Below the pieces are notes generated by a model that worked only from the letters and a program-made list of their open reading frames with translations, did not search any database and had not been told where the DNA came from. The position numbers were made by a program, and so were the translations under genes. This document shows positions 1 to 64,000 of a DNA stretch of 64,000 bases, piece by piece. The first letter of the stretch is position 1; every line of letters starts with the position of its first letter. The stretch covers positions 113,646,001-113,710,000 of the forward strand of contig OZ024741.1 of the NCBI GenBank assembly GCA_964016885.1, read 5' to 3'. Source of the DNA: Eledone cirrhosa. Taxonomy: Eukaryota.

Positions 1-93
1 TATATATATGTATGTGTGTATATATATATATATATATATGTATCATCATCATCATCATCATCATCAGGTTTAGCGTCCGTGTTCCACGCTTGC

Positions 94-181
<88 letters not shown>

Positions 182-244
182 CATCATTCATCATCATTTC
201 ATTTTACGTCCGCTTTTTCCCTGCTTGCAAGGGTGGGACGGGAA

Positions 245-286
<42 letters not shown>

Positions 287-319
287 ATATATATATATAT
301 ACATATATGTATGTGTATA

Positions 320-380
<61 letters not shown>

Positions 381-382
<2 letters not shown>

Positions 383-592
383 CGAAGGAGTTGTGGTAAG
401 GAACCAGATGGACCATAACGCACCAAAGTACTCAATACTTAAGGTAGTAGAGTGGGTAATAGGAACGAGTAGGACCCCGACGGCTGAGCTCAAGCCGTTT
501 CGACGGCTAATTCTGGACTAAATGAAAATTTTTATCCTGGATAAAAATTTTCATTTAGTCCAGAATTAGTGTCGGGGTCCTACTCGTTCCTA
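381..592 (-). mobile_element. (TA)n-flanked fold-back element carrying the 3' half of a hammerhead ribozyme
   Basis: Arms 460-481/571-592 and 507-537/539-569. Minus strand reads GAAA-CGGC-loop-GCCG-UC-GGGGUCC (501-472). A second copy lies at 40817-40918 in opposite orientation. Confidence 0.7.
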
Positions 593-773
593 TATATATA
601 TATATATATATACATATATGTATGTGTATATATACATATATATATATATGTAGAACCTCATCTATATTAAAACTATATACATATATATATGTGTGTATGT
701 GTGTATATGTATATGTGTGTATATATATATATGTATGTGTGTTTGTGTGTATATATATATGTGTGTGTATATG

Positions 774-805
<32 letters not shown>

Positions 806-932
806 ATATATATATATGTATGTGTATATGTATATATATATATGTATATATTTGTGTATGTGCATTTATGTATTTTGTATATGTGTATATTTATATGTAT
901 ATATATGTGTGTGTATATATATATATATATAT

Positions 933-1610
933 GTAGAAGTTAATATGTCCAGGGATACTAGGTACCCCTAGAAATACATAGGTTGTCTATGATTCAAGGT
1001 TGTTCAATGGTGTTAATTTGATACACCAGAACTATAATATTAAGATAAGCAGAACAAGTAAAATTCAATCAATTTTTCAAAATACATTAAAAAATATAAT
1101 ATAAATATTTACCTCTCCTAGTGGCCCTTACTGATCAGTTTCGCATTAACACCATTGAACAACCTTGAATCATAGACAACCTATGTATTTCTAGGGGTAC
1201 CTAGTATCCATGGACATATTAACTTCTACCTTTTTCTCCGTCCATTGAGAACAATCCTGTTGCTCTACTTGGCTGCTATTTTTTTAGTAGTAATTGTAGA
1301 CAGCAAGTCTTTGATTTTCCCGCTTTTACTTTGGTCCAGTTTACATACGGGTCAATTTTACGACCTTTCAGACCTTTATTAGCTGGCAGGAGGTTGTATA
1401 TTTTGTCGTTCCTGGGACGTTTAGCCCTAGGAAGGGAAAATGCTTCTCTGATGAGCTTTGGTTTTCCATCATAAATCCATCGGATTTATGAGGTTTTACA
1501 AAGCGAAACTGATCAGTAAGGGCCACTAGGAGAGGTAAATATTTATATTATATTTTTTAATGTATTTTGAAAAATTGATTGAATTTTACTTGTTCTGCTT
1601 ATCTTAATAT
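933..1610 (+). mobile_element. Non-autonomous PLE/retrozyme-like element (family D), ~485-nt unit plus an inverted permuted copy
   Basis: 933-1017 is the reverse complement of 1145-1229, and 1037-1144 of 1503-1610. (TA)n lies on both flanks; internal HHR; no ORF. Confidence 0.8.
1443..1523 (+). ncRNA. Type I hammerhead ribozyme with extended stem II
   Basis: CUGAUGA 1448-1454; GCUUUG/CAAAGC stem II enclosing a further hairpin; GAAA 1505-1508; palindromic CUGAUCAG; UA; short wobble-rich stem I. Confidence 0.8.
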
Positions 1611-1643
1611 ATATATATATATGTATATATGTATATATATATA

Positions 1644-1704
<61 letters not shown>

Positions 1705-1799
1705 GTGTATATGTATATATATATATATTTATATGTATATATGTGTATATATATATTTATATATATATGTATATATGTGTGTGTGTATGTAAATGTGTC

Positions 1800-2300
1800 T
1801 GTTGACACCTGGAATATAGCTTAAGAGAAACATGACAATAATGATATGATAGGCACCCAATATTTTGAACTGGTTTATAGAATTCTCTTGGCTTTTGTCA
1901 TTCTTAGTAGAGCTTTAAAGAATTAGCTTTTAAAGAATTTCCCTTTTCTTTAAATCTATCAACCATGACCGACCCCCAACCATCTTATAGACACCTGAAA
2001 TATAGGCATTGTTAGCTGAAGAGAAACTTAAAAATAAGGAGTGGCACCCCAATCTGAACTTGTTTATAGAATTCTTTCTGCCTTTGTCACTCTAAATATA
2101 AATTATAGCCTTAAAGAATTAGCTTTTAATGAATTCCCTTTTCTTTCAACCAATGACCTCCACCCATCCCACTCCTCACCCTCTCCAACCACCTGAAAAG
2201 ACATAAATACCACAACCTTTATTTTGGAAAGCCAGATTCCTGATGATTTCTAAAGAATTAAACAGTTCTAGTCCTGTAGAATCTCATCTATATTAAAACT
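1800..2300 (+). mobile_element. HHR-bearing element family C, with an internal diverged ~190-bp duplication
   Basis: 3' part is homologous to 25441-25520, 51300-51425, 63140-63188 and 650-676. It ends in (TA)n. 1851-2010 resembles 2043-2200. Confidence 0.65.
2234..2284 (+). ncRNA. Hammerhead ribozyme, family C (GAAA mutated to UAAA)
   Basis: AGAUUC-CUGAUGA-uUUC..GAAu-UAAA-CAG(uucuaguc)CUG-UA-GAAUCU; perfect 6-bp stem I. Confidence 0.7.
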
Positions 2301-2427
2301 ATATATATATATATATAATAAAAAAGAAAATTTCGCTCTACAAGGCTGAATACAATAAATGTAATCTGAGTTTTTCGAATATTAAGTGGATCTCCTAATA
2401 TGCAGATCTTACTGATTAGCCAGTCTG

Positions 2428-2503
2428 CTAATATGCAAATCAGGCCGATCAGTCACTGTGTATTTTTGAAAATAGCATATATTTTCACTAGCTTTGGCAG
2501 GTG
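2428..2503 (+). promoter_or_regulatory. Putative octamer + TATA-like promoter cassette upstream of the family A HHR
   Basis: ATGCAAAT 2433-2440, GAAAATAGCATATATTTTC 2468-2486, TGGCAGGTG 2495-2503. Same order and spacing as in family B (27014-26938, minus). Confidence 0.5.
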
Positions 2504-2511
2504 ACCAGTGA

Positions 2512-2557
2512 GCTATACTAATGAAGGGTGATACCCAGAAACATTAGTGTCTGCAGT
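2512..2557 (+). ncRNA. Hammerhead ribozyme, family A (core mutated to CUAAUGA in this copy)
   Basis: GCUAUA-CUAAUGA-aGGGU..ACCCa-GAAA-CAUUAGUG-UC-UGCAGU. The sister copy at 62841-62878 has an intact CUGAUGA. Confidence 0.7.
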
Positions 2558-2714
2558 TATGTTTGCATGCCACATAAGAGCTAGAATGAAGTGTTCATTC
2601 TACTGACATGGCTATAAATTTGAGGCTTGTTTGCATAATTGCAAATGAATCGAATGTTATTATTAATATTCGAAAAACTCAGATTACATTTATTATATAT
2701 ATATATTTATATAT

Positions 2715-3303
2715 AGTTTTAGGCATTATGCCTTAGGGGCACACTAAGAAGGTTGAAGTCGAGAAGAAGGGGAGGAGTTTTTATAACAACCATATGTTAA
2801 GTATCTTAGTATCATTTCATTTTCATTTCATTTTACGTCCGCTTTTCCCTGCTTGCAAGGGTGGGACGGGAACTGATACTGGCTTGATTTCTACAGCTGG
2901 ATGCCCTTCCTAACACCAACCTCATTTACAGTGAGTGCTGGGTGCTTTTTTGCCGTGGCACCTACACGACCACTTTGCAGTGGAATGATAAGGACCTCAG
3001 TCCCTAGCATCTCATTTCTACAGCTGAGTAAACTGGAGCAATGTGAAATAAAGTGTCTTGCTCAAGGAAACAACACACCACCCGGTCTGAGAATTGAACT
3101 CACAACCTTTCGATTGCAAGGCCAATGCTCTAACCACTAAGCCATGTGCCTTAGTATATACATATATATTTATATTTACTAAAATTATAAATTGTTTCAT
3201 TACTAAGATAGTAACTTAACATATGGTTGTTCTAAAAAAAACCCTTCCCTACTTCTCAACTTCAATCTTCTTAGTGTATCCCTAAGGCATAATGTCTAAA
3301 ACT
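2715..3303. repeat. Diverged ~100-bp inverted repeat split by a SINE
   Basis: 2715-2811 matches the reverse complement of 3201-3303. Confidence 0.7.
2812..3151 (-). mobile_element. tRNA-derived SINE (family 1) with RTE-type 3' end
   Basis: A box TGGCTTAGTGG, B box GAGTTCAATTC; 3' GGAAGGGCATCC...CGGACGTAAAATG tail; many near-identical copies in the window. Confidence 0.9.
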
Positions 3304-4120
3304 CATTTGCATCACTTTGATCAATGGAAATACACAACATAATTCTCTGCAATTCATTCTAAAGAAGACAATGAAATGTGAAATATTTTTAATGATGATA
3401 GTGATTAACCCTTTTAATACAAACCACCGGAGACTGCCCAGGATTCTATGATATAAAATAGCTTATTTCGTATTGTATATATTCAAATTAAAACCTTTCT
3501 TCATAATTTTATGTAAGAAGATTTTGTTAAATTATGTTTGAAGCACAAGTTTAATAATGATAAAGTTAGGTACTTTACTAAATAAATCAAAATTTGGGGT
3601 TATTTTCAAAATTATTTGAAACAAAATTGCAATGCTTTTCATTAAAAATATAACGGCCATCAATTTAAAGGGCAGGGGAAAGTCAATTAAATCAACCCTA
3701 ATGAGTTACTTGTCCTTTATTTTATCGACCCGTATGGATGAAAGGCATAACTAACCTCAGCAGGATTTGAAATCAGAATGTATAGGGCTGTAACTGTATG
3801 CCACAAAGCATATTGTCTGATGCTCTATCGATAACAACTGTTCACAATATAAAAAGGATCATTTATTTTGTTGCCAAACAAAGAATCAGCTAGTCAAAGA
3901 CATTACAACCTCCTTAATGTTGGTGCCATAATAAAATACACATAGTAGAATGCAGTAATGTATGTGAGATGTAGACCCCCAGCCCATCTGAGAGGTCAGT
4001 AGGTCCACTTGAGTACTGACTCAGTTGGTGAAAACCCATCCAACCCTTGCTATCTGGGAAGATGGATGTTAAATATTGATGATGATAATGGTCTTGAATA
4101 TATTTGTGCCTCATTATCAG

Positions 4121-4304
4121 TGGATTGGCAGTATCGGTAGAGGGTCGGATGCCATGCTTTGTAGCACAGTTACGTCCCTTTACGAACTGAGTTCAAATCC
4201 CGCCGAGGTTAACTTTGCCTTTCATCCTTACGGGGTCGATAAAATAAAGTACCAATAATACACTGGGATAATTGCTGGCCTTGTGCCAAAAAGTAGAAAC
4301 AATT
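4121..4304 (+). mobile_element. SINE family 2 (GCCTTTCATCC...GGGGTCGATAAA central domain, resembling the Meta-type SINE core)
   Basis: B box GAGTTCAAATCC. Further copies near 3655-3830, 29688-29865, 33690-33855, 37372-37560, 46080-46242, 47980-48177, 48185-48320 and 62633-62840. Confidence 0.8.
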
Positions 4305-4306
4305 AT

Positions 4307-4693
4307 ATAATAACTTTAACGGTTTCCCAGTTGGATGATTTTCAATTGTTAAATGTAATGGAGAGATGTATGGTTATGCCAGGATGTGTCTCGCATCTGA
4401 TAGTATGGGAATTTTATTTTCATTTTATGCAAAAAATATGGCTCAGATTACTATCTGTTTAAAATGCAACTGAATTGATTGTGGAAGGTACCATGATTAG
4501 GTATAGAGTTTGCTGTAGGTTTTTTGTACTAAAAATTGATGATCATGTGATTAGCAATAGAATTTTGTTGTAGATGTTGTGCCAAAAGGAGGAGGAGGAG
4601 TAGATGATATAAGATAGACTGGCATAACCATACATCCCTCCATTACATTTAACAATTGAAAATCATCCACTGGGAAACCGTTAAAGTTATTAT
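4307..4693. repeat. 76-bp inverted repeat with (TAA)/(ATT) outer ends
   Basis: 4307-4382 matches the reverse complement of 4619-4693. Confidence 0.8.
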
Positions 4694-7319
4694 TAATAAA
4701 TCTTCTTAAAGACTCTAATTGCATTTTCAACTTCTTTTTCCTATTTTTTTATATGTGAGTGATATGACAAATCCTTACTTCTATATACATACATAAATCC
4801 TTACTTTTATATTTATACATAAATCCTTACTTTTATATTTATACATAAATCCTTACTTTTATATATACATATTATGTCTTCATTACGTTTATTGAGTAGT
4901 GACGCGCATTTCACTATTGATCAGATCATTGTTCGATCTGTATCGATCTAGCCTGACTCAAAGTTTCAGCCTAGTCACTTAATCTGGTAACCAGATGAAG
5001 CAACCAAGCTGAAACTTTGAAGTCACTGGCATTCTTCTGCATGAAAAATAAGATTTACACTCTCCCTACTATAACTGAGTCTTCATTCAGTTGATATGTA
5101 AATGCTTTCAATACTGAGATATTTTAAACGTGTGTGTGAGTATATATATATATATATACACACACACACATATATGTAATACATACATATGGTTATATAT
5201 GTACATATGTCTGCCTTTGTATTGTTTCTTAGTTTCTTAGTCTGCTTCTTTCAGTTTTTACTTATTTATTGATTTTAATTTCTCTCTTTCCATCTCTCTC
5301 TGTCTTTCTCCATCTCTCTCTCTTTGGCTCTCTCTCTCTCTCTCTCTCTTTCCGTCTCTCTCTCTCTCTCCCTCTCTTCTAATTCTTCCAATTCTCATGT
5401 CATGCATATCAGGGCAATAACCCTCATTTCCTCTCTGGCCATAATTTGTATGCATTTCCTGTCATAGAAGAAGTAACAGAGCAAGCAGAGACAGGAATGG
5501 TGGGGGGGGGGGGGGTATCTGTATAGACACTTCACCAATGGCTATCTGTTCAGTTGCATCTCTCCTCTATTGTTTATCCCTATTTCATTATATTTACCTT
5601 TCTATTTTACTTTATTTCACTTCTTTGTATTTCATTCTTTTATTGGTTCTAGTCATTAGACAGGGGCTTTGCTTTGTTTTGTCAAGTCAGGGACTTACTT
5701 TATCAAACACTTTTTGTTGTACCTTTAACAGATACAGTACATAAACAAACAGTAAGCATAAACTCAGATACGAACACATACACACATACAAACATATATA
5801 TAATCATCATCATACACACATACATACATGTGTGTGTATATATATATACATGTGTGTGTGTACATGTATGTATATATATGTATATATATGTAATATATGT
5901 ATATAGATATATGTATGTGTGTGTGTCTGTGCGTATGTATATAGATATATGTATGTGTATGTATATGTATATATGTATGTATATATATGTATGTGTATGT
6001 ATATATATATATGTATGTATGTATATATATATATATGTGTGTATGTTTGTATATATATATGTTGGTTGATTGAAATGAATGAACAAAACACAGGAGGCAG
6101 TTGTACACAGTTATATTACATCTATGTTTGGTGGAAGTGGAGGTTTCAATGTTTCAGATATAAGTCCTTCATTAGGAAAGTATGTATGTATGTATGTATG
6201 TAATATATATATATACATCTGTATATGCATACACACATATACATCTATATATATGCATACACACATATACATCTATATATATGCATACACACATATACAT
6301 CTATAAATATGCATACATACATATACATATATATATATATATACATACATATACATATATATATACATACATATATGCATCTATATAGGTATCTATCTAT
6401 ATATATATATATAGATATATATATCAAATGGAACAAAACCGTATAACCCATGCTAGCGTGGAAGATGGCCGTTAAACGATGATGATGATGATGATGGAAC
6501 ATCATCATCATCACAAATATATATATTTATTTGTTTATATATAAAATCATACATGCATATACTCCCACACATATATACATATATATTTATATATTGGTAG
6601 TGTACCATATGTCTGTTTATCCATTGCTATCTACTTATCTATCTATCTATCTATCTCCCTCTCTCTCTATATAAATATGTATGTATTATATATGTCACAC
6701 ATACATACACACACACACACGTACATATATATAGACAGTCATATGTACATATTGATCTGCATACATAGATACACATATATGTACACTATGTATACATACA
6801 AAACATACATACATACATACACTTGCATATTCTTTTCTCTATGTATTAGCCCTATCCAACCCAAACCTACTACTTACATACTTTATCAACATAAACTCTG
6901 TTCCATTGAAAAATTCTATCTCATCAGAAATTTTGGAATAGATTTTTTTAAAAGTTTGTCTTCAATGAAATTTCAGAGTTTCCAATAATTATAGCTGTTT
7001 CCTTGTAAATGATTCAAGGAAAACAACAGTCTTGTTAATTCTCTATAATAATCTTGAATATAAAAATTTTCTTTTACACTGCCGGTCATTATTACTATAG
7101 TGAAACCTATAATCTAGTTGGAACATTCCAGAGTGAAATGCTTGAAAGAATTCAAAAGAATTCCAATACTTTCTAGTATTTCTCTTTCCCCACTGCTCTC
7201 CTCTCTCAAACAGGTTCCCACGCACACACACTCTCTCTCTCTCTCTCACATATATATGCACATACATTTAAGTATATATATATCCTCATTACTGTGTTAC
7301 ATCTATTTTCTATGCTTGA

Positions 7320-7361
<42 letters not shown>

Positions 7362-8189
7362 ATATATATATTTATATATATATATATATACACACACATA
7401 TACATATATAAACATATACACATGCGCACACAGACACACACACACACACACACACACACAGTTACGTAACATATATATATAATTATTTGTATACATTTTA
7501 AACAAAGCTATATCATTTCCACTTCATGATACTTGTCTCTTGTCTATGTCCAGAAACACACTATTGAATTCAAACCTTCCAAACACTCTAAATTATATCC
7601 TCTTGCTTGCTGCTATCTGTATAGAAAGCAGATTATACCACAAACAGAACAAATCACATAACTCAGTTTATTTCTAATCTGTATTACTTTCCAGACTATA
7701 TTTGTATATCTTATCATCACCATTGTTTTAACCCTTTCATTAACGTATTTCTAACAAAAGATGCTGTCTATGATTTTCAAATTATTTTGAAAATGGTCAA
7801 GAATTTGAAAAGATTTATTAATATAACATTCTTAAACTGGTGTTTGAAACATAACTTAACAAAAGTTCTTACATGAAATTATAATGGAAGCTTTCCAGAT
7901 AAATATATACAGTTTAACCCTTTCATTACCATTTTTCTAGTAAACGACACTGTCTATGATTTTCGAATAATTTTGAAAATAAAAAAGACTTTCAATGGGT
8001 TTAGTAATATTACTAACTTTATAATTTTATGATGGAAGGTTTTAATGTAAGTATGAAATTTTCAAATGAGCAGTGGTGCATTATAAAACTTGGGTGGTCT
8101 CAGGTGGGTTGGTATCAAAAGAATTAAGCTGATGTTTGGAATATAACAAAGGTTTTTTCATAAAACGTTTCTTTTTTCTCCCTGACTAA

Positions 8190-8460
8190 TCATCATCACC
8201 ATCATATGTTTGCTTTTCCAAGCTTGCATTGATTGGATGGGTCCTCTCCAGCACAACTTCACTTCTTCATCCTCTCCTCTATGAGGTTTAGTATTTTGAA
8301 ATCAGCATTAACCACCTCAGCCCAGGTCTTTCTCTGTCTATTATAACTGCAGCTTTCTTCCATCAGCATCACCTGGCACTTCTTTACCCAGCATTCCTCA
8401 TCTATATGCATCATATGTCCAAACCAGTGCAGTTTTCTCTCTCATACTGCACTTATCTTA
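8190..8460 (-). mobile_element. Old RTE LINE 3' fragment
   Basis: (CAT)n tail; reverse strand gives a degenerate RKLHWFGHMMHIDEECWVKKC, matching the RTE C-terminus. Confidence 0.65.
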
Positions 8461-9650
8461 CTACCCTGAATAGAATTGTTTCATTGTTCTGTAAGACAGA
8501 ATTGTAAATGTGTTACTTCAGAAGATAGTGAAGGAGATGCACCAAAAGTGTTAGTCCAATTCTCAGGGATCAATCATGTGGATGGCTGTCCCTATCTCAT
8601 TTGCAGTAGAAAGAGAGGATGCCAAATGTTTCCACTGTGATGAGATATCATAAACCCACTAAATTCTTGATTATTTTCCAAATTATTTGAAATAATTTTA
8701 AGCAGTGTCTTTCATTTTAAATATAGTAATAAAAGGATTAAACTCTTGCTTCAACTTCTCATACACGCATGATGACACACACACACATATAGTTTGTCCA
8801 TACAAGTGTCCATACATATGTACTCATACATACAGATTTACATCCGTAAATATATACATACACACAGAGATAGCCTTAGAAGTTTAGTACAAAATGTGTT
8901 GATAAAATGAAATTAGCATTGTATATACATCTGCTAAACAGACAGATAGCATGCACAGCAACACACAATTTGCCATTACCATCACTAGCAATATTTTATA
9001 AGAATCTTACAAATAGAATATTCCGAAAGATTCAACGCTTTAGTCCTGATAAGTTTCTGAATTTCTACATTCCAATGTTACTCACATAAGAACACTGCTT
9101 TCATACAAACATGGTGGTTCAATAAAACAGATGTATGATGGTTAACAAATATGAATTATTTGTGTTTGTGTGTTTAAGCATAAATATCAACAACTTATAC
9201 CATCACTGCCTTAATGATATATCCCTGGAGAATGCTCACTGGTGTGCAGAACTCCAAAACACGGTAGTGAAGCTAGAGTTAAAGTCTATATAAAACTCTG
9301 AAAATCACAAGCTCACCAGACGAGAACTTATCCCAATGCCATTGTCTTTTAGTGATCGAGAGTACAAGATCCCCTTATGGCATGACTTCCATTTATTGCA
9401 GAGTTAGTGCTGTTCCTAATTTTTCTTTTAACTGAGTAAACTGAAGCATGTGAAATGAAATGAATTGCTGAAGAAAACACGTTTCCATGTCCAAAAATCA
9501 AACCCACATTGAAAACCAAGTCATTCTGATAGTTGACAACATCTCCCAATCACTTAAGTCATTAAGCTCCCAGAATATTGATTCTCTCTCTCTCTCTCTC
9601 TCGATTTATGTTCTTTCTCCAACCTGCCTTCTATCCCGTCTCTCTCCATA

Positions 9651-9689
<39 letters not shown>

Positions 9690-9919
9690 CTATGCCTCTT
9701 TCTCTATTCCATATCCCTCTCTTTACACCTCTCTAGTTCCCTTTTCCTTTACCCCACTCTCTCTACTCCCCTCTTTCTTCTACTGAAACTACAAATCCTC
9801 TGATCTACCCATGTAAAATGATGATGAGGATATATATGTATGTATACTTTCACAATGAATATTGTAGTATGGCAAAAATAAACTCTCCATGTTCTCTATC
9901 TCTATCTCTTTCCCTCTCT

Positions 9920-9953
<34 letters not shown>

Positions 9954-10089
9954 GGTGGGGATAAAAACCCAACCACACCACCAAGCGATTTCAGCTTGTA
10001 TTCAGGTTTTACCTTCCTCTATACCCACTCTGCTTCTTCCCATGCATAGAGTACTCCGTGATTTGTGGTCTTCCCAGTCTCAGCACTGA

Positions 10090-10120
<31 letters not shown>

Positions 10121-10121
<1 letters not shown>

Positions 10122-10373
10122 AATGGAATAGAATGAAACGAAATTTCATTTCTCACTCTTAGTATGGCAGTTACTTAAATGTAAGTATGTACTGTATGTA
10201 TGTATACAGACGTACAGTAGTATGTATATATATACATACATGCACACATATATATATGCACCACGTATTGGTTTACCGAACATTTATAATAATGCTCGGT
10301 GTGTTTATAAACAAACAAACAGCCCGAATTACGCTGTACAGTGTTTAGGCAACCACGTCACCTTTCTGTTCAA
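10121..10373 (-). mobile_element. Diverged fragment of family B
   Basis: Aligns to 27060-27315 and continues into 26850-26876; (TA)n on both sides. Confidence 0.7.
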
Positions 10374-10436
10374 TATATATATATAATCATTGTATGAAGC
10401 CGCATTTTCGACTTTTGAAGCACTGAGAATATCTGC

Positions 10437-10598
10437 ATATACATAAGTATAAAGAGAGTGCTCAAGCACAGAAATGCTATAAAGATAGATTATAAAATAG
10501 GGTGAACATCCTTAAAAGATGGAAAAAGAAGTTGCCAATGGCTATAAGCTATCTTTATAGCATTTTTGCTCTTGAGCATTTCTTTATACTTGTGTGTG
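10437..10598. repeat. ~50-bp inverted repeat in a TA-flanked insert
   Basis: 10437-10488 matches the reverse complement of 10549-10598. Confidence 0.65.
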
Positions 10599-11324
10599 TA
10601 TATATATATATATATACACACATGTACACATACATATAAACAGTTTTCCAAGAGGTGGCAAAATGAATAGACCTGTTTTTTTTCTCAGAGAAATCTTTTC
10701 TATGTCTGCCCCTGCTCACTCTCTGCTATCTTTCTATTTCTTCTCTAATTTCTCATTCTATTTTCTGATGAAGGACTAGCATCTGCAACATTAAGACTTG
10801 TCCTTACTATATTAAACATGAGACTAATATATCTTCAGTGAACTTCGTCTGTTGTGGTTTTCCATTTAATTTTCACACACACACACACACGCACACGCAC
10901 ACGCACACACATATATATATTATATATATAGGAAATAAATTTCAGGTATCAGCTATTTATAGGCACCTTCCAGTTTTTGTATTGTAGGGTGGATGTGCAT
11001 GTAGCAAAAGGGTAAGGCAACTTACTGGTCTTATTGTAGTCAATTAAAGTCTTTATCACTAATACTTAATTGATGTCAGTTGTGTTGTCATGGAATATAT
11101 ATTAATTCTATATGGATAATCAGTGGCATTTTAAATATACACATTAATAGAAAAACATGGCACAAATATTCACTTTTGATTACTGGAAAGTTTTACATGT
11201 GTTTCAATGCGTTACATAAGCAGCCTATGAAATCTACACTGCTCGATAATACTCTTCAGAGAAAATCCTGGGAAAAATGATGTTAAAAGTGCATAAAGTC
11301 ATGCTTATATAGAAGTTCCGACAC

Positions 11325-11625
11325 ACATCATCATCATCATCTGTCTCTTGACTTCTGTAGTTATCGGGGGGGGGGGGGATCCTACTGCAGAAGAAGCACA
11401 CACTCTAAATAGTTTATCAGCCGTCAACTAATCTGGTGTAGTCATTTGCGTCCATTCTTTGACATTGCCCAACCAGTTTTTGCGTTGGCATCCCCTCCTG
11501 CGTCCACCTTAAACGGTGCCTTGCATGATGGTCTTGCACAGGCTGTCATGTGTGATGTGGCCAAACCATGCTAGTTTCTTCCTCTTGACAGTGGTGAAGA
11601 GAGGTTCCTGGTGACCCACAAAACT
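11325..11625 (-). mobile_element. RTE (BovB-like) LINE 3' fragment
   Basis: Reverse strand encodes KRRKLAWFGHITHDSLCKTIMQGTV..GRRRG.QRKNW; (CAT)n tail. Confidence 0.75.
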
Positions 11626-14600
11626 TCAAGGCCCAGTTTAATAATGACTGTGCGTCCCATTAACTCACTTCAGGATGGGTGTAATAAGTCAGAAATTGAA
11701 TCAAAGAATGCCATCAGGCTATCATCAGAAAAAGTAACAACAGGAATCTGGAACGTCCACACCCTATACTGACACACATACCCACATACATATGACCATA
11801 CACCTTTGTCTACAAATGAATGCACACACATATATATATCCATATTCATTTGTACTCACTGCCAAGCATATATGTGAGTTGATCTGTATGGATTCAAATT
11901 GGGATGATCAGTTTTCTTGAGACTGGCTAATGAGTGATGTGCATGAATCATTAAATATATAGGGTGGTTATAGGCACAAACCAATGTTACATTTGGCGGT
12001 CATAGAAATCTGATGAAATACCATGTGTGGTAGGTGGATAGCAAATTGGTTGGCATTTGGCCAATCAGTTGTTAGTGTGAGACAATAAACTAGTAAGGAG
12101 AGGATATTTAATAAAAGTTAAAAAGTACAGGCTAGAAATAGAGAAGAGAGGTATACAGGGGAAAGGATAATGATCAGTACTAAAATAAAAGATTTATGGT
12201 GGCTATTGGGAGAGGGGCTTTGAAGTGTAGAAGAAATTGGTAAAAGGAATAGTGTGGATGAAAGATAAGGTTTGAAGATGGTGTCATATAGGCGGCTATA
12301 TGTCGGATTGTGATACACAGAATGAATACACACTTGTTGAAGTGTAGATATATAGAGATAAATGACTGTGATAAGAAAAAATTTATGAGGGAATAAAGTA
12401 GTGAAGATGTTTAGATGTATGTGTGGATATTAGTTTTACATTCAGTGTAAGTGTAGAGACTAAGGGAACAAATCATGTTTGGTTGTATTATTTTGTAGTG
12501 CGTGCATTGTAGTTTACATTAGATGTGTTTGTGTGGAGTGTAAGGTTGAAGTGTTCATGGCTGTATTAGCTTAAAGTTTATTTATCCGTGTGCTTATTAC
12601 CTAAATTGTAATGCAATTTATGTGCTCCATAAGCAGTTGTGTATGTATATAGTAAAATTGTTATATCGTCTATGTTTGTTGTGCAAGAGTATGACGCCCC
12701 TCTGGAGAGAACAGGCTGGACCACTACATATAAATAGTAGTGGCCTGAGTAAGCGGGCAAGTTGGTACTAGTTCCACAGTTCATGTGTTGATAGTCAAAG
12801 TTGGTACTAGTTCCACAGTTCATGTGTTGGTAGTCAAAGCTGGAGTTCAAGTTCACAGTTCAAGTTAGCATGTTGGATTATTGGTTCTTAAAAGATTGTT
12901 GTTCCATTACGTGTGGTTATTGCCGTTTGTTTCAATTATATTATTACACTGTTGCAGTGTATTTCATTTATCCATAAGGACATACCACTGTTCAATGTAT
13001 ATTTTGGTATTGTAGTGCACATATTAAAATTTTCAGGCTGTTGTGTGGTGTAGTATATATAGTTAAGGAGATGTATATTCAAGGTTGTGCTAACATGGAT
13101 TGTATTTAGAGAAAGATTTAAAGATCAATGTTGGCAATTGCCAATTTGGTCATGGCTGAGTTTAAAAGGTCTTTTCTAGTCATGATTTCTAGCACTTCTA
13201 TATATAATGATTTTCAGAGGTTGCCTGATGAGAAGAAACTGTCCTTTTTTTCCATATCCCCCCCCCCTCCATTTTCTTTGTCTCCTGTGCCCTTCTGTTT
13301 TGGATTCATATTCAAAAGTTTTAGTTGCATGGTCTTTTCTGAGCCTATATATATATACATATATATATATATAAATGAAGAATGGCATGCTGCGTTGTTG
13401 CGAACATGAACATATGAATAGGCAAGGGTTAAAATGTCCTCTTCAGTAGTCTGCTGATTATCGTATATATATATATAATTATTTTACTCTCTTGAGGATT
13501 ACCCCTCTCTCTTTCTATATATATACTTATACACATATAAACATATCCCCATTATCTATCACTTAATCATTAATTTAGCTAATTGGTTTCTGCTATTTCT
13601 GCCAGCCACTAAATCTTTTCTTCATAGCCTCCAATAGATCCTCCATTCCTTTTGTTTAACTAACTTCCTTCCCACTCCTTTCTATTAATTGCTTTATTCT
13701 CAATTGCCATTCTTTTAAATGCCTCCATCATCATATCAACACTATTTCTATCTATGCATTGCCTTTTTATGTTTCTCTGTTCTTTTATCAAAACAGTTTA
13801 TCTTTTTATGCCAATTTATGAGTTGAAAACAGAATGCCCCTTACAGTATTTCTACTATTAATTATTCTCTTGCTATAGAACCAGATAAACAATATCCCTT
13901 AGAATGCTGATCAATAACTTAACAAGTTATCCTCATTTAATCCTTTTGATATCAAACTGCCTGAAATCTCCCTTAGTTCTACCATACAAAACTGTTTATT
14001 GTAAAGTGTTTATATTTATCAAGAAATCTTCCATCATAATTCTATGTAAGACCCCGTGTTAAACTAGGATCCAAATAGCTTATTAATTATTTTAAATTAT
14101 TTTATCACCATCATCATCTCAAACATCATCATATGTATCCCTTTTGATACCAAATTGCTTAAAATCACCCCAGGTTCTACACTACAAAACTTTATTTTAA
14201 AATGTTTATATTTATCTAAAAACCTTCCACCATACTTTTATGTACGGACCTTTGTTAAGTCATCCTCCAAAGACCTAAGAATAATGAGAAGATTAGTTAT
14301 ATTACTAAATCCCTTCAAATTCTTGATTATGTTCAAAATTATTTGAAAATCATAAGCATTGTATTTTATTAGAAATAGAGTATTGGAAGAGTTTTAAAAA
14401 TGGTCAGTGATGAGGATCTAGCCAATACTATATGAACTTGATCTATTTTAGTGAGACTCAGGCCAATTTTTGTGGTTAACACAATTGGCCCCAGTGTTTT
14501 ATTACTTCTATTTAATATTTATTTCATTGATATTATGATTGGTTTATATATTTTATTTGGTGGGTAGGAAGAATAGAATGTCATAATAGTAATTGTGTTG

Positions 14601-14642
14601 AAGTAATGACAACAAATATCTGTCTTCTGTCTTCATTATTTG

Positions 14643-15045
14643 TAACCCCTTCATTACCATATTTCTAATAAAAGACTCTACCTATGATTTTGAAAATAAT
14701 CAAGAATTTAGAAAGAATTAATAATATAACTAACTTTCTCATTATCAAATTGTTATTTGAAGCATAGCTTAACTAATGTTAATACATAAAACGATAATTG
14801 GAAGGTTTGTAAATAAATATAAACATTTTAAATGAATAACTTTGTGATGTAGAACCAGTGGTGTATTGCTGGGTGTGCGTGGGGTTGCAGCTTCCCCCCC
14901 CCCCTAATTTGTTGTCAGAAAATTAATCATTTATGTTGGAAAATTATTAATGTCTGCACCCCCCCCCCCCCCCTCAAGAATAGGAGCAATACGCTTATGT
15001 GTAGAATCACAGTGGTTTCAGACAGTTTAGTATCAAAAGGATTAA
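14643..15045. mobile_element. AT-rich MITE-like repeat with (T)TAACCCTTT...AAAGGATTAA ends, possibly piggyBac-derived
   Basis: Diverged copies near 3406-3660, 7728-8127, 13938-14395, 16030-16280, 33968-34232, 45570-45820 and 61030-61265. Confidence 0.55.
14856..14999. mobile_element. hAT-like MITE nested in the repeat above
   Basis: TIR CAGTGGTGTATTGCT / AGCAATACGCTTATG; 8-bp TSD TGTAGAAC (14848-14855) / TGTAGAAT (15000-15007). Confidence 0.7.
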
Positions 15046-17683
15046 AAGAAAGAATTAGCAGAATATGTTCATTAAAATTAAATATGTTAATTTAATAAAT
15101 ATTTCTGATATTTTTTTTTCTGGGAGAATTATCTGTTCAAACCATTTCTACTGTGGTAAAAAAATTTCGTAGGAATTAAGAACTACAAGAGATTCAAAGG
15201 AAATGTGCAGAATTCAAGAGAAGGAAAATTAAAATTGCAAAGTGGTTGGTGTTGAGAAGTTCTTCCAGTCATAGAAACTATGCCAAAAAGGGTTGAGTGG
15301 GCTTTTCAAACATGTCATGATAACCTCCCTAGTGCCAGTGCTATGAAAATTGTACCTGGTACATGCTATAAAATAGTTACTGTTAAGAAGGGTACACAGT
15401 CATAGAAAACTTGCCAAAGGGTTGAGAGTATTCTTTATTTGTATCAAGAGCATGACAACCAAATGTTGTTGCCACAATAAAACACCTGTAGTACAGTCTG
15501 AAAATTGATTGGAGATATGAAGGACATGTTGCCATAGAAATCTCGCAAAACAAAGGATTAAGACGACCATTCAGATTTGTCAAACACGTGACAACCTCTC
15601 TAGTGCTGAGGCCATGCTAAAATGCATCCTGTACACTCTGTAAAGTGCAGGAACATATTTAATCAAGATATGACCATTCAGTCATTCTGATCAGTCAGTA
15701 GTCTCAATTAACTACTTACTTGGTTTGTAACAAACTGTCCAACTTTTGCTAGGAAGGAAAATGGGCAATAACTGAAGTAGTAGTAGTAGTAGCATCAGCA
15801 CCAGTAGTAGTAGTATATCCAAAGTTACTACATTCTATTTCTTATCACAGACTGTCAAGAGACAAATATCTAAATTTTATTTTAAACCTATGTAGTATGT
15901 TATTGTTGGTGGTGGAGTTGTTGAGCTCCAGGTCATTCTTGATTAAGAACGATTCAGATGTAAGGCATCCCAGCCATGATACATTCTATTTCCTTCATAG
16001 TAGGATTACATATCTAATGTGTGCTTTATTAGTTAATCTTTTTACTCCAATATTTCTCATGAAAGACATTCAAATAATTTTGAAAATGATCAAGAATTTC
16101 GAAAGACTTAAAAATAAAACTAACTTTCTCATTATCAAGTTGGTATTTGTCACATAGCTTAACAAAGACTCTTATATAAAACTATGAAGGAAATTTTTTA
16201 GATGAATATAAACACTGTAAAACAAACAGTTTTGTGTCATAGAACCATGGGTGGTTTCAGGTGATTTGGTATAAAAGTTGTTTGAAACAGTAAGGTGTGA
16301 TTCAAATGAAATTTAGGAAATATTTCACACAGGATGAACAATTACATAGTAAATCAATTGTAAATTTGGTCTGGCAGCCATATTTTCTTCAAATATATTC
16401 TTTCTTCTTCTTTGCCTACTTATTCCTGAGTGTCATGGGAGCAGAGTACTCAAATATACCTTCAAATGTGTCCTATCAGAAGCAGCCATTTCAAAATGAT
16501 CTAACTGGATCCCCAAATGAGACCAACCAAGCTTATTAATGTCCTCTAACCATCTTTCTTGTGGTCTGCTAATTGGCTTTGCTCATAAAATCTGTCCAGT
16601 GATTCTTTCATGAGACATTCTAATTACATACCATAGTACTGGAGCTTTGATATCTTGATGCTTAAATATAAAGGTTCTACCTTGAATAACTCTCTGATCT
16701 CTGAGTTATTCACCCAAATGAGAAATATTACTTCAGAGACCCTTCAGAAGAACCTCATTTCAGTTGTTTGTATTCATGTTCTTTCACTCATTCCTCAAGA
16801 TTCATAACCGTTGGCTAGAGTAGGGATGAATCTATCTCCCTTCTTCTGATGACCAAGTACTGGAGCTGGTGCATTATTGCACAAGCTCCAGCAATCCTTT
16901 CACTTAATTCAGCCCCCTACCTTCCTTCTCTCATGAAAATGGCCCTGAGGTATTTGACCCTCACCACCTCATATATTCACATACAAAGCTCACTGCACAG
17001 CTTTTCTTAAGAGAAGAAATGTTTGTCTTCAAATATATTCCTGCTATTTTCATATATAGAAAACCTATATGAGAAGTTCTAAAATAGAGATTACTATGTT
17101 ACAGAGAATTACTACCACTAAGTTCTGATTAAACAATGAAATTACTGAACTTGTTATAGAGTCATAAATCTGTAGATATACAGGTGAACTACATTATTTA
17201 GTCTGACAGTAGTATATATATATACACACACACACACATATATAAATATGTATACATATATATACATGTATACATATATACATATATATATGTGTATATA
17301 TATATGTGTGTGTGTGTATACGCACATACACACACATACATATACATATATATATATATATACATACCAGTCAGTAATATATAACTAAAGGTTGTTATTG
17401 AAATTAGCAGCAACTTGCAAAAGATGCTATATGCTTTCTTTCTATTTGAATATAGTTAAGTTTGCATCAAGAAGCTGAAAAATTCTTATTCTACATCATA
17501 TTATTGCTTTTGAAGTGTTTCAAAAAGTCCATATTAATGTAAAAGAATTATGGTAAATATAGGAATAAAAATGACTTCTTTATTCATGTATTCACTGGTT
17601 CAGTCATTCATTTATTTAGAGATTGTAATGACAGTGGTGGTGATGTTGGGATAATGATAATGATAGTTCAGCATCATCATCAC

Positions 17684-17720
<37 letters not shown>

Positions 17721-18544
17721 ATCATCTCACCTACCTTCATTATCATCATACACATCATTGCTCATCATATCATCATTTTTTTTCTTATCAGATATCTTCA
17801 ATATGATTATGATGATGATCCTCATCATTGCTCGTGAATATGTACATCACTACCCACTACCATCATCATCAATAATATTAAAATGAACAAAAACAATACG
17901 AATTTAGATTAAAATTTAAAAAATCTGATTTTTTCTGAAATGATGATGATGATGATGATAATAATATTCTAGTTAGTGAAAATTACAAGATATTAGCCGG
18001 GACATTAATCAAACGAGCAAAGACTTCAACCTTAACACTTCCAATATACTTTTACTAAATTAAAATTTCCACTACATGTTATTAAATTTAATATCGAATG
18101 CATATGAAATTTCCACAGTACTTTGTTGTCTGAATGCAAAATACATTTTCTCTTGAACTTAATGATATGAAAATCTACAAGAAAACGAAATAAAATAATT
18201 TACCCGTCTTGCTTGCATATTCATATATTATTTCACAACAACAGATTAAAAAGACATATTGCTATGTTTTTATTATGTCTTACTTTACCATTGTTTTTTT
18301 TTGTTTTGTTTTTTTAAACTGAAATATTCATGAGAGGGGAAAAATGTTTTAAAATTAAGTGTATCCTTCTTGTACTCTACCCTGTCTCTCACACTCTATC
18401 TATCTATGTTAGATGTATATATGTATGTATGCATGCAGGTATGTATGTATGCATGTATGTATATGTGTATGGATGGATGGATAGATGTGTGCATGCATGT
18501 ATGTATGAATTATCTATGTATATATGTGTGTATATATGTATATA

Positions 18545-18603
<59 letters not shown>

Positions 18604-19181
18604 GTATGCATATGTATGTATATGTATATGCATGTATATGTATATATACGTATATGTATGTATATATACGTATATGTATGTATATATATGTATATATATG
18701 TATATATGTATATATATGTATGTATATGTATAAGTATGTATATGTGTATATGTATATTTATAAGTATGTATATGTGTATATATATATATATATGTATGTA
18801 TATGTGTATATATATATATATTTATGTATATGTGAATATATATATATATGTATATATATATATGTATATACATATACATATGTGTGTGTGTGTATGTGTT
18901 AACTATGTTGTTGAAAATTCTATGATCTCTGGTGTATGCCAAGATTCGATAATGTCTAACACACTGCTAATTCCCTAGATTAATATAAAAGAATACATGT
19001 GGATGTTGAGCTAGAGGCATGGCTGTGTGGTTAAAAAGTTTGCTCCATACCCTTGGGGTTTACCTTCTATCCCATTGTGTTGCACATTGGGCATGAGTCA
19101 TTTTAGATAGGTTTAGTAGGATCAATAATTTTGGAGTGAAGTTTGATTGATGGAAACTGTATATGCAAGCTAGACATGTAC

Positions 19182-19246
<65 letters not shown>

Positions 19247-19249
<3 letters not shown>

Positions 19250-21273
19250 TCATCATCATCATCATCAACGTTTAACGTCCGTGTTCCACGCTTGCATGGG
19301 TTTGGATGGGGGTTTTCCCACTTGAGGCAAGAGTGATTGTCTTGCACGCATAGGACTGTCTGGCGGGTTTTCTACAGTTGGATGCCCTTCCTAACACCAA
19401 CCACATTTACAGTGTGGGGCTGGGAGGTTTTTACCGTGTTGCCTACACGGCCACATTACAGCGTGGACTGTGTGTTTTTTTATCGTGACACCTACACGAT
19501 CTCATTTGTTTCGGCCTATATGTTGTGGCACCAACATAACTTTACATTGAAAGGGACGGTGTGGTTGGGGTGGGGGAGGTGGGACGGGTGTGTATTTTGT
19601 TAGAGATGCCTACTGGCTGTAGTAGGTTTTACTTTGTATTTAGGTAAGGCGGGTCTTCTCTATTACTGAGTACCGCCAAAGGCAAAGGTCTCAGTCCAGT
19701 GACATTGTCTTGGAGAGGTGTAAGTGTGTGAGGTCGGAATTTATCAGCTCGTCCCAGGTTTTTCTGGGTCTGCCTACTCCGTGGCTACCGTCTATCTTTA
19801 TTGCCCTGCACTTAGTTATACAGCTATCGTCTTTCATGCACATCACGTGACCATACCAACGTAGCCTTCTCTCGAGTAAACAACATCTGATCCCTCTTAT
19901 TTCTAATTTTTTCCTTAGTTCGTTTATGCTTTGCCGTTCACGTATATTACTATTACACATCCAGCGGAGCATGCAAGCTTCGTTCCTCTCTAGTCTGCGT
20001 ATATCCTCTGCACACAATGCCCAGGTCTCACTGCCATGCAACATTGCTGTTCGTATGCAGGCATCATACAACCTGTCTTTCATTTTTAGGGAGAACCCTT
20101 TAGCGGCTAATAGTGGTATAAGCTCTCTGAACTTTTTCCATCCAGTTCTGACTCTAGCTACTGTACTTTCAGATCACCCTCCCCCACTGCTGATTTTGTC
20201 ACCCAGGTAACGGAAGCTGTCCACTATTTCTATAGAACCCTCTGCGCAGTTGAAAGAGCTAGTATTTTGTGGGCACTTGCTGCTACTTATTGCACCAGAG
20301 CACCGGCCACATGTAAAATCTATGTTCTTAGTTAGCTTACCTGTGATCCCACGACATCTTTTATGCACCCATACTTTGCATTTGGGACACAAAATGGAGT
20401 TTCTACCTACGCCTTTCCTACACTCTGAGCATGGCCACTTCCCGGAAGGGACCGCCGCCTTATTTTCTTTCTTACAAACTAGAACTTTAGTCTTAGCCAG
20501 GTTAATTTTAAGGCCTTTTTTATTCTAGGCCGTGCTTCCATGCTTGGAATTTCTTCTTTAGCTCGGCCATTGATTCAGCTATGAGTGTTAGGTCATCTGC
20601 GTATAGGAGTTCCCATGGGCAGCTGGTCTTGAACTCCTCTGTTATAGCCTGAAGGGCAATAATAAATAGTAGGGGGCTGAAAACAGAGCCCTGATGGACG
20701 CCAACTTTTACTCTAAACTCTTCACTATATTCGTTGTTAATTCTAACCTTGCTGACTGTTTCTTTATACATGGCTTGTATAGCTCTCACAAGCCATTCGT
20801 CAACACCTAGTTTTCTAAGAGCCCACCAGATAATGGAACGGGACACTCTGTCGAAGGCTTTCTCCAAGTCGACAAAAGCTAAGTATAGGGGTTTACTTTT
20901 AGCTAGGTACTTCTCCTGTAGTTGTCGTACAATGAAAAGAGCATCTGTGGTACTTTTCCCTGACACAAACCCGAACTGCATTTCATCTAGATCAATTCTT
21001 TCTCTGATTAGTTGCGCTATTACTTTTTCCGTGACCTTCATGACCTGGTCGATTAATTTAATGCCTCTATAGTTACTCCTATCTAGGGCATCTCCTTTAC
21101 CCTTATAACAGTTAACGATGATGCTGCTATGCCAGTCCTTCAGAACAACCCCATTCTGTACGACTTGGTTAACTATCCGGGTGACCATGGTGTGTCCCAC
21201 CGTACCAGATGCCTTCAGCATCTCAGCAACTATTTCCGAAGGCCCAGCCGCCTTACCCGTCTTCATATCTTTG
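19247..21273 (-). mobile_element. 5'-truncated RTE-clade LINE
   Basis: RT motifs KAAGP, NYRGI, QFGF, FVDLEKAFD, GVHQGS, YADD, FRYLG; 3' UTR and (TGA)n tail at 19247-19266; both ends abut (TA)n. Confidence 0.95.
19645..21273 (-). pseudogene. RTE reverse transcriptase (partial) with an embedded PHD finger
   Basis: ORF pieces 20520-21293, 20174-20392 and 19691-20083; frameshift near 20520 and stops at 20174 and 19691. Confidence 0.9.
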
Positions 21274-21285
21274 ATATATATATAT

Positions 21286-21616
21286 GGAGGCACATGGCTT
21301 AGTGGTTAGAGTATTGGCCTTGCAATCGAAAGGTTGTGAGTTCAATTCTCAGACCGGGTGATGTGTTGTTTCCTTGAGCAAGACACTTTATTTCACATTG
21401 CTCCAGTTTACTCAACTGTAGAAATGAGATGATAGGGACTGGGGTCCATATCATTCCACTGCAAAGTGTTCGTGCAGGTGCCACGGCAAAAAAGCACCCA
21501 GCACTCACTGTAAATGAGGTTGGTGTTAGGAAGGGCATCCAGCTGTAGAAATCAAGCCAGAATCAGTTCCCGTCCCACCCTTGAAAGCGGACGTAAAATG
21601 AAATGAATGAAATGAA
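21286..21616 (+). mobile_element. SINE family 1
   Basis: Full head, body and (AAATG)n tail; preceded by (TA)n. Confidence 0.9.
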
Positions 21617-21914
21617 TATATATATATAAATTATAAATTACCCAATTATCAAAGTAATGTTCAAATCAGTTAATTGCTGACAATCGTTTCTTCCAAACTT
21701 TTGCTTGGAATCATCAGAACATTATCAATGTTTGTACATATAATTAACCTCCTATTCAACTGAACAATCATATAGATACATATATATTGATGTTGTGAGC
21801 AACAGTTTCCTATTTGCAGGGTATAATGGATGCAAAATATATTATACGAGAATTGTACAAAAATTAAAATTAAAATTAAAAGAACAGATATGTGTGTGTG
21901 TGTGTGTGTATAAT

Positions 21915-22145
21915 ACAAAATTACCACACAATAATACAACACTACGACACATTACTACACAATAGTACAACATTACCACACAATAATACAACACTACCAC
22001 ACAATACAACAACATTACCACACCATAATACAACAACACTACCACACAATAATACAACAACACTACCACACAATACAACAACAATACTACCACACAATTC
22101 AACAACAACACTACTACACAATAGGACAACAACACTACGACAGAA
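21915..22145. repeat. Minisatellite of ~21-24-bp units (ACCACACAATAATACAACAACACT-like)
   Basis: Visible tandem periodicity. Confidence 0.85.
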
Positions 22146-23614
22146 CATAAACTATATTTCTGCCATTTTGAATCTGTGTATCCCACAAAATCTCAATCAA
22201 ACTAAAGAAGATGATCTAAGTAATAATTTCTGTAAATTACATGATAGAAAGTTCACCTGCCTCACAGCCAAATAAAGAATAATAATATTTAAAATAAACA
22301 AAATAAAAACAAAGGGAAAGAATAAAAAGAAAAAAGATAATTAAGCAACAAAGGAAAGAGAATGGGGAAGGGAGGGAGGGACAGACTTTCCACCAAATTA
22401 TACTTGTTTTGAGAGTTTAGTTTTTCTGAACCCTATTTTCTCTACAAACATACGTCCAATGGAGATTCTTTTACAATAGCTTATCTCGACAATCATCATC
22501 ATTATCATCTGGATCATCGTGATTGCCACCACCACCATCATCATCATCTTCATCATCCTCACCAGCACTACTACCATCTGTCCAGTTTTCTGTGCCAGCA
22601 CGGGTTGAACAGGTCATAGCAAACCAAATCAGTACTTAATCAGAGCTTCTATCCTCCTAGATAGGTCAGCGGGCCACGTCTTGCTTCGATACATTTCAGT
22701 TTTGCCATTGTTTCTATAGCTGCAAGCCTTTCCTAATGTCATCTGCTTTCCAGAGTGTACTGGGTGTATTTTATCATGGTATAATCACTAGGGAGCTTGT
22801 CAGGGTCATTAACATGACTGATGTATTCTCTCTGCCTTATGTCATTATTAATTGAATGTCAGCCATTATTTGGAGTGTAATAATTGTATTTTATAGGGAC
22901 ACCAACACTAGTGGGGTGATAGCCTTGTTCCAGTGGAGAGGTGTTGAAGAGAGTGAATGGAGGTGAGGGGTAGAGTAGGGGTTAAGATAAAATGGAGAGG
23001 TATGCGGGGAGTGATGGGATGCAACAGTGATGTGGAACAAGTGAGTAAGGGGTGTTGTATGAGAAAGTGAAGAAGCAGTGACCAATAGAGCCTTTTTGAA
23101 CAGCTGTCATGCAAAAGCTACACTCCTTCTGTCAAAAATTATTATTTAGAGTTAAATGTTTAATTCATTCAATTAACTTTCAAAACTTTATTCAGTGGAA
23201 TCATATGTAATGGGGCCTCCCCCACAGCCCCAGTGGACAGAGTGGAGAAGGTGTTTCCCCGACCAGAAATAAGTGTCCTCTGTCAACAGTTTCATCTATC
23301 TTGCTCTACATCTCTATGTCTGTCTGTTTGTATGCCTGCACCTCCCTCCTTCTCTTATCAGTATCATCATTTAATGTCCATCTTATCTGCTAGCAAGGGC
23401 TGGATAGCTTTACAGACCAAGTCAGTACACAAGCAGAGCCACATACCTCTTGGATTGGCCGGGGTGCTGCACATTGTTTACATAACTTCTCATGCTCTAC
23501 TGTGTGCATTTTATTCTGGCACTAGCACTAGGGAGGTTGTCATATCTTTGGTATAGCTGAAGTGTCCTCCCTCTTTACATGCGTATATATATATATATAT
23601 ATATATATAAGGGA

Positions 23615-23897
23615 GGCCCTCCATTGTTTCTGATGAAGAGTGCTCCAGTTGACTAAATCAACTGAAATACCTGCTTCTGAAATTCATATTTAAATGGCTG
23701 AGCATTCCACACACACATGTACCTTTAAGTTAGTTCTCAGGGAGATTCAGCATGACACTGTGTGTGACAAGGATGGCTCCTTAAATTACAGGAACAATTC
23801 ATATTTGCTAGCTGAGTGGACTGGAGCAGCATGAAATATAGTGTCTTGCTTGAGGACATAACATGCTGCGTAGTTTGAGAATCGAAATCTCAACCTT
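23615..23897 (-). mobile_element. Older SINE (family 3) sharing the GGAGCA..GTGAAAT..GTGTCTTGCT segment with family 1
   Basis: Shared segment at 23810-23860; partial second copy at 63470-63610. Confidence 0.6.
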
Positions 23898-25456
23898 CAC
23901 ATACATATGACAGAATGTGGGTAATTTAAGAATCAAAGATGCCATTATCATCAAGAACAAAAAAAATAGATAAATAATAGATTAGAAATGCACGAAGCAG
24001 ATTGGCTGCTATAATGACTCCACACATGCATATTTCAGACATGTAGACTAATTTAGGAAGAAAACATTGGTCATTCGTTTTTATTTTTGACCATTTCCAT
24101 TTGAAAAGAAGGTGATAGCCCTGAAATATTATGTTGAAATATACAGGGAAAAACATTACTTTGTTTTGTTTTATTTGTTATATTTTGCCCATTACAAATT
24201 TCTACAGTATTGTTCTGGCTTTTTGAAACTTATCAGACATTTATTACGCACACACACACACTCTTATATATATATAACCTACAAACAGAGCTTTGTTACA
24301 AATTGGTGAAGAAAACATAATTACTTATTTTGTCTGTAAAATGATAGGTTATGTTGTCGTGTATTATAACAAAAGTAGGTACTACTTCTGCATTATTTAC
24401 TGTCAAATAATGTCATGTCACTAGCTTTCAAAACTCTTTCCTTTCTTTTACAGACTAATGAAATAGTTTTAAATCTGCTCTTATGTATTATAGCTAAAAC
24501 TATCAGTAAATATATTATTTCTATTTAGCAGAGAATGGAAAATATGTTGAGTAGTGTTTTATTTTGAATGTGTAGTTAGTTATTTTGTCATAAAGTATTG
24601 GAAGATAATCTTTAAAGAAGAAGTATAACCACGAAGGAGTTTTCTGAACGAATCTAATAAACAACATTCAAAATCTTTTTTACCAAATATATCACAGAAT
24701 ACTCAGACGTATATTGGTATACATACACATCATCATCATCATCGTTTAACGTCCATCTTCCACGCTTGCATATACATACACACAAACACACACACACACA
24801 CATATATATGCATAAATATATATGTATATATGTGTGTGTGTGTGTATGTATGACTGCCCCTAACCAGCTAATACTGGCTTAATTCTATAATAACAACCAA
24901 CTTATATTTCATTTCCATTGGGGGATAACATAAGATCCGAAGATTTTCCATTCAAAACTGAGTATAGTTCTTAAAGCAGTTTCATATTTATTTATTTATA
25001 TATATATATACACACACACATATGTGCATACATATATGTATGCTTACAGATCATAATGGAATGATCACTTAGATTAAAATTTGTATTTGTCTATGTGGAA
25101 TTAGCACAAACTTAACATGAACAAGTGAAGTGGACAGTGTTCAGACATACATATATATCTGAACACATACAAGTAAATAATATATAGCCTAACCACACAG
25201 TATAATATCTAATATGAACAGAACATCATCCATGATTCATGTCATTTCTTGTTTAAGATATTTCTTTCTCTTATATAGCTCTATGTCTCTATTTCTTATT
25301 GTTAGTTTTTTTTTCTATCACTAACTCTTAAATATAACCCACAGCTAATCTCACATATTTCTGTTTTTTATCTCTCATACTGACTTGTGACCTTGTTTCA
25401 AAGATGGCGGTTTATATTTATATATATATATATATATATATCCCGGGTTTAATCGG

Positions 25457-25508
25457 GGCTTTCCTGATGATTTCCATCGAATGAAACAGTTCTAGTCCTG
25501 TAGAAGCC
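25457..25508 (+). ncRNA. Hammerhead ribozyme, family C, intact core, in an ~80-bp TA-flanked insert
   Basis: GGCUUUC-CUGAUGA-uUUC(cauc)GAAu-GAAA-CAG(uucuaguc)CUG-UA-GAAGCC. Confidence 0.85.
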
Positions 25509-25518
25509 ATTTCAATAT

Positions 25519-25579
<61 letters not shown>

Positions 25580-25805
25580 ATATATTATATGGTAATAAGG
25601 TAGTAATACATTACTGCCTACCACTATTTAGGGTGTGTATAAAAAATACTTATAACTGCATAAGGTTTTGTATTTACATAACCATAAATAGTATAACTAA
25701 TACTATATATATTATATATATTATATATATATATATATATTATATATATTATATATTATATATATATATATTATATATATATTATACATATGTAAATATG
25801 ATAAT

Positions 25806-26205
25806 AATGGAGCTGCGGCGCTGCAAATGGGTTACATATGAAAAAGTTTGTCCTCATCAGCGGCCATCCAACCGTCGTAGGCATTTCGTCGCATTAAAGG
25901 CCATATACCTCAGGTTGGTGCGAGCAACGGCTAAAAAAAAGTCGTTGGGACACGTAAATAAAGGGGACGCTAGGGTAAACAAACAAAATGGTTTAAGCAG
26001 CAGAAAGTGATGAAGAAGGAAACAAGTCCCAGATTTCTATGAATTTAAACCATTTTGTTTGTTTACCCTAGCGTCCCCTTTATTTACGTGTCCCAACGAC
26101 TTTTTTTTAGCCGTTGCTCGCACCAACCTGAGGTATATGGCCTTTAATGCGACGAAATGCCTACGACGGTTGGATGGCCACTGATGAGGACAAACTTTTT
26201 CATAT
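25806..26205. mobile_element. Young TA-flanked fold-back element (family E): 161-bp arms plus 30-nt tail
   Basis: 25836-25996 vs 26045-26205, one mismatch seen; a related fragment lies at 13377-13463. Confidence 0.85.
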
Positions 26206-26217
26206 ATATTATATATA

Positions 26218-26264
<47 letters not shown>

Positions 26265-26287
26265 ATATTATATATATATATATATAT

Positions 26288-26318
<31 letters not shown>

Positions 26319-26454
26319 GTAATAATAATAAAATTGAAGACTAAAATCCAAAGAGGGCTCGATAAGGAAAATATATATCAAATATATAAGAACCGTAGAG
26401 CAAATATTTATTAAAATAACAGATTAATATATATATATATATATTATATATATA

Positions 26455-26557
<103 letters not shown>

Positions 26558-26579
26558 ATATTATATATATTATATATAT

Positions 26580-26629
<50 letters not shown>

Positions 26630-26888
26630 TAATCTGTTATATATTAAATGTAAGTATGCATGTATACGTACATACATATATGTATACAGACGTACAGTAG
26701 CATGCACATATATATATATATATACATATATATATACATATGCATACAGGTACACATACATATATGCACGTATCAGTTTAGCGGCGCTAACGTCGCTTTG
26801 TTCGTTTGTAAACAAACTGAACAGCCTGAATTTATGCCATACGGTGTTAAGGCAACCACGTCACCTTTTTGTTCAACACTGACACAGG

Positions 26889-26933
26889 AACGATGTACTA
26901 GTTTCAAGCTTGTTAGCTATCATCAGCACCGTT
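26889..26933 (-). ncRNA. Minimal type I hammerhead ribozyme, family B, intact
   Basis: AACGGUG-CUGAUGA-uAGCU(aaca)AGCUu-GAAA-CUAG-UA-CAUCGUU; palindromic stem III. Confidence 0.9.
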
Positions 26934-26937
26934 TACC

Positions 26938-27018
26938 CATCTGCCAGATAGTTGAACGTTCGAAAGTATATACTTTCCTTATGAAAATTAACGGCTGAGC
27001 AGCCTAATTTGCATATTG
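26938..27018 (-). promoter_or_regulatory. Putative octamer + palindromic TATA cassette upstream of the family B HHR
   Basis: ATGCAAAT 27014-27007, GAAAGTATATACTTTC 26977-26962, TGGCAGATG 26946-26938. Confidence 0.5.
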
Positions 27019-27337
27019 AGTGAGTTAAATCGGTCAGGCATACCGAAAACGATAAATTGAAACAAAATGAAAACGAAATTTCATTTCTCACTCTTAGTAT
27101 GGCACTTACTTAAATGTAAGTATGCATGTATACGTACATACATATATGTATACAGACGTACAGTAGCATGCACATATATATATATATATACATATATATA
27201 TACATATGCATACAGGTACACATACATATATGCACGTATCAGTTTAGCGGCGCTAACGTCGCTTTGTTCGTTTGTAAACAAACTGAACAGCCTGAATTTA
27301 TGCCATACGGTGTTATATATATATATGTGCATGCTAT

Positions 27338-27930
27338 ATCTTGGAGAGGTGTAAGTGTGTGAGGTCGGATTATATCAAGTCGTCCCAGGTTTTTCTCGGT
27401 CTGCCTACTCCGTAGCTACCTTCTATTTTGATCGCCCTGCAATTTTTTATACAGCTGTCATCTATCATGCGCATCACGTGACCATACCAACGTAATCTTA
27501 TCTCAAGTAAACAGCATCTAATCCCTCTTATTTCTAATTTCTCACTTAGTTCATTTATGCTTTGCCGTTCGCGTATATTACTATTACACATCCAACAGAG
27601 TATGCAAGCTTCGTTCCTCTCCAGTCTGCACAGATCCTCTGCACACAAGGCCCATGTCTCACTGCCATGTCACATCGCTGTTCGTATGCAGGCATCATAC
27701 AGCCTGCCTTTTATTTTTAGAGAGAAACCTTTAGCGGCCAATAGTGTTATAAGCTCTCTGAACTTTTTCCATCCCGTTCGGACTCTAGCTACAGTACTTT
27801 CAGAGCACCCTCCACCACTGCTGATTTTGTCACCCAGGTAACGGAAGGTGTCCACTATTTCTATAGAACCATCTGGGCAATGGAATGAGCTAGTATTCTG
27901 TGGGCATTTGCTGCTACTTATTGCACCAGA
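27338..27930 (-). mobile_element. RTE LINE internal fragment (C-terminal region)
   Basis: ORFs 27670-27987 and 27370-27648 match 19700-20300. Confidence 0.9.
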
Positions 27931-28091
27931 TATATATATATATATATATATTGGGAGGGTCATGTTGCCAATTAGAAACACACGCACCAGTTGCTTTCAC
28001 TTCAATTTATTATAATAAATTTATAAATTAAGGAATTTATAAATTTCCGGTTGGTTGGTTGGTTCCACAACCAGATGATTGTTCATATATT

Positions 28092-28134
28092 GTCAAAGTT
28101 CTTTCGTCACACATTCTGTGACCTCTTCAATGAC
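28092..28134 (-). ncRNA. PLE hammerhead (core mutated to UUGAAGA)
   Basis: Same motif as 33326-33368 with one core substitution. Confidence 0.65.
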
Positions 28135-28333
28135 TGGGGATTCTTTTCTTTGTTTTTGTGCCTCTCCTTTGTTCTGTCCTACGCCATCTTGTTTTTGTGT
28201 GTGTTGTGTGCTTAGTTTGCGCATGTGTTACATCCGGGTGTCTGTGTGTGTTTATATTTGTTTATTTATTTGTTTATTTATATGTTACTAGTTGGTTGTT
28301 TGTTCTATATGTGTGTGTGTTTTCATTTTGTCC

Positions 28334-28720
28334 TTAATTGTAAGTTGTGATGTTGCTGTTCCATTCATGTTTTCTATTTAATTTTGGTTGGAGTTCATTT
28401 ATGTTTATTGCCCCTGTGATTTGTCTAAACATTGCGTCTTTTCTGTGTGTAGATTCTATTTTTATTTCTATGTTCTCTAATTTACCCTTATGTTCAGATG
28501 ATTCTTTACTATCTTGAAGGTTTCGCCAGTGTTCATTTATCCGTTCCCCTATACTACGAGCTGTCTCACCTATGTACATTATATTCTTATCTCTACATTG
28601 TCCTTCAGTACATCTTATGCTATATACTACATTTCTAGTTTTACAGTTAATATGGGGGCTTAATTTACAGATTATACATTTCTTATCTATACAGGGAGGT
28701 TTTTGAAAAGGGTATGTATG
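28334..28720 (-). pseudogene. PLE GIY-YIG endonuclease (C-terminal type, Cys-rich linker)
   Basis: PCIDKKCIIC..NCKTRNVVYSIRC..C..YIGETARSIGERINEH..PKLNRKHEW; an internal deletion is likely. Confidence 0.9.
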
Positions 28721-29974
28721 TATTGCTAATAATTCACTTATTAGCAATACATACCCTTTTCAAAGACCTTCCTGTATAGATAAGAAATGTATAATCTGCA
28801 AAGTTGAACTCAGAAAGTAAAGTTAAAATAAATGTTACTAAGCATTTGACTTGCTCTATAACTATTCTGCCAATCCAATACCAGTAATAATAATAAACTA
28901 CAAGAAATACTTTTAAATATCAACATCATAAAGGTATAAGAATACAGTAATGAAGAGATATAATTTTACTAACAAGTCCCATGTTAACAAATCACAACCA
29001 TAATGGGAGACTTTAATGAAAATGTTACTAGAGAAAACATTAGTAATATAACTGGTCAATGGGGATTAGTTAAAGTTAAGTTAAATTCCTGGTGGCTTAT
29101 GAGGTCAAAGCTTATCTTTCTTTTATTAGTGTTAAGTGACTAAGATCACAAGATTTTCTTCTGGATGGGATGCCACTCCATCGTAGGGTTAAACACCTAG
29201 TAGCTGCTCCTGGTACTCATTTCAGTTGAGCTGACTAGAGCAATATGAACCAAGAACATGTGTTACCTATCAAAGTCAAAACATTATGATTGTGAACCAC
29301 ATGCTTTCATAACAACATCAAAGAATGTTAACTAATTCTATTTCCCACTGGAATCACTTTTCTTCTCCAGCATTACTGCTATTTACTGTGAAGACATGAA
29401 CATTATAACTATTTCTCACTTACTATTCCTTGAAAACATTAGACTTGTTGTCTGTATAAGAAACCATTTTATGTAATATCAATACCAATGTTAATATTTT
29501 CTTATAATCTGTAGAGAGAATTGGTTAAACTACATAATCTATTCCATTCGTAGGTGAAATGTCTTGTAATTTATTTGTTCTTGGTGGATTACAATTATTG
29601 GTGTCTGATGAATGGGTAATTAATATTAATTGGTTCTGGAGGAAATGAGATGTTGTGACATTCATGGCTTGACCTATTGATAATGATTTCTGATTTAGGC
29701 ACAAGGCCAACAATTTTAGGAGAGAGGAAAGTCGATTAAATCAATCCCAGTGAGTTATTTGTACTTTATTTTATCAACCCTGTATGGATGAAAGAGAAAG
29801 GTAACCTCAGTAGGATTTGAAATCAGAATGTAAAGGGACGTTACTATATGCCACAACGCATATTGATAATGCAAGTGAAATTTATTAGCTGTAACTCAAA
29901 TTGGAAACTAAATCTCAATATCTCTATTATACACCCTGGCAACTAGATGGTTATTCACCAAGACAGTCATAGAA

Positions 29975-30345
29975 TTAATGACCCAGACAACCACAGAATC
30001 ACTCACCCACACAACCTGTCACCCACATAAACAGTCACCCACACAACCAATCACCCACACAACCAGACAATCACACAATCTGTCACCCACACAACCAGAC
30101 AATCACACAATCTGTCACCCACAACCAGTCACCCAGACAACCACAGAATCAATCACCCACACAACCAGTTACCCACACAACCAGTCACCCACACAACCAG
30201 TCATCCACACAACCAGTCACCCACACAACCAGACAATCACACAATCAATCACCCAGACAACCACAGAATCAATCACCCACACAACCAGTTACCCACACAA
30301 CCAATCACCCACATAACCAGTCACTCACACAATCACCCAGATAAC
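29975..30345. repeat. Minisatellite of ~15-bp units (CACACAACCAGTCAC-like) with internal larger duplications
   Basis: Visible periodicity; ORF 29978-30316 is its translation. Confidence 0.85.
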
Positions 30346-32182
30346 TGATCCCTCAATCAATCAATTCCCTAGACACTCAGTCAACCCAATCAATCAATCC
30401 CCCAAACAATCTGTCAAATAATCAACCAGTCAATCAATACTTTGACATCTGGATAAGTCGTCACTTAGTTAATCAATCATTCTGACATCTGGACAAGCTG
30501 TCACACAAATAACCTTATTAAGCTTCTCACTCATTAACAGGCAATCTAAAATAGAATTAGAGTAAATATATTTTGGGAGGTTTATTCAATCTATAGCTTT
30601 GGTGTTCCATTGTCTGCAAGTGTTAGTCTCTCTATGTCTATTTGATGATGATGATGTTGTCGTTATTTCATTGTTCCCTGATACAGTAGCTGTTTCATTC
30701 AAGATACAAACACTCATTAAGATAACATTGGTATTTTTAACTTTTCAGTCAGTGGATGACAAACTAAGAAAATAAAAACTAACAAGCAAAAAATAATTAT
30801 ACCAAATAAATAAATAAATAAAAGATGGACGAAAATAACTACAAAACAATAGCTTGAAAAAAATGTTCAACTAACAAAAGGATAACAAATTTTTTTTAAA
30901 TATCTGATTCGTATGAAATTAGGTTTGTTTATCTTAAATACAAGCTGTCAAAGACAAAATCAACAAAGTGAAAAAATAAAAGAAGAAAGAAAATGAAAAG
31001 AAAAAGGTTAAATAGAAAGAAAAAGAAGAAATGAAAAGAGATGGAAAAGGCCTTGTTAGTGAATAATAGGAAGTATCCAATAAATACTGACTTCTGTCTT
31101 AGCTGTTAAATACAGTGTACATTGTAATATCATAGTGAATTAGATGGAGTATCTGACACAGATCTTAGAAAGCATCTTAAGATACATCTTGTAATAATTT
31201 GAAGAGGGTAAACTGAAATTATTAGACAAAGGGTGTTGCAGGCACACACATTCTCATTGTGAAACTGTTTTTTGTGAATTGTATGCTAATATAATTTTCA
31301 GTCTTTCCATATATTTTTCTTGTTTCTCAAACAACAGTCACAGAGCTCCAAACTCTTTATTTATTGAATATTTGATATAGATGTCAAATGTAAAATGAAA
31401 ATATAGCCAGTGAAGAAAAATAGAATGAGATGGCTGGGTGATGTGTTGAGGAAGGATGAAAGTAATAGGGTGAGAGGAGTGATGGAAATGAATATAGAGG
31501 GAAGTAAAGGAAGACCAAGAAAGATATAGTTAAAGATGAGGGAGGAGAAAATAAAAGCTAGGGGTTGGTGATGGGGCATGTAGAAGATAGGGAAAACTGG
31601 AGAAGATTGTTTTGGTGTCTACAGAGCTAACAGAGAGAATATACTTGAAACACTTGTTGTCTAACACATATCTTAAGATGGTAAATTGAGATAAGACAAA
31701 GGAGAGTCACAGAAACAAGATATTTTCAGGTTAGCAGAGTTTGTGAAAATTGCCACGCCTACACTGTAAAGCTGTTATGCTGGTGACATGACAAAAATGC
31801 CCAGTCCACACTGCAAAATGTTTATATAGGTGTCACAGCAAAAAGCACCCAGTACTCACTGTAAATGTAGCTGGCATTCAAAATCAGTTCTGTATGAGCA
31901 AGACATGGTCAACGAGACAACTCATCTAGCATGGAAAAATGGACATGTGATGTGGATGAAGATGATATAGATTGATAGTTACTAATTAAACTAGTAAGAC
32001 TAAAGGTAATTTAGTGGGATAAATTTGACCCACTAAATTACCTTTTAATAAAAAGAGTTTGTATACCACAACAACTAGATGACGAAACAGAGGCACAGTT
32101 TACCATAGCTAGAAATAAAATTAGACAGGTAGTAGACCGATATACTAAGAGACAAAGCAGACCAGAAATATATATATATATA

Positions 32183-33018
32183 TCATCATCATCATCATCA
32201 TCAACGTTTAACGTCCGTGTTCCACGCTTGCATGGGTTTGGACGGGGGTAGTCCCACTTGAGGCAAGAGTGATTGTCTTGCTCGCATAGGACTGTCTGGC
32301 AGGTTTTCTACAGTTGGATGCCCTTCCTAACACCAACCACATTTACAGTGTGGGTCTGGGAGGTTTTTACCGTGTTGCCTACACGGCCACATTACAGCGT
32401 GGACTGTGTGTTTTTTTGTCGTGACACCTACACGATCTCATTTGTTTCGGCCTCGATGGCGCGGCACCAACATAACTTTACATAGAACGGGGTGGTGTGG
32501 ATCGGGTGGGGGTGGTGGTGGTGGGACGGGGTGTATTTTGTTAGAGATGCCTACTGGCTGGAGTAGGTTTTACTATATATTTAGGTAAGGCGGGTCTTCT
32601 CTGTTACTGAGTACCGCCAAAGGTCTCGGTCCAGTGACATTGTCTTGGAGAGGTGTAAGTGTGTGATGTCGGAGTTTATCAGCTCGTCCCAGGTTTTTCT
32701 AGGTCTGCCTATTCCGTGACTACCGTCTATCTTTATTGCCCTGCACTTTGTTATACAGCTATCGACTTTCATGCGCATCACGTGTCCATACCAACGTAGC
32801 CTTCTCTCGAGTAAACAACATCTGATCCCTCTTATCTCTAATTTTTTCCTTAGTTCGTTTATGCTTTGCCGTTCACGTATATTACTGTTACACATCCAGC
32901 GGAGCATGCAAGCTTCGTTCCTCTCTAGTCTGCGTATATCCTCTGCACACAATGCCCAGGTCTCACTGCCATGCAGCATTGCTGTTCGTATGCAGGCATC
33001 GTACAACCTGCCTTTCAT
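32183..33018 (-). mobile_element. RTE LINE 3' end (intact C-terminal ORF 32581-33018, 3' UTR, tail)
   Basis: Highly similar to 19247-20083. Confidence 0.95.
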
Positions 33019-33036
33019 TTCATTTCATTTCATTTC

Positions 33037-33074
<38 letters not shown>

Positions 33075-33116
33075 CATATATATATGTATATATATATATA
33101 TATGTACATATATATA

Positions 33117-33589
33117 TCGTTTCTGAATTTGTTTAGCAAGATTCTTTATCTGAAAACATGTGTTGAAACCGATATTGTTATACTTTGGGAGGGTCATGTT
33201 GCCAATAAGAAACACACGCACCAGTTACTTTCACTTCAATTTATTATAATAAATTTATAAATTTAGGAATTTATAAATTTCCGGTTGGTTGGTTGGTTCC
33301 ACAACCAGATGATTTTTCATATATTGTCAAAGTTCTTTCGTCACACATTCTGTGACCTCTTCAGTGACTGGGGATTCTTTTCTTTGTTTTTGTGCCTCTC
33401 CTTTGTTCTGTCCTATGCCATCTTGTTTTTGTGTGTGTTGTGTGCTTAGTTCGCGCATGTGTTACATCCGGGTGTCTGTGTGTGTTTATATTTGTTTATT
33501 TACATGTTACTGGTTGGTTGTTTGTTCTATGTGTATGTGTGTTTTCATTTTGTCCTTAATTGTAAGTTGTGATGTTGCTGTTCCATTCA
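33117..33589 (-). mobile_element. Second copy of the PLE 3' region
   Basis: 33186-33589 matches 27951-28368; it extends ~70 bp further 3' before (TA)n. Confidence 0.9.
33326..33368 (-). ncRNA. PLE minimal hammerhead ribozyme, intact core
   Basis: GUCA-CUGAAGA-gGUCAC..GUGAC-GAAA-GAAC-UU-UGAC. Confidence 0.75.
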
Positions 33590-34429
33590 ATAAAATAAGT
33601 TGTGATGTTGCTCTGAGTTCAATAAAATAAACTACCAGTAAAGTATTGGGGTCAATATAATCAATTTTCCCTTCCAGAGTGACAGAGAGGAATGTAGAAA
33701 GATATAGAGGAAGAATCAACCCTAGTAATGGACTGGTAGTTTTTATCAACTTCAAAAGGATGAAAGGCAAAGTTGATCTGAGCAGGATTTGAACTAAGAG
33801 AGTGCATAGAGCTTGAATCACAAAGCATTTTAACTGAGTATCTAATGATTCTGCCGAAAAACTGATTATATACTATAACACTTTTAGCACCTTATTTAGT
33901 ATAGCATGGAGTGTAAAATGTTGATAATCCCTTTTATTAGAGTTATTTAATTTTTCCTTTTTATAGCTTAACCAATTTGATACCAACACAACAGAAACTA
34001 ATCTAATTTTATGATACAAACCTGCCCATTTTAGAATGTTTGTACTTACTGTTAAAACTTTCCATCATAATTTTATTTAAGAAACTTAAGTAATGTTCCA
34101 AACATAAGTTTCCTAGTGAAGAGGTTAATTATTTTATTAAATTCCTAGAAATATTTGGTTATTTTAAAAATTAATTGAAATATATAGTCAAAGGTAAAAT
34201 ATTTTATTAGATATGTTGTAAGAAAAGTGTTAATCAAAAGATAAGAGGCAATGTAGAGAAGAAATTCAAATGAATTGCATTCAGTGGATGATTGCTAAAA
34301 TGATGTGATTAGATAGAACTAGGAGCTAAGTTCCAGTAGGAGTGACTACAGGAAGATAGATACATAGGTTTGAATGGAGAGAGTATCTAACTACTCGTTT
34401 TTATATTACTTCACTTCAGAAAAAAACCC

Positions 34430-34822
34430 ATAGCTGGCGCAGTTGCTGTCGGCCAGTATTTACTCTGCGAAAGTGGTCATGATGGTGACACTACAAAAAG
34501 CATTCAGCCCATACTATAAAATGGCTGTGAAGGTGGCATGACAAAAAGGGCCCAGCCCACTCAGTAAAGTGGTTGTGTGAGTGTCACAACAAAAAGCATC
34601 CAGTCCACACTGTAAAGTGGTTGTGTAGGTGTCATGACAAAAAGCGCCCAGTACACATTGTAAATGTGGTTAGCGTTAGGAAGAGTATCCACCATAGAAT
34701 CCAAGCCAAAATCAGTTCTGTATGAGCAACATGTGGTCATCTGACCTGGCCCATCTCAGAACAGGACAACTCATCTTACCCATGCTAGCATGGAAAAATG
34801 GACATTAAACGGTGATGATGAT
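34430..34822 (+). mobile_element. RTE-type 3' UTR/SINE tail with ~5 tandem ~48-bp modules
   Basis: Repeated AAAGTGGT..GTGTCA..ACAAAAAGCAYCCAGYCCACACTG, followed by the common 3' terminus. Confidence 0.7.
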
Positions 34823-35293
34823 AAATTAGAGGTTCATAAGCTGAGTTGTTATAAAATAGCAATGGAACTACCAAATAGGGGAAACAAAATGTCTGTGAAC
34901 CAATGATCAAAGTATATTAGTGATTGCATCATTTCCAATTTGTCAAAGGATGTTTGTTGGGTATGGTGTTGTGACGTTGTTGCATATGTAATATTAGCAT
35001 CACCTTATATATTTGAATGGTCAGCTGCAAAAAAACAATTGTTTCAACAAAAACCATGATTTCACTCCCAGGCAGAAGTAATAGATATATAATATATATC
35101 ATGTAATATATATATTACTGTAAATGAGGTTGGCACTAGGAAGGGCATCCAGCAGTAGAAACCAAGCCAAAATTGGTTCTGTATGAGCATGGCATGGTCA
35201 GCTGACCTGGTATTGCTCTCAACAGAATAACTTGTCTAACCCATGCCAGCGTAGAAAAATGGATGTTAAATGGTGATGATGATGATGTATATT

Positions 35294-35328
<35 letters not shown>

Positions 35329-35333
<5 letters not shown>

Positions 35334-36555
35334 TTACAGTAATCAAAGTTCAGTTTAAGTCATTTATTTGCTTACAATTGTTTCCTCCAAACCGAGGTTT
35401 GGATTCTTCGGAGCAACTATTTATAACATACTTGACCTCCTTTTCAACCCAAGAGACACATAAAACATATGCGCATATTGATGGCATATATAATAGTGGG
35501 ACCATACCAGGTCCTACTGTTATATTACATCTGCATGGAGCAGTGACTTGAGAGTCTGACTCCTCTTATGGAACGTTCAGATATGACACCCCTTAATTAA
35601 TGGATGGTAATCATCCTAATATATACACCCTTGTACTTCTTAATGGACAACTCTCTAACCTATAAATGGGTAACATACTCTAGATATTAGTTATAACTTC
35701 ACATGATAGGCACGTATTTGAATCACCATTAATGTAGTTTAGCATAGTAATGTAACTAAGATAACTAGCTAGTTACCTCCCCTTACGCATTAATTCCCCT
35801 TAGTCATTCAGGCAATTCCGGAATCTGGACAGCATGATATATTAATTAAGAACCGACTGGATACGGTTTATAGCTTGACTATATGCTGAACCACTGCGAA
35901 TTATACGATAGACGCGTGTTCTCTATATATATATTGCGTCTCATGGATTATGTGAGTGGTGGTGTGAGCAAGGACAGTGGTACGACCTTGCCTACGATAC
36001 AATAAGGTTTATAGTATGTTGAAGGTTTTTGATATTTTGGCGTTTCCCCGCATCCGAGACTGTATATCATAGAGATGTATGACAATAAATGACTTAATAA
36101 TTCAGCCTATATAATAAGATCGATTGCCTGCTTCAGCTGCCTGACCCTGCAAATATCATTCTGACGCACTCTAATCATGTATAGATAAGACACGCGTGCA
36201 TGCTACACGGGAGATTGTTTCATACACTGACTACTCTAAGCTTTCCTCTTGCTTTATCTTCATAGACTGCCAACGCTTCATGTTTATCTTTATTTTCACT
36301 CTTATTTTCACTCTTGTTTTTATTTTATTTTATTTTTATCCTGTAACCTTTATATGTAAACTGCCATGCTATATCATTTGATGAATGTCACCCCACTGTT
36401 GATCAATATGCGCATATGTTTTATGTGTCTCTTGGGTTGAAAAGGAGGTCAAGTATGTTATAAATAGTTGCTCCGAAGAATCCAAACCTCGGTTTGGAGG
36501 AAACAATTGTAAGCAAATAAATGACTTAAACTGAACTTTGATTACTGTAATCTCT
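35329..36555 (+). mobile_element. Young 1.2-kb non-coding element with 154-bp inverted arms, each carrying an HHR
   Basis: 35329-35482 is the reverse complement of 36402-36555 with no mismatch seen; the interior has no substantial ORF. Confidence 0.85.
36468..36516 (+). ncRNA. Hammerhead ribozyme variant (CCGAAGA core); mirror copy at 35368-35416 on minus
   Basis: UUGCU-CCGAAGA-aUCCAAACC(uc)GGUUUGGAg-GAAA-CAAUUG-UA-AGCAA. Confidence 0.8.
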
Positions 36556-36720
36556 ATATAACAGCTCTGTAAAACAACTGATGTTATTACATTGAGCTAT
36601 TTATCTTACTGGTAATAGGATAGTAATTAATGACTATCTCTCACTATTTAGGGTTTGTGTATATATAATATATTACCATCAAAGATTTTATTGCATACAT
36701 AACCATAAATAGTACCCTTA

Positions 36721-36775
<55 letters not shown>

Positions 36776-36778
36776 TGA

Positions 36779-37060
36779 AAATGGAATTGGAAATAGCACG
36801 GAAAATATATTTAAGGATCTGTTTTTGTTTTTTTTCTTCTTTGATTCGTCAAAGTGACATTATTGAAAAAATGAGAGAAACAATTCTTTTTAAAGAAAGG
36901 AGTTTTATAATGTATATATTTTATACATCATAAAACTCGTTTTTTTTAAAGAATTGTTCCTCCCATTTTTTCAATAATGTCACTTTGACTAATCAAAGAA
37001 GAAAAAAACAAAAACAGATACTTAAATATATTTTCCATGCTATTTTCAATTCCACTTTTT
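36779..37060. repeat. ~140-bp-arm imperfect palindrome between microsatellites
   Basis: Centre near 36919; arms pair with scattered mismatches. Confidence 0.8.
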
Positions 37061-37705
37061 CTCTATAACTTCTGTTTTCTATAGAACCTTACTGCCTTTT
37101 CAAATATATATATATATATATAAGGCAGGTAAAATTCCCAAGATCCACGGACAAGTTCTCTTCGGCAGTCGCTGTTCTTCATCTTCACCACTAGGTCTCG
37201 CATTTCCCAGAATCCAGTGTCTGTCCTTAGGCCATCAACATATGATATCCTCAGGCTCCCTCGTCCAGTGTGTTCATGTTGGAGCTCCCTTGGGACCACT
37301 GAGTGCAGTGTCAACTGTGAATGTCGGGAAGCATGTCCAGTTAACCTCAGTCTCAGAATATGTGCTTTTGCTAATAATTGTTTCTACTTTTGGCACAAGA
37401 CCAGCAATTACCCAGTACATTACTGGTACTTTATTTTATCGACCCCATAAGGATGAAAGGCAAAGTTAACCTCGGCGGGATTTGAACTCAGATCATAAAG
37501 GGCCGTAACTCTTTGCTGTAAAGCATGGCGTCCGACCCTCTACCGATACTGCCAATCTACTTTTGCTTAATAATGTTTATGAAACTGGCAGGTTTTTTAA
37601 TGTATTACTAATATCATGTATTAAAATATAAGAATTACTTCAATGTTTACCTATAGAAGGCTCATTCTTTTGTAATATGAAATCAAAGATAACTATATAT
37701 AAATA

Positions 37706-38513
37706 CAAGCTGAATTACCCGGCGTTGTCTGGGTTACTGCTGTTCATATTCAGATTAGTAAATTTCATAATTATTTCAAAATATCTATATTTTATTTTTA
37801 AACAATATTAAAATTGTAATGATAATAGAATTTAGAAATAAAAATCTGTCAATCTTGAAGCACCTTACGGTTAACAATGTTCATTTTATAATTTTTTTCT
37901 TGATGTCCAAATGAATAAATTGTTGCTACACACTCACAGACATATACTCTCACGTACATATACTAAGACAGACACACACAGACATACATTCACGCACACA
38001 TGTCTGTCATCACATATGTATCTGTATGTGTGTGTGTGTTTAATTCTCTGAGGCCTAACGTTAAAACAAAAATTATCACACATACACTCACATACACCCA
38101 CACATACATATACTAAGACAGACACACACCGACATACATTCACGCACACCTATTAATTGTGTAGATGTGTGTGTGTTTAATTCTCTGAGGCCTAATGTAC
38201 GTAACAAACTCGCAAACAAACACACACTCACAGACACATACACACTCATTTACAAAATGTGACGTCATCGTCGTAGTGGTGGTGATGGCGGTGGTGGTGA
38301 TGGTTTATTAGAGTTCACTATAGAAAGAATATTTTAGATGAAAAGTTATACTGTTTTAATCCAAATGAAAATATAAATTACATCTTGACACTCCTGGGGC
38401 TTAATACTATTACCTTGTAAAATTTGATTTGATTTGGTCCAGCCGTTTGAGAATGAATGGGAACAGACTGACAGACAGACAAAGAGAGACAAAGAATTTT
38501 TTATAGAGAAAGA
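37706..38513 (-). mobile_element. Non-autonomous Helitron-like element
   Basis: Minus strand A|TC...hairpin CCCAGACAACGCCGGG...CTTG|T; (CTGT)n near the 5' end; no TSD; internal ~125-bp duplication. Confidence 0.7.
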
Positions 38514-38775
38514 TATTGTATATATATATATACCCTTTCTGATATTATTCTTATATTTTCTCCACTTAACAACTCGTTTTCAAACCCCTTAATTTAAATT
38601 CAGGTAAACATGAAGATAGTCCTAATTGTATGTGTATACATTTATTTATACATATAGGACACACACGAAGACATAATTATGTATATGCATACAACTGTCA
38701 AGATATATAACTATTCACAATAATATGTGTACATATTAGTATATATTAGCATATTGATCAATATTCTTAACCAAT

Positions 38776-39085
38776 GGAGGCACATGGCTTAGTGGTTAGA
38801 GCATTGGCATTGCGATCGAAAGGTTGTGAGTTCAATTCTCAGACTGGGTGATGTGTTGTTTCCTTGAGCAAGACACTTTATTTCACATTGCTCCAGTTTA
38901 CTCAGCTGTAGAAATGAGATGCAAAGTGGTCGTAGAGGTGCCATGGCAAAAAAGCATCCAGCCCATACTGTAAAGTGGACGTCTAGGCGCCACGGAAAAA
39001 AAGCACCCAGCACTCACTGTAAATGAGGTTGGTGTTAGGAACGGCATCCAACTGGAAAGGCGGACATAAATTCATGATGATGATG
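38776..39085 (+). mobile_element. SINE family 1 variant
   Basis: Same head; internal deletion and a duplicated module. Confidence 0.85.
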
Positions 39086-39411
39086 AATTGTCAGCCCTAA
39101 TTGAGAATATGTACATCAAACAATCACAAGGAAATATGTAACTGATAGTTTTGTAAAGTGTTGCAAATATAGTAGTAATCATGAGAGAACATACTATTGT
39201 CACTATTTTCATTATCATCATTTTTACATCAACTTTTCTATGCTAGCATGGGTTGGACTGGAATTTTGAGGCAATGATTTACAGCTGGAGACCCTTTCTC
39301 ACACCAACTCTTTTAGCCACTTCTTATAACATGCACAACATGCAGGGATACAGTGTGCATATTCTTAACTGGATACACATGGTCATATATATATATATAT
39401 ATATATATACA

Positions 39412-39459
39412 CATCCCGAGCTGAAGATCCGCGAAGGTGAAACAATTGTTCTCGGTATG
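39412..39459 (+). ncRNA. Minimal type I hammerhead ribozyme in a ~75-bp TA-flanked insert
   Basis: CCGAG-CUGAAGA-uCC(gcgaa)GGu-GAAA-CAAUUG-UU-CUCGG. Confidence 0.9.
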
Positions 39460-39506
39460 GTGAACTAACGGTTCTGTAACCACTTCTATATATATATATA
39501 TATATA

Positions 39507-40804
39507 CAGGGTGTGGACGATATTTGTTTGCAATTTTCAACTGCTGATTTTATGCAAATTTTTTTACTTCCATTATCACTATTGTCTTCATAAAAACAGT
39601 GACTATATTTCCATTATTTATGAATATTTTCAGAATAATTGATTATGAATAATTTTGAACCTCCAAATTTGTGGAAGAGATGGAGTTCTTCATGGAATCC
39701 GTGCCGGGAGGACAAATAAGGAAATTTCAGACTTTCTCAGCGTCAGCAGGAGAATGGTGGAAAAGGTCAGAAAGGAATTGGAAGATTCAGGATTCGACTA
39801 CGAAGCAACATCAGAGAGGAAAACACATGACCGACGATCTGACGCCTTCAGAACACCCGAGTTCATCGCTTAAGTTCAGGATATCATAAACAATGAGCCT
39901 AGCAAGTCGATGCATGCCATAGCAAGGGGGAAAGGCATGGATGTAAAGCTCATTAGGCTGGTGGTACATGAAGACATTCGCTACGTTTCATACAAGGACA
40001 ATTTCTGTCAAAGGCGATGCAACAAAAGCGACTGAAGCACATGAAGAAGCTGATCAACAAGTTGAAACACCCACTGGATCCAGATATGCTGTGGTTTTTT
40101 TCCGACGAGAAAAACTTCTGCCAAGACCAGAAGATCAACTCCGAGAACAACAGGTGGCTCGCTGTCTTATCCAAAGACGTGCCCAGAGTCATGCAGACAA
40201 AGTTTTCAGTGACAACATTGGTCTTAGGTGTCGTCAGCAGTCAAGGTGACGTCATGCCACCTCACTTCTTCTCTGAGGGTTTCAAGCTGAACACCGATGG
40301 CTACATCCGCGTTCTGAGCAAAGTAGTAAAACCCTGGATCGACCAGGTAGCTGCAGGTAGGCCGTACGTGTGGCAGCAAGACTCACCGCCCTGCCATACC
40401 AGCCGAAAGACCAAAGCCTGGCTGTCAGAGAACTTCGTCAACCACACTTCACCTGACATCTGGCGTCCCAGCTCGCCTGACTGCAACCCCCTCAACTTCT
40501 TTGTGTGGGGTGCAGTGGAATGAGACACCAACAGATCTAGCTGCAATATAAAAGATGATTTGAAGGCCAGGATCACAAGTGCCTTTAGGGGCCTAAGTCG
40601 GGGGACAGTGACGAAAGCCTGTAGCCGGTTCCAAGGCCGCCTTGAGGCCATCATCAAAGCCAATGGCAGGTTTATCGAGTGAGATCGAAAGAACAACTCA
40701 TGAAGACAAACTGACCCATGTTTGATAAATAAATCTTAAAAAATAAAACAACTGTTATTTTTTCCTAGACAGTAATCTTGTGAACAAATATCGTCCGCAC
40801 CCTA
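39507..40804 (+). mobile_element. Tc1/mariner transposon, DD37D (maT) type, full length, inserted in (TA)n
   Basis: TIRs CAGGGTGTGGACGATATTTGTT / AACAAATATCGTCCGCACCCT; transposase inside. Confidence 0.95.
39670..40681 (+). pseudogene. DD37D transposase, disrupted
   Basis: N-terminal HTH-like region; FSDEK, QQD-x37-N (third Asp mutated), SPDCNPL; stops at 39871 and 40521 and a frameshift near 39990. Confidence 0.9.
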
Positions 40805-40816
40805 TATATATATATA

Positions 40817-40918
40817 GCTCTGCCGTCGGGGTCATACTTTTTTATTTCCCACTCTACTAGTATTGAGTACTCTGGTGCGTTATGGTCCATCTGGTTCCTT
40901 ACCACAATTCCTTTGTTA
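40817..40918 (+). mobile_element. Fragment of the 381-592 family
   Basis: Reverse complement matches 381-490; TA on both sides. Confidence 0.8.
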
Positions 40919-41074
40919 TATATATATATATATATATAAATAAATAGATAAATAAATAAATATATATAAATAAATAAATATAAGCAGATGGGATATTTAA
41001 TTTGTTGGAAATTCAACAAATATAAATGTTTATAACTGATGCAGAGCACTCGACAAATTTCTGGAGTAAATATT

Positions 41075-41410
41075 CAATGATATTAAATAATTGGAAACTA
41101 TATTTATAAAACCATATTTATTCTATTATATATATTTCAAGGGTACCAAAAACTTTGGTACGCTTTCATCAGATAAAATGCAAGGTGTGTTTTATAAATT
41201 TTGACAAGGCCAAGGAACATACCTTATCAGTTGAATTTTCCAAGGAAAATTCAGCTGATAAGCTATGTTCCTTGGCTATGTCAACATTTATAAAACACAC
41301 TTTGTATTTTATCTGATGAAAGCGTACCAAAGTTTTTGGTACCCTTGAAATATATATAATAGAATAAATATGGTTTTATAAATATAGTTTCCCTTTATTT
41401 AATATCATTG
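41075..41410. mobile_element. 336-bp palindrome with two back-to-back hammerheads
   Basis: Arms 41075-41241/41244-41410 with a 2-nt loop. Confidence 0.9.
41306..41365 (+). ncRNA. Type I hammerhead ribozyme, intact; mirror copy at 41120-41179 on minus
   Basis: AUUUUAU-CUGAUGA-AAGcGUACCAAA..UUUGGUACcCUU-GAAA-UAUAUA-UA-AUAGAAU. Confidence 0.9.
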
Positions 41411-41448
<38 letters not shown>

Positions 41449-41454
<6 letters not shown>

Positions 41455-42780
41455 TAGGAATAACCAAAGAGTGCTTAGAAATACATTGTTTTATTAGCTA
41501 ACAGTGTTTCATCCATACCCCATGGCAGGAATCTTCACAGCCTATAAACAAGAGTATATCAATAGTTGCTTGCTCCATCGAGCTGCATCACCAGAACAAG
41601 GTTAAAGGACCAGAAGGGGGTCCTGAGGCCAGCGCTATATGGAAAAAGACAGAATACATGATGCTCATAATGTCATAAAATGTCTTAAAAAATTACATCA
41701 AAAATTAAAAATTACACCAAAAATTTATCATTAAATGGTGCAATAGATGATAAAGAGGTTGGGAGAGGGTAGCAAGGGATGAGTGAAGGGATTACTCAGC
41801 ATGATCAGAAGCAATAAAAAAAATAATAAAAAAGTACAAAAATACAGGGATAACAAAAGAGATAAATATAAAAATACAAAACGATAAAGGAACAAAAAGC
41901 CCGAAAACCCCCCCAAATATAAAACAAAGCAAAGCATAGATACATTAAAGCACAAGCAGTGCAAAAAGAGGGTGTACAGGTAGATCTAGAGAGTTTGCAA
42001 GCATGAGTCTGTGAAAAGAATAGTTGGTTAGCAGTGGTGCAGCCTTATATGTATGATAGTCCATATGAGGGATGGTGTACTCCAATTATATCGCCTTGTA
42101 ACAGGTCAATTTTCCTTATCATATCAGCACCTTATGAACCACATCGATATGTTCCAGTTCCGAACGTAAAGTGAGATAACACTATTTTTCCAAAACCTAT
42201 ACCCAGGGGTTTTCGGGCTTTTTGTTCCTTTATTGTTTTGTAGTTTTATATTTATCTCTTTTGTTATCCCTGTATTTTTGTACTTTTTTATTATTTTTTT
42301 TTATTGTTTCTGATCATGCTGAGTAATCCCTTCACTCATCCCTTGCTACCCTCTCCCAACCTCTTTATCATCTATTGCACCATTTAATGATAACATTTTG
42401 GTGTAATTTTTAATTTTTGATGTAATTTTTTAAGACATTTTATGACATTATGAGCATCATGTATTCTGTCTTTTTCCATATAGCGCTGGCATCGGGACCC
42501 CCCTGCTGGTCCTTTAACCTTGTTCTGGTGACGCAGCTCAATGGAGCATGCAACTATTGATATACTCTTGTTTATAGGCTCTGATGATACCTGCCATGGG
42601 ATATGGATGAAACACTGTTAGCTCATAAAACAATGTATTTCTAAGCACTCTTTGGTTATTCCTATAACTATAACGGCTCTGTAGTATACTAGTTATCCTA
42701 CTTTGAGCTAAAACCACACTGTCATACCAAGGGCAATATATCTGCGTGTCTGGGCTTATTGATATATTTATCAACGAAAC
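41449..42780. mobile_element. TA-flanked element with ~465-bp inverted arms, an HHR in each arm and a ~108-nt tail
   Basis: 41449-41911 matches the reverse complement of 42206-42672; tail 42673-42780. Confidence 0.9.
42577..42623 (+). ncRNA. Hammerhead ribozyme; mirror copy at 41496-41542 (core GUGAAGA)
   Basis: GGCU-CUGAUGA-stem II-GAAA-CACUG-UU-AGCU. Confidence 0.7.
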
Positions 42781-43446
42781 TATATATATATATATATACA
42801 TATATATATCAAATTAAAATATAGAGTTATTAATCATAGCAATGAGAGAAGGCACATAATAAATTATGTCAGATAATAGGGGATAACATACCAACCTGGT
42901 AAAGCACATAAAAGCAACGGATGAAGTTGTAAATATAAATTAATAAAATAATAAACTGTATAAACCTCCACTATAACGATATACACCTGGACATAAGATA
43001 TACGTTATATACATATATATATTGGCATAATATATACAACACATACATACATATATATTTTATGTTTTGCAATAAAAAAGGTGAAGAATCATAAAATACG
43101 TAGGAACTTATCAGCGGGTGTACTACGTCTTATGAGCCTCACATACTACAGAGAGCAAGAGAGAAAATATATCTAATTTCTGATAGCATGGTGGCAATGC
43201 ACATAGGTTAGCCCAGGGCGGCTTGAATAAACTATTAGGTCGCTAAAAATAGCAGTCCATCCATTATCTCTGCTTTTACATATGTGTGTGTAGAGAGAAA
43301 GAGAGAAAGATTGATATAAATGTGTATATGTATATATACACACACATATATTTATGTGTGTATATATACATATACACATTTTTATCAATCTTTCTCATTC
43401 TTTCTCCCCACCCCCTCTCTATCTCTCTCTCTCTGCATATATATAT

Positions 43447-43792
43447 GGCGGCACATGGCTTAGTGGTTAGAGCATTGGCCTTGCAATTGAAAGGTTGTGA
43501 GTTCAATTCTCAGACCGGGTGATGTGTTGTTTCCTTGAGCAAGACACTTTATTTCACATTGCTCCAGTTTACTCAGCTGTAGAAATGAGATGATAGGAAC
43601 TAGGGTCCATATCATTCCACTGCAAAGTGGTCGTGCAAGGTGCCACGGAAAAAAAGCACCCAGCACTCACTGTAAATAAGGTTGGTGTTAGGAAGGGCAT
43701 CCAGCTGTAGAAATCAAGCCTGAATCAGTTCCCGTCCCACCCTTGCAAGCAGGGAAAAGCGGACGTAAAATGATGATGATGAAGATGATGAT
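43447..43792 (+). mobile_element. SINE family 1
   Basis: Full length with (TGA)n tail and TA flanks. Confidence 0.9.
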
Positions 43793-46700
43793 ATATATAT
43801 ACACACACATACTAGCAGAGATAATGGAGATTAAGTGGTGATACAAAAACACACACATTCACACAGATAGGCATAGAATCACATATCACTCTTGGAACTA
43901 GCAGAATAATTAGCAAATTAGCATATATTGCAATATTTATGCATGTATATTATCTTCATAATGAATTTTATGGTGTAATTTGAAAATAAACAATAATTTG
44001 TTTCAAATAACACTATATTTTGTTAATGGCATGGCACCATAAATTTTTTTTTTCCTGGCAATAACCAATTGCTACCATTTTTAACACATATATTTTATCG
44101 ATTTATATATTTTCATTTTCTTTTTCTCATTCTGTAATGATGCCAGTAACTTAGAAACTGCTGGGAACAACCACCACTAAACAAACAAAATTTTAAAATG
44201 TATAAATCAAACAGAACAGAGAATGTTTCTTTTCATTACGCTAATGAAAGCATGTTGTTTTCTGACAATTTGTTTTAATGTTATAAAATCAAGGTATATG
44301 TACATTTTATATTTAATTGCAGTTCATTAAAAAAAACATTCAAGATAATTTCTGTTAAAATTCAAACAGCCATTTCCACCTTAGTAGGTGCAGACATGTG
44401 TGTGTGTGGTTAAGGAGTTTGTTTCGCATACACAAGGTTTTGGGTTCAGTTCTACCATGTGGTATCTTGGGCAAAGTTTATAGTCCTGAGTTGACCAATA
44501 CTCTATGAGTAATATTTGGTATATGAAAACTATGTGGAAGCCCATGTGATGTATTATTATATATATATGTACATGCTCACACATCATCATCATCATTGTC
44601 ATTTTACACCCATTTTTATGTGACCATAGGTTGGATGGGTTGTTTTAGTCAGAGACATAACAGGTTGGATAATCACATCTTGCTCATATTTTCCAGCATG
44701 GCCTCATGACTGAAGCCAGTAAAAGAGTAATAGAGTATTACTTGAGAATGGCATAGGTGTGAATGATTTATCAAGATTGTAGAAAAGTTAAAAAGAACAG
44801 TTATGAGAATATACTAATTCAGAACTAACCATAGAAACCATGCCCCAATAAAGAATTAAGAAGACTCTTCATTTGTGTCAATGATATATAACAATTTTAA
44901 TGCCAGTGCCATGACAAAAGGCACCCAGTACACTCTGGCAAAATGATTGGTGTTAGAAAGAACATTCATTCATAGAAGCCATGCCCCAACCTCTTTAGTA
45001 TCAGTGTCACAATAAAATGCACCCAGTATACTCCGAGAAAAGTGGTTTGGCATTAGGGCTGGCATCTTGCCATAGAAACCATGCTAAAATGGAGAATATT
45101 TGAGTGAGATGTTGTATCTGAACCTATCTAGGAGGACAGTAGCCCTGGTTAAGTATTCACTTGGTCTGTAATGACCTGTCCAACCCACACTAGCATGGAA
45201 CAATGACATAAAATGAGTCATGTTTTCTATGGTTAGATACCCTTCCTAATGTCAACCTCCTCATGGCATTTACCAAATGTATTTTGTCATGGCACTATCA
45301 CTACCATCTGGGAGGGTGGACTTGATGATTTTCATCATGGTACCAACACCACTACTTTACAGTGTGAGCTGAGTGCATTTTATTTATATTAGATATCTAC
45401 TGCAAATTGTGGTGTAGAAATTGACCTTTCATACAAGTACATCCTAGCTTAAAGTTCTATTATATCTCTATCTGTCATATAAGTCAACTCCCAAATATAC
45501 TATAAAGTGGCTCTCCTGAGATTATTCTGGACATGTTTTAATGAATGATAAATATATATCCCATATATTGTCCCTTTCTATACCAACCCACCTGAAATTG
45601 TTTATTTCAATTATATAAAACTATCTATTTTGAAATGTTCATATCATATTTTTATTACAAAATTTCAATGTAATATTTTGTTAAAATATTTTCCAAGCAT
45701 GAAATTAATTATGACAGAGTTAGTTATTTTATTAAATGTTATTAATTCCTGGTTACTTTCAAAATTAATTAAAAGTCATAGGTAGCATATCTCATTAAAA
45801 TATGGTCATGAAGTGGTTAAAGTAAAATACAATACTACACTTTTTATCAAAGGCCTAAGTAAACCATACCCATTGAGGGTGTTCTAGGGTTGCTTTAACT
45901 AGAGTTGCTATAATAGATATTTCATGGTCCCGTAACTCCTGAAGGAGTAATAGTAGTACCTTATTGATATACAGCATTTCTAGGGCATTTTTTCAAAACT
46001 TGGCAGAGCCCATCTCCTCCTCAGGTCTGAATGCAGCAGATTTCTTCCAGAGAAGGATAGAGAGAAAGAAAATGTAAGTGAGAATCAATCCTAGTATTTG
46101 ACTGATACTTTTTTTTATTGACCTTGAATGAATGAAAGGCAAAGTTGACCTCAGTAGGATTTGAACTGAGAGAGCAAAGAGCCGAAACGAATACTGCAAA
46201 CCATTCTATCTAACGTTTTAATGACTCTGCTAATTCACTGCCTTATAATAGGCATACTATATATTATATAGTAAATCATAGCTATACACTTTCTATCAAA
46301 GTATCTCTGTAAACCAAAGTTACTACTTCCCACTACTATTTGCAAATAGACAGAGATAACATTGACCTGAGGTGCTAATTGGGAAACTTGTTTACCACCA
46401 GAATAGATTTGTATATTTTCCCACCCTAAATTTTGACCTCTATTTGTGCAGAGATATTTTCAGGTTTGAAAACAATTATCTGCATGATGCATTTTACTGT
46501 AATTCTTTCTAATGAAGAAGTCATGGAAAGAGTCAGGCTGATTAAACTAGGGAATGTTATCATGTAAGATGGTGGAAGATACTTGACCATGTTTTATGTA
46601 TGCCCATAAAGTAATGAATGAGAGCTTCTTTCAAGTGGAAGTTAGAGGCAGGGGCAAGAAGCAGGGGAAGCAGGGTAGACCTATCAAGACCTGATGGAAG

Positions 46701-46854
46701 ACTGTTGAGGAACATAGGTATGGCCAGTGAACAGGCTCATAACAGTGGGGCTTGCAACTGTGGTGGATGGAAAACTCTCTTTGTCCCATAATCTAAACTA
46801 ATGCTGCTGCTGCCTCTGCTACGACTACTAATGATAACCATTTTATATTTGCAG

Positions 46855-46982
46855 CCACATTCGAAGTAGAGAAAGGTACAAAATGGCTTAAAGGCAATTA
46901 CAAAAGTATTGGATTTTACCGAGTCAACTACGAAGTCGATGTCTGGAAAGCTCTCATATCTGAGTTGACCACCAACTTTCAG
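46855..46982 (+). CDS. Internal exon of an M1-family aminopeptidase (aminopeptidase N / ERAP / glutamyl aminopeptidase-like)
   Basis: tttatatttgcAG|...CAG|GTaggt; 128 nt, phase 1 to 0; TFEVEKGTKWLKGNYKSIGFYRVNYEVDVWKALISELTTNFQ matches the W.K.N....GFYRVNY....W..L motif at the start of the ERAP1-like C-terminal domain. Confidence 0.9.
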
Positions 46983-47144
46983 GTAGGTTAACTAACACTC
47001 TTTCTTTGTTAACATCCTCTTTATTTCTTTTGCTCTCTCATAGACACACACATACATACACACATTGCATATATAAATATATACACATTGATATATATTG
47101 TCCATATAAATATATGCACATGGATACACACACGCATGTATATG

Positions 47145-47198
<54 letters not shown>

Positions 47199-47205
47199 AA
47201 CATAC

Positions 47206-47255
<50 letters not shown>

Positions 47256-47262
47256 AACATAC

Positions 47263-47293
<31 letters not shown>

Positions 47294-47362
47294 GGAGAAT
47301 AGAAATGGCTGTGTAGTTGCTATTTAAGGTAACTTAAAATGCAGTGGGAATACGAAAAAAAC

Positions 47363-47708
47363 CATCATCATCATCATCATCATTTCATTTTACGTCCGCT
47401 TTTCCCTGCTTGCAAGGGTGGGATGGGAACTGATTCTGGCTTGTTTTCTACAGCTGGATGCCCTTCCTAACACCAACCTCATTTACAGTGAGTGCTGGGT
47501 GCTTTTTTGCCGTGGCACCTCCATGACCACTTTGCAGTGGAATGATAGGGACCCAGTCCTATCATCTCATTTCTACAGCTGAGTAAACTGGAGCAATGTG
47601 AAATAAAGTGCCTTGCACAACGAAACAACACATCACCCGGTCTGGGAATTGAACTCACAACTTTTCGATTGCAAGGCTAATGCTCTAACCACTAAGCCAA
47701 GTGCCTCC
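47363..47708 (-). mobile_element. SINE family 1
   Basis: Full-length reverse copy. Confidence 0.9.
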
Positions 47709-47774
47709 ATCAGTATATATATATACATACACATACATCATACATATATATATATATATATACACATACATCAT

Positions 47775-47907
<133 letters not shown>

Positions 47908-48801
47908 CACTTGATGCTAATATGTGGCATTCTACATTTCGTATTTAACTATTATTGGTATCCTTAAAAAGCAGTGTTAATAATAATAATTGCTTCTACT
48001 TTTGGCACAAGGCCATCAAATACCCAGTACATTACTGGTACTTTATTTTATCGACCCTGTAAAGATGAAAGGTAAAGTTAACCTCGGCGGGATTTGAATC
48101 CAGAATGGCAAGAGCCGTAACTCTATGTGTCAAAGCATGGCGTCCGACCCTCTACCGATACTGCCAATCCACCGCCCAGTGTTAATAATAATTATTATTT
48201 CTGATTTAGGCACAATGCCAACAATCTTGGGGGGAGGAGAAAGTTGATTAAATTGATCCCAGTGAATTACTGGTGTTTTATTTATCAACCCTGTAAGGAT
48301 GAAAGGTAAAGCTAACCACAGCACAATAATAAGGAGCATTTATATGTTTATTCACATATAAATACAATATTGAGCAGCTCAAGGTACTATCAGTAGTGAT
48401 TGGACCCGACTCTGGAATTGATGGTTCATCAGACCAGTTGGGCAGGTGTATATTCACACACATACATGTGAGTGCAGATTTACCTATGTAGGTGTACTTG
48501 TGCATGCATATAGACTAAAGCTCAAGTCATAAAATGTAGAGAAGAGAAGGAGGTTGTCTTGTCCCATATCATGAGTATGGCCGTAAAGGATACTGAAGAG
48601 TATCAAGTAAGATGTTAAGGTGGTACAACCTCCAACCCACTGAACTATGGAATGTAGAGTTACTGTGTATGTCGAGGGGGATAGAGCCATGGTACTAATG
48701 AAGAGAAATGGGGGGGGGGGGGCAGAGTAAATATTGGGAACCATTTACCACCGAGAGCACCCAGGCTCCTGCAATAGGTGTCATGTAAATAAATGTATAT
48801 A

Positions 48802-50700
48802 TCATCATTATCATCATCATGTGCCTGTTTTTCCATGCATGGGTTAAACAGGTCCTTTTCAGTACAAACACCTCTCCAATCATCACTGTCCTTTGTCATC
48901 TACTCTGTGAGCTTCAATGATTTGACATCATTTCTCGTGACTTCCACCGAGATCTTCCTTGGTCTTCCTCTACTGCAGCTTCCTTCCACGGGAATTTCTT
49001 CACACTTCTTCACTCAGTAATCATCGTCCATGAATATCACATATCCATATCAGCATAGTCTTCTCTCCTGTACACATCTGATTCCTCTTATACACAGTTT
49101 CTCTCTTAGTTCATCCATGCTTTGTTGTTCACACATTTTAGTATTACACATCCATCAAAACATACACAGTTCATTTCTCTCCAGCCTTCACATATTCTCT
49201 TGCAGTCACTGCCCATATTTTACTACTATGGAGCATTTTACATTGTACACAGACATCATACAGCCAACCTTTTATTCATTGGGAGAAAAGTATTGTAGCT
49301 CTCTAAACTTCTTCCATTCTGGACTTATTCTATTCAGCACCCACCTCCACTGCTAATTAGGTCACCTAGATAGTAGAAGCTATCAACCACTTCTAAGGAT
49401 CCAACCTGGGATTGGAAAAGATGTATATCATTGACATTTTTACTATCAATTTTCCCTGAACACCTACTACATACAAAGTCTTTGTTTCCGTATAGTCTGT
49501 CTGCTATCCCACTACACCTATTATATACCCAAGATTTGTATTGTGTACATAGTATAAAGTTTCTACTAACTCATTTTCTACATATCAAACAAGGTCATAT
49601 CTCTGACAGGATAAAGACCTTGTTTTCTTTCCTACTTATTAAAAGTGTAGTATGCTTAGTTTATTACCAGTCCATTTGATTCTAGGTTCTGTTTTCACAG
49701 TCGGAACTTGTTCTGTAATTTTTCTGCAGAATCAACTATAGGAACCAGATCACCAGCATATAGAATTTCCAATAGACAGCCTGTTATGGTCTGAAGGACT
49801 ATAATGAACAGAAGTATGCTGAGACCTTAGTCCTGATGCACTCCTACCTGTACTTTGAATTCCTCACTAAACTCAATTCTTTCTCTGACTTTACTGACAG
49901 CTCCTCTGAAGATGACTTACACTGCTTTCACAAGCCATTCTTCTACACCTAGTTTCCTAAAGGACAACCAGATGACAGATCGTAGTACTCTGTTAAAGGC
50001 CTTCTCTAGATCAACAAAAGCTAACTATAGAGGCTTACTCCTAGCTAGGAAATTCTCTTGCAGTTGTCTCAAAACCAAACTGCATCTCATCTAGTTTACT
50101 AGATATCTTTCTGTCACTTTCATGACTTGGTCAATTAATTTTATTCCTCTATAGTTGCTTCCTTCTGGTGCATCACCTTTTTCTTTGAAGCAATTAATGA
50201 ATATACTGCTGCAGCACTCATTGAGTATGACCCCCTCCTGTATTACCTGACTGACTATGCAGGTGACTAGTTCAACTCCTACTTTCTAGATGCTTTCAGC
50301 ATCTCAGCGACTATCACTGATAGTCCAGCAGCTTTACCAGTCTTCATCTCTTTAATTAATTTTTTTACCCTAGTCTATTTCACCCTAGTCTATTTCACCA
50401 TAGTCTATTTCACCCTAGTCTATTTCACCATAGTCTATTTCACTAGCTGGTCCCTTTGTTAGGTCAGATGGAGTAGTATCCCCCTTCCCACACATTTTTT
50501 CCATTCATCAATCTCTCATTATAGCATTACCAGGCCTCTTTCTTTTGAGCATCAGTGATGCTAATGGCACCGGTGTCATTTGAAACACACTTTTCCCCAT
50601 CAACATCCTGATTCACACTTACACACTGCCTTATGAAGCTAACACCTCTTAACTCTGATCCTCACATAAAATATTGGCAAAAACCCTTCTTTCAGTTTGA
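48802..50700 (-). mobile_element. Old degraded RTE LINE
   Basis: Collinear relics of KTGKAAG, NYRGIKLID, FVDLEKAF, YYLGD, WYGY and GRPRK; (CAT)n tail; 15-bp tandem insert at 50368-50445. Confidence 0.85.
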
Positions 50701-50954
50701 TTAGTTCATATGCATCACAGAATTCCAGTAGCTTGAATCATAACCATAGACAACATGTACCCCAGTGTAACCATCCTAGTGCTATCTAACATGTGTATAT
50801 ATATATACACATGTATATATATATATACACACATGTATATATATATATACACATGTATATATATACACACACTGCGTGACGCAGTAATACAGAGTACCCG
50901 ACCTCCCATGGGTACAAGCTGAAGCATATAGACAATATGCCCCCACACCCCCAC

Positions 50955-51215
50955 TGCAAGGTGGTCGTGGAGGTGCCACGGCAAAAAAGCACCCAGCCCA
51001 CACTGTAAAGTGGACGTGTAGGCGCCACGAAAAAGCACCCAGCACTCACTGTAAATGAGGTTGGTGTTAGGAAGGGCATCCAGCTGTAGAAATCAAGCCA
51101 AATCAGTTCCTGTATGAGCAAGGCATGGTCAGCCGACCAGACACTGCCCACAACAGGACAACCCGTCTAACCCATGCTAGCGTGGAAGAACGGACGTAAA
51201 AACGGTGATGATGAT
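50955..51215 (+). mobile_element. 5'-truncated SINE/RTE 3' end
   Basis: Modules plus GGAAGGGCATCC and the CCATGCTAGCGTGGAAG..GGACGT terminus. Confidence 0.8.
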
Positions 51216-51237
51216 AATATATATATATATATATATT

Positions 51238-51289
<52 letters not shown>

Positions 51290-51360
51290 TTATATATAAT
51301 CACCACCTTCCCCAACCACCAGAAAACATACAAATACCACCATATTACAATGCCAGTTAT

Positions 51361-51410
51361 CTTTCCTGACGATTTCCTTTGAATGAAACTATTCTAGTCC
51401 TGTAGAAGCC
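51361..51410 (+). ncRNA. Hammerhead ribozyme, family C
   Basis: CUUUC-CUGACGA-uUUC..GAAu-GAAA..CUG-UA-GAAG; upstream 51300-51360 is homologous to 2180-2235. Confidence 0.7.
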
Positions 51411-53174
51411 ATTTCTATATTAAATTTGTTGTATATATATATATATTTATATAATAGTTGCTCTCATGGAAATTTCAAGGTTATTTTGAAAATAATAAGA
51501 TTGTTGAAATTTGATAGAGAAACATGAAATACATAATTTATTTTCAAATTATATCTTTTATGAAGTGGTGTTTGTTTCTCTTGAAATGGTGTAAATTTGC
51601 AGAGGTAGTAGTGAAGGTGCAGTCTTAAGAGAAAATATTCATTGGAAACTATATTCTTTGTTATATGTTTGTCAACTTGAGAATTTTTATCTATTATTTT
51701 TATCTCTATGCAAAGAAGTAAACAATATTAACTATGGAACATAATGTAAAACATTGACAATAATGTTATTCTTCTATAGTCTGATTATATTAGTAAAGAT
51801 TTAACAAATCTAAATATGCTACATACATCCATATTTTCATATCAGAGAAATGTGAATATTTTTATGGGCAAAAATGTAGACCACAAGCATAATGGTTGGA
51901 AAATATCCATGACCTTGTTTGGTTTTGCCTTGGGATTCAGCTGGATCATTTTGGAGATGGATGCTTCCAATAGGGCCTTATGAAAGGCATGGACTCTGAG
52001 GGCTCTGCTCCTATGACCCTCTCAAGTGGGAGGAGGAGGAGAAGAATAGAAACATGTATATGGCTGGACTTAAACCCATATACAGTTCCTACCTATGCCT
52101 TTTCTACATATCAAGCAAGGCCATTTCTCTGTTGGTATCAGGATCCTGTCTTATCTACTTACTTAAACTTTGATTTTGCTAAATGTGTTCTTTCTTTTTA
52201 TTTTGAAGTTTTAAAAGAGATTTTGTTGCTATTTCTAGCAGGTCAGACAACTATATATATATATATATATATATTAGCTCATATTAATAGCTTAATGATA
52301 CTAGCTTATGTAGACCATCTGTAGATTTCTGATTTCAGTGACAATCTTTATCGATATATTCAACTGGGATATTCATGACTGACTTACCAGTTTGATGTTG
52401 AAGATACTCAAAGGTTGAATTATAAAATTCACCTTTATGTAAATTTCTAAATTTAAAAGAAGATTCATCCTCATACTTATGTTTCTATAGGTGAGATATG
52501 ATAGATAGACAGATAAATAGATAGATAGATGGATGTTTAGGTGAATGGATAGATAGATAGAGAGAGGCGGACAGACAGGCAGACAAATAGATGGATAGAT
52601 AGAGAGAATAATATACAGACAAAGAGACAGACAGATGGATAGAAAGCCAGCCAGATAGATAAGTATTAGGTAGACAGACAACTATATAAACAGAAAGATA
52701 AATAAAAAGACAGACGGATAGATAGTTTAATAGGTACCCAGGTAAATAGCTAAATAGATAGGCAGATGGTTAACTTTTATGAATATTCTCATATAGAAGA
52801 TGAAAAGAATAGAATGAATAAATCCATAGAATCAGTTAGAAAACTAAAATGATAGGTTATATCAAAAAAAAGGAAACAAGATTAATGGTACAAAATTTGC
52901 AAATTTCCTGCAGAAGTGGAATAACTGGTTCAGTGTCCATCAAAACTGCAATAGTTTAGCATTAAGCACCAATGTTAAACACTTGATGCAGTCAAATGCA
53001 ATTAGATGCAAAGAATTATCTTCTTACAGCTACTAACAGAAAGGAATGTAAATTGTGAATAGAAACCAAACTTAATAATCTGAGGCTGAATACTAAACCA
53101 ATTAGCAGAAAGTAAAAGAAAACTGGGGAAGTAGCAAAATAAGCTACAATTTCTTTTCTTCTTCATTTCCACGA

Positions 53175-55690
53175 CTATCACCACAACAACTAGCACTACC
53201 ATTACTATCACTACTATCACCACCACCACCAAACTACCACAACCATCAACATCACTACTATCACCACCATCACTACTATCACCACCATCACTACTATCAC
53301 CTCCATCACAACTATCACCAACACCAAACTACCACAACCATTACTATCACCACCATCACAACCATCACTACCACCAAACCACCACAGCCATTACTATCAC
53401 TACTATCACCACCACCACAACTATCACCAACACCAAACTACCACAACCATTACTATCACCACCATCACAACCATCACCACCACCAAACCACCACAGCCAT
53501 TACTATCACTACTATCACCACCACCACAACTATCACCAACACCAAACTACCACAACCATTACTATCACCACCATCACAACCATCACCACCACCAAACCAC
53601 CACAGCCATTACTATCACTACTATCACCACCATCACAACCATCACCACCACCAAACCACCACAGCCATTACTATCACTACTATCACCACCACCACAACTA
53701 TCACCAACACCAAACTACCACAACCATTACTATCACCACCATCACAACCATCACCACCACCAAACCACCACAGCCATTACTATCACTACTATCACCACCA
53801 CCACAACTATCACCAACACCAAACTACCACAACCATTACTATCACCACCATCACAACCATCACCACCACCAAACCACCACAGCCATTACTATCACTACTA
53901 TCACCACCACCACAACTATCACCAACACCAAACTACCACAACCATTACTATCACCACCATCACAACCATCACTACCACCAAACCACCACAGCCATTACTA
54001 TCACTACTATCACCACCACCACAACCATCACCAACACCAAACTACCACAGCCATTACTATCACTACTATCACCACCATCACAACCATCACCAACACCAAA
54101 CTACCACAGCCATTACTATCACTACTATCACCACCACCACAACTATCACCAACACCAAACCACCACAACCATTACTATCACTACTATTACCACCACCACA
54201 ACTATCACCAACACCAAACTACCACAACCATTACTATCACTACTATCACCACCACCACAACCATCACCAACACCAAACCACCACAACCATTACTATCACT
54301 ACTATCACCACCACCACAACTATCACCAACACCAAACCACCACAGCCATTACTATCACTACTATCACCACCATCACTACTATCACCACCACCACAACCAT
54401 CACCGCCACCAAACCACCACAGCCATTACTATCACTACTATCACCACCACCACAACCATCACCAACACCAAACCACCACAGCCATTACTATCACTACTAT
54501 CACCACCACCACAACTATCACCAACACCAAACCACCACAGCCATTACTATCACTACTATCACCACCATCACTACTATCACCACCACCACAACCATCACCA
54601 ACACCAAACTACCACAACCATTACTATCACTACTATCACCACCACCACAACCATCACCACCACCAAACCACCACACCCATTACTATCACTACTATCACCA
54701 CCACCACAACCATCACCACCACCAAACCACCACACTCATTACTATCACTACTATCACCACCACTACAACCATCACCACCACCAAACCACCACACCGACTA
54801 CTATCACTACTATCACCACCACCACAACCATCACCACCACAGCCATTACTATCACTACTATCACCACCACCACAACCATCACCACCACCAAACCACCACA
54901 CCCACTACTATCACTACTATCACCACCACCACAACCATCACCACCACCAAATTACCACAGCCATTACTATCACTACTATCACCACCACCACAACCATCAC
55001 CACCACCAAATTACCACAGCCATTACTATCACTACTATCACCACCACCACAACCATCACCACCACCAAATTACCACAGCCATTACTATCACTACTATCAC
55101 CACCACCACAACCATCACCACCACCAAATTACCACAGCCATTACTATCACTACTATCACCACCACCACAACCATCACCACCACCAAATTACCACAGCCAT
55201 TACTATCACTACTATCACCACCACCACAACCATCACAACCATCACCCCCAAACTACCACAACTATTATTATCACTACCACTACAACCATTACTATCACCA
55301 CTACTACTGCTACCACCTCTACAACCACTACCACCATCACCACCACAACAACTACCATAACTATTATTACTACAACCATCACCTCTCTATCACCACAATC
55401 ACAACTACTATCAAAATCACCACCATTGCCATCTCCACTACCATCATCACTATCATTACAACGACTACCATCATAATCATCATCATCATCATCACTAACA
55501 ACAACACTACTATTACCAATACCACCATCACCACACCTTCATTACTGAACCACCTTCACCCCCACTACCAATACAACCACCATCACCATCACATCACCAT
55601 TACTACACCACCACCATACCACCACCACAACTATTACCACCTTCATCACTGTGACACCATCATAACACCACCATCACCACACCACCACCA
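53175..55690. repeat. ACC/ATC/ACT-derived minisatellite, 59-bp unit with a 109-bp higher-order repeat
   Basis: CAGCCA recurs at 53385, 53494 and 53603 (109 bp apart); 59-bp period at 54961-55200. Confidence 0.9.
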
Positions 55691-56099
55691 GTCGCCATAT
55701 TTAAATAGTAAAAGGATGTATTTGAATATCATGTTAATTAAGACTTGGTCTATTCAAAATGATTTAATTGGATTTTACATGAGACCACTATCTATGAATG
55801 TTGGAACCAATGTAATTACTTAGCGAAATAAAGGGGAAAGGAAACCCTAGGAAATGACGTTATTTTTAAGTAAAGGGCTAGGATTTCATGTGACACCAGA
55901 ATTGTCTCTCTTCCAATGGCCTTGTGTTTAGGTTGTAAGTTCGATTATTGGGCTGGGTGGTGCATTGTTCTTAAGAAAGATATTTCATGTATCATCAACA
56001 GCAGCAGCTGAGGGTTAACCCCTGCAATGGACTGATGTCTGGATCAGATGAAATAGAGGTGTTTTCATGAGAGGTCTGGAGCTCCTATCATTAAAACAC

Positions 56100-56600
56100 C
56101 CAAGAAACTTCCTATTAGATATTGGAACACTGATTTTTATTCCTGCCATGCATCACTTGAGAGCAAACCTATCAAGTGCATGTCAGAGGCCACCTTCTGG
56201 CGAATTAAGTAGTACAATGTTGTCCACAAATTCCAGCCAACTGATCCTACACCCATCAATCTTGATACCATGTCAATCCTGTCCATGGAAATTATGAACA
56301 GAAGTGAGAGTACACGCCCTTGGCAGAGTCTGAGACCCACATTGAATGGTTTTGACTTAGCACTATTTATCCAAACACAAATACTAGAGCAATCATATAG
56401 AGACAACAGGGCAGCGAGAATCTGTCCATCGATCCTGCAGAACCTTTCTCAACAGGTCCCATGGAACATGGTCATATGCCTTTTCAAGGTCTATAAAACA
56501 AGCATACACCTTTTGGTTGTACTCACATAATTTCTCAAAGACCTGCCTCAGTGTAAATATTTGCTCAGCTGTGCTGTGTCCAGGGTGAAAACCACACAGT
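56100..56600 (-). mobile_element. Degraded RTE-type RT fragment
   Basis: Reverse strand GFHPGHSTAEQIF, CFIDLEKAYD, GLRLCQGRVLSLLF; 57180-57600 and 16405-16960 look like related 3' parts. Confidence 0.7.
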
Positions 56601-58232
56601 TTGTCAAATTAACTACTATCATTAATTATTTGATTACTAAGGTAGTAATGTAACATATGGTTCTTATATATAAATATGTTGGAAGATTTGATTTTAAATT
56701 ATGAATCCTTTAAAATGGATGGTTTTGTTTCATAGAACCAGAAATAGTTTTGACTGGGTTAATATCTGTAATGAATATCTTGTTATATATCGCTGAAGCT
56801 CACGGAGGAGATGACAAAGGACCATGATGAATGGAGAGATGCCATGCTTAATAGGACCCATCCCACCCTTGCAAGCAGGGAAAAACAGATGTAAAATGAT
56901 GATGATGATGATGATATCATTATATTCATGGAGTGTTGGAGAAAATTAGTTGAAGCAGCATAGCTGAATGGTTAAGAAGTTTGTATTACAATGATTTGGT
57001 CCTGGGTTCAATCCCAATGCATAGCATTTTGGTCAAATGTCATTTACTACAGTCTTAAGTCAACCTTTTGAGTGAAATTGGTGGATGGAAACTGTTTGGA
57101 AGCCTATTACATAGACTATGCCTGTAATTCAGAAAACCAACTTTGTCACACATTATGTTATGCTTAATCTTCTTCTTCTTCTACTTTTTCTTCTTCTTCA
57201 TCCCACTTATTCCTGAGAAGATCGTGGGGCCAGAGTCCTCAAACACTCCCTCCAGTGGATCCTGTCAGAAGCAACTGTTTCCAAGCGAGACCACCCAAGC
57301 TCATGGATGTTATCAAACCATGTTGCTGGGGGTCTACCCCTGAGTCCCCTGCTGGTTGGTTTTGCCCGTAAAATCTGTCTAACGATTCTTTACTGAGACA
57401 TTTTAACCACATGCCCATAGTATTGTAGCTGTGATCTCTTAATTCATAGAAGTAGAGGCCCTAGCTGGAGGGATTCTCTGATTTTCGATCTACGCACTCT
57501 ATTGAGTAACATTACTCTAAAGACCCTTGGGAGGAACCCCATGCTGAATCTCTATGAAAATTATGTTATTACTACACGTATCTGTACAAAGTTTCATGAG
57601 CAGGTTGTTCATGAGCAGATTTTGGAAATAGCTTTCAATAGGGAAAAGGCACTCTCACTGATACAAATGATGGTTGTTCATTAATTTCATGAGCAGGTTG
57701 TTCTGTTGATCAAATAATGGGAAGCTCTGGTGTCCTTCATCCCCACACTACCGATTTCTTCTGCAAAATCAGGAAGAAAACAGGTCACCTGAAGAGGGAG
57801 GCCCATGGTGACTGGTGCAGTGTGTGTTGCTGGCCATTCTCCATGGCAATGCGTTTGCCATTCTGTCTGCAGGGTACAGCAGAATCACTACTCAGACTGG
57901 AATGTAGAGTCTGTCCCCACCTCTCTCACTTTCCTTTGTTGCTTAATTCTCTTATTTATTTTTCTTCTTTCCCTTTCATTTTTTTTTGTTTCATTTAAAT
58001 ATCATTATTTTGCAACAAATTATATTTACCACAATAACAAAAACATTGTCATAGACATAGTTCATTTAACAAATGTCCGTGTATAAAATAATTACATTAA
58101 GTGTACATTAGTCTGTGGAGTGTCTGTTGAAATCAACAAAAACAGTTTGGAAGCCCATCAGATGGTAGGTAGTGCAAGCCTTGTCGCATACTGCATCATG
58201 CTGAATTTCTGAGAATTACTTTAAGGTAACAT

Positions 58233-58620
58233 TATCATCATCATCATCATTTTATGTCTGTTGTTCTATACTTGCATTGGTTGAATGGGCCCTTCTCAGT
58301 ACAGCATCTCCCCACTTCTTGCATTCCTTTCTCATCTCCTTTGTGAGCTTTAGTGATCTGAGATCAGCTCTCACCACTTCAACCCAGGTCTTCCATGGTC
58401 TTCCTCTACTGTGGTTTCCTTCCACTGGGATTACTTGGTACCTCTTCACCCAGCAATCTTCATCCATGCACATCACATATCAATACCAACACAGTCTCCT
58501 CATATACTCAGTTTCTCTCTCAGTTCATCCATGCTTTGTCATTCTCGCACATTAACATTGCACATCCATCGAAACATGCTTGCCTCATTTCTCTCCAGCC
58601 TCCACATGTCCTCTGTGGAA
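58233..58620 (-). mobile_element. RTE LINE 3' fragment
   Basis: RLERNEASMFRWMC, GRPWKTW; (CAT)n tail. Confidence 0.85.
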
Positions 58621-58863
58621 TGCTCAGCTACTTGTGTATTTATTTCTGTTGATTGAACAACTGTAACACTCATTGTCAGTATTGGTGGAGCGCCAATCCT
58701 TGGTGAAACTTCTGAATATCTCATTGTGATATTCTTGGTAGAATTGGTAGTGTATCAGATAAAATGTAATTGCAGTATTTTTCTGGGGTTTTTTTTTTTT
58801 ACATTCTGAGTTCAAATCTCTCTGATATCAGCATTTCTGTTCATCCTCCTGGGGTTCATTTAA

Positions 58864-59082
58864 CCCTTTAGCATTCACATTAATCTATATTTACTATTCT
58901 ATTTTCATGATAAAGTCTTTACCTCACATAATTATCTCATAATATCGAATCTATGAGATTTTGATATTATTTATTTTGAGGACAATACCTTAACATCAGT
59001 ATAAGCGGCCGTTTACAGCCAGTTTGAACAGAATGGGGCGAGAGAATTCTGGTGGGATATGGCTAGTTTAAATGGTAAAGGG
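58864..59082. mobile_element. piggyBac-like MITE inside a family-2 SINE
   Basis: TTAA|CCCTTTAGCATT ... AATGGTAAAGGG|TTAA. Confidence 0.75.
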
Positions 59083-59399
59083 TTAATCAACTTTACCCTT
59101 ACTTCAAATTTGCTGGCCTTGTACCTAAATTATAAATCAATATCTCATGTGTTCAAGGTGTGTTTGTGAAATTTATTAATAACTCAGGTTGTTATATTCA
59201 TGGTATGACTTCAACGATTTTCTACTCTTTGTGCAGCATGAGTGACTCCATTAGTTTACACTAATTATTTTTCTACACATTAAAATTCTCTGATTCTCAC
59301 TCTCTTGTTCCACTTTCTCCAGTAGAATTTCAAATCATCCAGCAGAATAGCTGCAACTTATATGTTCTCCCTGTGGATTTCAAATCCCCGCTCCTCCTC

Positions 59400-59576
59400 C
59401 TTCTTCTTCTTCTTCTTCTTCTTCTTCTTCTTCTTCTTCTTCTTCTTCTTTTTCTTCTTCTTCTTCTTCTTCTTCTTTTTTTCTTCTTCTTCTTCTTCTT
59501 GTTCTTCTTCTTCTTCTTCTTGTTGTTCTTCTTCTTCTTCTTCTTCTTCTTCTTCTTCTTCTTCTTCTTCTTCTTC
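59400..59576. repeat. (TTC)n microsatellite
   Basis: Direct reading. Confidence 0.95.
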
Positions 59577-61804
59577 AGTGTCCATTTTCCTTGGTAGCAA
59601 AGGTTGGATGGGTTGTCACAGACCAGGTCAATAATTAATCTGAACTATTGACCTTTCAGATCAGCCAGGTGCTGCATCTCACACATGTTCCTGCATTCTA
59701 CAGACTGCAATAGGTGCATTTTATCATGGTACCAAGACTAGGTGTCATCTCAATACTTTTTTTAACAAGTTTTCTATGGTTGTATGCCTATCACCAACAA
59801 CTTTACAGAATCTACTGGGTGTATTTTATTTTGTTGCTAACACTGGAGAGGTTCCCATGCCCTTGACATACCTGAAGAGTATTCTCAAACCTCATCATCC
59901 ATTTACATCTGTATGCCATACAGACATGGGTTGGACATGTTGTTATGATCTGAGATTTGACATGTCAAAGAATCCCATTTTACACATACATTACATAGAA
60001 ACCAAATCATATATGAAACATATAAACCCTATGGTGAACTTAGCTATGAAAACTATTGATTGATCGAATCAATCAACAAGTTCCTGACCTTATTTGCTTA
60101 TTGAGTTGGGTGGAACCCTTCAAATCAGACTGAGGAAACAGTGGGAAACAATTTCCATTGGTCTTTCCATTGCTGATTGCTGATGCTATCTACTCTATCT
60201 ACTGGTTGTAACTCCGAGCATAAGGGACAATATGAAATAAAGTGTTTCAAGGACCTAATGCATCACCTAGTCTGGGAATCATACGTGCAAGCTCATGATT
60301 ACAAATCCAATTCTCTAACCACTAAGCCATATGCCAAAGATTGTACTCTGGACAAGTTTGGGAGAGCAATCAGAATACGGTTCTGTGTTCTAATGGAACA
60401 GCATCAGAAAACACTACTCCATTTGACCTTGCTTTCTTTTAATATTCAGCTTATATATGAATTTAGTAAAAGGAAATAAAAAGTAGTTGTCATTGAATTT
60501 CTATGAAATAAATATGAAGATATATCATGAAATCTTTATAAAAGACAACCTACACCCACAACACACTATGTATATGAAATAAAAAGAATGATTTCTATGG
60601 AACATTTCTTTTTTACACACACATACATTTACATACACATCTTCACTTCATTGAGAAAAGATATAATGGGTGATATTCAGAATTCAGGTCATGGTATAAA
60701 CACGCACGCATGCACTCTCACACACACACATACAATGTTATTTTAGTAATATAGATTAATGTAAAAGAAGGAATTTCAAAATTTAATGAATAATTAATGA
60801 GGGTCACGCCAGATTTGGAGTGAGTCAAATAATAAAAGAAACTAAGAAAGTTCACTAAGAAGGAAATAATTTGTCATGCCAACCGCTGTTCATCTTCTCA
60901 AAATATTTATATCTCTCACTCAGCTAGGATCTGGCAAGTACAGATAAGATTATACTTCATTGAGAAGACCTAGTAAGACTGAAACATGTCTTGGACAGAA
61001 ATGTCACACATTCACTGCTTCAATTTTTAGTTACCCCTTTTGATATCAACCTACTTGAAACTGTCCCTCATTATATATCACAAAACCTTGGTGTTGTAAG
61101 ACACAAACTAAACCAGATGTTACTTTATGTAACATCTGCTACTAAATAGCAGATGTCACTTTATGTAACATCTGCTACTAAATCCCTTCCACTGTTGAAT
61201 TTTTTTTGATTCTTGAAAATTTTAAGCAATATCCTTCATTGAAATATGGTAATAAAAGGGATTAATTTGGATTTCAAAGTTACCTTACTTGGCTTTCTTC
61301 ATTAGAATTAAAGCTAATGATTTTTTTCTCGCCAATTTGGGGATAATTTCAATTAATTAAAATTATTGTTTTTATTGACTATACTGAGTATGTTAGCCTC
61401 CACCTAATTAAGAAGGAAATACACAAGACAATTGAGACATAAATTCATATATACTTGTTAATTATTGATCTAGAGAGGACAGTGACAAGGTCATACCTTT
61501 TGACAGTTTAAAGACAAACGTGATACTATTGACAAATGATGGCTAAAACCTACCATATAGATCATTCGATGTAAAATAATGATATATGTCTTTCAATTTA
61601 TATTTTATCTCATTCGATTTTCATTTTTTTAAAGCACACACACCCCATTATCATCATCATCTCCATCATCATTGTTTAATATTGACTCATCTATGCTGAC
61701 ATAGGTTGAATGGGACTAGTTGAGGCAATGTTACAGCTGAATGACCTTCCTGACACTAAATCTTTTGGATGCTTCTGAACCAGATACACATAGATGTGAT
61801 GATT

Positions 61805-62095
61805 ATCATCATCATCATCATCATCATTTTACGTCCGCTTTTCCCTGCTTGCAAGGGTGGGACGGGAACTGATTCTGGCTTGATTTCTACAGCTGGATGC
61901 CCTTCCTAACACCAACCTCATTTACAATGGAATGATAGGGAACCCAGTCCTATCATCTCATTTCTACACCTGAACTGGAGCAATGTGAAATAAAGTGTCT
62001 TGCTCAAGGAAACAACACATCACCTGGTCTGAGAATTGAACTCACAACCTTTCGATTGCAAAGCCAATGCTCTAACCACTAAGCCATGTGCCTCC
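61805..62095 (-). mobile_element. SINE family 1 (module deleted)
   Basis: Head and tail present. Confidence 0.9.
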
Positions 62096-62456
62096 ATTAT
62101 ATATATACATACATACACACACACATATACATATATATATATATATATATATACTATAGAGTAAAGCATGTCCAGAGAATTATTTGATAATATATATACA
62201 TCATCTCTACTCCCAATCAGCATAATTAACCACACAAAAAATCAATTAGACGAGGCTATAAGAATAAAAGGCATCTATGAAGAAACATTAAATAAATACT
62301 CCATCGTGGCGTCTTCGCGTGCAACCGCTATAGAATATTTACCCAACATTTCGACAGCACGTGGAAATTAATTAAATACACGGTCAACCATACATAATTA
62401 GGTAAACATTAATGTTAGAAATGCTTATATACATACCAGGACTAAATCACTAAATC

Positions 62457-63121
<665 letters not shown>

Positions 63122-63144
63122 CAGAGAGAAAGAGAGAGAGAAAT

Positions 63145-63188
63145 AGCTTCTACAGGACTAGAACTGTTTCATTCAAAAGATATCATCA
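63145..63188 (-). ncRNA. Family C hammerhead truncated inside the core
   Basis: (a)UGAUGA..GAAU-GAAA-CAG(uucuaguc)CUG-UA-GAAGCU. Confidence 0.6.
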
Positions 63189-64000
63189 TTTAACATCTAT
63201 TTTCCCCACTAATAAAGGTTGGGTTGGGTTGGGTTAGTCATCATAGGCAAATCAGTACTCCAGCAGAGCTGCTGATCCTTAAGATAGGTCAGAGGCCTGC
63301 TTCATTTTTATATGTGTTCCTGTACTCTATCAATTGCTCCAATGAATCAGAGGCCCACATTTGACTTACATCCCATCCTCTGCTCTACCAAGATTATTTT
63401 ATCATGGAACCAATACTATGAGTATATATATGCATTCTCTCCTTTTTGTCTGGGCCTTCCTCAGTTTCAACAATGAATGTTCCAGTTTTTCAATAAACAA
63501 AACAGCCTGCTTAGAAATTAATGTGCAAATGATTGATGATTCCACAGACACATGTATGTTTCTCATGGAGATTCACAGTGTGTGATATAGCTGGACATTT
63601 GAATTAATAATAAAGACTTCCAAACAGTTTCTGTCTAACCAACTTCACTCACGAATAACAAATGCCTAAGATGCCACTTCAACATCATATGCCACACTCA
63701 CACACACATCTAATGTAAACTACAGCACACACATTAACAAATAATCTGAACATACATGATTCGCTCCCTTAAGTTATAGGTATTAGTGTGGATTTGGCAG
63801 GGAAATGAGTGAAGGGTAGGGATGGCTGATTAGTATATAGGGATGTGATCAATATGGTCGGTGGGCAGGTATATATTTGTATCTGTGTGATTGTTTCTGA
63901 AGAGACCAGTAAGAAAATCTCATTGTGGATTTTAGCTCCATAAAATGTGTTTTCTTCAAAACCAAAATGATTGTAAAACAATGAGTCAATACTCCTTCTT

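What the first reader, a model, noticed from the sequence alone, without database searches (positions are those of the whole stretch)
933..1610. Inverted copy crosses a tail-to-head junction, implying a ~485-nt circular or tandem monomer
Seen: the + strand body is 1145-1610. Read on minus, 1144 down to 933 gives the body's 3' end (1503-1610), then 19 novel nt (1036-1018), then the body's 5' start (1145-1229). The inverted piece begins at GC-GAAA inside the ribozyme. Inference: reverse transcription of a circular or multimeric RNA with a template switch. The monomer size is close to family B despite unrelated sequence.
Basis: partly seen in the sequence, partly recalled or inferred. Interest (0 to 1): 0.75.

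Follow-up and report, generated by a model that had tools for sequence, protein, structure and literature searches.

The report
Hammerhead mini-Penelope insertion with long tail
This is a young copy of a repeated, non-coding 485-base element that carries a hammerhead-ribozyme motif and sits head-to-head in an AT microsatellite; it was most likely pasted in by a Penelope-like retrotransposon enzyme, in a layout already described for those elements, and nothing here shows that its RNA was circular.

Summary
Read on minus, 1144-1037 equals 1503-1610 (108/108), then come 19 nt, then 1017-933 equals 1145-1229 (84/85). That gives a 485-nt unit with a type I hammerhead motif and no sense ATG ORF above 15 aa.

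The junction is not private to this locus. Contigs from three runs (two studies, two organisms) bridge it with 10-14 other letters, so the '19 novel nt' are ordinary family sequence.

Other copies stop in (AT)n at the same two ends as this insertion's arms, about 100 nt apart. With the head-to-head truncated arms and the (AT)n target, this matches the published Penelope-like layout: inverted copy plus one-sided 'tail'. Other elements in the window share parts of that layout, one coding a GIY-YIG domain.

The template was longer than one unit or circular. A 570-593-nt partial-tandem linear RNA primed at both DNA ends is enough. The proposed junction search cannot test circularity, because the predicted ligation point lies at the ribozyme cut, 92 nt away.

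Verdict: a new family of a known kind. The unusual points are a ~100-nt tail (30-40 bp in print) and a Penelope footprint on a retrozyme-sized unit.

The parts
1145..1610 (+). Right arm: 5'-truncated direct copy, 466 nt of the 485-nt unit; its 3' end merges into (AT)n (exact end ambiguous within about 1606-1615)
   Evidence: body covered in other copies, e.g. X4 contigs 1166-1432 and 1434-1610
933..1144 (-). Left arm: inverted, 5'-truncated copy, 212 nt (unit positions 1503-1610 + 19-nt linker + 1145-1229); its 3' end points outward into (AT)n
   Evidence: 108/108 and 84/85
933..1036 (-). One-sided extension ('tail') of 100-104 nt: the linker plus the first 85 nt of the next unit, present only at the left end
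   Evidence: 100 nt from paired end to microsatellite; other copies end in (AT)n at 1033 and at 937/1227 (table 7)
1018..1036 (-). 19-nt linker between unit end and unit start; family sequence missing from the right arm only because that arm is truncated at 1145
   Evidence: bridged with 31 or more letters on both sides by X1 rec 2, X4 rec 9 and 10, X5 rec 17
1008..1032 (-). Predicted hairpin across the end-to-start junction (TGGTGT/ACACCA); pair 1024:1012 has probability 0.998 and changes G-C to A-U, or to G-U, in other copies
   Evidence: fold; table 3 (phase inferred from matching contig depths)
1444..1522 (+). Type I hammerhead motif: stem I 1444-1447/1519-1522 (two G-U pairs), CUGAUGA 1448-1454, stem II 1455-1460/1499-1504 with a long distal hairpin, GAAA 1505-1508, palindromic stem III ACTGATCAGT 1508-1517, predicted cut after GUA 1518
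   Evidence: cleavage not tested
1126..1144 (-). 3' half of the hammerhead (GC-GAAA, stem III, cut site) at the truncated start of the left arm; the arm crosses the cut site by 16 nt
1144..1145 (.). Head-to-head joint of the two truncated 5' ends; no microhomology, not a palindromic centre
895..932 (.). Left (AT)n/(GT)n microsatellite target; no target duplication can be called inside it
1611..1790 (.). Right (AT)n/(GT)n microsatellite target

Best explanation
This is a copy of a multi-copy, non-coding 485-nt hammerhead-motif element, likely inserted in trans by a Penelope-like (PLE) reverse transcriptase-endonuclease that would have primed cDNA from both cut ends of an (AT)n target on uncleaved, more-than-unit-length RNA.

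Inferred steps: (1) The GIY-YIG endonuclease cuts both strands in (AT)n. (2) One end primes at the unit's usual 3' start site (about 1610) and copies 466 nt back to 1145. (3) The other end primes at a second start site about 100 nt further downstream (1229 of the next unit) and copies 212 nt back through the linker and the ribozyme cut site, stopping at the base of stem II. (4) The two cDNA ends are joined blunt, head-to-head. A linear partial-tandem RNA of 570-593 nt is enough; no circle is required.

Shown: the anatomy, the 485-nt period, the multi-copy family, the junction in other copies, the two recurrent ends. Inferred: the enzyme, the two primings, the form of the template, ribozyme activity.
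For: (a) Both 3' ends point outward into (AT)n and the truncated 5' ends meet head-to-head, with an extension on one side only. Craig 2021 describes this for PLEs: an inverted 5'-truncated copy, a tail at one end, and (TA)n targets for Naiads; Arkhipova 2013 describes the inverted pLTR and tail too.
(b) Other copies end in microsatellite at both ends used here: at 1033 (X1 one contig; X11 61 reads, possibly one locus) and at 937/1227 (X1 one contig, X5 one contig); one more X1 contig leaves at 1226 into AT-rich letters (table 7). This fits two RT start sites with the tail between them, as shown in vitro for the anole PLE, which cuts and extends both strands and does not need ribozyme cleavage.
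(c) 4 of 24 pieces shown bridge the whole linker with 10-14 other letters, from 3 runs, 2 studies and 2 organisms. 55 RAD molecules end at 1145 (depth beside 56); other listed ends fall on AATT sites (1015, 1065, 1295), and 1145 is an AATT site only in the linker form (enzyme inferred, not on record).
(d) Both arms share letters that are in the minority among other copies (G1530/C1117, G1562/C1085), so they come from one source.
(e) Longest sense ATG ORF 15 aa, stop-to-stop 83 aa, around the unit.
(f) Type I hammerhead motif with palindromic stem III; the scan found 4 such motifs in the window against a mean of 0.01 in 100 shuffles. One diverged contig keeps the palindrome through a double change, CTGATCAG to CCGATCGG.
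(g) Same window: a truncated coding element with GIY-YIG (E 1.1e-5), a 5' inversion, a hammerhead-like 3' repeat and an (AT)n end, and six more hand-picked head-to-head elements with one-sided extensions.
Against: No sequence similarity between this family and the coding PLE in the window (only low-complexity matches, E 0.1 or worse), so the partner enzyme is not identified. The tail (100-104 nt) is about three times the 30-40 bp in print. The joint 1144/1145 was not seen in any listed read or contig. Linear and circular templates predict the same letters, so the preference for linear rests on parsimony and on the anole result, from a different PLE clade and host. Arkhipova 2013 explains head-to-head arms by self-priming on antisense RNA instead. 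The strict hammerhead fold is 8 kcal/mol above the free fold of 1438-1530 (-19.8 vs -27.9), and Rfam gives no hammerhead match.
Confidence: 0.6

Rival explanations
1. The template was the 485-nt circular RNA (retrozyme model): a multimeric transcript self-cleaves, is ligated, and a PLE RT copies the circle past the unit boundary from two start sites, on one circle or on two RNAs paired through the palindromic stem III.
For: Both arms cross the predicted cut site intact and are 192 of 193 identical. The unit folded as a circle gives -132.5 kcal/mol, z -6.7, 0 of 60 shuffles as low. Animal type I hammerhead repeats are expressed as circles of about 170-400 nt, mussel included. The stem III palindrome pairs with itself at -13.6 kcal/mol.
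Against: No RNA data were available. This locus holds only one complete ribozyme, and no full dimer was seen (no genome held; contigs short). In the anole PLE, uncleaved RNA is the main substrate and no reads ended at the cut site. A strong fold is expected for any structured retroelement RNA and does not show a circle.
Confidence: 0.22
2. The inversion arose by self-priming (fold-back) on an antisense template or on the nascent cDNA, as proposed for bdelloid PLEs, rather than by priming from both target ends.
For: Proposed for head-to-head PLE arms with palindromic joints. Other elements in the window have near-symmetric centres (41241/41244; 28664-28802; 36772-37064).
Against: This joint links different unit positions (1503 and 1145) with no palindrome and no microhomology. 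Fold-back on the left arm would run into microsatellite after 1229, yet the right arm goes on with 1230-1610.
Confidence: 0.1
3. The sequence is only the terminal repeat and tail of a long protein-coding PLE; the 485-nt period is a local duplication.
For: In coding PLEs the tail is the start of the body or ORF, and retrozymes are related to PLE terminal repeats. 52 loose-end rows were not shown.
Against: The tail sequence recurs 466 nt upstream in the same insertion; segments of the loop are found in other copies and in a second organism; no ORF; the loose ends shown look like microsatellite, diverged variants of the same unit, or flanks.
Confidence: 0.05
4. Assembly or library chimera, or a later DNA rearrangement of a plain copy.
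For: Arms nearly identical; joint not confirmed in the laid runs; Craig 2021 notes such structures trouble assemblies.
Against: Both outer ends match ends seen in independent copies; the left arm holds 19 nt absent from the right arm but present in the family; one mismatch between the arms; the same layout in several unrelated families in the window.
Confidence: 0.03

Closest known systems
Penelope-like element insertions with inverted pLTR and tail (Craig 2021 PMC8557442; Arkhipova 2013 PMC3846280; Frangieh 2024 PMC11167929)
   Same: 5'-truncated direct copy plus adjacent inverted truncated copy; extension at one end only; AT-rich or microsatellite target; hammerhead motif in the terminal repeat; tail made of the sequence that follows the repeat in the tandem.
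   Different: No RT or GIY-YIG ORF; unit 485 nt rather than several kb; tail 100-104 nt rather than 30-40 bp; joint is not palindromic.
Non-LTR retrozymes of animals (Cervera and de la Pena 2020 PMC7229834; Li, Clavereau and Pollet 2026 bioRxiv 10.64898/2026.07.22.740005)
   Same: Non-coding, low GC (35.5%), type I hammerhead motif, strongly folded unit that closes head-to-tail; length within the 51-972 bp range of Li 2026; proposed there to be PLE-dependent.
   Different: No tandem of two or more complete ribozyme-bearing units seen here; longer than the ~170-400 nt given for invertebrates; expression and circles not shown; the insertion carries the PLE inverted-arm and tail footprint, which the main text of Li 2026 does not discuss ('tail' 0 hits, 'inverted' only in a reference title).
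Non-autonomous Chlamys elements such as MRC1 of Chlamydomonas (Craig 2021, passage)
   Same: Non-coding PLE dependants that form pLTRs and head-to-tail insertions.
   Different: Green-algal clade described as lacking canonical hammerheads; those resemble their autonomous partners at the 3' end, whereas no partner was found here.

Membership tests
PLE-type (non-autonomous) insertion | Partial tandem: terminal repeat followed by the start of the next unit | tested here: met
   junction in other copies
PLE-type (non-autonomous) insertion | Inverted 5'-truncated copy adjacent to the 5' end | tested here: met
   933-1144
PLE-type (non-autonomous) insertion | Tail present at one end only (two recurrent 3' ends) | tested here: met
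   but 100-104 nt long, outside the published 30-40 bp
PLE-type (non-autonomous) insertion | AT-rich or microsatellite target | tested here: met
   other copies table 7
PLE-type (non-autonomous) insertion | Hammerhead motif in the terminal repeat | tested here: met
   motif and stems; no Rfam match; activity untested
PLE-type (non-autonomous) insertion | Similarity to the terminal repeat of an autonomous PLE in the same genome | tested here: inconclusive
   none to the one coding PLE fragment in the window; no genome held
Autonomous PLE | ORF with RT and GIY-YIG domains | tested here: not met
   longest sense ATG ORF 15 aa, stop-to-stop 83 aa
Non-LTR retrozyme | Type I hammerhead in a short, low-GC, non-coding unit | tested here: met
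   485 nt, GC 35.5%
Non-LTR retrozyme | Genomic tandem with at least two complete ribozymes (the 'active' criterion of Li 2026) | tested here: inconclusive
   not at this locus (one complete motif, one antisense half); other loci not testable without a genome
Non-LTR retrozyme | Self-cleavage and accumulation as circular RNA | not testable with these tools
   needs a cleavage assay and RNase R northern
Plant LTR retrozyme | Type III hammerhead in LTRs with PBS/PPT and 4-bp target duplication | tested here: not met
   motif is type I; no direct LTR pair or callable duplication; PBS/PPT not searched

The most novel reading that the evidence does not exclude
The insertion is a direct genomic footprint of a Penelope-like enzyme copying a retrozyme circle: a 485-nt self-cleaved, ligated RNA, perhaps held as a pair through the palindromic stem III so that each cut DNA end gets its own template, with two start sites about 100 nt apart. 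This and two other hammerhead families in the window (tails about 77 and about 86 nt) would then form a long-tail class and give a small substrate for testing the so far hypothetical retrozyme-PLE link.
Probability: 0.2. Interest if true: 0.55.

Novelty: new member of a known kind. Interest (0 to 1): 0.28.

Why it matters
Mostly it is an ordinary example of known Penelope-like insertion anatomy. Its modest value: papers link animal retrozymes to PLEs by shared ribozyme type, co-occurrence and phylogeny, while this locus shows the PLE insertion footprint itself (inverted arm, one-sided tail, microsatellite target) on a non-coding, retrozyme-sized unit. The right arm is just long enough to show the period, so one insertion defines both start sites and the whole unit, which makes it a compact RNA substrate for asking whether a PLE enzyme prefers a linear or a circular template. 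The ~100-nt tail widens the published range.

Tried and rejected
No genome is held for the window, so copy number, full dimers and the autonomous partner could not be searched.

No RNA holder was listed; this says nothing on expression.

Rfam at gathering score: 0 matches in the window. At E up to 10 on 930-1615: 10 matches, all below gathering, no hammerhead family; the miRNA-precursor hits follow the inverted arms. The first pattern scan for hammerhead cores did not list this ribozyme because stem II exceeds the gap allowed, and a first scripted scan gave none; a relaxed scan found it.

Metagenome scan with a 21-nt motif: 5 loci, all rejected, since BLAST showed only the 21-nt word and nothing beyond. 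Viral contigs: 0. Earlier scan notes by place and by sequence: nothing.

Pfam on 25 of the 72 ORF stretches of 100 aa or more: 3 had hits (RVT_1 at 20520-21305, PHD-like at 20174-20524, GIY-YIG at 28334-28759); none belongs to this element.

Considered and rejected: that the 19 nt are untemplated or captured (they are in other copies); that the arm starts at a cleaved RNA end (it crosses the cut by 16 nt); a DNA transposon or MITE with terminal inverted repeats (the ends are unequal and are both the element's 3' side); microhomology joining at 1144/1145 (none).

The host species was not established. 'Octopus' and 'cephalopod' were put into paper searches on a hunch from the microsatellite-rich look, which was not tested.

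Full report
Observation. On the minus strand, 1144 to 1037 equals 1503-1610 at 108 of 108 bases, 1036 to 1018 is a 19-nt piece not found elsewhere in the locus, and 1017 to 933 equals 1145-1229 at 84 of 85. Both sides are (AT)n/(GT)n microsatellite. The implied unit is 485 nt, 35.5% GC, with a longest sense ATG ORF of 15 aa and a longest stop-to-stop stretch of 83 aa when read around the loop. The family has no other copy in the window.

The ribozyme motif. The plus strand carries a type I hammerhead motif: CUGAUGA at 1448-1454, a 6-bp stem II (1455-1460/1499-1504) with a long distal hairpin, GAAA at 1505-1508, a palindromic stem III (ACTGATCAGT, 1508-1517), a predicted cut after GUA 1518, and a 4-bp stem I with two G-U pairs. 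A scan for this geometry finds 4 motifs in the window against a mean of 0.01 in 100 shuffles of two-base blocks; the score threshold was set after seeing the hits, so this only shows the motif is far from chance. Rfam does not recognise it, and the strict catalytic fold is 8 kcal/mol above the free fold. The palindrome would let two RNAs pair in stem III (-13.6 kcal/mol); the free co-fold of two copies did not give that dimer. Activity is untested. The left arm starts at 1503, two bases into stem II and 16 nt upstream of the cut, so both arms cross the cut site intact.

Other copies. No genome is held. The run index listed 13 runs, 9 holding part of the stretch; I laid 4 at 85% likeness. The family is multi-copy and varied: 356, 19 and 27 contigs and 362 reads were laid, many at 85-99% identity. 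Of the 24 pieces shown (380 not shown), 4 bridge the whole linker with at least 31 letters on each side: X1 986-1077, X4 935-1074 and 965-1074, X5 935-1073, with 10-14 other letters each. They come from two studies and two organisms. X1 may be the assembly's own sample; X4 is from another organism and study. So the junction is family sequence. In the RAD run, 55 molecules end at 1145 (depth beside 56). Three other listed ends (1015, 1065, 1295) sit on AATT sites and a fourth (1561) does so with the common G1562T variant; 1145 is an AATT site only when the linker precedes the body. That reading assumes an AATT-cutting enzyme, which the record does not name. Body pieces 1166-1432, 1420-1602 and 1434-1610 in X4 cover most of the rest of the loop.

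Structure across the junction. The linker pairs with the start of the next unit in a hairpin (pair 1024:1012, probability 0.998). In X4, two contigs change both sides (G-C to A-U) and one changes one side (G-U); the X5 contig is also G-U. Phase is inferred from matching depths in tables 3 and 8. In the distal stem II hairpin, U1472-A1488 becomes G-C in one X4 contig, and one X1 loose end keeps the stem III palindrome through a double change. These are few events in related sequences and only suggestive. The unit folded as a circle gives -132.5 kcal/mol, z -6.7, with 0 of 60 shuffles as low.

Two ends. Loose ends show copies running into microsatellite at 1033 (one X1 contig; 61 X11 reads, which may be one locus) and at 937/1227 (one X1 and one X5 contig); a further X1 contig leaves at 1226 into AT-rich letters. 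These are the two outer ends of this insertion, 100-104 nt apart along the RNA. Both lie in predicted single-stranded stretches. One X4 contig also leaves the alignment at 1227 but goes on as a diverged body, not microsatellite.

Mechanism. Craig 2021 describes PLE insertions as partial tandems with an adjacent inverted 5'-truncated copy and a 30-40-bp tail often at one end only, and (TA)n as a preferred Naiad target. Arkhipova 2013 shows the inverted pLTR and tail and notes that the tail extends into the ORF start. Frangieh 2024 shows in vitro that a PLE protein cuts and extends both strands of AT-rich DNA, starts reverse transcription at two internal RNA sites whose spacing is the tail, and does not need ribozyme cleavage. 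Applied here by inference: one DNA end primed at about 1610 and copied 466 nt; the other primed about 100 nt further along, in the next unit, and copied 212 nt; the two cDNA ends were joined without microhomology. Both arms share minority alleles, so they come from one source, and 1 difference in 193 makes the insertion young. The shortest linear templates are 570 nt (1145 through the next 1229) or 593 nt (1503 through the next 1610). A circle gives the same letters and is plausible from retrozyme biology, but nothing here selects it.

Context in the window. A truncated coding element at about 27950-28800 (minus) has a C-terminal GIY-YIG domain (E 1.1e-5) preceded by a CxxxxCxxC motif of the kind Craig 2021 gives for Neptune, Nematis and Naiad, a 5' inversion (28664-28802), a hammerhead-like 3' repeat and an (AT)n end. 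It has no similarity to this family. I picked 10 short-range inverted structures by eye and measured 7 (the coding element and two weak palindromes were left out). In all 7, one paired end abuts simple repeat and the other extends. The distances to the next pure dinucleotide run were 100 (this one), 77, 132, 50, 108, 165 and 39 nt. The values 132, 108 and 165 overstate the tail because no pure run abuts; for 40985-41414 it is about 86 nt by eye. For this element the script printed 16 nt on the short side only because the run is interrupted.

Comparison and novelty. It works like a non-autonomous PLE dependant and meets the layout tests. It is not an autonomous PLE. Retrozyme membership is open, because full tandems, cleavage and circles were not testable. 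Li 2026 already argues that animal retrozymes are non-autonomous PLE derivatives, and Craig 2021 reports non-autonomous PLEs in algae. What I did not find in print is this family, a ~100-nt tail, or the inverted-arm and tail footprint shown for an animal retrozyme. That rests on five literature searches and word searches in Li 2026 and Cervera 2020 ('inverted' 0 hits). The library lacks most subscription papers, no repeat database was available, and no supplements were read; those of Craig 2021 and Li 2026 list families and could hold this one.

Papers as seen. Li 2026: parts 1-3 of 5 (abstract to discussion) plus a word search. Frangieh 2024: parts 1-2 of 4 (main text and start of methods). 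Craig 2021 and Arkhipova 2013: passages from word searches only. Cervera 2020: passages plus the mussel section and the discussion. All others: search listing only.

Verdict. Real, correctly described, and explained by known Penelope-like insertion anatomy. New member of a known kind; interest 0.28. The circle-template reading remains possible at about 0.2.

Noticed in passing
window 382-593 and 40811-40916: Second hammerhead-like family: head-to-head at about 570, minus arm with a 63-nt hairpin, GAAA and a GUC site, short plus arm starting 3 nt before that site, tail 77 nt. The 40811 copy ends at the same long end and starts inside stem III.
   Followed up: partly
window 40985-41414: Third family: near-symmetric head-to-head arms of 171 nt, each with a complete type I hammerhead motif whose stem III is the palindrome ATATATAT; one-sided tail of about 86 nt.
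   Followed up: partly
window 27950-28802 (minus) and 33186-33580 (minus): 5'-truncated coding PLE (GIY-YIG, CxxxxCxxC motif, P0001) with 5' inversion and a hammerhead-like 3' repeat ending in (AT)n; a second, shorter copy of its 3' part at 33 kb.
   Followed up: partly
window 41447-42720, 35329-36600, 36772-37103, 25783-26208, 2317-2698, 62492-63013: More inverted-arm elements with one-sided extensions, abutting (AT)n or (AG)n; the extensions after 42672 and 36555 resemble each other over about 40 nt by eye; 42581-42620 has a minimal hammerhead-like core.
   Followed up: partly
window 1144, 571, 40811: Three 5' truncation points fall within about 16 nt upstream of a predicted hammerhead cut (about -16, -3, -10), none exactly at it. 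This may reflect RT stalling at the ribozyme core rather than use of cleaved RNA; too few cases to say.
   Followed up: no
window 2237-2297, 25459-25513, 51361-51416, 63139-63188; also 21679-21717 (minus): Further short hammerhead-like families (CTGATGA...GAAACAG core; and one with an 8-bp stem II at 21.7 kb), most ending in microsatellite; 1817-2300 looks like a decayed tandem of about 195 nt upstream of one of them.
   Followed up: no
window 20520-21305 (minus): RVT_1 fragment (E 4e-26) of a LINE-like element with related pieces at 27339, 32643 and 49020.
   Followed up: no
window 53100-55900: Long compound minisatellite with 9- and 41/50-nt spacing, open in three frames for 741-905 codons.
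   Followed up: no
X4 and X5 loose ends at 1420, 1469, 1227: A diverged subfamily of this element exists, with a different distal stem II hairpin sequence and a different upstream body.
   Followed up: no

Follow-up and report, generated by a model that had tools for sequence, protein, structure and literature searches.

Can a tandem repeat with a hammerhead ribozyme carry, in each of its units, the promoter for its own transcription? Two repeats in the 64,000-nucleotide stretch analysed here (the window), part of the 3.0-Gb, AT-rich animal genome of Eledone cirrhosa, raise this question. A preliminary description reported that families A and B both place an octamer, a TATA-like box and an "E-box" upstream of a hammerhead and a shared block downstream of it. 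It proposed that each unit bears an snRNA-type promoter just 5' of the ribozyme. All the motifs that it quoted are present in both families, in their places in the window (Table 1).

Table 1. Parts of the family A and family B copies in the window
Feature	Window positions	Strand	Remarks
A, inverted 5' arm	2320..2385	-	Reverse complement of the unit 3' end, including the ~34-nt tail extension (END2); adjoins (TA)n
A, degenerate second copy of the 33-34-bp octamer+YCAGT sub-repeat	2399..2431	+	
A, octamer-containing block TATGCAAATCAG	2432..2443	+	Matches host U6/U6atac proximal element TATGSWAATKAG
A, YCA core (TCAGT)	2449..2453	+	Matches host U1/U2/U5 element at -55 to -58
A, TATA-like box (2476-2485) within GAAAATAGCATATATTTTC	2468..2486	+	Inside a hairpin covarying across lineages
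A, "E-box" TGGCAGGTG	2495..2503	+	5' strand of distal extended stem I
A, type I hammerhead	2511..2558	+	Core CTAATGA 2518-2524, stem II 2525-2537, GAAA 2538; predicted cut after GUC at 2551
A, "downstream block"	2606..2613	+	5' strand of 8-bp long-range helix; partner is the tail extension
A, 3' end END1 (TTACATTTATT)	2684..2694	+	Continues into (TA)n
B, whole insertion	26644..27315	-	5'-truncated partial tandem: tail, promoter (predicted), hammerhead, tail; END1 (26653-26644) in (TA)n
B, octamer-containing block TATGCAAATTAG	27004..27015	-	
B, YCA core (TCAGC)	26994..26998	-	
B, palindromic TATA hairpin	26962..26977	-	TATA begins 26 nt after the YCA core
B, "E-box"	26938..26946	-	Distal stem I strand; pairs with 26886-26879
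B, intact type I hammerhead	26889..26933	-	Stem I 7 bp, core 26926-26920, palindromic 2-bp stem III; predicted cut after GUA at 26896
B, "downstream block"	26835..26842	-	5' strand of long-range helix

The window copies, their superfamily and their insertion ends

Both hammerheads are of type I with a short palindromic stem III. In that of B, stem II measures 4 bp and opens with a U-U pair. That of the window A copy is degenerate (G5 of the core is replaced by A and stem I is reduced to 2 bp), as are those of D2, D3 and E; intact A hammerheads have an 8-bp stem I (e.g. L010) and a GUC site. The core, a stem I of 6-8 bp, stem II, a short stem III and an NUH site are present in A, B, B2, C, C2 and D. 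Rfam at its gathering threshold gave 0 matches over the window and detected neither the A nor the B hammerhead.

The octamer-to-core distances of 85 nt (A) and 88 nt (B) in the preliminary description are those of the window, but 85 nt is not the family-A value. The distance is 93 nt in 21 of the 26 A units measured and 85 nt in 1; the 85 nt of the degenerate window copy reflects an 8-nt deletion just upstream of the "E-box". Among 30 loci of family B, the distance is 88 nt in 24; in the other 6, the nearest 100 nt contain no octamer. Taken by itself, the octamer shows no enrichment in the window (4 occurrences vs 7.1 expected). Each intact A unit holds three copies of the octamer+YCAGT sub-repeat, with octamers at positions 248, 282 and 315 of the 443-bp unit. 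At L011:932-1540 this sub-repeat is expanded to a minisatellite.

A and B had been described as two diverged families. However, an alignment spanning promoter region, ribozyme and tail unites A, F, B, B2 and C, with F intermediate between A and B. By this alignment A and B belong as branches to a single retrozyme-like superfamily, which has at least seven lineages; the examples fetched define B2, C, D, E, F, G and probably H. Family A has 1,651 candidates genome-wide, of which 40 were scored, and a pattern search found 10,759 exact 29-nt cores of family B, often in arrays. The octamer block followed within 60-90 nt by a hammerhead core, whose stem II was set to exclude A and B, gave 7,943 matches outside these two families vs 0 for the reversed control. 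A second octamer-hammerhead pattern gave 134 matches vs 2 controls, mostly mutated known lineages with a few new ones; L261 and L262 from this set look like chance matches and were excluded from the lineage set. The genome thus searched appears to hold over twenty thousand short protein-less tandem repeats, each with a predicted hammerhead behind the cassette. Units measure 443 bp in A and 466 bp in B and C, with a GC content of 0.36-0.37; B units reach about 500-540 bp with an internal TA repeat. Old copies of cassette and hammerhead (L256, L259, L260 and L263; lineages G and H) are apparently non-tandem and have no usual tail.

Among 30 family A loci, 12 have one arm ending at END1 and an inverted arm ending at END1 extended by a ~34-nt tail, 6 are inverted with one defined end (18 inverted in all) and 12 run in a single direction. 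None shows an END1/END1 pair, and most ends continue into (TA)n. At L001, END2 is found on one arm and END1 on the other. The family-C array shows the same pattern of inverted arm and tail. It lies at G000:C1:5738000-5752500 (L173-L196, L237, L238) and contains about 30 near-identical 466-bp units; one end of it bears the inverted arm and the tail, the opposite end END1. The family A ends match Penelope insertion anatomy as drawn in the Fig. 2 legend of PMC8557442. Judged by its ends, the anatomy is of Penelope type: a partial tandem, an inverted 5'-truncated arm, a tail at one end and a microsatellite target. That of A supports the proposed partnership of Penelope and retrozymes, the latter having been put forward as non-autonomous PLEs in the parts of PMC7229834 and 10.64898/2026.07.22.740005 used here.

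No autonomous partner sharing sequence was found among the fetched loci, which contain one PLE family only. It encodes RT and GIY-YIG (L236/L197, L239), and its 3' end has no cassette by eye. One copy, a 5'-truncated and frameshifted Penelope-like ORF (L236:4218-5515, minus strand), directly adjoins an old family-D copy, and a second (L239:120-1461) lies about 3 kb from a family-E copy. As no cassette is seen in it by eye, this family was set aside as autonomous partner and its position taken as adjacency.

One host snRNA retrocopy has its tail in common with a hammerhead-bearing element. The ~20-nt tail of this U6 retrocopy (L074:1500-1630, minus strand) equals that at window 2280-2299, the 3' end of a hammerhead-bearing element immediately to the left of family A. 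Different tails are common to several further retrocopies of U6 and U6atac. These common tails suggest that snRNAs may be mobilised by the machinery of the repeats. One U6atac retrocopy (L215:1240-1500) directly adjoins an inverted family-A unit.

The window contains further hammerhead-like cores (15 vs 3.2 expected; 21687-21717, 25464-25486, 25860-26200, 39421-39442, 41135-41350, 42581-42612 and 51366-51388), some as inverted pairs. They adjoin (TA)n, have no octamer cassette and look like Penelope 3' ends. Inspection by eye hints that the A and B copies may sit in or near a host gene. Beside family B, positions 27340-27900 (minus strand) hold what we take by eye to be the 3' fragment of an RTE-like LINE, and 46850-46985 (plus strand) is presumably an exon, resembling M1 aminopeptidase by eye.

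The cassette and the small-RNA promoters of the host

Host genes for U6, U1, U2, U6atac, U5 and RNase P were retrieved, and 20 host promoters were compared in all (upstream 300 nt; L061-L063, L081-L091, L101-L103, L211, L221-L227 and L267). By their established assignment, U1, U2 and U5 are Pol II genes, and U6, U6atac and RNase P are Pol III genes. The block TATGSWAATKAG stands at -77 to -79 in 4/4 distinct U6/U6atac promoters, followed by CCT and then by TATA at -30. It occurs in 0/15 distinct U1/U2/U5 upstream sequences and in 0/23 dispersed U6/U6atac copies, the chance of a match being about 3e-4 per promoter-length stretch. The U1/U2/U5 genes have AATT at -88 to -91 (15/15), about 33 nt before the core in every case, YCART at -55 to -58 (14/15) and a TATA-like box near -30. 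RNase P, which has a T9 terminator, shows TCAGT and no octamer, with one TATA 32 nt later and a second at +15. Counted from the core, the first TATA comes after 31-33 nt in the 5 T-terminated genes (four U6-type and RNase P), the whole of the host Pol III class in this comparison, vs 23-28 nt in 14 U1/U2/U5 genes; U1f (L135), which has no core, was excluded.

A TATA-like box at -30 is unusual for Pol II snRNA genes. In this host it is the core-to-TATA spacing, not the presence of TATA, that separates U1/U2/U5 from U6/U6atac/RNase P. Many host snRNA genes also share a distal TTAYYTCCCTT near -260. The distal element combined with the octamer gave 30 matches genome-wide, 24 of them U6; the other 6, considered as further host genes, were rejected as repeat copies or unexplained matches with no credible Rfam hit. 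In some units of the U6 tandem array (L067, L068, L070-L073), a ~175-bp SINE-like repeat has inserted between TATA and gene and has spread with the array. The U6 and U1/U2 promoter elements thus defined for Eledone cirrhosa are useful for guide-RNA expression.

Comparison with the upstream regions of host U1, U2 and U6, a check put forward in the preliminary description, identifies the octamer block of the repeats with the upstream element of the U6/U6atac promoters. The octamer is thus an snRNA-gene element, as had been said, but here a proximal one, at -77 to -79, and not a distal enhancer of the vertebrate style. The repeat cassette consists of the octamer block, a YCA core 17 nt from the block start and a TATA 25-29 nt after YCA. 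The YCA core is newly recognised in this analysis; the preliminary description did not contain it. The TATGSWAATKAG block is present in all repeat lineages; in C-H it was selected by the search pattern, and families A and B had been named before the host genes were examined. YCA and TATA were in no search pattern. YCA lies at exactly 17 nt in 14/17 representatives, with the full TCAGT in A only, and the first TATA falls within 25-29 nt in 11/11 representatives. This spacing is of the U1/U2/U5 type (23-28) and not of the Pol III type (31-33).

Motif and spacer columns were compared across and within lineages. Among the five most distant lineages (L263, H-like and old, was excluded), identity is 0.80 at YCA, 0.73 just before TATA, 0.45 in ungapped TATA columns and 0.38 in the stretch between them. 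The upstream, 12-16 and downstream spacers are at 0.22-0.27 (random 0.27). At the fixed offset, TATA reaches a summed score above those of all 5,000 shuffles; as the repeat lineages share ancestry, such cross-lineage counts overstate independence. A, C and E give weak TATA scores, and TATA persists in G and E4, which show no evident palindrome. Three copies of the octamer+core unit occur in A and two in G, which we count for a promoter since binding sites multiply likewise; in G (L256:660-700) the second octamer lies 40 nt upstream. The proposal that motifs vary less than spacers therefore stands across lineages but not within families, where variation does not differ between the two (A 0.042 vs 0.033, p 0.36, 30 distinct copies; B 0.010 vs 0.016, p 0.75, 13 distinct copies). 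This is expected if most copies decay neutrally.

Other host features are missing from the repeats. The AATT about 33 nt before the core is found, among repeat representatives, in D2 only. The CCT core and the 31-33-nt spacing of host U6 are not seen, nor is the distal element, which lies about 260 nt upstream in the host. A matrix from 12 host genes found no 3' box above background in units A, B, C and D; one apparent match in A was rejected as scoring at background. The cassette matches neither host class fully, and its combination occurs in none of the 20 host promoters examined. Still, the U6-like block, the fixed-distance TATA in all lineages and the cross-lineage motif conservation support the snRNA-type promoter that had been postulated just 5' of the hammerhead.

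Proposed transcription, cleavage and mobilisation of the unit

We favour, with moderate confidence, a compact snRNA-type promoter, likely for Pol II, that would copy itself through read-through and cleavage within a Penelope-mobilised tandem unit. From sequence we infer its activity, start site, polymerase, cleavage, circles and mobilising enzyme as follows. SNAPc and TBP would bind the cassette and Pol II would be recruited, starting about 16-28 nt before the hammerhead core. Meeting no 3' box and insensitive to the T5-T6 runs in A and C, Pol II would read the tail, the next promoter and the next hammerhead. Cutting at both hammerheads, probably as dimers in view of the palindromic stem III, would release a promoter-containing monomer; dimeric cutting with a short stem III was shown for axolotl (PMC7229834). 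The monomer, perhaps circularised, would then be copied by Penelope RT/endonuclease into (TA)n as a partial tandem. Because the promoter would lie inside the cut monomer, every new tandem insertion could transcribe itself. The geometry of host Pol II genes predicts a start at the C|A step of the "E-box", i.e. core +56 in B, B2 and C2, +57 in F and +58 in A; for A this concerns intact copies, the window copy having its deletion just upstream. In B the predicted start is the A at 26942.

Which polymerase would read the unit is judged here from spacing and T runs. A and C hold T5-T6 runs (T6/T5) before or inside the next promoter, where they would stop Pol III, and no unit has a host-like 3' box; Pol II fits both observations. 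The other candidate is a Pol III promoter of the U6 kind (type 3) whose spacing is slightly shortened; its transcripts would mostly stop at the T-rich tail end, and leaky termination would supply the monomers that contain the promoter. It would account for an octamer block otherwise confined to U6/U6atac (4/4 vs 0/15 in U1/U2/U5), and the CCT of U6atac has the same offset, 17, as the YCA of the repeats. END2 coincides with the first T4-T6 runs, but it can also be explained as a Penelope tail extension. B has no run longer than T4, which suits Pol III, whereas the runs in A and C do not. The spacing speaks against Pol III: no representative among the 11 reaches the 31-33 nt found in all five host Pol III promoters, and the T-terminated RNase P has no octamer, so that spacing separates the classes better than the octamer does. 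The core also shares its third base, A, with Pol II genes. We consider Pol III unlikely, though a serious candidate.

Part of the cassette also pairs in RNA. In A-F, TATA falls within a hairpin that covaries, and in five lineages (A, F, B, B2 and E) stem I extends beyond the predicted start, by 8-16 nt on the upstream side. The downstream block, first regarded as a DNA motif, turns out to be one strand of an 8-bp RNA helix with compensatory changes, its partner being in the tail; the helix covaries across six lineages (A, B, B2, C, D and F). In B, an upstream copy of the block (27308-27301) has its helix partner at 27104-27097. The helix encloses END1, and may be recognised by Penelope RT. Circular MFE z values of -7.4, -10.0 and -8.9 for monomers A, B and C (25 shuffles each) indicate that they are highly self-paired. 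Part of the cassette conservation is therefore explained by RNA structure (TATA hairpin and extended stem I).

It could be argued from these pairings, "E-box" included, that there is no active promoter at all. The cassette would persist for its RNA structure, for recognition by Penelope proteins or as the relic of a promoter captured in the past, and read-through from host genes or adjacent elements would transcribe the repeats. The equal variation of motifs and spacers within families and the missing distal element agree with this. Yet most of the octamer block and of YCA stays free of pairing when B and C are folded, and both motifs are conserved beside randomised spacers. The 12-mer equals the host U6 element and comes with host-like spacing, for which there is no RNA-level reason. 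Common B variants in one public sequencing run also avoid both motifs (0/13 sites in the cassette-to-core stretch fall in the octamer block or YCA), a weak indication. This explanation appears to us quite unlikely.

A USF E-box is known from a sea-urchin U6 promoter, where it lies upstream of TATA. One more candidate is a promoter in which octamer and TATA act with a USF-type E-box, the downstream block being another DNA element and the two families having evolved independently. The lineage comparison contradicts it, and it is very improbable here. CANNTG is found at corresponding places in A and B but anywhere in the stretch in only 6/17 representatives, and is lost at the homologous site even in B2. 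It contains three common B variants, pairs with the strand 3' of the ribozyme (distal stem I) and is rejected as a promoter element; the host snRNA promoters examined have no conserved counterpart of it after TATA. The downstream block and its partner change together in six lineages, and A and B are homologous through F.

The Pol II reading yields base-level predictions of the start site, the polymerase and the motifs that matter, and would show how a retroelement can keep an upstream promoter. A wider view is tentative, and we hold it to be possible but doubtful. SNAPc-dependent snRNA promoter capture would be a general engine of animal retrozymes. A U6-derived element, respaced by half a helical turn to U1/U2 geometry, would have engaged Pol II, which reads through T-runs and so permits self-copying. 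At least seven lineages would still be diversifying on Penelope machinery, and some of their old dispersed copies (G, H) may now be host small-RNA genes.

Comparison with known systems

The repeats share with host U6/U6atac the octamer-containing proximal block and with U1/U2/U5 the YCA core, the TATA spacing and the predicted start distance; unlike the host promoters, they have no distal element, upstream AATT (D2 excepted) or 3' box. The insect grammar of PSEA, PSEB and TATA served as a comparison system for snRNA promoters (PMC1761439).

Non-autonomous derivatives of PLEs and pLTR elements resemble the repeats in having partial tandems, an arm that is inverted and 5'-truncated, a tail of 30-40 bp at a single end, (TA)n targets and a hammerhead, as far as described in the parts of Craig et al. 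2021 (PMC8557442) and 10.64898/2026.07.22.740005 used here. They differ in that no autonomous partner sharing sequence was found here among the fetched loci. Characterised PLE promoters are internal and overlap a 5'-UTR intron (same parts of PMC8557442 and 10.64898/2026.07.22.740005). The words "promoter", "snRNA" and "mollus" have 0 occurrences in Li, Clavereau and Pollet 2026 (10.64898/2026.07.22.740005), supplements aside.

The schistosome hammerhead satellite has an internal Pol III promoter (Ferbeyre 1998, cited in an excerpt of PMC2220036). Like it, the present units are hammerhead repeats with their own, here predicted, promoter; unlike it, they have an upstream-type snRNA cassette, whose survival would depend wholly on the tandem arrangement of the unit.

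In several invertebrates and amphibians, retrozymes rank among the circular RNAs of highest abundance. The parts of the retrozyme papers used here (PMC7229834; 10.64898/2026.07.22.740005) do not say how transcription occurs, and the Results and Discussion of PMC7229834 define no promoter for retrozymes. Metazoan non-LTR retrozymes, found in coral, mussel and axolotl, have units of 150-450 bp and a GC content under 50% (Cervera and de la Pena 2020, PMC7229834, in excerpt). The present repeats are likewise non-coding tandem units with a type I hammerhead each, GC under 50% and a self-paired monomer; they differ in that their units, at 443-500 bp, are at or above this range, and in that their circles are predicted.

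This cassette and cephalopod retrozymes are not described in the literature searched, which lay largely outside subscription journals and Repbase/Dfam. The promoter of newt satellite 2, studied by Coats, Zhang and Epstein in 1994, reportedly combines an octamer and a PSE. This snRNA promoter drives Pol II (excerpt of PMC2220036), and the 1994 newt study is the only account of snRNA-promoter hammerhead repeats in the literature searched, as far as the parts used here extend. The present repeats resemble newt satellite 2 as tandem type I hammerhead repeats with a predicted internal snRNA-type promoter and a short palindromic stem III (PMC7229834, in part). Unlike it, they occur in an invertebrate host and form at least seven dispersed lineages rather than one satellite, and their cassette includes TATA and follows the promoter grammar of its own host. 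By sequence, the repeats have the traits of a non-LTR retrozyme and would work like newt satellite 2. The cassette would then be the second snRNA-promoter case after the newt, from a distant invertebrate lineage and backed by the promoter grammar of its host.
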